51,163 nt of DNA from Bigelowiella natans CCMP2755 (lineage: Eukaryota > Protista > Cercozoa): the NCBI GenBank assembly GCA_000320545.1, contig ADNK01003417.1, positions 1 to 51,163 on the forward strand, in the 5' to 3' direction. The notes below the pieces were generated by a model. The model saw only the letters and a program-made list of their open reading frames with translations. It did no database searches and was not told the DNA's origin. A program made the translations under genes and the position numbers. This document shows, in pieces, positions 1 to 51,163 of this stretch; position 1 is the stretch's first letter; each line of letters opens with the position of its first letter.

Positions 1-9
1 ATTCAAGTT

Positions 10-138
10 GCATCGCCATCGTGATAATAATAGAGATAGTGATAATGATAATGATGGCACCCCCCCCCCCCCGCATATAGCGATTATTTGTCTTCAGTCA
101 CTCACTCTGCGAATACAAAGATACACACACACACACAC

Positions 139-186
<48 letters not shown>

Positions 187-321
187 GTGTGTGTGTGTGT
201 GTGTGTATCGTTGTATTCGCCGAATGATTGACTGAAGACAAATAATCGCAATATTCGCGGCTGATGCGGTGCCATCATCATCATCATCACCATCACCATT
301 ATCATCACGATGACGACGTGC
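10..321. repeat. Long imperfect inverted repeat (foldback) centred on a (CA)n(TA)n(TG)n microsatellite, inside an intron
   Basis: GCGATTATTTGTCTTCAGTCA at ~80-100 is the reverse complement of TGACTGAAGACAAATAATCGC at ~229-249; complementarity extends outward through GAT/ATC repeats. Confidence 0.9.
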
Positions 322-325
322 GCAG

Positions 326-405
326 AAGCAGGAACTGCCCCCCGAGATCGAAAGCACGGTCAAATTCTTGGACAGGATATATCCTAAATTTAAGGTAAAT
401 CAGCT

Positions 406-439
<34 letters not shown>

Positions 440-689
440 TAAGGGGGAGGGGGGGGGGGGGAGGAGGGCCGCAATGGGAATGTAGGAGGCATGGAAACAT
501 CAGCAACAATGCTCCTGCTGCTCCTGCTGCTGCTGCTGAGATGATGATCTCGACTGAGAAACAACCAAAACAACAACAATTCAGATCGACCTGGTGATAG
601 TTGAGGGCGAATTCTCCCCCGCAAACGTTCGCTTTCTCTCGCGCCTGCTCGACATCCCGAGGTGGGCGCGATTTGCATGTGCGTGTGCG

Positions 690-726
<37 letters not shown>

Positions 727-916
727 TATTTATATTGTGTGTGTGTGTGTGTGTGTGCGTTGTGTTTGTGCGTATGTAGAAGAGACATTGCTGACAAATA
801 ATCTGCGCGCACGCATACTGAAAACAACCAGGAATCGTATGTTCATGGCCTGCCCATCCACAGAGCTGAGGCAAACGGTTGCATCTCTAGGCGGCGTACG
901 CGTCATAACTCATTAA
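326..916 (+). CDS. 3' exons of an APC-superfamily amino-acid permease-like gene (5' part upstream of window); exons ~326-394, 585-661, 832-916
   Basis: GT-AG exons join in phase to KQELPPEIESTVKFLDRIYPKFK-IDLVIVEGEFSPANVRFLSRLLDIPR-NRMFMACPSTELRQTVASLGGVRVITH*. This resembles the cytosolic C-tail (N.MF...P........LGGVR.I) of bacterial/protist amino-acid permeases. Confidence 0.7.
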
Positions 917-1778
917 GCAGGATCCATCGCGAATAATCCCCGCATTGCAAACCTTGCATGAACATGCTGGCCGTGCTGCTACATGCGTAAGAAATACGCC
1001 GCCTCGCGACGTCGCGCTGAACGTTCCGTTACGCGTGAAATGAACGTATCGCTGTTGCTACTTATTTCTGATCGATTTGTACGTGTGTCTATGTCGCGCG
1101 TAGGCCGCATGAATATTTAATGTATACTGTTATCTGCAGCAATTTTGCTCATCAGACCGTCAGCACTGGCGGATGTAGGACCATCGTAATTCGTCGAAGT
1201 CGCATGCTTTGCTAGCATGGCTAACGTAACGTATACGTACTAGCTAACAAGTTGTACGTAGCTGCGTCTAGGCCGTGCGTGCGAGCAGCATTTACATCGC
1301 GATTTGTTGGCGCACTGGCGGAGTAGTCGCTCGCGCTGACACCTCGCTGTTGTCTTATATTTGTTATGTTCATTAGGCGTGGCATGGTGGCTGTTTAACG
1401 CTACTAGCAAGCATGCTAGGTCGCTCATCATCTAGATCATGTACGCATGGTAATGGCCTGAGGTTGCATCCATGTGAGATGGATCGGATGTATCGTAATT
1501 AATAGCATCCACACTAGCACATCCAATGCAAGCCTAATAAACGAATAGCGTAGCTATAGGAGTACATACGCGCCATGTAGCATGTGCGGCCATGATGCAT
1601 CATGCCGCGCTACCCGTGCAAATTAATGTGCGCGTCCCGCAGCTAATGTCTACACACGACAAGTCAGCCGCCTATGTTCCAGATGGTACATGGAGTTCAT
1701 TTTGATAAGGTAAAGCGCTGCTCATTCGCGCCTGGATTACGAGAAAACTACCAGCAATTGGCTGCCGTCACCGTGAGG

Positions 1779-1994
1779 CTACTGACCATGCGGTTCCTTG
1801 CGAGAGATTTTAAGGGGAGTCTTTGCAGTCGCGTCCAGCTTCAAGCTCTTCGTCATCCCTTCTATTTCCTGATGTGACAGTAATCGTTGCAGATGTTGAT
1901 GGAAGGAAGGGGCCCGGAGCAAAACAACGCACATACACGCGCGAGAAAGGACGATGGTGGGACTTTGGCAGAGGAACATGCAAATAATATGTGT

Positions 1995-2070
<76 letters not shown>

Positions 2071-5000
2071 TGTGTGTGTGTGTGTAACACGAGCACCGCG
2101 CCGCAGCCCCTACCTGCACGAGTCCCTTGCACTTAATAATCGTCTCACATTGTTTTCCTGTGATACCAACACAACACATCGCACCGCTACGTGAGAGAAT
2201 AGCAGCAGGAATGAATCTACGCACGCACATAAAATTTATGAAGAAGGAGAGAGAGGAAGGGGGAGGGAGAGAGGGAGAGAGAGAGAGATAGAGAGAGAAG
2301 GAAGAGGCTCGAGGTGGGGTGACAATCAATAGCAGTAGAAGCACTCACGGATCAATCGCTGCAACTTCGATATGCTCCTTGCAGCTTCCTGGCTATCGAG
2401 CCTGACCGAGGAGAAGAAAGGAAAATTTCATCAAAATCTGCCCATCAGGCCACCAGAACAAGGTGCGGTGCGGCGTGTGTGCGTCCCCCCCCCCCCCCTC
2501 ACCCGAGATTGCTGCCGGCGCGGCCCCTCGGCGCTAGGCCCTTCTCGTAGTCGGCCTTGAGCTTCCGCGAACCACGTTCGAGCCTCTCCGCTTGTATCTG
2601 CACATGCACACAGCAGCCAAGGAAAGAAGGCAGGACCAAATAAGAGAGCGGGAGAGAACAGGGCGAGACCGCGACGAAACAGGGAAGGGAGGGGAGGGGA
2701 TGGGGGAGGAGAGAGCAGGGGGGTGGCGTGAGGCGACATGTGTTAAAAGAGATGACCTTGAAAACCTTAACCTCCGCCATTTGCTTCGTCGTCTCCCTCC
2801 AATAGGCCTCTTCAGCAGCAGAGAGCCGACCGGATTTCAACTTCGATATGCGTTTGAACACGTCCCGCGAGCGGCGCAGCAAGCTCTCCCCCCGATGTGT
2901 CGCTGAGGAGGGAGAGGAGGACGAAGGTTTGTGCGTGTATGCGTATGCGTATGTGTATGTGTGAGTGTGTGCGCGCGCGCGTGGGTGGTTCACTGCTCGC
3001 CGCCGCCGTGCCATAATTCTCATTTCCATTATTATTATCATTAAAACCACGATGAGTCATTATCATCCTTAGAACTACCGAGAAAAGCAGTCCTCGCCTT
3101 CAGATTCTCGTTGTTCTTTTCCACAATCTCGCAGGCGCGCTGCAGGGTCTTGGCGGCTTTGAGATTGCACGCCATGTACGTGGGCAGGAAGTGCATGCGG
3201 TTGAGGGCCTCCAACTTGTACTGGTGGGAGATGTGAGAGGCCTATCTCGCAAATATCGTTGCGGGAATAGAAAGGTGGTGTTGTTGGTGCTGCTCTTGTC
3301 TTACAGGCAGATGTGGAAAAAAGCAAGCTCGCACATTCACACGAGCACTCAAACACATACACGCGTGTTTGTGCGTGCGTTTCGATCGTACCTTGGCCAT
3401 GTACTTCCAGACATCTTGAATGGCCTTGAGGGCGGCGACGGTCTTCAAGGACTCCGGGTCATCGAGATCCGCGCTATCGAGCTCCCTGTGCTTGGAATTA
3501 ATGTGCTCCGTTAAATCCCTAATGGTGTCCTTCCTGATATAGAAGCCGGGTGGACGCAAGAGGAGGGGAGGATCAAACAAAGAAACAGCGATCATCAACA
3601 TTCAGTTAGCTGCGCTCGAAAGAGAGAGGCGGCACACCATCCGTGAGTTTGGTATAAAAAGGCCTCGGACCCCCCCCCCCCCCCCTCTAATTATGAGTGG
3701 TGGTAGTTACTGCACACGTACAGCTTATTGAGAAGGGGCTCCGCCATTTCTTGGAAGGGCTGGAATTCAGGAGGGTCTACACACACACACACACACACAC
3801 ACGTACACACACGTACACACACGTCACAGAGTGAGCAAGTAAGCGAGTAAACAACTCGCCAACACGAATCGATTCATTGCATCAGCCCCAACGGGCCTTA
3901 CGCGACAAAGAATAATTGGCCATTACGTTCTTGATTCACGGGGGCATCATCATCCCTATCACTTTCATCACCACCACCACCACCACCACCACCATCATCG
4001 TCATCATCATCCCCCCCCCTTCCCCCCACGTTCTCCGCTGCTAGCATTCGCGACCACCCATCATGTCATTCTTGCGGTCCGCCTGATGGCTGTTGTCGGG
4101 GAACACGGGAACCGAGCTGGGGTGAGGACAGCGCGCGCAGACAGCTTTCCCCCTCCCCCCCCCTCCGAGGAGAATCAGATAGCGCCCAACCGATTGGTTG
4201 TTGATGACGCAATAGCTTGGCTTCCGCGGTCGGTGCTGATTGCTGCAGTCCGTTTTCGGTATATCAGTCGCCACATTGACGATGGACATGGCAGAGAATC
4301 CTGTCGATGGTGCCTGGCCCTTGTAGTCATCGCTGCCCCCCCCCCCGCGCGCATTCTGTAGTGCGAAGAGCCATGGTATGCTTACAGAAGCCGCGCAGTG
4401 CTGGCAGATCGCAAGGAACGCACCCCGAACGTATTTGTCGCGAACAAGGCCGGAGATCCACCCCCCCGATCTAACTTCAGCTCTCTGCAGCAGTAGCAGT
4501 AGGAGGAGCAGGGGAAGGAAAGAGAGAGGGGGGGGGGGAGGCGGGATTGCCAAAAGCAAGATTAGAAGTGTGAAGTAAAGGTGAGCGACGCCGGTAGAAC
4601 AATCGAAGATGAGTGGACTCAATGACACGCCCTTTCTTCTTCCCCCCCCGTCCTCCTCATTCTCCCTCACCCCATTATTATTCTGCAACTACCCAACACC
4701 TGCATGCACTCGAACGCGGCAGCAGCGCCGGCGCGTCTCCTCCCCTTCGCGCCCCCCCCCTCCTCCTCCTCCTCCTCCTCAATTTCGCAGAGGGGGATCG
4801 TGGGGGCCCTGCCTACATGTGCCGCCACTCTCTGCCTCTGCCCTACTATCACTACAGGGAGGCCCCCGACCGCTTTCGAACCAGCATCTCCCTGGATGGT
4901 CTCGCACAGGAAGGCCGGCGACACTGCTGCTGCTGCTGCTGCTGCTGTATCATCAGAGGGTTCCGGAGCACCGGCAACGATCATCTGGAACGCGACCTTC

Positions 5001-5307
5001 CTGAGCGCGGCCCGGGCCCTCTCGCCCGTTGTCTGGGCGCACAAGTACTCGCTTTTCTTCCGCTCTCCGGCCAGCGCGGGCACGCGGCGCCATATTCTCT
5101 GCAGCTCGACTAACCACGCGCGGTACTGCTGCCCGCGCACATCGCCGCCGTCGTCGCCGCCGTCGTTCTTGAGTTCTGCCAGAGCGAACATCTCGCCGAG
5201 GCGCCGCTCTCTTAGCACGATGCCGTCTGGGATGATGGGGCAAATTGTGAACACGGATCCCCCGGCGTCTACAAGGTACACCGCCATGGCCTCCCACCCG
5301 TCCTGCG

Positions 5308-5347
<40 letters not shown>

Positions 5348-6453
5348 CGAAATCAACACACGATGAAGGAGAATAAGACAAAACAGAGCGTGGTCAGTAA
5401 GCGAATCGGAGAGGCCGCATTGAGTGAGCGGGATGAGGGGTGTATGGCACTATTAATTAATCGCGGAGAACACCGACGCCCTTTTCGCGTACGCACAAAT
5501 GGCCCCGGCGGCGCGCGGTGCCATGAAAAACAGGAGGAGTTGTCAGCAAGTAATCGCGCTCGATATAAAGCACAACCGGTCTATTGAAGGCAAAGTCCAC
5601 GCAACCCGGTGGAATGTCTTGGAGGACCAACTCGGGCTTCGATTCGCCGATTTTATACATTGCAAGGACGTTGTCTTCGGTGAGCATGAGAACGTGATGC
5701 TTGCTCATGGGGTGCCAACCTGCCTTCAGCAGCCTGCGGTTCTTTCCAACCGTCCCCACGGTGTCACTCTCATAGTAGAATTCGGGTTCCGAAGATTGCC
5801 CGTGGGATTTTTCCTCATCATTACCATCATCGTTGTTGTCGTTATCATCATGATCATCATTATCGTACCCGTGCCTTTTCGGCCTGGCAAATCGCTTCAT
5901 CTTGACCTTGATGAGCACTACCTGACAGGAGGTCTCGCCCCACGCAAGAATCATACTCCCATCACGATTCACCTCAAGATTGGTGGCTGTCTCGCTCAGC
6001 GGTGGCTCGCAACTGAACTTCTCGCTTCGCATCGAGGCTGCCGCTTCCACGTGCGCTGCTCTATCCTGACGATGGCAGTCATTTAAATTGACCACCGTCA
6101 GGTGAGAATCTGCGAGGATATATAGGTGTGCCCCTCCACAACAGCAGGTCCTGCGCTCCCGTTGTTCATCCTTTGGATCACATTCAAACCCTGCTATGAG
6201 GACGACTCAACACTCATTCAAAACGAACGCCCCCTCCCCCCGCTTGAGAACAGCGGCTAACCGCAAGGTAGAAATGCGGTTTCTAGCTCCCTTAAATTAA
6301 AAACCCAAGATCACATGCATCATTAGCCGTTGCCATTACCACACTGTCGGCGAGGACCGGAAGGTTCTGGACTGCAGAGGAGAAGGAATCTGTTATGACG
6401 TTGTGTTTTCGATCCAGCCTCGAGATGAGCTCCTTTCTCGCCTCTTCAGACAT
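1779..6453 (-). CDS. NUP88: Nup88/Nup82-like nucleoporin (N-terminal beta-propeller, C-terminal coiled coil), multi-exon
   Basis: ATG at 6453 (MSEEARKELISRLD..). Propeller motif 'AGWHPMSKHHVLMLTEDNVLAMY' matches Nup88 WHP....L..LT.DN.L..Y. The coiled-coil segment 'LSAAEEAYWRE' resembles the Nup88 LS.AE....E motif. The last four exons join in phase to stop at 1779. Confidence 0.7.
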
Positions 6454-7228
6454 GCTGCAGCTCTACAGAACGGTTATGGAGGTGCTAGTCTGCTTGGCTG
6501 GCTGCAGCTTTGTGGGAGGGGGTTCCCTTTGGCAGGCGATGCGGGAGAGGGCCTTTGGTTTTGGCGGTGGAATTTTCCCTCCTCCACGGACTGTTTTTCC
6601 TGGGGAAAAATATATAGGCAAAACATCTAAAATTCTCAATTTTTTAATTTGTTTTCAATTCTCGTCGAACAGGCATGCAGGCGGCTACCAGATAATTTGA
6701 GAAAGAAATCGGAGAATAAACCCAAATTTCTGATCGAATTCTTCTATCATTGTTCTTTTTGTGTTCCCGACACAATCTTTCCATAGCTTTTTTCGGTTCA
6801 GAAAAAACCTTGGCGTAAATACATGTAGTTTCATCTCTGCGACACGAACCTACAGAGGGTCCGCCAACTCAAATTTTGCAAATTCTCCTATATTAAACTC
6901 AGTGATCCGTCTTATTTCGTTGTCTTTGACTGTGAAAGGGCAATCAGAAGCTCGTGCTTATTCTGAAAAGGGGAAAATTGGAGTGCGTGATCTCTCGCGG
7001 GCTGCGACGGCTTGGAAATGACATAAGAATTTTTACATGCGACTTACTGTTTTGGTTAATTTTGAGAAATAATCTCCGTGAAAGCCGCTTCTCAGCTACT
7101 CAGCCTTACGACAGTCTAACTGGAATCCCTCCCCTCCCCCCTCTGGAAATACTAGCTGGACTTAACGTCATCACCGAGTCACCGTTCTTGAGATAGCCAA
7201 GGGTGGCTAGCAACTCAATTCAGCAATC

Positions 7229-8393
7229 ATGTACAATCTCTTCCGTTACTGTGGCGATTTTATGCACCTCGCCTCCATCATGATCCTGCTTTTCAAGATT
7301 CGCAGCCGCAAGAACTGCACAGGTTACCTGACATGATCGCTGCGCTACGCGATACCACCATGCATCTACCCGTTGAAATATGGGATATATGGGTGGCCGT
7401 TCTTTTGTAATTATATGGAAGTGGTCAAAATAATGATAGACATACCACTAAGCATATTGTCAGATCCCTAACGTATTTGTGGGGGTTGCTCGAATTTTAT
7501 ATTACACGTGTCAAAACATGCGTTTGACATAGCCAAAATAATTATGACCATGGATTTTAATGATAGCGCTGGTGGATGACACAGTGGCGGTGGTTGCGTG
7601 GAATTCAAAATGCTAAACAATACCCTATCCTCAGGGATTTCCCTCAAATCGCAACAGCTCTACGCTCTTGTCTTCATTACGAGATACCTCGATCTTTTCC
7701 ATAGTTCGTGGTATAATATGTTCATGAAGATCATCTTTATCTCCTCGTCCATCTACATCGTCTACCTCATAATGTTCGTTCAACCCATCTGCGCGACGTA
7801 CAACAAAAGCATGGACGAAAAGCTGCGGATTGAATGGCTCTGCGGTATTTGCACTGTCCTGGCGATAATACGCCAAGTGTTAATCAGCGATTATGACGTA
7901 ATAGAGGTACTATTCACTAAGTCATTCTGCTGGAGCATTGCAATAGCTCACTTGCATAACATTTGCTCAATTTTTGCATCAGTTGCTGTGGAGTTTCTCT
8001 ATCTGGCTGGAATCACTGGCGATTCTTCCTCAGCTTATGGTGGTGCACGAATATGCAAAGAACGACGGCGGTTTTGTCGAGAATCTTACTTCCCATTACG
8101 TCTTCACGCTGGGAGGCTACCGTTTCATGTACATTCTGAACTGGGTAAGAACGACTCGGTGCATGTTTGCTTTCTCTGTTCCTTCTGTCGTCGAATTTTG
8201 ACACCCATCGTGAGGAATTTGATTTATTTGCATCCATAATTCACTTTAGATCTGGCGCCGCGCGGCCGACCCAACTTATAGCGACTGGGAGTCTTGGATT
8301 GCGGGAATCGTCCAAACAGTGATTTATTGTGATTTCTTCTTCTACTACCTCAAAGCTTGGAAATCAGGAGGCCGGACTCGTCTTCCTATGTAG
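7229..8393 (+). CDS. ERD2: ER lumen protein-retaining (KDEL/HDEL) receptor; exons 7229-7322, 7635-7906, 7983-8144, 8250-8393
   Basis: MYNLFRYCGDFMHLASIMILLFKI..GISLKSQQLYALVFITRYLDLF..WSFSIWLESLAILPQL..ENLTSHYVFTLGGYRFMYILNWI..AGIVQTVIYCDFFFYY; canonical ERD2 motifs, in-phase GT-AG introns. Confidence 0.96.
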
Positions 8394-8624
8394 TGGTATC
8401 CTAACCGGGCCTTCATACTTGCACAGTTTTACCAGAAGTAGATTGTTGCAGAACACAAGCTAGCTACTAATGGCATGTCCGCAAGTATAAACTACATGGC
8501 AGCGTCAAATGTTACCGCTTCATTACAGCCAGATTCTAGTGTAGTGTGATCAGCCAGCGCGCAGCAATGCATATTTGCAGCAGTGCCAGCACAGTTATCA
8601 CATATTGCTGCATACACTTATGCA

Positions 8625-8670
<46 letters not shown>

Positions 8671-9454
8671 CAGGCATATACATGTACACATGTACACATT
8701 TATACGTACATGTAGCTGCGCTACGGTGAACATGTAATGAGAGCCATGCCACTTCATTTTTTACATTATTGTAGTCCGATTGCTACGAACGACGATCTAG
8801 TAACGGTGCCTATCTAGCTGTGTTATAGTGTGCGAGCGATCGTGGGTCGGATCGTGTCGGATCGCATTACATGCAAGATGGCATTATACATGCGCGTAGC
8901 CTGCATGCGGCGCTGAATGTGACTTATAGACTTATATTTGTATTAGAGTCATGAAATATTACCGTAGAGCATAGTTTGCATGAGCTATTGAAAAGATTCA
9001 ATCACTTCATGCATTACATCCGTCATCCGTCTCGCATAGTTTGCATGTGCTCACATGCGTTGTCATACGTACAAATGGTGCCTCCTGCGCGATATCATGA
9101 GGTCAGCGTACATGCTATCTATGCTAGCTGTGTACGTGCATACGCCAGCAAGCACACACGCTCCCCTGTAGCTTCTGGTATATTCGCGGTTGTACTTTGC
9201 ATAGATTACGCACACATTTGCATGTAAGTAGCACCTGGCATATATAAATGGAAGCGCGGTACAATGTGACGCCGAGATTATTATATGATACAAAGTTCAT
9301 ATTTGATCTTTATCCAAATGGGCATTTATGTTCGTAAGGGGGCAGCATCGGCGGATTGGTGCCTTTATCTTTGACAACCCAAAGTTCGCAACCTTTCACA
9401 CCAGCTTGCCTGGATACACACACACACACACACACACATACGCACGCACGCCCG

Positions 9455-9505
<51 letters not shown>

Positions 9506-9949
9506 TAGCATGGATTGCAGACTTACTGGCAAATGATTTTAGGTGCAAGAAAAATGTCACACAGTTCTCGGTGAGGCGATGCTTTTTCATTGAAGAAGAA
9601 ATCTCCTGCCTGATTTACCAAAGGCGTCAAGCAACAACATCACTAATTTTGTGAGAACTTTTACTTTTTTTGTGCCATAGTTATCCCTAAATTCGCCCTA
9701 AAATTTTACCAAATAAAGTCACAAATTCGCATGATATTGGCATTCACCCAACATGTTCGACCTTTGCAACAAAGCACCACTCTGCCGACCCATGCCAATG
9801 ATTCGGAAATCTAAAAAAAGAAGGACAAAATCTTAGACCTATGTGACAATATGGAGTTCCGTTGATCGATCACCTTGCGTTAGGCTCGAACCTCAGTTTT
9901 AATGCGAAGCGTCCATTCTCTAATTCGAACTTATATATGAGCCCAAAGT

Positions 9950-11150
9950 TGCGCAGTGTGATGTTCTAGTGTACCAGCCTCTGTATAAAGTTTCCATGCG
10001 CGCACATTACCCTCGTCCTATCAGTTTATAAAGGACAAATTGATATGACACGGGCCCGACACTGATGCGAAGGAGTCACCTCTTTTCTCATTCCAGGAGC
10101 TATCAGAGCTTCCCATTTCTCTTCAGATGCTTGGATCTAAATACATATTGAAGCCACCCCAATTTCAACACTGTGTATTCTAGCGTACGAGTAACGAAAT
10201 ATTTAGCTTGATTAGTCACCGATTTGTTCATAATCCCATTGTGGGTTATCGGTCACAGGAAAGGGTTATATTCCTACCTGAGTCCCTTCTCGTTGCCCCT
10301 TTTTCTCTTTTTCTTGTTCAGAGCGACAGAGGCGATAGTAGCAACGAATAGATACAGTAGCTATGCAAGTGATTACTCCGAGACTGTACAAACCCCGATG
10401 CAGCATGGCAGCCATTGCTTGCAACGCGACCCTTCGTTTTGGAGCAGTATTTAAGAAGAGGAGCTTTAGGTTTCCGTATGAATCTACACCTTTTGTGCTC
10501 CCCAATCCAGTTATACAGTACTGGAGCAGCTGTACTGCCCAAGAAAGTCCTTCGGTGTCGTTGTACTCTCCCTATTCCAGGACACGCGTACGGTGGCTGA
10601 GAGCACCACCTCAGCACACGTCGTGCACGGTTTCCGTACTGCCATTCTCAACATAAATCCATGCGAATTTCTATCTGCGACAACATGAAAGCAATTGAGC
10701 TCAATTTTGGAGGTTTGCCAAACATACCTGTAAACGTCCTGGGCCGCAAGAGAAGTGGTTGCTCATCCTTCATTACGTCACCGCTTCTTATCAATCCAGT
10801 CACTATCCGGTACAATCGGGTCTTACACATTCTAGTGGATTTTACCCCAAATGCGAATCTATTTTTAGAATGCGACAGAAATATTTGCCAGCATGTAGAT
10901 CCATAGCATCAACGACACCGTGGCTCTCGAGAGATCCCTAGTTTAAAAAATCCCCCACCCCATGAACGCCCCCCGGCTTTTTTCGACGATTGAGGATGGC
11001 GTGTGAATTGACCTTTTTGTTCAATAATATATTGTCGTAAGTAACGATTTACCTATATTTTTGTAAGTTCTGTTTCACAAATAGTTCGTGCTTGTCTTAC
11101 AAACGCAGCCTGAATTGCCTTTCCACCCTCTCGGTTCTCCTCCTTTCTCA
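9950..11150 (-). CDS. Possible unidentified spliced gene (small membrane protein?); boundaries uncertain
   Basis: Minus-strand GT-AG bounded segments join in phase (..AMLHRGLYSLGVITCIATVSIRCYYRLCRSEQEKEKKGQREGTQ|IQASEEKWEALIAPGMRKE|); another donor lies at ~10728. No family recognised. Confidence 0.3.
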
Positions 11151-11471
11151 TCTGGAGAGCCCAAAGCGAGAAGAGGCTTGTGGTAATTGTCACGGCATCA
11201 CCAAAATTTGTTGTTGTTGTTTTTATTTTCAATTAAAGAATGAGTAGATCCAACAAAGGCCGGCACTTGAAATCACATCTCGAGTTTCTAGTTCTCAAAA
11301 CGACCTTGCAGCTATTTGTGTTGAATGCTGCTCCTTTACTCTTTCTTCCAATAGACAATACTTCCCACAGATAGACATATTTTATGGGAAGTCAAAAAAC
11401 TTAGCGCTACTACTGTTCTTTTCATGCGAAGTCCCTGAGTGTACCTAACTACTATCAAAAGGCTTTGAATC

Positions 11472-12918
11472 ATGGGGCTTGCCTGCTCCAGTGGGACACC
11501 GGTCCAGGAGGAAATTGTTTCTGTGCGCCACCAGGACGTTAGAGACGAGTTTGGAAAATGGATTAAAGCTGAGATAACACCGCTCGAAAACCGCAAAGTT
11601 TCTGTGCACTTCGAAGGCTGGGATGCTAAGTGGTAACATGCGAATTCTTCCATTTTCCTAGCTAACCGACACATCTCCTTCTCCTAATCGGGCCTACCTG
11701 TCCGATAAACCTTCTCATTGCACCTCTATTGAAAAATCAGGGATTGTATAATGGATCTTGATAAAGACAGGGAAGAATTCGCCCCATATGGAAGATACAG
11801 CACCAAAGCAGGTCCGTCCTTGTCTTATTTCTGTCTACCAGATTGACTCCAACATACGCACATTGGCTCCGAGTATCAATGAAATCTGACGGTTCTCTTT
11901 TTGTTTTCAAAGCGGACACAACAAAGTATAGAGAGGGGGACAGGGTGCAAGTGCTGCAGCGGCGTCCTCAGAAACTAAACGAATGGGTCGACGCTGAAGT
12001 CGATACCGTGGAAGGCGCTGAGGTAGTTTTTTTTATGTGCGAGAAGTCTTGAAAGATTATGAAATGTGAATGCTTACGTTTCGAACCTAGGTTCGGGTGA
12101 AATATCACGTAAGGGGCCATAGGAAGCAGTTCCAGTACTGGTATCATGTCAATCGAGCAGAAATCAAGAAACCCTCGGAGGATTACTTCGGATCATCGAA
12201 GCGTTACCGATCAACGGAGGAGAGCAGTCAACCTCGCACCAGGAACCTAGATCGCACGCGGGACGAAGACTATGACGAAGTAGATATGATCCCACCCGAA
12301 AGAGAATTCGGCGGTCGGGCCATGGGTGGCCGTGGAGGGGGCGGCGGCAGCGGTTTCAAAAAGGACGGAAAACTGTGCTGCGACAAATGTAACAAGCCAC
12401 ACCTGACGGAGGACTGCCCTACTTACCGAAAAGCTCGTCCGAAGCATAAGGATGCATGGGTGAATCTGGGGAAAAAACCCATAGAAATGGGTTCAAGCGG
12501 TGGCAACGTGAAAACGTTTTCCGCTCATGTCGTGCGCCAACCCGGGGATGGGAACTGCCTTTTTCATTCGTTATCTCACGGATTAAGGTCTAACGCATCA
12601 ACTCTTCGGAGGAAAATATGCTCCTTTATTCTCAACAACCCCGGCCTTGATATTGGCGGCGACACGATAAAGGAATGGGTCCATTATGATAAAGGCTGCT
12701 CCGTCTCTCGCTACGTTGATAGAATGTCTCGAAACGGCTGCTGGGGTGGCGGTATTGAGATTGCAGCGTGCGCGCACATGGCTGGCGTCAACGTCCATGT
12801 GTGGGAGCGTGGATGGGGGTATCACAAAAGGATAAGTTGTTTTGATGTAAAGAACGCCACAAAGACTATAAATGTGGTGTATCAGGGTCGTATGCATTAC
12901 GATGCTTTAGTTCTTTAA
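11472..12918 (+). CDS. OTU-family deubiquitinase with two Tudor/chromo-barrel-like domains and a CX2CX3HX4C zinc-knuckle-like motif; 4 exons
   Basis: MGLACSS start; 'DVRDEFGKWIKAEI..VSVHFEGWDAKWD..FAPYGRY' Tudor/MBT-like barrel; second barrel 'GDRVQV..EWVDAEVD..VRVKY'; CDKCNKPHLTEDC; OTU motifs PGDGNCLFHSL, WGGGIEI, HYDALV. Confidence 0.85.
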
Positions 12919-13283
12919 TTTAGCACATTTTACGTACGGCATATTTATTTTTGCCTTTGGTTTCCTGCAAGAAATAAAATCATACGGCTAATGTTCGATG
13001 TCTGTAAGCTTAAGAAATTAATTTACGAATTGAAAATTATGTTGCGACGATCGGCCGATATGATGTATACTCTAATACACATAATAAATCTTCTGGTTAG
13101 ACACATAGACTAGCTAGAAACATACAGAGAACGGTGTGTAGAGGTTGCCCTTGTTGCTTACTCTGCATGTCAACAATCTTTGGCCTGTCGCTTTTTTTTG
13201 CTTACGCTGTGCGCACTGTGGTACGGTGCTGTGAGAGAACACACTCAAGACACTGGGCTGTAATGTTCAATATGTTCACTCGC

Positions 13284-13572
13284 TATTGTTATGAGACGGA
13301 TGTAATTATATAATGAATTGATTTAATCTTTTCAATGGCGGCCATCCTAATGTAGCTGTGCAATGCAGCGGCTATATATAGCGCTTATATTGAGTCTGTT
13401 TGTTTCCATTGTCACGTGTTTCATGCGCTAGCTGTAGAAGCATCCTCTCTGTTGCGCGCATGTCGCTATGTCATTGTTATGAGACGTACGGATGTAAACG
13501 GATGTAATTAATCAATTAAATTTTTTCAATGGTCATCCTCATGCAGAATAGCTGTGCAATGCAGGCGGCTAC
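13284..13572 (-). repeat. Two imperfect copies of a ~100-bp dispersed repeat also found at ~8987-9035, ~40478-40515 and 40857-40963
   Basis: Shared core TGCACAGCTA..AGGATG..ATTGAAAA.ATT.AAT....T...ATTACATCCGT. Confidence 0.75.
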
Positions 13573-14206
13573 AGATGTAATGAACATGTTTAATTTTTTA
13601 ATTATATCATCCTGCATGCGTACGATGTAGCTATGGAAAGCTGCGGCTACGTATATACAGCGCTACTGTTGTATAACCACATAATCTGGTGATATGGTCT
13701 ATTAACCGCTTGATCGATAGCTTATTTTCATCCCTTTTGGGCTGCCCCTTCGATGTTTGTATTCGGATTTTTTGCAGAAAACCAACTATGTGAGCGTGAC
13801 AGCACATACATGCTAGCATGAGCAATAGAGTGTCAGGTCACACTGTATAACTGCGCACTGCAAATAGCTGTTAACAGCTGTGTACGTACATAACATGATG
13901 TATACACTTAGCTCGATGGAAGTAGGCCTGAGCTTGGAATGAAATACAAGTCACACACTGTGCCATGATGATGATTAGACATCGAATCGAATGACAGCTA
14001 GCTTTAATTGATGGACGTACGTATTGTCCATACAGCAAGTATCTCACACAACATACTTGTACATGTATATGCACATCATGTCGAGTCGTCGAGACGTCTA
14101 GACGTGTTTAAGTACATGCCACTCAATATCGTTTAATCTGTTCTTTGAACCCACAAATGTAACATTCATCGTCATGACACAACCATGTAGCTTCTTGGAT
14201 TATGAT

Positions 14207-15076
14207 CTAATTTATGTACGTCGACATGCGACGGCAATGAGACGAATTCAAATCCTGAATGCAGAACAAAATACACCTGATATGCTGACAAAGCGCGTAA
14301 ATGATCATGTGGATATTCAACCTTTAAAGCTGTTTCAAGCTGACTGCCAAACTGCTTCAGAACCGCAAAATCACACTGCATCAGTTCTGATTTCTCCTTC
14401 ACTCCTATAATTATTATTTTTGCGATTATGGATGGAGCTTCACTTCTCTAAACTTTGGGAATCGTGACACTAACCATCGTCTGTCTCAATTTCGAGAAGG
14501 AATGAGGGCCTTATTTCATGATGAAGACTGCGGCTGGACATCTGTTAGTATCGAGAGTGGGAGAAAGCATACAACCAATTCAAACAGGATAAACCGATTT
14601 ATGATAAAAATAATGTCGTGTGAGCGCGCGCGCGCGCGTGTGTGTGTTTGTGTGTGCTCTATTTTCTTGCTGGCGAGCACCTCAAGTTCCAATCGCCAAT
14701 TCAAGCTTTTATAGTGCGGAAGCCTCTTCGAGTTCTTTGAGAGCATTCCACGAATGTTTTCGACGTTCGCAACATAGAACTTTAAGAGGAGGGGGGAGGA
14801 AGAGTTGCTGGTTAAGTTCTTATACGTATGCATTCAATAAGCACACGTGCGCAAAGAGGCTCTTCCTCTCCGCAGACATGCATGCGATAAAGAACACGGA
14901 AGAAAAAGATTTGCAAAAAAGAACCAGCGAGGGAGGGGAAACTAAAGCGGAAAATTGCATTCGCTCCAGGTAGAATCACCTCATACAGTATCGTAAATTA
15001 GTTATGAAGTCGCAGTAGAATCACCTCATACAGAATCGTCGGGTAACCATCTGGTAGCTTCAAAGTCTACAAAAAA

Positions 15077-15125
<49 letters not shown>

Positions 15126-15442
15126 CGATTTCGTCATTGAAAGTCTGGCCATAATAACAACATGTTCCGGCGCATTATTGGTCTTGACCTTGGCTATGAT
15201 GTTAAAGTTCGACTGGCTGAGCTGCTTCTTACAACATGCGAGAAAGAACCCAGACAAGCCTTCAACCACAGCACCAACATCTGCAGTAGACATTCCGAGC
15301 TCTTCTGTAAATTTATGGAATTTATCGATAAGAGTAGATTTGTGTAGTGTGCATATGTACCCACCCGTCGGCATATGACAAAAGGCACGAGCATAAATAC
15401 ACATGGACATGTACACAATGTGCTCTCCTACCCTTTCTCCCT

Positions 15443-15531
<89 letters not shown>

Positions 15532-15902
15532 TCAGTTAGTCTCGTTGTGATTGTACGTGGATGTGTGTAAGTGTGTTTGTTGTGTGTTTTGTGTGTATGA
15601 ATTCGTGAAAGAAAGCATATCTGAGTCTTCACACACACACAAACGAACACAGATTTTGTGAAAAATATCAAAATCTTCTTACTTGCAGTTCGAGAAAACA
15701 ATTTTTTGTCTGTTCCAGAAGCTTTGAAGTTGTGAATGCAAAGCTCACAGCATTTTTTCAGCTGCTTTCCATCGATCTGCGGGGCAGGGAGGCGGCAACA
15801 AATCACACCATGCAAGAGCACGAAAACAGCTTGTTACTGAGATCCTAAGTCGTGCACCTTGGTAAGGGCCTCAAGATCCACAGACTCGATGAGAACAGAC
15901 AT
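14207..15902 (-). CDS. COMMD2: COMM domain-containing protein 2 (Commander/CCC complex), multi-exon
   Basis: Spliced product includes VEGLSGFFLACCK, LPHYKSLNWRLELE, SSRSLHHEIRPSFLL, QCDFAVLKQFGSQLETALK-DLNSSHCRRMSTYIN*. These match COMMD2 LPSYHNLEWRLDV/ASRSLRQQIKP/HCRR.. Confidence 0.88.
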
Positions 15903-16349
15903 ACGTGTGCGGTGGGGGACTCCTCCTCCTCGTAAACTTCGAAAAAAAATGGCTCCCCGCAAGGGCCAGGAATCTGAAGATTCTAAGTATTACCTGAAAT
16001 CGGAAATAGCCTTAATTCCTCTCCTGCGACTGCATAAATAATTTATTCATAAAACAATGTGGTTTTATCATCGCGACAATGACATCCATCCCGAAATGAG
16101 CACGGCCACATGGAGTTGGTAGTCCCTTGGGCTGTGCTTCATCTCCTCGCATATGAGCGCGGTCGAAGGATCCATTTCAGGCATTTCGTAGCCGGCCAAA
16201 CTTCCTACGAGCTGAGCATAGTGCTGCAACGAACTCTCGAGGGATGACGAGGGGCGTTTCTTCGGGAAATTGAACGTTGGGGTCGTCGCAGGTATAAACC
16301 TCCGAATACATGCAGATTCCCGCTTGCCCGCACTGCCGCAAAACCCAAG

Positions 16350-19332
16350 ATGTGGGCCCTGTTGCTTCTCCTGCTGGGAGCGCCTTTCCCCTCAAAGGCA
16401 GCGTGGTATTCTCATGCAGGCCGCGAGTCTCTTCTCGAAGTGGGTGGCGATGGAAAATCTACTGGAAGTAGCGAAATCAGGGTGGAGCCCTGGGATGAAG
16501 TCGCCAACGGGGAGGATGGATCGATTCACATATGCATCTTTTCCGATCGCGTCCAAGGTCTCAAAGCAACCCTGAAGAGCACCGCCCTCAACGCAAAGCA
16601 CCCGGAGAAGATTCACATTTGGATCGTGACGGACAACACCACGGCCGTGGACATCGTGGCTTCATACCTGCACGACACGGGGCTAACGATCCACCCCCTC
16701 GACCTCGAAGCGGTGGTGAACAACCTCCTCCTGGATACGGGGTACAAACCGGTCTGGACGTGGGACGTTTACAACTCGAGCGTGAAGGATGCAAACGCCA
16801 ACTGGGATCCTGCATGGGCTAATGAGAACACCGCACACCCCGGCGTGTGGGACCACTCGACCATGCACATGCACCCGCTCAACCACCTGCGCTTCTATAT
16901 CCCGTACGTCAAGGAATTCTCCCGCCTAGACCGAATAATCTTCATGGACGACGACCTCATTATCCAGGGAGACGTACAGCAGGCGTGGGATGCAAAGCAA
17001 AATCTGACCGAGGGCAAGATGCTGGTGGGGGCATGCGAGATCTGGAAGTGGGGCGACTCGTCCTCCGCGTTCGAGTACAGCGGAAAGAACTCGAGCTATG
17101 CGAAGTCTTCCGCTCTCGCTCAGGTCGGACGTCCAATAGATGAAACGTACTGTGGCCCAGACAAGGATGTGTGGTGCGTGGGCAGCAACCACTGGGAAAA
17201 CCTCAATCGGCGCAGCATCGAGATCAACGGCAAGCCGTTCGAGCCGGAGAGCCAGCCGGAATGGAACTTCGGCTTCACCCTCTTCGACCTCGGGGAGTGG
17301 AAGAGACTCGAATTGACGTCCAAATACGAGAAGTGGATGCGGGCGAACTATGAGGACCACATCTTCCCGGAGACCTCCCTGATGTACGGCCTCGGAATCC
17401 CCTTCCTCGCCTACTACGATCACGTATCGTGCTGGGACGACATCACGGAGCCGAAAATCAAGATCCGCGACGGCTTCGGGTACATCACCTTCCCGGAGTT
17501 CCAGTTCAACGGGCTAGATGCAACCTACCTCACCAGCGGCTTCGTCCTTCACTACGACGGCTGGCTGAAGCCGTGGTACTCACAGGCCGACCCCATCTTC
17601 GCCATTCCCTACCAAAAAACGATGCAGAACGTCGAGTTTACCGAGTACAAGGCTTTGATGGAGGACCCGGAGACAGTGAAGCAAAAGCTGGATGTGCGCG
17701 GATCTTTCGTTGTGCTTTCCGAGCCCCGTGCGGGCTCCGAGTGGTTCATGAGCGTTCTTGACCAGCACCCGGACGTCTGCGCGAGCGGAACAGCGACCAG
17801 CCAGGGTAAACTTCTTTATCTCAAAGAGCCCTTGCATTTTTTGGGGACAGACTCATGTTTCTTTCCGACCAACATGCAAGAGAGGAGGAGCGGTTCTGAG
17901 TCGCTAAATTACAGCGTTTCTAGAGTGGTGGGGTGGGGACGGGGGGGAATCAGCACACTTCCCTTCAATAATAATAATCATCGTCGTAATCATGCTAACC
18001 AACCAGCACATTTCCTTCAATAATAATAATTATCATCGTCATCATGCTAGCCACTCTCTCACTGTTATGATCAATCTCCCTCCCCTCTCTCTCTCTCTCT
18101 CTTTCTCTATTATAACAATTCCAGGCGGCCGAGTCGGGTTTCCCCGCGACATCTTTCTCCCGTACGACAAGGGCACGAGGTACTTCGAGGAGCACGCCGA
18201 GAAGATGCGGATGCAGTGCTACTGGTCGTTCGTCGAGAAGTGGCTGCCTCTGATCGCGGAGAACATCGAATGGTGCGACGACGCTGCGGAGCCCCGAGCT
18301 CTCCCAGAAGTGGCGAGACCGATCCGCCGCCATTTGCCGAAGCTGTGTCAGTGGGCGAAACGTCACGGTGACGGCGGGAAGCAGCAGGTTGCTAACAAGG
18401 CCGAGCTTTTCCTCGAGTATTTCGAGCGTGTTATGAAGGCCGACAGCGAGTCCTGGGCGTGCCAGTGCCCGAAAGAGACGAAGGTCGCCGGGACGCGCAT
18501 CATGACCGACTGGATCGGGAAGACCTTCAAGGGGAAACAGGGCCTCAATCTCGATAGGAACGAGCTCGACAACGGAACAGTGCTTGCTGAGAGCGGCGTC
18601 CCCTCTCTCTGGACGAGCATCCGGACCGTCAAACCAAAGATCATATACTTCAAGCGGAACATCGTGGACGAGCTCATCTCCCGCCACGTCGCGTCTGCAA
18701 CGGGCATCTTCCACGCGAAGACCGAGGACGACGCCGCCAAGATCAGGAGTAAGGGGAAGAACGTGACGCTGAAAGCTAACGGGATCAGCTGGGAGCTGCT
18801 TCGGCGCGGCCAGCACCGCGACTACATCCAGCAGAAGCTAGAAGCCTCCGGCCTCGACGTTTTGTACCTGGATTATGAGATCTGCAGGAAGGACATGCGA
18901 GCCTGCATGGAGATGGCGGAGAAGTTCCTCGGCGTCGAGGAGTACGGGGCCTACAACTACAAGACGACTCGGAAATCGATCGACTTGAGCGTCGGCGACG
19001 TGGTCGGCAACTATCAGAGCGTGCTGGAAGCCATAGAGAAGAAGGGGCTCAACCGATATCTTTCCCAGCAGTGGGTTGCCCTGGTGAGCAAAGGTGTTAA
19101 TGCCGGTGCTATTCAGGCCCCCACAGGTGCTGCTACTGCTACTCATGCGGCTTCTCGCCTCAGAGCAAATAGCTCTGCGAACCAAGCGATGTCGAAGCCG
19201 CTGAAGTCATCTTCCACGCCGAGCAGCTTCATAAAAATCTCGTATCAAATATACCAACATGCCAGGGAGGGGGAGCATCACCAAGACTTGCGAGCGGTGC
19301 ACGCGCTCGCTCAATCCGAACACGAACATTAA
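16350..19332 (+). CDS. Secreted/Golgi GT8 glycosyltransferase (GAUT/galacturonosyltransferase-like) fused to a C-terminal sulfotransferase domain; intron 17806-18124
   Basis: Signal peptide MWALLLLLLGAPF; GT8/GAUT motifs NHLRFYIP, IIFMDDDLIIQGD (DxD), WNFGFTLFDLGEWK, LHYDGWLKPW. Then sulfotransferase 5'-PSB-like FVVLSEPRAGSEWFMSVLDQHPDV, 3'-PB-like KIIYFKRNIVDELIS, and LYLDYE. The 3' end could be further spliced. Confidence 0.85.
17951..18053 (+). repeat. ~54-bp imperfect tandem duplication in the GT8 gene intron
   Basis: CAGCACA..CCTTCAATAATAATAAT..CATCGTC..ATCATGCTA.CCA twice. Confidence 0.85.
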
Positions 19333-19624
19333 GACGAACAATGGCATCATGGAGTGACTTCATCACGATGCGGACTTTTTGCCCACGCCACGGTACCCAG
19401 TCGATCATTGCGTGAAAGCTGATGCACACAACATCACATTTTCCAATTTGCTAATGTCTTCATTCTAGCTGCTCATCGAACAGCGGCCCCATCGCATGGG
19501 CAGATGTGGGCATCACAAATTCACGCTAACAAATCAGTACGTGTACCAAGTGCTAGCTGGCGGTACGCAGGGCCGCTGTGAAAGGCGAACCATGTGATCT
19601 AGTGATGTGCAAATGTGCACATGT

Positions 19625-19897
19625 GGCATTGCACAAATTGCAGCTTGCCGCAAAAAGCGCGGCGTCGCTTGCGTGCAGATGAATGATTGTCGTGAGCACA
19701 CAGCCACAGCCAGTTGATTGCGCACGCGCACTTTCCAATCGCGCGCATTTGCATGCATTGCGCACGATGCACGTGTTCCAGCACACATGCTGCTGCGTGG
19801 ACGTGCAGTCTTGGCGCACACATGCGCACGTGTGCTGCACTGCACGCACACGCGTTCCAATGATGCGCGCACGCACGTGTCAACACGTCAATTGTTG
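19625..19897 (-). repeat. Dispersed repeat, inverted copy of ~26165-26545; TpA-free
   Basis: CAAATTGCAGCTTGCCGCAAAAAGCGCGGCGTCGC and GATGCGCGCACGCACGTGTCAACACGTCAATTGTTG are exact reverse complements of segments at ~26502-26536 and ~26165-26200. Confidence 0.9.
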
Positions 19898-20505
19898 CGC
19901 AGATTTTGCAACACAACGCTCACATTGTTCGATGGAAAAAGTCAATCGTGCAATGCAGCTGAGTGCATTGACTGCATGCCTACTAGATGCGTGTGTCGCG
20001 TTTTGCGCGTCTGCACGTGCACGTCAATGATTTGACGTGTCATGGTGTCATGTGCATGCTTTGACAGAGATTGCTGTCTTGCTCTGTCTGCCCTTGCATC
20101 ATTTGCGTGCATTGCGAATTCACCCCAGCTTGGTTTTTTGATCCAGTGATCAGTCTCACACGCACGCAACAAACACCTTCAACACAATTACAACACTGAA
20201 TTCCCCAAGCTGTGCATTTGGATAGAGCGGAGCTACGTCGAGGGTTTTTGTTCCCTGGACTGGCTAATCGCAGAGCTAATGACGACCTAGTTTCACGAGC
20301 TACAGATTTCACAAAGCAGCAGTCTCTCCCCGAGCCCGCCCCACATTCATTTCACCACTGCTTTCCCATTGTTGAGGAAGAGGGGGAAGGAAAACTCAAA
20401 GATGCCTTTCCACAGATCACCAAACTATTCGACTAGTTTCCGTATTTTGCAACAACGACGGTAAAAACGGTAAAAACGGTAAAAACGCCAATGGGGTGTT
20501 CCTTA

Positions 20506-20725
20506 TTACTCGACAGTTGCACGGTCCCCTTCAACACGCTCCAAAACCTCTCCAGTCTTATAATAAAGATGTTGTCCAAAGCACACAAATCAGAAGTATA
20601 ACCACCACCAGCAGCAGCAGCAGTAGTAGTAGTAGTAGTAGTAGCGACAGCAGCAGAAGCATACTTGCAACACGTACACACCGTAAACACACACACGCAC
20701 ACACATACACAGTTTGATGTATTAT

Positions 20726-20779
<54 letters not shown>

Positions 20780-21190
20780 ATTATTGTTAATCAACCCCAT
20801 GTATTCATTACGACTATGCATCGACATGAGAAATAAATACATGCGTAGTTCTTACTTCATTGCGGCAGTAAAAGACCCTGCCAATATCTATATAGTCCCC
20901 ATCATCAAGTACATTGTCCAGGTATTCCTTGAGCTGTTTCGGAGACACCTTGTACCTAGGCAATACAGCAATTCAAGTGTTGAACGGAAGGAGACACACA
21001 CACATACACACACACACACATACACCTAGACGCGCAGAGAGAGGGAGGGAGAGAGAGAGGGAGATAGATAATAACTTTGCAAACATTATGACACAGTACT
21101 CTTGTGGCTCTTCAAGGACAATGTTCACTGGGGGAGGGTTGGGGGACTTGCACCTTGGGGCGGGTACTCGTAGCCATCGAGGTATCCGGT
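20506..21190 (-). CDS. Possible small spliced gene or gene remnant of unknown function
   Basis: AG/GTAAG-bounded exon ~20856-20956 encodes YKVSPKQLKEYLDNVLDDGDYIDIGRVFYCRNE and is flanked by microsatellite-rich intron-like DNA; a plausible last exon is TGEVLERVEGDRATVE*. Start not identifiable. Confidence 0.35.
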
Positions 21191-21214
21191 AAGCGAATTG
21201 GCGCGAAATAATTT

Positions 21215-21258
21215 TGAAATTTGAAAAATTCAGGAATTCCTGAATTTTTCAAATTTCA
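21215..21258. repeat. Perfect 44-bp palindrome
   Basis: TGAAATTTGAAAAATTCAGGAA|TTCCTGAATTTTTCAAATTTCA. Confidence 0.95.
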
Positions 21259-21415
21259 CGATGAACTACTAAAATAAATTAAGGTTATTCACTTTTAATG
21301 AATAGTTCATCGAAAATGCTGACAAAATAATTACAAATTTGGTTCCAAATGAATGTCGCACACACTCAAAGGCATGCATTAAATGCCTCATGATGCTGCA
21401 CAAGTTGTGGTCTAT

Positions 21416-21890
21416 GACCCGTTCCACGCAAATACAAACTGACCAACCAACTGACCAACCACCTTCGATATCACCTAATTTAATTTATTTTATTTTCGAA
21501 GCGCCTTTTTATGAAGACTGACCAACCAAAGTTTGAAAAGTGACCAGTTTTACAACTTCAAACCGACCAGTCGGAACTGACCAGTGTTGTCATGTTGTTG
21601 TCTGGTGCAAAATAAGAAAAAATCCAAAAACAACATGATTTTTCTCGTTATGTCATCTCACGCACATCATGCTGATGTCAAACCGAACAACATGTGCAAA
21701 ATATGAGAAAGTCAAAAATTGTATGGCAAAACATAGCAAAATTTTTGTTGGTCAGATTGGTTGGTCAGTCAGTTTTGTATTTGCGTGGAACGAGCAAAAA
21801 TCCATGAAAATCAACATCCAAAATCACCAAAAAAAAACCAACGCAGATTGGTTGGTCGGTTGGTCAGTTTGTATTTGCGTGGAACGGGTC
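21416..21890. mobile_element. Non-autonomous TIR element (MITE), ~475 bp
   Basis: 33-bp perfect TIR GACCCGTTCCACGCAAATACAAACTGACCAACC / GGTTGGTCAGTTTGTATTTGCGTGGAACGGGTC. Flanking direct repeat is TAT (or TCTATGA if the TIR starts at CCC). Multiple internal TGACCA repeats; extra right-end copy at ~21746-21792. Confidence 0.9.
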
Positions 21891-22195
21891 TATGATCAAT
21901 GTAGATCTGTAGATCTAGATCTAGAAATGAAATGTGTTTGTTGCTATTAATAGGGTACCCTAATAGTAATGTTGAGTAGCAACCCGCACATTGCGCAAAT
22001 AGCCACGTTGCGTGGCACTTTATTTGACCCCATTTGTGCCTAATCTGTCCCGAAAGTTGCCCTTGCGATTGAATAAAGGTGTTTAAGATGATGTCGTAGT
22101 ACTAAAATAGTATCTAATTTATGTTTTAAATAATAAATGTGTCCCTTCTTGATATGAAATTTGACAGAGTCGTAGATTTCATCTGCTACGTCAAG

Positions 22196-24361
22196 ATGAT
22201 CCAGCGCTTCATCTTCCTCTTCCTCACTGTTGTCTGTGCAGGGCAACCTTTCTCTATTTTTTTCGGAAACTCGAACCCGGCATTTCCATACTACACGGAA
22301 AAATGCACACAAGTTGATGACGCCTACATTTGCCTTACACAAACGTCGAGTTCATACCAAGTGCACAAAATTTTAAAGCTCAACCTAACTACCATGGTGA
22401 CTACCGAGCAAGATCTAACCAACAACATCGCAGTAGAGGACGCCTCAAATCGAGTTTATGGGCAGTGTGTGTATCATGATGACGGCTTCTTGTATTGCCC
22501 AAGGGATACGAGCCTGGGTTCCGGCTTTGACCTGCTGAGAGTTGAACTTCACAACATAAGCAGCTACACACGCCTTACTGGAGACGGATTGACAATATTA
22601 AACATTCAACAAGGTCAAAGTCCGGTGACCTCAACTCCTTACACAGCATGTGTATCATCCCCAGGCAGAGGAGTTTACTGCCTCCCGGACAAAGGCGGTT
22701 TCGTCATAAAGGCAAATGCAACCCATTTTTGGCCCATCACCGGAGACACTTCCGGGGATACTAACTGGGTGAGCACCAACTACGTCACGGGCCAATGCTT
22801 TCTCGCGGGCACAAACGTGGTCTGTTCACCAAGAAAGAATTACTACACCGTGAAAATCGACACAGTGACTGATCAAGTAACGTGGGGGAATCAAAGTTTC
22901 CTGACTTTACTTGGCTTTTCCCATGGCAATTATATAACCCAATACTGCGTCCCGGTGAACAAGACCAGCGGTGAAATTGCCTACTGCATTTCAGGGCAAC
23001 AAACTGCAGTATTGGCTGTTTGGTCTCTCTATGGTGATGGAAGCGTCTCTGTGATCTATGATACAGGCTCGGTGCTGGGAAATAATTATGCAATAAGGAC
23101 CTGCTGTAAAGGATCAACGAATGCGACCACCATTTATTGCTTGCCTTCTGGCATAACGGACGGCTTCTTCCTGAAGATTGAAACTTTGACCGATCAAGTG
23201 TCAAATTTTACCAGCTCAATTAGCTCCCCACAATCCCGGAATTGCGCAGGATATAATGGCTACATTTACGCTGTACACAGTTCCGGTAGAAACGATCAGC
23301 CGTTCATCCTAGACACTTCTAATGACAGTACGACATATCCTGGCTACAGCGGTACCATATCTTCTTCAACTGTGCGATGGAGAGCGACGCCTGCTCTGTA
23401 CAATGGCTTCATTTACTTCCCTCCTGGGAAAGGTGAGATGGGTGGCTTTTCAATGTTCGAGGTTGTGTCTACCTCCAGCCCTGCTACGGCCAGCCCTGCT
23501 ACGGCCAGCCCCACTACAGTGAGCCCCACAGCCAGCCCTGCTACTGCGAGCCCTACGGCCAGCCCTGCTACGGCCAGCCCCGCTACAGTGAGCCCCACAG
23601 CCAGCCCTGCTACTGCGAGCCCTGCTACAGTGAGCCCCACAGCCAGCCCTGCTACAGTGAGCCCCACAGCCAGCCCTGCTACAGTGAACCCCACCGCGAA
23701 CCCCACAGCCAGCCCTACTACAGGGAGCCCCACATCCAGCCCTGCTACAGTGAGCCCCACCGCGAACCCCACTACCGCGAACCCCACTACCGTGAACCCT
23801 ACTACCGTTTCGCCCACTAGTAGCCCCACCGATAACAATCTACCTCATGACATTGAAGTCGATGTGGAGGTTTTGTTCCCCAGCGTGGTGATATCTGCTC
23901 TCACAAGCAATCAAAGAAGTCAATTCAGCACCAGCGTGAGGCAGGCAGTTGCGGTGTTCACCAGAATGTCGATTCGAAGGGTCACCGTTCTGAGCATGAG
24001 AACCGGAAGCACCATTGTTGTTCTCAAGACGATGTTTCCTGATGCCGAGGAAGCTGTGCGATATGAAAATGCCGTGGAAGACCGGCCTCGAGATGTTTGG
24101 AACAGCACTCATGGATTCGACAACACCAATTACGGGTATCCAGGAAGCGGGCGTGTTTTGCGTGCAAGCGACGATGATGACGAAGCTTCAGACACAAGCA
24201 CGATTGTTGGTGCAGTCCTCGGTGTTTTCTTTGCTCTTGTCATCGCTGCTGTTGTCTGGTACATGTGCTGCAAGAAGAAGAATGCAGAAACAGAAGGCAC
24301 TCCCGTTGTTGATGCGTCCCTCGCAAACGCCATCAGCATGAAGCCAGTGACTCGCATCTGA
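22196..24361 (+). CDS. Intronless type-I membrane surface protein: signal peptide, Cys-containing propeller-like repeats, Ser/Pro/Thr mucin-like stalk, SEA-like domain, TM, short tail
   Basis: MIQRFIFLFLTVVCAG signal; ~7 repeats ending GFLYCPR/GVYCLP/NVVCSP/IAYCIS/IYCLPS/YIYAVH/FIYFPP; (ASPAT/VSPT/ANPT)n; TM IVGAVLGVFFALVIAAVVWYMCC followed by KKK. Confidence 0.85.
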   Translation: MIQRFIFLFLTVVCAGQPFSIFFGNSNPAFPYYTEKCTQVDDAYICLTQTSSSYQVHKILKLNLTTMVTTEQDLTNNIAVEDASNRVYGQCVYHDDGFLYCPRDTSLGSGFDLLRVELHNISSYTRLTGDGLTILNIQQGQSPVTSTPYTACVSSPGRGVYCLPDKGGFVIKANATHFWPITGDTSGDTNWVSTNYVTGQCFLAGTNVVCSPRKNYYTVKIDTVTDQVTWGNQSFLTLLGFSHGNYITQYCVPVNKTSGEIAYCISGQQTAVLAVWSLYGDGSVSVIYDTGSVLGNNYAIRTCCKGSTNATTIYCLPSGITDGFFLKIETLTDQVSNFTSSISSPQSRNCAGYNGYIYAVHSSGRNDQPFILDTSNDSTTYPGYSGTISSSTVRWRATPALYNGFIYFPPGKGEMGGFSMFEVVSTSSPATASPATASPTTVSPTASPATASPTASPATASPATVSPTASPATASPATVSPTASPATVSPTASPATVNPTANPTASPTTGSPTSSPATVSPTANPTTANPTTVNPTTVSPTSSPTDNNLPHDIEVDVEVLFPSVVISALTSNQRSQFSTSVRQAVAVFTRMSIRRVTVLSMRTGSTIVVLKTMFPDAEEAVRYENAVEDRPRDVWNSTHGFDNTNYGYPGSGRVLRASDDDDEASDTSTIVGAVLGVFFALVIAAVVWYMCCKKKNAETEGTPVVDASLANAISMKPVTRI
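23470..23830 (+). repeat. Coding minisatellite (12/15-bp units) encoding SPT/SPAT repeats
   Basis: Tandem GCCAGCCCTGCTACG/GTGAGCCCCACA units. Confidence 0.95.
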
Positions 24362-24461
24362 GAAGTTTCGAGAGAATGGCACGTCCATCAGTGTGATGAT
24401 GGTAAAACAGAATGAAGAGCAAACAAGGGGAGCATGGACTTGATGTGCAATCAGAGACGAA

Positions 24462-24572
24462 ATAATAGACACAGTAATAGCATATATAGTATATATATGA
24501 TATTACATGTCTATACTTATAATAGACACAGTAATAGCACATATAGTATACATATGATATTACATGTCTATA
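24462..24572 (+). repeat. 57-bp tandem duplication downstream of the surface-protein gene
   Basis: ATAATAGACACAGTAATAGCA(T/C)ATATAGTATA(T/C)ATATGATATTACATGTCTATA occurs twice. Confidence 0.9.
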
Positions 24573-24727
24573 ATCGAATTTTGGATGTCTCAACGCAAGA
24601 GGTTTTTGAACCTAATGTCTCTGTCAAACCCATGCAGATGAATGGCTCCATCTGGACCACCATCGCTAAGACTTGATTACTGTCATGATGCACTAGTAGC
24701 TAGACACATGTTCACATCAGCCACAAT

Positions 24728-25020
24728 CCTAGAGCCCTGTGTGCACACAACGCATGCATGGACTCCATGTGTAACATGTGCACATTTAGGCTCTTGGCGT
24801 ACGGTCCTAAAACACAGATGTTCTCTAGGACATGTGTGCTCAAGTTCATGTGTGCTAAACAACATCTGTGATTTAGGAGCATGCACACTTTAGTCAACAT
24901 GTTTGCTTTGGTACACGTGTGGAAAACTCACATGTTGAATTGGCGGGTACGCCTAGAGCCCCACATGCATGCAATGCACATGGACTCTGTGCATGATGTG
25001 TGCACATTTGGGCTCTTGGC
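24728..25020 (+). mobile_element. Two degenerate copies (24728-24802, 24947-25020) of a ~75-bp mini TIR element
   Basis: Both read CCTAGAGCCC..ATGGACTC..CACATTT(A/G)GGCTCTTGGC; the ends GTACGCCTAGAGCC and GGCTCTTGGCGTAC are near-perfect inverted repeats. Confidence 0.7.
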
Positions 25021-25379
25021 AATTTTGTGAATCATTTTTTGTTGTGACATGTGTTCATGTCAATTGCATCTCCATGTGATGGCCATGCAAGTGATGTGCA
25101 TGTGACATGCATGTGCATCACTTTGCTGTGTCCATTGTGATGGACGTGCTGTGCAATGTGACATACATGTGACTGCACATGCACCACGTTGCTGTGTCTG
25201 TCATCCATTTGTCATTTTCATGCAATGATCACAGCCGAGACACAAATCTGGAAATGCCAGTCTGATGAATCAGAAAATGCCTTGCAAATCGTCAATTGAT
25301 TTTTTTTGACTTCTGAATGCAAAGGCTTGCGCCGGGAAGACAGGTGCTTTTGCACTTGATTGTCAAACGCAGATCACGA

Positions 25380-25918
25380 AGCTTGTTGCCGTGAGATGAT
25401 TTGAAGCTTTTCGCGAACGAATGCAAGCAATGCACTCTCGGATCACACTGCGCACGCCATCGACTGCGCAACAGCTGTTGCATGGTTTTGCGCTCTTGCT
25501 TGTGTTGCGCGGATCCTGACACGTTGTCATGCGCGGCTCAAGCCTCTGCTGGGTCAACGAGGCACATCCCGCTGCCACCGGTGACATCCCCATCGTTCGT
25601 ACGGAGCCGGGTCAGGCGGGGAGCGCGCGCATTGCTAGATTGGTGGGGATGGTGCCTGCAGGTGCAGGCAGAACCTTAAATGCATTGCTCCGCGGACAAA
25701 ACCGCGCAACAAACAAGTGCCTGCCGCCGACCGCGAGAACAATGTGCACGGAGTGCGGCGGCACGCGTGCAATCGCAGAGAACGTGTTCTCCAGGGTTGA
25801 ATCCTGGGCGGTGATGACCTCGTTGAGGCATCGCCGTGACTTTCAAGACATTTCTGCTGGCCTGATTTTCCAATTCACTCAGGTGGATGCAGAACGTCGT
25901 GAAGCTCATGCACGCTGA
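25380..25918 (+). pseudogene. Decayed PIF/Harbinger/ISL2EU-type (IS5-like, DDE_Tnp_4) transposase catalytic domain with frameshifts
   Basis: Across frames: WVNEAHPAATGDIPIVR (cf. W.NGP.P....D..I.R), IGGDGACRCRQNLKCIAPRTKPRNKQVPAADRENN (cf. GD.AY......P..KP....L......N), RAIAENVFSRVESWAVMTSLRH (cf. R...E..F.R.K.W..L...RH). Motif order is correct. Confidence 0.75.
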
Positions 25919-26164
25919 TTGTGTTCGGCATGCTTTTGCAGGTCAAAAACGTTTTCAGATCTGTGAGGGCTGGTGTTCGCAACCAGCCCGGGATCAAGCG
26001 CAGCTTGGACGTGGCCCGCTGGCCCGGGCCACTTGCTCCGTGCCACGTGCAATTCCCGCTGCAAAGTCCAGGCTAGCAGGGCTGGTCGCAGGACATTGGT
26101 CTTGCAAAAGCAGCCGAAACGCAACAAAACCGTCACTTCCGCCCCCCTTGAGCTCCAGGTCACC

Positions 26165-26545
26165 CAACAATTGACGTGTTGACACGTGCGTGCGCGCATC
26201 ATCGGAACAACGCGTGAGCGTGCAGGCTGCAGCACACGTGCGCATGTGCGCCAAGACTGCACGTCCACACAGCAGGATGTGCACACATGTGAGTGGTTTC
26301 ATTGCCTTTGAACCACTCGTAGTTCGCGAACTACGAGTGGTTCAAAGGCAAAAACCACTCACAACACAGTGCATCGTGCGCAATGGTGGAAAGTGTGCGC
26401 AGCTGTGCACGCGCGAGCTGATGCGCGTGCGTGCGCAACTGACTTTGCGTGTGTGCTCGCGCACGAGCAATCGTTTGTCTGCATCGCACGCACGCTAGCA
26501 CGCGACGCCGCGCTTTTTGCGGCAAGCTGCAATTTGAGCAATGCT
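26165..26545 (+). repeat. Dispersed repeat, inverted partner of 19625-19897, interrupted by a hairpin insertion
   Basis: Direct reverse-complement comparison by eye; the ~75-bp hairpin at 26288-26363 is absent from the 19.7-kb copy. Confidence 0.88.
26288..26363. mobile_element. ~75-bp foldback mini-element with a 48-bp perfect palindromic core
   Basis: TGTGAGTGGTTT..TGCCTTTGAACCACTCGTAGTTCG|CGAACTACGAGTGGTTCAAAGGCA..AAACCACTCACA. Confidence 0.8.
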
Positions 26546-26552
26546 GTGTGGC

Positions 26553-27010
26553 CACGGCCACCACAGCCAGGCCCTGGCGTGATCTGTGACCCCGGATTTT
26601 CGTTGCAAAATCCACTTTGCGCGCGCTTGCATTTCGATTTTTTCACACGCACGTTGTGTCTGAGTGCGATGTCGGTTGCACGTGGGACCTTCACGTTGCA
26701 CGTTCCACAGTCATTGAGCACTGAACGAATTGTTGCGCTTCAAATTTTTGTGACACCTCTCGGTTTTTTTTCCACACTTGTTCAACATTGGTGACAATTT
26801 CGTCCTTTCAATGTGCATCAAAACCTCAAAAAAGCATGTTTTGACCACACTTTGTCGAAAGTGTGGATTTTTGCAGCCCGCAACCCACTTGTCATGTGTT
26901 TGTGGTCATCACATGTGCGCGCGCTGTGCTGCGCTTGCTGGTCGCCTGCTCGCTCGCATTTGTGATTTCGGACATCCTGATCACGCCAGGGCCTGGCTAT
27001 GGTGGCCGTG
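26553..27010. mobile_element. Non-autonomous TIR element (~458 bp), possibly Tc1/mariner-like with a mutated TA target-site duplication
   Basis: 32-bp inverted repeat CACGGCCACCACAGCCAGGCCCTGGCGTGATC (26553-26584) / GATCACGCCAGGGCCTGGCTATGGTGGCCGTG (26979-27010), one mismatch. Confidence 0.88.
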
Positions 27011-27682
27011 AGCTGCATTTTTTTCAGATGCATGCTCAACCGGTTTGTGGCTAGATCCAGAGATGGCGATGAGAGCGAGCACGCTAGCTAGCTACTAGTT
27101 AGCACGATGTCCACATCGCAGGCTAGCTAGCTAGCAGGCATGAGTGCGTTGTGCTTGCCATTGTCATTGGACTGCATTGCATGAAAGCATGAATGCAGCG
27201 CGTTCGCATCATCATCATGCTGCTGCAAATCTTGCTAGCTTGTGAAAAATCAATTAATGCGAAGATTTAATAACGGCCACACAACGTGTACAAGTACGCG
27301 TGATGGCTCCACAAACGCTCACGTGGACTTCTTCCGACCGCTTGCTGATGGCCGTAGCCTCTCTAGCTCTGCTGATGTCCTACTTCCACCAACGCTTTTG
27401 CTTCAGATGCGAACGCAGCATCTCTAGATCTCTGCAGTGATCATGCTGCAATCCACATCGGCGTTGTGGTTTCTAGTGGTGGTGTGCAAAAATGACAAAA
27501 TGCCCGGAATCTTTCCCTTCCTCCGCGCTTGACGAGGCAAGCGAGAGTGAGAGAATGATCATTGTGCCATTTGAAGTAATGTAAAAGAGTGTAGGCATCT
27601 TCTCTTGCTCTAGCTTGGTCATCAGAGACCAACGCGGGACTCAATTTTTGTTCCTCCTCCATTTTATTTGGGCGCAGACGAA

Positions 27683-27843
27683 TTACTCTCCCGGGGCAGC
27701 CGAAAGATTCGCATCCCCCTCGCCTGCGCTCGCTTCTTCATCATCATCAGTCGCCAGCCGCGTGTATCCTTCGAAAAGAAAAAGAAACGCAAGGTGAGCT
27801 TCTGAGATGATAATGATCGTGAAAATTTTGCAGCCGCATAGAA

Positions 27844-27875
<32 letters not shown>

Positions 27876-28287
27876 GCAGATATAAAAGCGACCTGCTTCT
27901 AGAATGTTCACCCGCTCCTCCTGCAGAGAGAGCCTCTGGTCGAATCCCTGCAACATCCATCGTTATCATCATCATCAATTCTGTTTATGAGAGCATTCCA
28001 ACGCAGCGCGAGGGAGATGATAAGTGCATGATGATGCTACTTAGCGACTGATGATAAGTGCATGATGATGCTACTTAGCGACTCCTTTTCCCCCTCCTCC
28101 ACAGCCAACCTTAAGCGTCTGACGTATGATCTCGAGCTGGCAAACGATGTTCTCGAGTGTGTTGGATAGTTGCTCGGGGATCTGAGCGACGGAGTCGGAG
28201 GGCGGGACAGCTAGAAAGCTCTCCCCCTGCCGCCGTGAAAGTAGTACGCACACACACGCACGCACACGCACACGTGTTAGCTACATT

Positions 28288-28337
<50 letters not shown>

Positions 28338-28714
28338 TTGTTTCATGAGCACCGATATACATGCATGTACTACCACGTTCTCTTGCGCAGGTGAAGGGAC
28401 CCCTCCTTTTCTCTGCGTGTTTGTGTGATAATGAACGAAATAAGCAACACTCAAAAGAGGAATGGTTGACAGCGTAATCGTTCTTCATTGCGCTGCCGCT
28501 ACTATTATTATAACAACAACAACAACAACAACTACTACTACTACTACTGTTACTACAACTACTGCCATCCTGTTGTTTATGTTTGTGTCTATTCTCTTTG
28601 TCTGCGCTTTGATGATAATGATGATAATGATGATAATGATGATGATGATGATGATGATTGCTGTGAATGCAACAAACCTCCTTTGTCTCGTTTATCGCCT
28701 GATAAATGAACAAT

Positions 28715-28758
<44 letters not shown>

Positions 28759-28788
28759 TATCAGACATATTGTGTATATATGTATATG

Positions 28789-28830
<42 letters not shown>

Positions 28831-29435
28831 TAAAAGCATCATGAATGACCCCCCTCCCCGCGGGCGAGTACTAGGACCGTACCGGTGGAGCTGCGTGTGT
28901 GTTTCTCTGTCCATCTACTTTCTTCGGCCTTAGTGTTTGTATGACATTCGAGAAGAGGATAAAGGCCAAAGAGTGCAACCACGACGCGCACACACTCACA
29001 CAAACAGCATCAATAACAAAGACAACACCTGCACGGAGCAAAATATCTGGGGTTGATATCTGATGTAGGGATGCGGTGAAACTTTTCTCTGCTGCTGCTG
29101 CTTTTTTTCAATGCAAGCGTCCCCCCCCCCCCCCCCCCCTTCCTAAATTTTGGGGGGACCTTTTGGGGTCTGGGATTGGAACTTTCGGGGGGTGCGGCTG
29201 CTGTTTTTGGCCCCTCTGCTGCTGCTGCTGCTGAGGCGCGCGCTTTCGAGCATGCTTCTGCTCACGTTTCTTCCTGTCCCCTGGATGGAGGAATAACAAC
29301 AGAATTCGGTCAACCCGAGTGGATGATGTGTGAGATGGTCAGAGCGCGAAGTAGCGGCGCATCGATGAATGGCTTTCCCTTGTCTTTCTCTCTCCTAGCG
29401 GTGTAGTTTGTGCCGCGCGCGCGTGTTTAGAGACA

Positions 29436-29485
<50 letters not shown>

Positions 29486-29489
29486 GAGG

Positions 29490-29549
<60 letters not shown>

Positions 29550-29598
29550 GTGGGAGGTTTAAGCTTGCAAGTTTCCACATTTGTAATACATCCCCAGA

Positions 29599-29634
<36 letters not shown>

Positions 29635-29651
29635 CTCAACGAATAACTTAA

Positions 29652-29687
<36 letters not shown>

Positions 29688-29880
29688 CAACCACCCCTGG
29701 GCTGAGAAGACTTCGTTCCTTTCCTCTTAGACGAGGACGCTTTGGTGTTGCTGGTGCCGGTGGTCACACCTGCGCATGCATGAGCGACAGAGAAGAGAGA
29801 GAGGGTGTCATTGGCTAATGAGCTTCGTTTCTTGAGGCGTCGCGAGAGGGAAAAGAAAGAAAGAAAGAAAGAGAGAAAGG

Positions 29881-29919
<39 letters not shown>

Positions 29920-30540
29920 GAAGAAAACGCAAGCTAAAAGTACAAGGACGAAGAGTGGTTGGGGGAAAGAGAAGGGGGGGAAGAAGAGAATACAGCGCAC
30001 CCAGTATCTTGTCGAAGTTCGTCTTCCAAGCCATCACCTGACCATTCACGGGATAGCGATGATACGTGGGGGCAATAATAAGTGGAAGTGTCATTCTGTG
30101 ACATTTTTGACACATACAGTAGGCAGAATAGAAGACTAACCAGCTCATCGCTGCCGCATGATGCGAAGTACTTGCCGTCGTCAGAGAAACAGACACCTGA
30201 TGCAAGGAGGCGGGGGTGTATATTTTTTGTGCGTTACGGAATGTTTTCAATGATCATAAAAAGTCATTCGGGGAAGATGTGGCGTGCAGCAGACCGTTCG
30301 TTGATTTCTTGTGCCCGTGTATCGTGTACACTTGGTGGCCTTCGCGGATATCCCAAACCTTGCGGTGGCATTGAGTTTTCAGAGGAAGGTAGAGAGGAGG
30401 GGGGGGGGGGGGGGGGAGACGGGAGCGACAATCGTGCGAGCGTACGCATAGGCAAACATGTTATACACTACGATGGAAAATGATGAAGAGGAGTGAAGGG
30501 GAGGGGCTGCGAGAGAGTAGAAGGGGTTATAGTTGGCGAG

Positions 30541-30586
<46 letters not shown>

Positions 30587-32297
30587 GACGAAAGGAAATA
30601 GAGGAGAAAGGGAAAGATGCCAGTAGCGTAACATACGAGCTGCTCGTGAAACAACCTTAATTGTCCCATCGGAAGAAACAGACAGCAAAAAGTCCCCGGA
30701 AGGATGGAAGCTGAGCAGCACAAGAACACACCAACCATCAGCCTCGGCATCCACACCCCCGCCGCCCCCGTGAAAAATACACGGGCTAATCGTACGATCA
30801 TGACTAGGGGCTACGCGCCGTTATGAGTGGAGACCTCATATCGTTGACGACAGACGAGTGCGCCGTGTAGTTTTGAAGTAGCTTGTAGTTGCGAATGTCC
30901 CACAGCTTGATGCTACGGTCCTCACCTTACCAATAGATAGAGCCGCCACGTCATTATGAATCATCAATCATCAGCAAATAGCTGAATGGATGGCGAATGC
31001 AGTCGTGCATTGCTGCATGCCTCCCTTTTCCGCAACCCCCCCCCACCATCTCTTTCTAAGCACGCGATGGGCACGTGCATATTTCGCCTCAGGAGAATCG
31101 GTCTTTACCTGTCGTTGCGACAACACTTCCAGAGGGATGGAACTTGACGCGAGTCACTGGCCTGAGAAGGATCGATAGTGTTACGGGAATCACGAGCAAT
31201 TGCTGCACGTACACCACCTAGCTTCAAAACGCTGACTGATAACCACATCGCTTACTTTGTATGGTCGTAGAATGTATGGATGCATTTTCGCGTGTTGGCG
31301 TCCCAGATCTTGACGGTCTTGTCGTCACTTCCCGTAGCGATCATTCGCATGTCGGGGGAAAACTGCGAGGAGCGGACCCAGTGAATGTGGCCTATATAGT
31401 CGTTCATTGCCGGCGTAAGATCGCATTCACGACTGCATCTCACTTCTCCACACCGCCGTCTTTCTCTCCCCCCCCCCCCCCCCCTCTCCCTCTCTTCATC
31501 AAAGTGCGACAACCGCTTACCGCTTAAAGAGTATGTGAACCTCTGGGTCTTCAGACTCCATACCTGCACGTTAAGTAGAAGAGTGAGCGAACCAAAAAAA
31601 CCGGTTGGAACGAGAGATTGTGTGGTCCCCTCACCTTGCAAGATTTGTCATCGGAGGCGGTGATAATAGCACTGCCGTCGCTGGAAAAGGACACGCTTCT
31701 GACCGGGTGCTGGTGTAGCCTTAGTACATGGCACTTTCCTCGCCTGGAGAATTGGAATATTGCACACCCACGCACAAACACACGATACACACAAATATGA
31801 TATTGATAAGTAACTAGAAACACACATATGCTCTATATATTCTATATAAAATGTGTATATATGTCCTGTCTTCAATTCAATCATGTGCGCGGCATTTATG
31901 GATTCGGAATTTGGAGTTGACGTACACGTTGGGCTCCCACAAACGAACTGTCGAGTCGACTGATGCAGAGGCTACGAGATCGCCGCGAGGAGAGAAGGCA
32001 ACATTTGTGACCGAGCCCTGTTAGCATGGCAATAAAAGAAGGGTGTTTTCAGAGAATTATAATTTTTTATATTCATACAAGCTCTGATCTGGAACAGTTT
32101 TCTTCTTCTACCTTGTGTCCAACGTAACGAAATGCCCTTAATTGGGGTTTAAAGTTCCACACCATGACCATTCGGTCCTCCCCGCCAGAAGCAAGCTGCT
32201 TCATGTTGGGATTAAAGCTAACAGTATTGACCGGCCCTTTGTGCCCTCGAAACGACCGCTCCAGGGCGGGATCTAACTCCTTGGGGTCAAAAGACAT
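27683..32297 (-). CDS. POC1: POC1 centriolar WD40 protein, multi-exon
   Basis: [54 protein letters not shown]; [25 protein letters not shown]; [14 protein letters not shown]; C-terminal Poc1 coiled coil [28 protein letters not shown]. Confidence 0.95.
28016..28083 (+). repeat. Perfect 34-bp tandem duplication in a POC1 intron
   Basis: GATGATAAGTGCATGATGATGCTACTTAGCGACT x2. Confidence 0.95.
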
Positions 32298-32901
32298 GTT
32301 TTTCCTCCGTGGCCTGGTTGTTGTGTCTTCCGGTTCGCAAACTGGTTGAGAGGGCTGAGCAACATTCACATCTCAGAAACACAGTATTATTTTCCCTCCC
32401 ACCTCACGCACGCACATGTCACGTATTCGATCTAACGCTGGCAACACAGTGGCGAGTCAACGGACGTTGGGGGAGGCTTGCCTCGTGGGAAAACGGCGGG
32501 AAAGTGTATGGGAACACTTGGTTGTAGAGAAATGCAGGACGTTCATGGACAAAGACAAAACATAATCTTCCACAATATCGAAAACGCCAAAGGTTCACTT
32601 GCTTTTGCAACAGACACATCGCTCGGAAAAATGTTGAAGACCAGTAAACCCTGGCTTACAATCCTGCGACAACAAATTGCCGACCGCTTTCCCCTTCCTC
32701 ACGAGGCCCGAGCGCCGGTTTTGATGATGATAAATTCTAGGTAATTGCCCCTATGTTTCAATACGAGCGACATGGAAATATATACTTTCCGATTGGTTGC
32801 CTCAAATGCCCATCGTGCATCAATGATTTTTTAGGTTTTTTGGTTGTAAGGCAGTCGTTGAGAGGGAGAAAGTTAAGGTACGTGGTAGTCCGTCCCTCAA
32901 A

Positions 32902-34795
32902 ATGGCACCGTACATCGTTCTATTGTGCTTCGTTGTGTGGCCCATCGCTGCCGATTGGAAGAGCCAGCAACAGCTCTTGCGCCCAAACCAAGACATTGCC
33001 AATAGCAGTCAAGCCTATCAGCTGTTCGAATTGACGAGAGAAAGACTCTCTGAATCCGATCACATTCGGGTGAATAACATTGATTGTACTTATGCTCGAT
33101 TATACTATCTATGAACTTCTCGTTGTGCAGGTCGTGACGGTTGAGACCCGTGATATTCGGGGAACGCTGCTAGGAAAATCAATGGGCTTTGGCCGTGTGA
33201 AACAGATTGGCCATGGCGAACCTAACAATGGATACGGATCGAAGGGAAGGATCAAGGTGAAAAGCATCATGCTATATGTCTATTTCCTAAATCGAAACAA
33301 CTTGTGCATGCCCCTCTATACAGGTTGTCCTCCTCAAGAAATACCTTGATGAACTTGTGGAGAAGGAGCCGAATGCAATCTTAGCGTTCGTTGACTCAGA
33401 TGTCATTTACCCGCGATCATGCTCTAACGACCACGTGAGTTTGCTGTTTCCATAGGTCATTGCGTTTCAATGTAGGCTCGTGTGTGTTTTTGATCCAGCT
33501 CTTGCGCCAGTACAATCGGATTGTTCGCCTTGCGGGGGGGCCAAGGATAGTATTTTGTGCTGAATTATTCCGGTTGTATAGTCTCCGAAAATATTCCAAT
33601 GCACAAAGACACAAAATATCACATATACTGGAGAGGGAAGGAAGCACTTTATTCCACGACACTAAGTCGAGGCGATTGAAAATGAAATCATCTTTGAGTT
33701 CCCACCAAAATAAAAAACGTCATTCACAATTCCTGCGACAGAGTTACAGTATTCAGGTTCCATGTGTTGTATTCATAAGGTTTGAGCATGATGCTAAGCA
33801 TGATGTTCCCGAATTTCCATCTTGGGCAGTCCGGGAGAAACCACAGGTAATTTGGATACGTCCCAACGGCATAACGTACCTGCACAGATGAACAGAATCC
33901 AAGCAAAAAGTTGAAATTTTTACTAAATTGCAGCTTACTGGCGGTTCAATCACCCATTTACGCATCAAAGCGGAAGGGGGAGACAAAAAAGTGTGCTATG
34001 CACATTGCTTTTACGATGGAGGAGGTCCAAAATTCCTTAATTCGGGAGGATTTATGGGTCCTGTGAAGTATTTGCACGAAATGGTAACATGCACAGTGCT
34101 CTCATATCTCCCCGCACTTTACATTTTCCCAATGCTTTCTTTTTTCACTAATGACAAGCCGCACGACTTAAAAATTGTCCTGGTGGATTGAGCAGGTGAA
34201 CGAGGTGGACGCCAAGATGAGCCAGTTCCTATTTCATAACGTGAAAGGACTCGAGGTGTGTGCTCCCCAGATGGACCATGTGAAGTCCGCACAGTCACCC
34301 AATGATATTACAGGCTTATCGAAAGGCCCATGGCCGACGTCCGGGGGACCAACACTTTTATTGGGATTACTTTCTAGCACACAGAGACTTGGTTCCGCAG
34401 ATAATTACTATTGTATTTTGTTGTCTGCTATGTTGGACAGGCTTGATTGTACACAAGAACATGCTCTAATTCAGGTAACGCTTGACTACCTGGGAGCTGT
34501 ATTTCAAGCAATGGCGGGAGTCATCGTGGAGAGGTATGGATTCGATTTAAGTATGGTATCAACAAAACTTTAAGTACTGATGCAAATATGAACAGAGCAA
34601 ATTTAGACCATATTCGTATAATTAAGCTGATTCTCACTATTTTTATTTAGCGGTGCAATAGGCGTAAACGAGACTGGAGCTCTGTACAATCAATACTTTG
34701 ATGAGAAAATATGTCTTGCGCACTTCAACGCTGGCGCTCACTTCTCGGCGGCAGACTCTGTGCTCAAAATGCTGGGCGGTGTCTCGTCCGTCTAG
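32902..34795 (+). CDS. PLOD1-3/procollagen-type glycosyltransferase domain protein, secreted/Golgi, multi-exon
   Basis: Signal peptide MAPYIVLLCFVVWPIAA; GYGSK..K.VLLKKYL, ILAFVDSD, IVFCAE, KFLNSGGFMGPV, VTLDYLGAVFQAM, LAHFNAG follow the PLOD GT-domain motif order. Confidence 0.75.
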
Positions 34796-35423
34796 GGCTA
34801 GCTACACTAGTACGAAACAGATAACAGGCTATGAGATGTAAAGTTATCCAGATCTTCGAAAGCGAAAAATGAAATGCTACGCATGGTCTGTAGGTCTAGA
34901 CTGTGTACGCTGTCGCACGCTTTTGAAAGGACTGTCACATGCTAAAGTGCAATTTTGTTCACGATGGACTAGATGTAGAGGCGCACTTGATATCATCTTG
35001 CTCAGCTCACCCATCTGCTAGCACGCGTGGTCGTCACAGCGCGCATGTCTAGATGCTCTAGTATTGTTTGCGCGCAAACAATTTGAATTTCGCTTCACAA
35101 TGCGACTTTACAGTTTATTGTCATTGTTGCGCGACTGCAAAGGCTGAAGACATTGAGGTAAGACACATGCATGAAGTAGTTATTTTACCTAGCTAAAGCA
35201 ATTGAACACCAAGTATAGCTGCTACCCGCCACAACTAGACAATTCAGCTTTTTGAGCAGCTACATGCAGGTGCGCTGTTCGAACATATTGTGAGAATTGA
35301 TGAAAGTTACAAATAGCATAGACTTTTTACACTCGTCAATAAGAAAATATACTGCTTAATCCTTCACATATACGTTTACATCATTGTGGGTTTGTCCCAT
35401 CTATAATATCGTCGTGCTCATTA

Positions 35424-36650
35424 TCAGCAAGCTTGCTTTTATTTTCTGAAGCGGCTTGCGACCTAAAGTCATTGTCCACGAGGTTATTATTCTGAGCTTT
35501 AGTACTAGAGCAATCTTGGGACCCGTCACATTTCGCTATTGCCCCCACCCTTGCCGCAAAGCTGGGTTGGTCTTGGAAAGGATTCAGCTATGATTTTCAA
35601 GAGTAAAAAATAAGACGAGGCGGAATAGTTAAGTGTTTTTATGAACTTACACTAGTTTGAGGAGAATCTGGATACCACACGCTTTCCGGTATTATGACGT
35701 GGTGGCGCAACTGCGGCGGCTGAAATTTTCTAAGGAAAAGAACATGATATCTTCCTGGGCCATTATTAAGTGAAAATCCTGTTGCTTACCTTGCAAGCTG
35801 TGACCATGCAAGTACTGTCATTCCTAAACTAATCACCCTAAAAAGAGGACTCGTGATCAAAATGTTGAAAGGAAATGTTATATTGAAAGCATTCGAAAGA
35901 TAATCTTACCCTAAGATGGAAAGGAGCAGATGGGACATAGCGACATCACGAAGGAGTCGTCCTTCTTCTTCTGTAAATTCTCCACGGAAGACTGTATAAA
36001 GGTTGACTTATTGAATAAAAATTTTAAATGAGGACGATAGGAACATACCTCGGTTCGGAGGTGTATCCGCTATTTCTGTTTAAATATGTACCAAAAAAAT
36101 TGAGAAGGAGCACACTTTTCAGAAGCACTTAAACGTAATACCACGAAGAAAGGTGTGATAGTTCGACGGCATCGTGAATTGATTAGAAAGATCGTCCAGG
36201 TTTTGTTGTGAGCTTCCTCTGGGCTGCCTCAACTAGAGATTCTCCATTTGCTATAAAAATGAATGTAAGTTATTTCGTGAATTCGATCCATGTCCAATGC
36301 ACGGGTCTATGCAATTCCATTTCAAAGGCTTCCTCGCGAATCCCCAATCAACGAAGTGAAACCAACCATTCCATCTAAATTTCTGAGCGTGTAACTTCCA
36401 ACAATAAAAGAAGCTCGTGCCTAAGCTATCTTCATGAAAACCCATTTTTTTTATTATCACCCCATGCTCGTGGAAGAGCGTTCAGTTCTTTAGGAGTGCA
36501 AAGATGCCAGTCGCAGGAGGATCATTCAGGCCAAAATATGACTTGCCAGCGCAAATTTCTATGACGCAAAACCAAAGTAGAGAGTCCGCCGAGAGAAAGA
36601 CCTTTCCATGAAATCGAAGTTTCGAAAGGGGTTCGAAAGCGAACTGCGTA
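35424..36650 (-). CDS. Unidentified multi-exon membrane protein; 5' end uncertain
   Basis: Four GT-AG exons join in phase: FRGEFTEEEGRLLRDVAMSHLLLSILG|VISLGMTVLAWSQLAR|KFQPPQLRHHVIIPESVWYPDSPQTS|LNPFQDQPSF..KQAC*; one clear TM helix. Confidence 0.5.
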
Positions 36651-36876
36651 TTTTGATTCTGCGACAATATTCGTTGGTTGTTTTCGTTGTCGCATATAGC
36701 AAACGGGGCGTAATTCTCTTGGGTCGAGATTGGGGCCGATAGCCACACACACTTGCCACGTCCTCACCTCCTCCGTATTCCTTTGTGCACAACGATTCCT
36801 TTGGACGACGTCTGAACTCTTTTCATTATCGCAACTTAGTATAGTGGCAAGTGCGTGTCGACTTTGCGTGGAAGAC

Positions 36877-38254
36877 ATGAGTTCGGGAGAGCGATATGGG
36901 GTGGTAGTTTTCGGTGCTACGGGCACCACGGGAGCAGTATGTGCTAGTTACCTACACGAGAAGTTCTCGCCTTCTGGAATAGCCTGGGCGATTGCTGGAA
37001 GAAATAGGCAGAAGCTGGAACAATTGCGGGAGAAGATATCACGCGAATCGAAAACTGATTGCAAGTGTGCGATCATCATTGCAGACTGTACGGATGCGTC
37101 CTCAATGGAGGCCATGACAGCAAAGGCTCGGGCTATTCTAACGACCGCAGGGCCATACTTCTACTACGGGGAGCCTGTGATCAAAGCATGCATTTCAACT
37201 GGAACTCACTACTTAGACATCACGGGCGAGGTCGACTGGGTGCAGAGGATGAAAAGGAAATATGATAGCGCAGCAAGGAAAGCAGGTGTCTGCATAACGA
37301 ATTTTTGTGGCTATGACTGCATTCCCGCGGAACTATCGGTGTTTCTCGCGAATCAAGCCCTTGGGGACGGCTACAAATTGGAATCAGCAGGTCGAAATAC
37401 AAAACCGATAGAAGAGGGATAGATTCGAGTTGATATCAGAAATTGATAAATTTTTACCACTACGGGTATTGATCATTTGATGTATAACAGAAACGGTCGT
37501 TGACGTGAAGAATATGAAGGGCATTGGATTTCCAAGAGGAACCTTGCTAACATTCAATAGGTTCATGGGCTCTCCCATTTCAACCATTCGCTTTTTGTGG
37601 ACGTCGTTCACCTACATCCCAGCTGAGGAACGGATGGCAGCGCTGTGGTCTTACGCTTCTTGGTGTCTGCCGAGCTGGTCGTATAGCGCCGGATTCACCA
37701 TGCCAAATATTATGGGCCTGATCAACATCCCAGTTGTCCATTCGAGTGCCTCTGCACTAGGATACGGTGGGTTGAGGCTAAACGATAGGGCTGGAATTCC
37801 CAAGGAAGCGGTTAATGTGTTCACTGGTTACGGCCTGTTCGTCGTAATGATGTTCTACGGAATCCTAGCTACAGGTTTCACGCTACTTCAGATCTCTAAC
37901 TTCTTTTGTGCGGAAAGGGTGAAAAGACTGCTCGAAAGTGCCCTGGCTCCACCCCTCAAAAGCGCAATGACTGAAATTACCCTAGAGGGCAGAGGTACAA
38001 GCACAACTGGACGTTCAAAAAGAAAGCACAAATCTGTGCACGTTGCAATGCAAATCCCAGGAGATCCTGGAGTTGCTTGCACCTGCCTTCTGGCCGTTGA
38101 GACTGCTGTTGCGCTTGTAGATAAAAGCAAAACCAAGGGTCAGCTTTCTTCTGGATTCCACACACCAGTTGTTGCATTAACTGGTTCCTTTCTAGCCAAA
38201 AGACTCCAGGCAGCTGGAGTAAAAATCAAGGCAACCACAAACAGTGGCGATTAA
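36877..38254 (+). CDS. Saccharopine dehydrogenase-like oxidoreductase (SCCPDH/trans-acting enoyl reductase family); intron 37391-37490
   Basis: YGVVVFGATGTTG Rossmann motif, WAIAGRNRQKL, TTAGPYFYYGEPVIKAC..HYLDITGE, CGYDCIPAEL, GDPG...T, GFHTPVVA. Confidence 0.92.
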
Positions 38255-39369
38255 TTGAAATATCCAAAGCACACAAAGATGAATGCATGCATGCACCACG
38301 CAGCCTGATAATTTAAAGGCAAATCAATGTTGATAACTTCCTTGATTGTCGCCATGCAACGATGTGTATTGTTGCCATAATGTGGAAACATAACACGGCT
38401 TAATTAGTGAGCGACACAAGCGCGCATGTAGCTAGGTACGTCATGTTGAGCATGCACGCTACAGACTGTCGTACGCATATATAAGTTAAAATGCTCTCGG
38501 ATATTTAGATGCAGATAGATGCTGTATGTTACACGTACATTGCAGCAAAATTGAATTGTTTCATGCTCCGATTATTCGACTTATTGCAGCATGACATGTA
38601 CTCGTTGAGTTCCTCACCACTTCCAAACATGTTAGATTATCTAATCCAAGAGAATGTTCAATTCTATCAAGTAGTCTACAACATGGTACGCAGAAAGGCA
38701 GAAGGTAAACTTGTTACGATGCTCTGCCGGCACATCCGAATACATCACACATGCATGGAAACTGTGAAGCTTCAAAGATTAATTCCATGGGGATTATGAA
38801 ACAGTCCGATGGGTCCGAATGTGTCCGAAGATTATTATGTCTCTTAGAAATTCCGAAGGTGTCCGAATATGTTACATTTAGGAAAAATTCATTTCCTATT
38901 CATTTTCTAACAATGAAAACAATCGAGTTAGCATCTTTCTCCGACGGAGGGGCAGAGTCTAATCGACGATTTGGCATGGGCTGAGCACCTTGCGAGCAGT
39001 AGCAGCAGCAGTTATGGGTTTTGAGGCTGTTTGGGGCGGGGAAGTTACTGTCGAGAGTCTGCAGTGAAAATACATGAGATATTGCTAATGCGACACACCT
39101 TCCATGATTCATTGTCGCAGAACAAAATTCATCTGTGCCTTGTCTTTGTCGGTTTGTGCACATCATCTCTCTCGCACGCAGCAGATGAATCGCCGACAGA
39201 ATTTAGACCATTTTGCAGACCATCATTTCGCAAATATAGGAGTTGTCGCGAGTCAGGAATGCGCTTTGTTCTCGCTCTGGCGTGACCTGTCACGTTGTTG
39301 CGATAGGCAAGTAAACGAAACGTCTGGGTGGGCCGCCTGCCGCTAGTCGCTGCTGCGGACGCACCCAGA

Positions 39370-40059
39370 ATGAACATCTCGAAGCGTTTCTCCACGAGAG
39401 GCAGGGGCACGGGAACAAGGATGGACTTCCGCCACAAGCCTCCATCTGCCTTCCAAGAAGCCCCGCTCCAAAAACGCCACCTTAAGTGCCCCAACCACAA
39501 GCCGAAAGTTGTTAACCCCGAACGTAGACATTTTGCTCCGCGGGGTCCTGAGCCTGTTAAACGCATAAAAAAGAAACCTCTATCTCCTCGCAATCCAAGG
39601 AGACCAGAAGGACGGGCTCATCTCAGGTGGACCAAAAAATCAGAGGAGCGTCAAGTCTTCAATGGCCATCGGCGGGTGAAACCTGGTCATCGTGAGACCT
39701 CTGAAGTCCACAATCTAGAAAAGATGATGGGTGCAAAACGGAGAGTGCCAAGCAGAATCTCAAAACGAAATGGGCTTATGGACAGATCTCAGGGGGATAA
39801 GCCATATAGTCACGTTGAATACTCGGAAAACTATTTCCAGAAAAGAGGGCTTGTCCCTCAGATAGAGCTGGACCGGACCTTAGGACGTAGAACCATGCTG
39901 AATGCCAAGAAGGGGGGTAGGTTCGAAACAAAGAGACTGAAATCCTACTCAGAAGTAACAGCGGAACAGAGGCATAAGGCTGAACAAGAAGAGGTAGCCA
40001 ATCTTCCCAGCATTCCCTGCGAGGGGAATGAATCGGATGATGGAATAGGGGGTAACTGA
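39370..40059 (+). CDS. Hypothetical highly basic protein (~229 aa), intronless
   Basis: Open ORF with non-repetitive coding-like composition between promoter-like and 3'-like DNA; no family recognised. Confidence 0.6.
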   Translation: MNISKRFSTRGRGTGTRMDFRHKPPSAFQEAPLQKRHLKCPNHKPKVVNPERRHFAPRGPEPVKRIKKKPLSPRNPRRPEGRAHLRWTKKSEERQVFNGHRRVKPGHRETSEVHNLEKMMGAKRRVPSRISKRNGLMDRSQGDKPYSHVEYSENYFQKRGLVPQIELDRTLGRRTMLNAKKGGRFETKRLKSYSEVTAEQRHKAEQEEVANLPSIPCEGNESDDGIGGN

Positions 40060-40856
40060 TGAGCAAGAACTAAATGAAAATTTATACAGCACGTGCTTCA
40101 AAAACTGTAAATTTACGATTGCACAATCTCAACATAGAGTGTCGAAACGAACGCAATTATTTCCACTGTGCACATGTCGTCGATGCATCAAACGTGTTAT
40201 TTATGGACAGCCAAGTAAGGCGGCCCTTGCTGCAACACGCAGCTGTCTACCTCGCTATGTGTGCTTATCGACACAAGGTATCCTTCTATACATAGCATAC
40301 ACTAGCTACAATGTGTGCTATGACGAGCGTAGCGCAGCGTTGTGCATGTAGCACGACGACACAATGTGATGCGCATATGACTATAGATAGTATGATCGAG
40401 ACTTACGTACGGATCTAGGCGGGATGTTATAATGTACGTGCGTACGCTAATTACGCTAGCAGCGCATCTACAATTGCATGAAAATATTCAATCACTTCAT
40501 TACAACCGTCTCACAATGTACGTGCGTGCTATGTGTGCTTGTGCGTTCGATTGATTCGCGGCATGCATGGCATGGCTATGCTAGCCCATGCTTAATAACT
40601 GCTATGCACATTGTGCATGCGACAGGTCAATCTAGCAATCTCATTGGTACGACCACTGGTAGCTACTACACCTTCGATCGTAGTGACGTCGCATCACGTA
40701 TACACGTGTGCGATGTGTGCATATTCACATTAGCTGGCCATACTATGTGACATGCAGCATGCACAAAAGCACATGCATCTTGCTCATTCATGTATGCAGC
40801 GACAGCGTAGACAAAATGCTGTCATTACATCCGATAGTCAGTCGCATATCTGTATG

Positions 40857-40963
40857 TAGCCGCTGCATTGCTAGATTGCACAGCTACAAACATTAGGATG
40901 ACTATTGAACAAATTCAATTTGATTGATTACAATCCGTCTTACATCCGTCTTGTTCACAATGA
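40857..40963 (+). repeat. Copy of the dispersed 3'-intergenic repeat
   Basis: TAGCCGCTGCATTGC..TGCACAGCTA..AGGATGACTATTGAACAAATTCAATTTGATTGATTACAATCCGTCTTACATCCGTC aligns to the reverse complement of 13473-13572. Confidence 0.75.
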
Positions 40964-41706
40964 TGTTGTGGACACAAAGAAAGATGGGAGCCGACGAGGG
41001 GGGGAGCTAGGGAGTTTTCTAGTTTGGGGAGCGAGAGAGCTGCATGATAAGAAACAGATTGCGAGCGCAGCGTTGAACCTTGATGCTGGACATAGCATCG
41101 TACGTGTCATTCATACAACGCAACGGGCGTGCGATGTAAGCCCAGTCAGATGGATTTATTTTTCAATTTTTTGTCGTTCTTAAATGTACATTCCACATTG
41201 TGCAATGGTTTCGAGGGTGGGCACCGCGAGCGAATTTTTTTTGATCGGATGAGATGAGGATCGTCTCCTGTAACGTCGTCCTTTCAGCTGACTACGTGGA
41301 AACATCGCAGCTTGCTGGTCGCATTGATCGTCCACTTGCACAAACGTATTCTTTGCACGCCGGGTGCTGGGTTGAGATGATTCAGAATGGGTACAGAGTC
41401 TCATCTAAGAGTCCCAGAGCTTGCTTTCCAGGGGAATGGGGGGTTGGGAAAGAGGGTTGGTGCTGCGTTGCGAACAATTTGGGAGAGGGGGGGCGAGGGA
41501 AGGGGGAGGGGGGGGGGGGGCCTCGGTCGGGAGCATGGGCGGGGGAAGATGAGGACAGAGGATGGTAAGATTCCATTCGGAGAAGACGCCAAATAGGTTA
41601 TTATATCCATATCCCCTCATTGGATGAATCCTCAAAGCAAGTAACAGGCAAGATACCAACTGCACTACCACTACTACTACTACTGCTACTACTACTACTA
41701 CTACTA

Positions 41707-44700
41707 CTACGTGTCGAATTTCGGGTTCTTGCCCATCTTCCTCCGTTTAAACGAGCCGCCCCCCATGTCACCGAACTTGCGCTTGTCCTTCTTGTAATCG
41801 TAGTGGCTCGACGAGAACGACGCGGAATGGCTGCCGCCGCCGGCCTTGTTGTGCTGCTTCAGGATCGAGCGCAGCCCGTCGAGCTTGTGCTGCTTCATCT
41901 TGATGTGGTTTCGCATGTTGATGAGCGTCACGACGTCCTGCCGCAGCTCGTTGTACTTCTTACAGACGTCCTGCGTGGGCACCGCGAAGGGTCTAGGCTT
42001 CTTCAGGCTGAGTTGGATCGACACGAATTCGTTCTCAAGGTTCTTCATCTGCCGGCCGCCGAGCTGCAGCGGCGCGGCGAGCTGCAGGCTCCGCAGCGTC
42101 ACCCCGGGCTTCAGGGGCGCCACGATGCTCTTCGCGAGCACCTCCTCGGGGATGGGCGCGAGCTTGATCTCCCGGTCCTCCTCCTCCATCTCCATGTCCT
42201 GGAAGACGTCCTCGATGTCGTTGGAGGACGATTTCATCTCGCCCGGCGTGGCGGAGCCGAACTTGTTCAGACGCCGCCCCCCCGTAGGAACAACTCCGGA
42301 GGAGGCACCTCGCATCGAGGACCCCGCGCCTTCTATCGAGCTGCCGCCAGCGCCGCTGCGGTAGTATTTCGGGTTGTACGACGAGCCCCCCCCCCGCTTA
42401 TGCGACGAGGAGGAGGGGCCGTCGTGGGTCGACGAGGACGCGGCGGCCGCCATTCGGTGGTCGTACATGCGCCCCCCGTGCTTCTCGCCCAGGGACCTCT
42501 TGATCATCTTTATCCGCTTGTTCAGGCGGCGTGCCGCGATGACGGTGGAGGCGATCTTGAGCTCCTGCGAGTAGGTCCTCCTTTGGAGCAGGTCGAGCTC
42601 CACGCGGCGGCGGCTCTCGTGCTCCATGTCATACTCAAACTTGATCATGGGGTGCTTGTCGATGTCGGGGTCCCTCCCGTTCCTGACCCTCAGCAGCATG
42701 CGTTGGATGGAATAAAAGCGGTCCTTCAACTCCTCTACCGACCGGGGGTTTCTACTGCTGCTGCTGCTGCTGCTGCTGCCTCGGTCCTCGGGCTCCAAGT
42801 CCTGGTCTTCTATCGTCGTCGTCGAGTTGTTCCGTTGCCGTCTTTCGTCGCCCTCATCGTCTCTCGTAGACGAGCTGCTAGAGGCGGGCTGAGGCGGTTG
42901 TGACTGCTGCTGCTGCTGCTGCTGCACCCGTTGGTGAGGTGCTGTTTGAGCGATGTTGTCGCCGCCGGGGCCAACTACTGGCGGCTTTGATGATGCCGCC
43001 GAGCTATTACCAGCGTCGTTTTTATTGGTCGTAGGAGGAGAAGAATTAGCCATCGGGGGGAGGGATGTCACAGCGGCGGCAGCTGTGGAGGGGGCATTTC
43101 GGGTGGTGGTGGTGGTGGGTGGGGTGGTGGGGAGGGGGGGGGGTCGTTGTTGCTGCGGCGCCGTGACTACTACTTGTACTATTATTGTTGTTTTTCATTC
43201 CACCGCCAGCAGGGGCAGCAGTAGCAGCAGTATTTGCTGCAGTACTGTGTGGATTGTTAGCGACCGCAGCTGCATTCTGTCCTCCAGAGCTTGGTACCAC
43301 CTCCATCGAAGCAGTAGTCGCTGTGCCAGCAGCAGCAGCCGCCGATGAGCTGCTGCTGGGGTTCAACCCTGCTGGTGGTTGTGGTCTAGCTTGATTTGTT
43401 GTCGCTCCTGTCCCCGCTACTACTGCTGCTGCTGCTGCTGCGGGTGTCGTAGCGGCTGCGGGTGTCGTCCCCTCTTCCTTTACTACCACTCCCTTTTCCT
43501 CCACTTCCATCAGCTGAGGCCCATTGCCTCTACTACTATTACCACTACTACTACTTGGTTGTTGCGAAAGCGATATGGATGCTGCGGAAGGACGGTCAGC
43601 TGCTTGTGCGGTCTCTGTCGCTGCTCCTGTCGATGCGGCCTTCTCCCCCCCCGGCTGCTGCACCGCTGCTGCTGCGGTGGCGTCGTTGTTCGACACTGAT
43701 CTGGCAGCATCAGTCAACTGCTGTTTCCGCTTGGCTTCGCTTTCCTTCGATTCGATTCGGCGCTGCTGCTGCTGCTGCTGCTGCTGTGCCGATGCTATTA
43801 TAGGGCTGTAGTCTTTCTCCTCAAAGCTGTGTGGGGTCGGGATGAGGTTGTAGCGGTCATGGACTACCAGAAATCTGAGATCGTAGTCCTCGCACAAAGC
43901 GAACAGAGAGTCGGTTTCGTCCCGTGTCCACTCAGGATGCTGCAGGTACTGTTCATACTCCTCATCGGTATATCGGAGGAACTTAAGACTTTCGTCGAAA
44001 CAGGAAAACTTGTAGTCGCTGCCAGCAGAAACCTTACTTAGATCCCGCCAGTGATAGATCGTCAGATCGTCCTCCAGCTTGTCTGATTCTTTGAGCCGGG
44101 AGGAGTTTCTTATGGGCACCCACTCCCATCTAGATTGGAATTCCCCATCATCCTCGTCGTCAGATTCTACGGCGGGCGCGAGGGTGATGACGTCTGCGTC
44201 TGTCAACCATTCCGCCTCCCTAGGATTGTATACGACCTTAACTTGCCGCAAAACCTCGTCATCACACTCGACAGCGACAGGATTTGGGGACGGGGCTGGA
44301 GGTGCCACCTTGTTCGCTGTTGCACTTTCAACCTGATTTGAAATTTGCATCATTGTGGATATAGGAACCACATCGAACACTGCCTGTTTGGGGCCCCGAA
44401 AAAGGAAATAAGATTGAAATGACCCCAGGCTAACCCCCACCCCCCTTTCATAGCAGATCCCCGATATGTTATTCGGCTTCATTAACATAAATTTGATTTA
44501 TATTACAACCTTCGCATCTTGTTGCAACGGTTGAGTCTTTATGGAACCGAGCTGCTTTTTGTTTGTCCGGTACTGTGAGACCGAAAGCGCCCCGGAACCC
44601 GGGTGTGCGTGAGGATTGTATGAGTTCATTTGATGTTTTGATAGAGACATATGGGGTCCTCCTGCCAATGAGTTAATTCTGGCATTAGCCCCTCTATGAA

Positions 44701-44958
44701 TGGATCCATTCGCACTGCTGAGACTGATCCTACTTTGAGGTGTGGCGCCTGCGGAGCCCATCACGGATGCTGAGTAAGATTTGTGAATATCTTTGCCGGG
44801 TGCAGATGCTGCTGAGGTACGAAGTTAGTTGATTGACCGTAGAAATGAATTGATAAAAAGCTGTCACCTTTGGCCTGAGGGTTCTTCGCAACGATTTCGG
44901 CCAGCTTCTCCTTGGATACGAAAGAGGCCAAGCCTAGCACGTCGTTGCTCAAACCCAT
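41707..44958 (-). CDS. DMAP1: DMAP1/SWC4/EAF2 (SWR1/NuA4 subunit) with a long low-complexity insertion; apparent frame change at ~43131-43143
   Basis: WEWVPIRNSSR..LTIYHW..DYKFSCF..YTDEEYEQYL..EWTRDETDSLFALCEDYDLRFLVVHDRY, later RSVEELKDRFYSI..FEYDMEHESRRRVEL and VPTQDVCKKYNELR are SWC4/DMAP1 signatures. Confidence 0.9.
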
Positions 44959-46136
44959 TGTGCTCGTATCCTTAGAGTGACAAGAATAGTGAGTATTCTC
45001 TTCAACGTCAAGCCATATTGATATTGAAGTAGATACCTTAAAAGTTGACTTTCAGCTACTCATCTTGTTCTACCTCTCATCCTTTACACCCCTGCGGGCC
45101 CCCATTCACAGCAATCCCTCAAAGGTCAACCGGAAGATTTAATATTCGAAAGGGCATCAAAAAATATCCCTCCCTTAACCCAGTATCGTCAAATATCCTT
45201 TGTCGTATCCTATTTATATCATTGAATATAAAATTTTCTTCTAGATTATTGTATTTTTCAACTTCTGAGAAATTGGATTTAGCAATGTTGCTTGGATTCA
45301 AAATAGGTTCTATTTTTTACATAAGGTATCGAAATATGTATGTCGTCTAATATAATTGTCCGTACTTCACAGGTGTCATCTTTTCGCTTTTTTTACGCAT
45401 CAGACGCACTTCCCCGCTCAAATGCAGAACTTTATTTCTCGGCTCGAGTCACTTTTTTTAACGTCGTTCAAGTTTTCACTTCATCAAGAATATTTGAAAA
45501 TACGAGGAGAAAACACAGATACGTCTCGCAATTTTTCTTACCTTAGATACGTTTTTAATTTTGAAGAACTTCAATATTTCCAATTTGAAATATGAGAAAT
45601 GTTTATTCGTTTGTTCTCTCAATGCATGATCTTTTCTCGGTTGACAAATAATTCAGATCTAAATATTTGTTTACGTTAAGCTAAATGCCTGCTCATTAAT
45701 CCATAAAATCATATTATCTACATTAAGAATCATAAAAAGAATTATATTTATCACACAAAATCGTTCTATATAACGTATGATAATTTTTGAAAGTGTGTGG
45801 AAACTGCTCGTAACGCCTATTTGAGTACCGTCTTCGCAATATTCATGTCGCAATCTACGAATAGATTGGAATATCATCAATATAGCTACCGAGTTTCGCG
45901 GTTTTTGAAGAGGTTCAGACAGGCGTTTCAAAGTAGTTGGAGAGGAGCATCCCCCTCCACGCCCAACGCCCCCCTGTGCGATACCCCACCACACAACAGG
46001 GTTTCTTCACTGAATTTATCGGAGGGACAGACGGTTGATTTAATTAAACCAAAAGGAGAGATAGAGGAGGCGAGGAGCCGAATCTCCCAGAGAATCAAGA
46101 ACGACACGGCGAGAGGAACGTTAGGAATAAGAAGCC

Positions 46137-49100
46137 ATGCAGTTCCGTTACCTCGACACCATCCAAAACTCGGGTAAAAATCTTAACCAATCTCCCCATA
46201 AATGATACGTTCGGCTCCTTATACCCCTGGGATGATACATAGAACGAATGGACGATGGGAAGTTCCATAAGGTTACTGCGATGTCATGGTCTCCCAACGG
46301 AATGAGACTGGCCGTTGCTACTTACAGGTCGTCATTGAACAGCAGTACAATTTTGATGAATAGGTAGATATATAAATATGTGTGCGTGTGTGTGGGTGTG
46401 GGTGTGTGTATCGGCACTCCCTAATTCATACTTATCACCCCAGTCGAAAGATTTTTCTTTATGACGAAGAGGGAAAGGAGAGGGATCGGTTCAATACCAA
46501 ACCCGCCCTTAAGGTCAGGCTACCACAAAAGCTACACTTCCGCTAAAATATAGTTTTCAACCTTTGCAAACTTATCAATGTATATATCAGAATGGATCTC
46601 GTAATTACCTCATCCGTGATATCGCATTCTCCCCGGACTCTACTTTGCTGGCCGTCGCGCAAAGCGACAACATTGTATTTGTTTACAAGCTCGGCTCTAC
46701 TTGGGGAGCTAAAAAGACCATTTGCAACAAGTTTCTACGGCGTGTCTCGGTTACGTGCATGTGCTGGCCCGCGAAGAGGCCTGGCGAAATTGTATTTGGC
46801 CTCGCGGATGGCCAGGTAATGGTCGGTGTGCTGAAGAATAACAAAGCATTCCGGCTCTTCTCGACAGAATCGTATGTGGTTTCCCTCGCACCGAGCCCAT
46901 CAGGCCATGGGTTCGTGTGCGGTCACTTGGATGGCAATGTGCATCGATACGCGTTCAGGGACGCTTCCGGGGGTCGCGCAGAGACTAGCCGCGTGTTCAA
47001 AGTTCCCTTTGTGCCATACTGCCTCGCTCACGGTGTGCACATTGCGGTGGCAGGAAACACGGGTCAGGTTCGATTCTACACGGATGTCGGAGAACACGTG
47101 CAGACGTTCACGCACACTCTACAACCGCTGAGAGATGACGGCGGAGACACTGCAGGGGGGGAGACCGGGGAGGAGAACAAGAAGCTTGAGGCCTCTTCGA
47201 AGACTCGTAGCTCCATCAAGGAGTTCTCCTCAGCTCGATTCAACCCTGCAGGCCACACCGTGGTGTTTGGCAACTTTTCATGCTTCTTCACCTTCGTTTA
47301 TAACCCGAACGCAGAGCGATGGAACGAAGCGCCCATCACGCACATCGAAAACCTGTACACGATCAGCGCCATGTCATGGCGGCCAGACGGCTCCAAGCTC
47401 GCCACGGGCTCTCTGTGCGGGGCTGTCGATTTGTACGATGCCTGCATCAGACGCTTTAGGTACCGCGGCCAGTGGGAGTTCACTTACACCAGTGCGAGCT
47501 CCCTCGTCGTCAAAACGATCGCGACGGGAGAGACAGCCTCCGTCAGCTCCAAGCTCAACTACGAGATTACGAAGAGCGACATATACGCGGAGCGCTATTT
47601 CGTCGGGAGAACCCCAGAGACGCTCATCCTCTGCGACCTCGAAACGCGCCGCACAAGCGAGATCGAGTGGGTTCGCTCCGGGAAGGAGAGATTCTTCTTT
47701 GACAACCCCACCGTGTGCATGGTAAGGACAAACAGTTGCGGGAGAATCATAAAGGGGTGAGGTGGGAATTTGGCTGGTATTTCACGGCACTAAAGGGAAG
47801 AACCATGCTGTGCAGAAAATGTCAAATATAGTGGTCGGTTGGGGGGAGCTCCTTTGGATATGACTCTAATCAATTCGACTTTTTCTGATTTTGTGTTAAC
47901 GCTTTGATAACGTTCAGGTTTTTGCGGCTGGGGAGCTGTCGATCGTTCAATATGGCAGCAATGAGATCATTGGGCAAGTGCGCACTGAGCACATGAACCC
48001 CCATCTCATCTCGACGAGAATCTCAGAACTAGAGGAGAAGGTTCAGATCAAGAAAGTGGCTTTCCTGCTCGACCAGCTCTCGGTAAGAACGCTTACAATC
48101 TACCCCACGAGCTCGGTTTTTGCTTGTTCGTTGGCTCAATTTCTTCTAGAATTCCCACGCATGAAAAGTGTCTGGACGATGCCTGCATTTTCCACTTTAC
48201 TCCCTGCCATTGGCTTGGGTTACGATTGCATACCGAGTATAGCTGTGTAGTTGACGTTGCCTGTGCTCCTGCTCGTTTTTCTTTATCTTTCAGATCCGCG
48301 TGTTGGACCTACTCTACGGGCATGACGTGACGGTGAGCCATACCGCCCGCATAGATTGGCTCGAGCTGAACGTGAAGGCCTCGAAGCTGCTCTTCCGCGA
48401 CAATAGGCGTACATTGCACCTCTTCGACCTGTCCCAGAGGAACGACGGTAGCCAGCAAAAGCGGGTGACGCTGCTCAACTTCTGCGACTATGTGCAGTGG
48501 GTGCCCGGCTCAGATGCTGTCGTGGCTCAGAGCCGCAACATCTTGTACGTGTGGTACCGCATTGAGAACTCGGACCAGGTCGTGACGCGCGAGATCAAAG
48601 GGGACGTGGAGGAGATCGAAAGGCTCGAGGAGGGAAAGACCCACATCATCGTCAACGAGGGCTCCTCGCGCGCCACCTACGTGCTCGACGAGGACCTCAT
48701 CGCCTTCGACTCGGCGCTCGATGACATGCAGCTCGTGAAGGCGATGCAGATCCTGGAGGCGATGGACGTGAAGAAGCGGAAGGAGCAGAAGCAAGGAGGT
48801 GCCAACGCACTTCACCAACGAAAGATGGAGGAGAAGGGCGTGTATGAGCTCGGTGACAGCGAGAAATCTCGCGAAGCTATGTGGGAGCAGCTGGCCAGCT
48901 GCGCGATCGACGCCAACGCGTATGCCATCGGTGCGAGGGCCTATGCTGCCTTGGGCGACCTGAGCAAGTCCCAGTACATGTCCAAGCTGAGCTCGCTCGC
49001 CATGGAGCATGGCGAGAACGACTTCCGGGTCGAAGCTCAGGTCGCCATATACCGGCGCCAGTTTAAGAAAGCGGAGGCAATCTACATGGACAACGGCCGC

Positions 49101-50118
49101 ATCGATCTGGCCATTGACATGCACAGGAGGCTGTTCAAGTGGCAGGACGCCCTGAGCGTCGCCAACTCGCAGTCGCACCCCAGCGCTTCGTGGCTGGCCA
49201 AGGAGTACTACGACTACCTCATCTCCACCCAGCAGCAGGAGATCGCGGGAAAGCTGAAGGAGCAAGAGGGCGACTACATGACGGCCTTGTCGCTCTACCT
49301 CGACGGTGGGTATCCTTCCCAGGCCGCAAGGGTCGTCACCGAGCAGCACCTCACGAACGATTCGCAGCTGCTCGAAAAGGTCGCCGAGGGGCTCCTGAAG
49401 AAGCAGATGTACACACAGGCCGGCAAGTTCCTCGAGGCGCTCAAGTACAGCCAGCGTGCGCTCTCCGCCTACCTGCAGGGCAACAGCTTTCGCGAGGCCG
49501 TGGCGCTGTGCAAGAGGGAGATTCCGCAGCGAGTCGTCGAGCTGCAGGAGCAATGGGGCGACTACATGGTCCGCCTGGAGCAGTGGGATGCCGCGTGCGC
49601 ACACTTCGTGGAGGCGGGCTGCAACATGAAAGCGATAGACGCCGCCATCAAGGCCAAGCAATGGAAGCGCGCGATCGAAGGGCTCGACGACGTGGACGAG
49701 AAGAGTGCAAAGCCGTATCTCCGCCGCATTGCAGATCACTACGCAAGTGTGATGAGCTTCGAACAGGCCGAGCGACATTACATTCGCGGGGGGATGGTGC
49801 ACGCCGCCGTCCGCATGTACCTCAAGGCAAGCCTCTGGGATAGCGCCGACAGGGTGGCTCAGGAGTACATGGACAAGGCAGAGAGGGAAAAGACATACTT
49901 GCAGCACGCCAAGAAGCTCGAGAACGAGGGCGACCTCAAGAGCGCGGCGCACCTCTATCTGCAGGCCAAGGAGTCGATGCTAGCAATCACTATGTACAAG
50001 AGGCACCGGAAGTACGACGAGATGTTGGAGCTGGTCAAGGTGCACAAGAAGGACATGCTCGAGGCAACGCACGCAAGCCTAGCGGAGCAGTTCGCGCGAG
50101 AAGGGTCTGTTTTCTGAT

Positions 50119-50158
<40 letters not shown>

Positions 50159-50778
50159 CCACATAGCCACATAGCCACACAGCCACATAGCCACATCCAC
50201 TACATGCACGCACACCTCGCTCGCTCCTCCCCCTTCCCGTCCGCCTACTAATACAACTACTAATCCCCAGAGAATTCCACAAGGCGGAGAAGCACTACTT
50301 GGCCGCCAGCAAGTGGGAGGTCGCGCGCGACATGTACAAGAACCAGGAGATGTGGGAGGATGCGCTCCGCGTCTCCAAGATCGGCGGGGTCCAGGAGTAC
50401 AAGAAAACCGCCTTCTACTTCGCCATATCCGTCGGCGGGGACGCCGGTATCAAGTTCCTCACGCAGAGAGGGCTGGGCGAGCTCGCGGTGCAATACGCGA
50501 TCGAGAATGGAGAATACACCGAGGCCTTCCACATCGCCAAGAACACCTGTCCGGAGAAGGTTATTGCCTTTTCTGCTTCGAAATGATATTGGGGGGGGGG
50601 ATGGAGGGAGAAGAGGGGAAACATCATGCCTGCTATCGTATCGTTCTCCTTGCCACTATTCACTCACTCAAAACAGTAAACGACAGTTGTCGTAACACGT
50701 GCACAGCAACTCCCCATAACTCCCTCCCCTCTCCCGCTTTTCTGCCTTTCGCTAACATACGTGAAACTATGACAACGT

Positions 50779-50822
<44 letters not shown>

Positions 50823-50833
50823 ACATACACGCG

Positions 50834-50891
<58 letters not shown>

Positions 50892-50915
50892 TATATGTAT
50901 ATATATGCATGTCTA

Positions 50916-50946
<31 letters not shown>

Positions 50947-51163
50947 GTGTGCGAGTGTGTCTGCGAGTGTGCGGGTGTGGGTGTCAGAACCTCGAAGCAT
51001 GCGAAAGAGTGCATGTACGTGACACCCCCCGGCGCGGTGAGGGCCGCTGTGAGGGGGGCGAGAACCACGATGGGTTGGGCAGTGATACCATCTCGGAGGA
51101 AAAGGGCCCATCCTCAAAGACAAGACAAACACCAGGCCCCTAACCACTTCTACATCATTGCAA
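46137..51163 (+). CDS. IFT172: Intraflagellar transport protein 172, multi-exon, incomplete at window end
   Basis: MQFRYLDTI..; [89 protein letters not shown]; long TPR-like solenoid. Confidence 0.96.

What the first reader, a model, noticed from the sequence alone, without database searches (positions are those of the whole stretch)
25380..25918. Harbinger-type transposase relic with Tyr codons apparently turned into Cys/His
The catalytic-region motif GD.(A/G)Y of DDE_Tnp_4 transposases reads GDGAC here (TGC at 25657-25659, i.e. TAC->TGC). Other likely Tyr positions read C or H: EAHP (CAT 25565-25567), LKCIAP, NECKQCT. The recognisable motif segments contain no Tyr. A conserved protein motif polarises the change as TA->TG/CA and shows the process can disable a transposase. 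The ORF track hides this because the motifs lie in different frames.
Basis: partly seen in the sequence, partly recalled or inferred. Interest (0 to 1): 0.8.

Follow-up and report, generated by a model that had tools for sequence, protein, structure and literature searches.

The report
TpA-erased Harbinger transposase relic in Bigelowiella
This is a dead, truncated copy of a Harbinger-type jumping-gene enzyme in the alga Bigelowiella natans whose tyrosine codons were turned into cysteine or histidine codons by the alga's TpA-specific hypermutation, which a 2026 preprint already describes, so it is a clean example and not a new phenomenon.

Summary

**The relic.** Window 25543-26128 (+) is a 5'-truncated, frameshifted relic of a PIF/Harbinger (DDE_Tnp_4) transposase.
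- It is 56% identical over 126 aa (E=4e-36) to a paralogue in the same genome.
- A profile built only from TpA-normal homologues gives E=5e-24. The out-of-frame GDGAC piece scores E=1e-8 on its own.

**The TpA desert.** The relic lies in a 2-kb stretch (24954-26998) with TpA o/e 0.08, TG and CA o/e 1.7-1.8 and normal CpG.

**The tyrosine sites.** TpA-normal homologues (one B. natans copy and three metagenomic proteins) carry Tyr at GDGA-Y and DPK-Y. The window reads Cys at both. Sister copies read Cys or His in patterns that no single tree of the copies can explain.

**The clincher.** Two 3.2-kb copies on contig C2929 differ at 85 sites. Of these, 73 are TpA in one copy and TpG (43) or CpA (30) in the other. 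All 12 Tyr became 6 Cys and 6 His.

**Prior work.** The genome is B. natans (Bigna1). Mettrop et al. (bioRxiv 10.64898/2026.01.13.699255) showed this TpA->TpG/CpA hypermutation experimentally, and their low-TpA lists name PF13359 and two close paralogues of this relic. The scan also flagged this stretch (s1-756074) and another TpA desert (s1-741611) before.

The parts
25541..25604 (+). Transposase relic, first piece (frame of 25529): S-L-C-W-V-N-E-A-H-P-A-A-T-G-D..., with the His codon CAT at 25565-25567. DNA homology to paralogues starts at 25543, so the relic is 5'-truncated here.
25606..25743 (+). Transposase relic, middle piece, shifted into the frame of 25639 by a 1-bp deletion after 25604. 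It holds G-D-G-A-C (TGC 25657-25659) and K-C-I-A-P (TGC 25681-25683), a TAG stop at 25636-25638 and an 18-bp deletion after 25641.
   Evidence: 25639-25797 scores E=1.4e-8 on its own
25748..25882 (+). Transposase relic, third piece, back in the frame of 25529 after a 4-bp insertion at 25743-25746. It holds the conserved R-x-I-A-E-N-V-F-S-R-V block, inferred to carry the catalytic Glu.
25883..25941 (+). Relic of the 59-nt GT..AG intron that precedes the last exon. The 129-aa ORF of the ORF list runs on into it and stops at TGA 25916-25918.
   Evidence: sequence compared with the spliced models P0004/P0002
25942..26128 (+). Relic of the last coding exon (V-K-N-V-F-R-S-V-R...), broken by 8-bp insertions at 26012-26019 and 26069-26076. 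The second is an X4-CTAG-X4 scar.
   Evidence: E=9e-4
26165..26546 (+). 3' non-coding end of the same Harbinger family (matches C891, C2101, C2540 and C194), interrupted by a palindromic ~75-nt repeat at 26288-26363 that matches many loci on both strands.
24954..26998 (.). TpA desert: 9 TpA, o/e 0.08; TG 1.70, CA 1.78, CpG 0.98. It is a composite of several repeat fragments.
26547..26998 (+). Separate ~450-bp MITE-like element with terminal inverted repeats; 15 or more copies in the genome at 79-90% identity, all TpA-poor inside normal flanks.
19626..20130 (-). Second, inverted fragment of the same Harbinger family (3' end plus the C-terminal coding tail), lying in the second TpA desert 19600-20189 (TpA o/e 0.09).

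Best explanation
The stretch is the 3' half of a PIF/Harbinger DNA transposon of Bigelowiella natans. It contains the C-terminal ~125 residues of the DDE_Tnp_4 transposase, a short intron, the last exon and the 3' non-coding end. After insertion it was hit by the host's TpA-specific A:T->G:C hypermutation. Each TpA becomes TpG when the A of the top strand is changed, or CpA when the A of the bottom strand is changed. Both Tyr codons (TAT, TAC) contain TpA, so saturation necessarily turns every Tyr into Cys (TGY) or His (CAY). It also turns ATA Ile into Met or Thr, and GTA Val into Ala or leaves it silent. It removes TAA and TAG stops, so erased copies keep long open frames although they are damaged. 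Each copy of the family was erased independently after the copies separated. Shown here: the homology, the TpA erasure, its polarity and its copy-by-copy independence. Taken from the preprint: that the process runs in real time at about 6e-7 per site per generation. Inferred only: the enzyme (a DNA adenine deaminase such as the ADAT2-like Bn78255 that the authors propose) and how loci are chosen.
For: Genome identity: the C2101 open frame is 100% identical to jgi Bigna1 137242. Homology of the relic. [quoted passage not shown] Of the 15 PF13359 loci, the 12 fetched as loci, plus C2540 (L016), are TpA-free with normal flanks where flanks were captured. Tyr test: at 12 columns where at least 2 of 4 TpA-normal homologues have Tyr, the erased copies read His 23 times, Cys 18 times and Tyr once. 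The window reads Cys at both of the all-Tyr columns it covers. Independence: at the ancestral TpA sites, all three possible 2:2 splits of the four close copies occur. CA/TG is by far the commonest adjacent double mismatch between copies: 42, 31 and 18, against 3 or fewer for any other class. Direct polarity: C2929 copy A (77 TpA, 12 Tyr) versus copy B (3 TpA, 0 Tyr) has 85 mismatches; 73 are TpA->TpG (43) or CpA (30), and all 15 amino-acid replacements fall in TpA codons. Experiment: 230 of 231 new mutations in the hypermutable regions are A->G or T->C, all at TpA. The preprint's supplement lists PF13359 and the models 137242 and 73733 among low-TpA CDS.
Against: Pfam itself gives no hit on the separate window pieces, so membership rests on transitive homology. 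At the EAHP site the TpA-normal B. natans copy has a native His. In the MITE family next door most TG/CA states are shared by all copies, and the commonest polymorphism is CpG<->CpA/TpG. So not all TpA-poverty there arose after insertion, and a second mutation process may contribute. Copy A has TpA o/e of only 0.45, so 'unmutated' is relative. No data show that this particular locus mutated in the published lines.
Confidence: 0.9

Rival explanations
1. The family is natively TpA-free through its own codon usage or a foreign origin, and Cys/His at these sites is the family's normal state.
For: Open-frame relatives of 210-527 aa read GDGA-C/H and have 0 Tyr. The MITE copies share most of their TG/CA states.
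Against: A TpA-normal copy of the same family exists in the same genome with Tyr at all these sites, and external homologues have Tyr with TpA o/e 0.5-0.7. Close copies alternate TG and CA at the same dinucleotide in mutually incompatible patterns. Open frames are uninformative, because without TpA only TGA stops remain.
Confidence: 0.03
2. The TG/CA excess comes from 5-methylcytosine deamination of CpG (CG->TG/CA), as in methylated repeats of plants and animals.
For: TG/CA swaps at one dinucleotide could in principle come from an ancestral CpG as well as from TpA. CpG<->CpA/TpG polymorphisms are frequent in the MITE alignment.
Against: CpG o/e is 0.98-1.07 in the desert while TpA is 0.08. Copy A has TpA, not CpG, at 73 of the sites that differ. 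The outgroup proteins have Tyr (TAY), not Arg (CGN), at those columns.
Confidence: 0.03
3. The resemblance to DDE_Tnp_4 is a chance or compositional match in Cys/His-rich, stop-poor sequence.
For: There is no Pfam hit on the pieces. TpA-free DNA gives spurious long ORFs and many weak cross-frame hits.
Against: E=4e-36, 3e-21 and 5e-24 with composition-based statistics or an HMM built from TpA-normal proteins. DNA identity to three PF13359-positive copies is 81-83% over 585 bp. All other window segments score E>=1.
Confidence: 0.01
4. The changes arose by ADAR-like editing of transcripts that were then copied back into DNA.
For: The U-A preference of ADAR resembles the TpA context, as the preprint notes.
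Against: Harbinger is a cut-and-paste DNA element. Introns and non-coding ends are erased as thoroughly as exons. Single-copy integrated viral DNA mutates in place in the experiment.
Confidence: 0.03

Closest known systems
TpA->TpG/CpA hypermutation of integrated foreign DNA in Bigelowiella natans (Mettrop et al., bioRxiv 10.64898/2026.01.13.699255)
   Same: Same organism, same dinucleotide target and same products. The composition signature passes their cluster thresholds. Their supplement lists PF13359 and two close paralogues of this relic (Bigna1 137242 and 73733) among low-TpA CDS.
   Different: They measured it on two viral insertions and called transposons only potential targets. They do not mention Harbinger, tyrosine or copy comparisons. 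Added here: the Tyr->Cys/His read-out, independent erasure of each copy, and a spared/erased copy pair.
PIF/Harbinger transposases (Pfam PF13359, DDE_Tnp_4)
   Same: Homologous C-terminal half of the DDE domain, with the GDxxY-type block and the R-x-x-x-E-N-x-F block. An external homologue has the usual companion Myb-like gene.
   Different: The window copy lacks the N-terminal half with the first catalytic Asp, is frameshifted, has a stop codon and has no Tyr.
Repeat-induced point mutation (RIP) of fungi
   Same: Dinucleotide-specific transition hypermutation that is confined to repeats and foreign DNA and leaves flanks untouched.
   Different: The polarity is opposite: RIP makes TpA from CpA, while this process destroys TpA. 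RIP creates stop codons, while this process removes them. Here one of two near-identical neighbouring copies is spared, which is not expected for homology-triggered RIP.

Membership tests
PIF/Harbinger transposase (PF13359 DDE_Tnp_4) | Significant sequence similarity to proteins that carry the PF13359 domain | tested here: met
   tblastn E=4e-36 (C2101 copy = Bigna1 137242, PF13359) and E=3e-21 (P0006). Custom HMM built from TpA-normal members: E=5e-24, 1e-8 and 9e-4 for the three pieces.
PIF/Harbinger transposase (PF13359 DDE_Tnp_4) | Direct match of the window's own translation to the Pfam model above its cut-off | tested here: not met
   No family at E<=10 for six stop-free pieces. The closest copies score 43.9-44.6 bits against a cut-off of 24.8. 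The failure is attributed to fragmentation and erasure.
PIF/Harbinger transposase (PF13359 DDE_Tnp_4) | Complete DDE catalytic triad | tested here: not met
   Homology starts at residue ~197 of the 324-aa C2101 frame, downstream of the V-D-A-T-D block. Only the second Asp region and the Glu block remain. The assignment of catalytic residues is from general knowledge of the family, not tested here.
PIF/Harbinger transposase (PF13359 DDE_Tnp_4) | Terminal inverted repeats, 3-bp TWA target duplication and a companion Myb-like ORF | not tested
   The 5' end is missing in the window. A Myb-like gene was seen only next to the external homologue L060.
B. natans TpA hypermutation tracts (Mettrop et al. 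2026) | [quoted passage not shown] | tested here: met
   For 25001-27000, TpA is 0.07-0.10 and TG/CA 1.63-1.78. Only two consecutive 1-kb windows pass, so their three-window rule would miss this desert.
B. natans TpA hypermutation tracts (Mettrop et al. 2026) | Changes are A:T->G:C and fall on TpA | tested here: met
   C2929 pair: 80 of 85 mismatches are A>G or T>C, 73 of them at TpA. Tyr in TpA-normal homologues corresponds to Cys/His in erased copies.
B. natans TpA hypermutation tracts (Mettrop et al. 2026) | Same organism | tested here: met
   100% identity of a G000 open frame to jgi Bigna1 137242.
B. natans TpA hypermutation tracts (Mettrop et al. 2026) | Elevated mutation rate at this locus in mutation-accumulation lines | not testable with these tools
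   This needs their read data. Few targets remain here in any case (9 TpA).
Fungal RIP | C->T at CpA, giving TpA excess | tested here: not met
   TpA o/e is 0.08 and CA/TG are in excess. The polarity is opposite.
CpG methylation decay | CpG depletion accompanying TG/CA excess | tested here: not met
   CpG o/e is 0.98-1.07.

The most novel reading that the evidence does not exclude
Targeting may be locus-selective rather than homology-driven. On contig C2929 two inverted copies lie 5.4 kb apart and are 99.6% identical outside TpA sites. One has lost 73 of its 77 TpA. The other keeps them, including TpAs whose loss would be silent, so protein-level selection cannot explain the sparing. That would point to an epigenetic or territorial trigger, or to bursts. 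It would also mean that a Tyr-bearing, possibly still competent master copy can sit inside a 15-kb TpA desert. In addition, TpA-erased MITEs appear to have kept amplifying, so erasure may silence autonomous elements without stopping non-autonomous ones.
Probability: 0.3. Interest if true: 0.6.

Novelty: already known. Interest (0 to 1): 0.4.

Why it matters
The mutation process was discovered by experiment on two viral insertions, and its authors left transposons as 'potential' targets. This relic and its family give independent evolutionary evidence that transposons are routine targets.

- The tyrosine columns of a conserved enzyme polarise the change without any experiment.
- Alternation of Cys and His between sister copies shows that each copy was hit separately after insertion.
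- One spared/erased copy pair isolates the spectrum almost perfectly.

There is also a practical point for annotation. Erased DNA cannot encode Tyr and has lost two of its three stop codons. It therefore yields long, Cys/His-rich pseudo-ORFs that gene callers report as proteins. Several Bigna1 models are of this kind.

Tried and rejected
- **Pfam on six separate window pieces** found nothing at E<=10. I relied instead on homology to PF13359-bearing proteins and on a custom HMM.
- **Open reading frames as a sign of intact relatives** were rejected. TpA-free DNA lacks TAA and TAG, and both strands of these loci carry 200-500-aa frames.
- **The MITE family as a second polarity test** was inconclusive. 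Most TG/CA states are shared by all copies, and the commonest polymorphisms are CA/CG, AT/GT and CG/TG.
- **A search for the 5' half of the transposase** elsewhere in the window found only a second 3' fragment at about 19.6-20.1 kb.
- **NECKQCT as part of the relic** was rejected because it lies upstream of the homology boundary.
- **The stretch 24954-25543** gave only short, low-copy matches. I did not identify it.
- **The large representative-protein search, structure prediction and fold search** were not used, because the family was already settled.

Full report
**What is there**

TGC at 25657-25659 closes G-D-G-A-C in the frame of 25639. CAT at 25565-25567 is the His of E-A-H-P in the frame of 25529. 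TGC at 25681-25683 is the Cys of K-C-I-A-P.

The stretch lies in a 2-kb TpA desert, 24954-26998:
- It has 9 TpA where the rest of the window predicts 103 (Poisson P=8e-33).
- TpA o/e is 0.08, TG 1.70, CA 1.78 and CpG 0.98.

**Is it a transposase relic?**

Pfam finds nothing on the separate stop-free pieces. PF13359 does hit 15 places elsewhere in the same 91.4-Mb genome. The open frames at those places match the window strongly:
- 56% identity over 126 aa, E=4e-36, for the C2101 copy.
- 53% for C891, 40% for C2929 and 30% for C1777.

At the DNA level, window 25543-26127 is 81-83% identical to C891, C2540 and C2101.

A word search with the C2101 frame returned five Bigna1 models and three metagenomic proteins, all with PF13359. 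One of the metagenomic proteins matches the window at E=3e-21.

I built a profile from the four TpA-normal homologues only and searched all 1918 stop-free segments of the window. Three segments score, and every other segment has E>=1:

| Segment | E-value |
|---|---|
| 25520-25915 | 5e-24 |
| 25639-25797 (the shifted GDGAC piece) | 1.4e-8 |
| 25903-26073 (last exon) | 9e-4 |

Against its closest paralogues the window copy differs as follows:
- It starts only at 25543, about residue 197 of 324.
- It has a 1-bp deletion after 25604 and a 4-bp insertion at 25743-25746. These explain why the motifs lie in two frames.
- It has an 18-bp deletion after 25641 and a TAG at 25636-25638.
- It has two 8-bp insertions in the last exon.

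A 59-nt GT..AG intron relic lies at 25883-25941. The 129-aa ORF in the ORF list simply reads on into it. N-E-C-K-Q-C-T lies upstream of the homology boundary and is not part of the relic.

**Which genome, and what is known**

The C2101 frame is 100% identical to jgi Bigna1 137242, so the genome is Bigelowiella natans.

A literature search found Mettrop et al., bioRxiv 10.64898/2026.01.13.699255. Their main results:
- In a mutation-accumulation experiment, 231 of 302 new nuclear mutations fell in two integrated viral regions.
- 230 of those 231 were A->G or T->C, and all of these were on TpA.
- 324 low-TpA CDS were enriched for the 'DDE superfamily endonuclease' domain.

Their supplement names PF13359 and lists models 137242 and 73733, which are close paralogues of this relic. 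It does not list 71268. The text does not mention Harbinger, tyrosine or copy comparisons, and it calls transposons potential targets.

**Polarity from the protein**

Both Tyr codons contain TpA, so a TpA-free sequence cannot encode Tyr in any frame. The open frames at the PF13359 loci have 0 Tyr in 210-527 residues, apart from 1-2 Tyr at frame ends in two copies. They carry 16-48 Cys+His.

The four TpA-normal homologues have 12-14 Tyr each. There are 12 alignment columns where at least two of them have Tyr. At those columns the erased copies read His 23 times, Cys 18 times and Tyr once.

The window covers two columns where all four have Tyr, GDGA-Y and DPK-Y, and reads Cys at both.

At E-A-H-P, one outgroup has Tyr and the sister copies read His, His and Cys. 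However, the TpA-normal B. natans copy has a native CAT there. So ex-Tyr is probable for this subfamily, not certain.

**Independence of the copies**

At dinucleotides where the TpA-normal copy has TpA, the four close copies show all three possible 2:2 splits of TG against CA. No single tree explains this.

CA/TG is the dominant adjacent double mismatch between copies. It occurs 42, 31 and 18 times in the three long comparisons, while every other class occurs 3 times or fewer.

**The copy pair**

Protein P0004 (Bigna1 71268) is encoded exactly by C2929:11740-14906 (copy A). An inverted copy B at 20284-23474 aligns to it over 3.16 kb:
- There are 85 mismatches. 80 are A>G or T>C reading from A to B.
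- 73 lie on a TpA of copy A: 43 became TG and 30 became CA.
- Copy A has 77 TpA and copy B has 3.
- In the protein, all 12 Tyr changed, 6 to Cys and 6 to His. There is also 1 Ile->Thr and 2 Val->Ala, and no other replacement in the aligned exons.
- Copy A keeps TpAs whose loss would be silent (GTA, TTA), so it is spared by the process and not merely protected by selection.

A rough calculation from the preprint's numbers (inference, not a tool result): 211 mutations on 6169 TpA over 3132 generations is about 1e-5 per TpA per generation. That would erase 95% of TpAs in about 3e5 generations. The 0.4% divergence outside TpA sites implies millions of generations at 3.5e-10 per site. So time was ample.

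**Rival explanations**

- Native composition is excluded by copy A and by the outgroups, which have TpA o/e 0.5-0.7.
- CpG decay is excluded by the normal CpG and by TpA, not CpG, at the ancestral sites.
- A chance match is excluded by the E-values.
- Transcript editing does not fit a cut-and-paste element whose introns and non-coding ends are erased as thoroughly as its exons.

**Verdict**

What is added here is the Tyr read-out, per-copy independence and the spared/erased pair.

The scan had also flagged this stretch (s1-756074) and another TpA desert (s1-741611) before.

Noticed in passing
G000:C2929:11740-14906 (copy A) and 20284-23474 (copy B); loci L051, L049, L061, L062: Two inverted copies of one Harbinger element lie 5.4 kb apart. 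They are 99.6% identical outside TpA sites, but one keeps 77 TpA and all 12 Tyr while the other has 3 TpA and no Tyr. Copy A sits inside a ~15-kb TpA desert and is flanked by a perfect 542-bp inverted repeat (11197-11738 / 14997-15538).
   Followed up: partly
window 25635, 26073, 26495, 13813, 14098, 19599, 27235, 40871 and others: CTAG flanked by a 4-bp direct repeat, i.e. an 8-bp insertion, is hugely over-represented. It accounts for 164 of 716 CTAG (23%) in 195 kb, against a median of 0.9% for other tetramers. In aligned repeat copies these appear as copy-specific insertions. 45% of the TpA that survive in deserts are CTAG. Earlier notes of this scan describe the same scars, and no paper was found.
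   Followed up: partly
window 26547-26998 and loci L015-L033: A ~450-bp MITE-like family has 15 or more copies that are TpA-poor inside normal flanks. Most TG/CA states are shared by all copies, so the family seems to have amplified after erasure. Its commonest polymorphism is CpG<->CpA/TpG, which hints at a second mutation process.
   Followed up: partly
window 26288-26363: A ~75-nt perfect-hairpin repeat is nested in the Harbinger 3' end. It matches many contigs on both strands at 91-97% identity.
   Followed up: no
window 24463-24571: A dense TA-rich simple repeat lies only ~400 bp from the desert edge and just downstream of the 740-aa Ser/Pro/Thr/Ala-rich membrane protein ORF (22139-24361). 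It is not erased, so the process is sharply local.
   Followed up: no
Bigna1 models 137242, 73733, 131657, 143930 (P0001, P0002, P0003, P0005): These published gene models are translations of TpA-erased transposon copies (0-2 Tyr, many Cys/His). Erased DNA has lost TAA and TAG and so yields long pseudo-ORFs on both strands.
   Followed up: partly
L060 (ENA ERZ893790 contig, 4775 bp): A metagenomic homologue (42% identity) has the classical Harbinger layout, a divergent Myb-like gene next to the DDE_Tnp_4 gene, with normal TpA and 14 Tyr. It is a usable outgroup for this family.
   Followed up: partly
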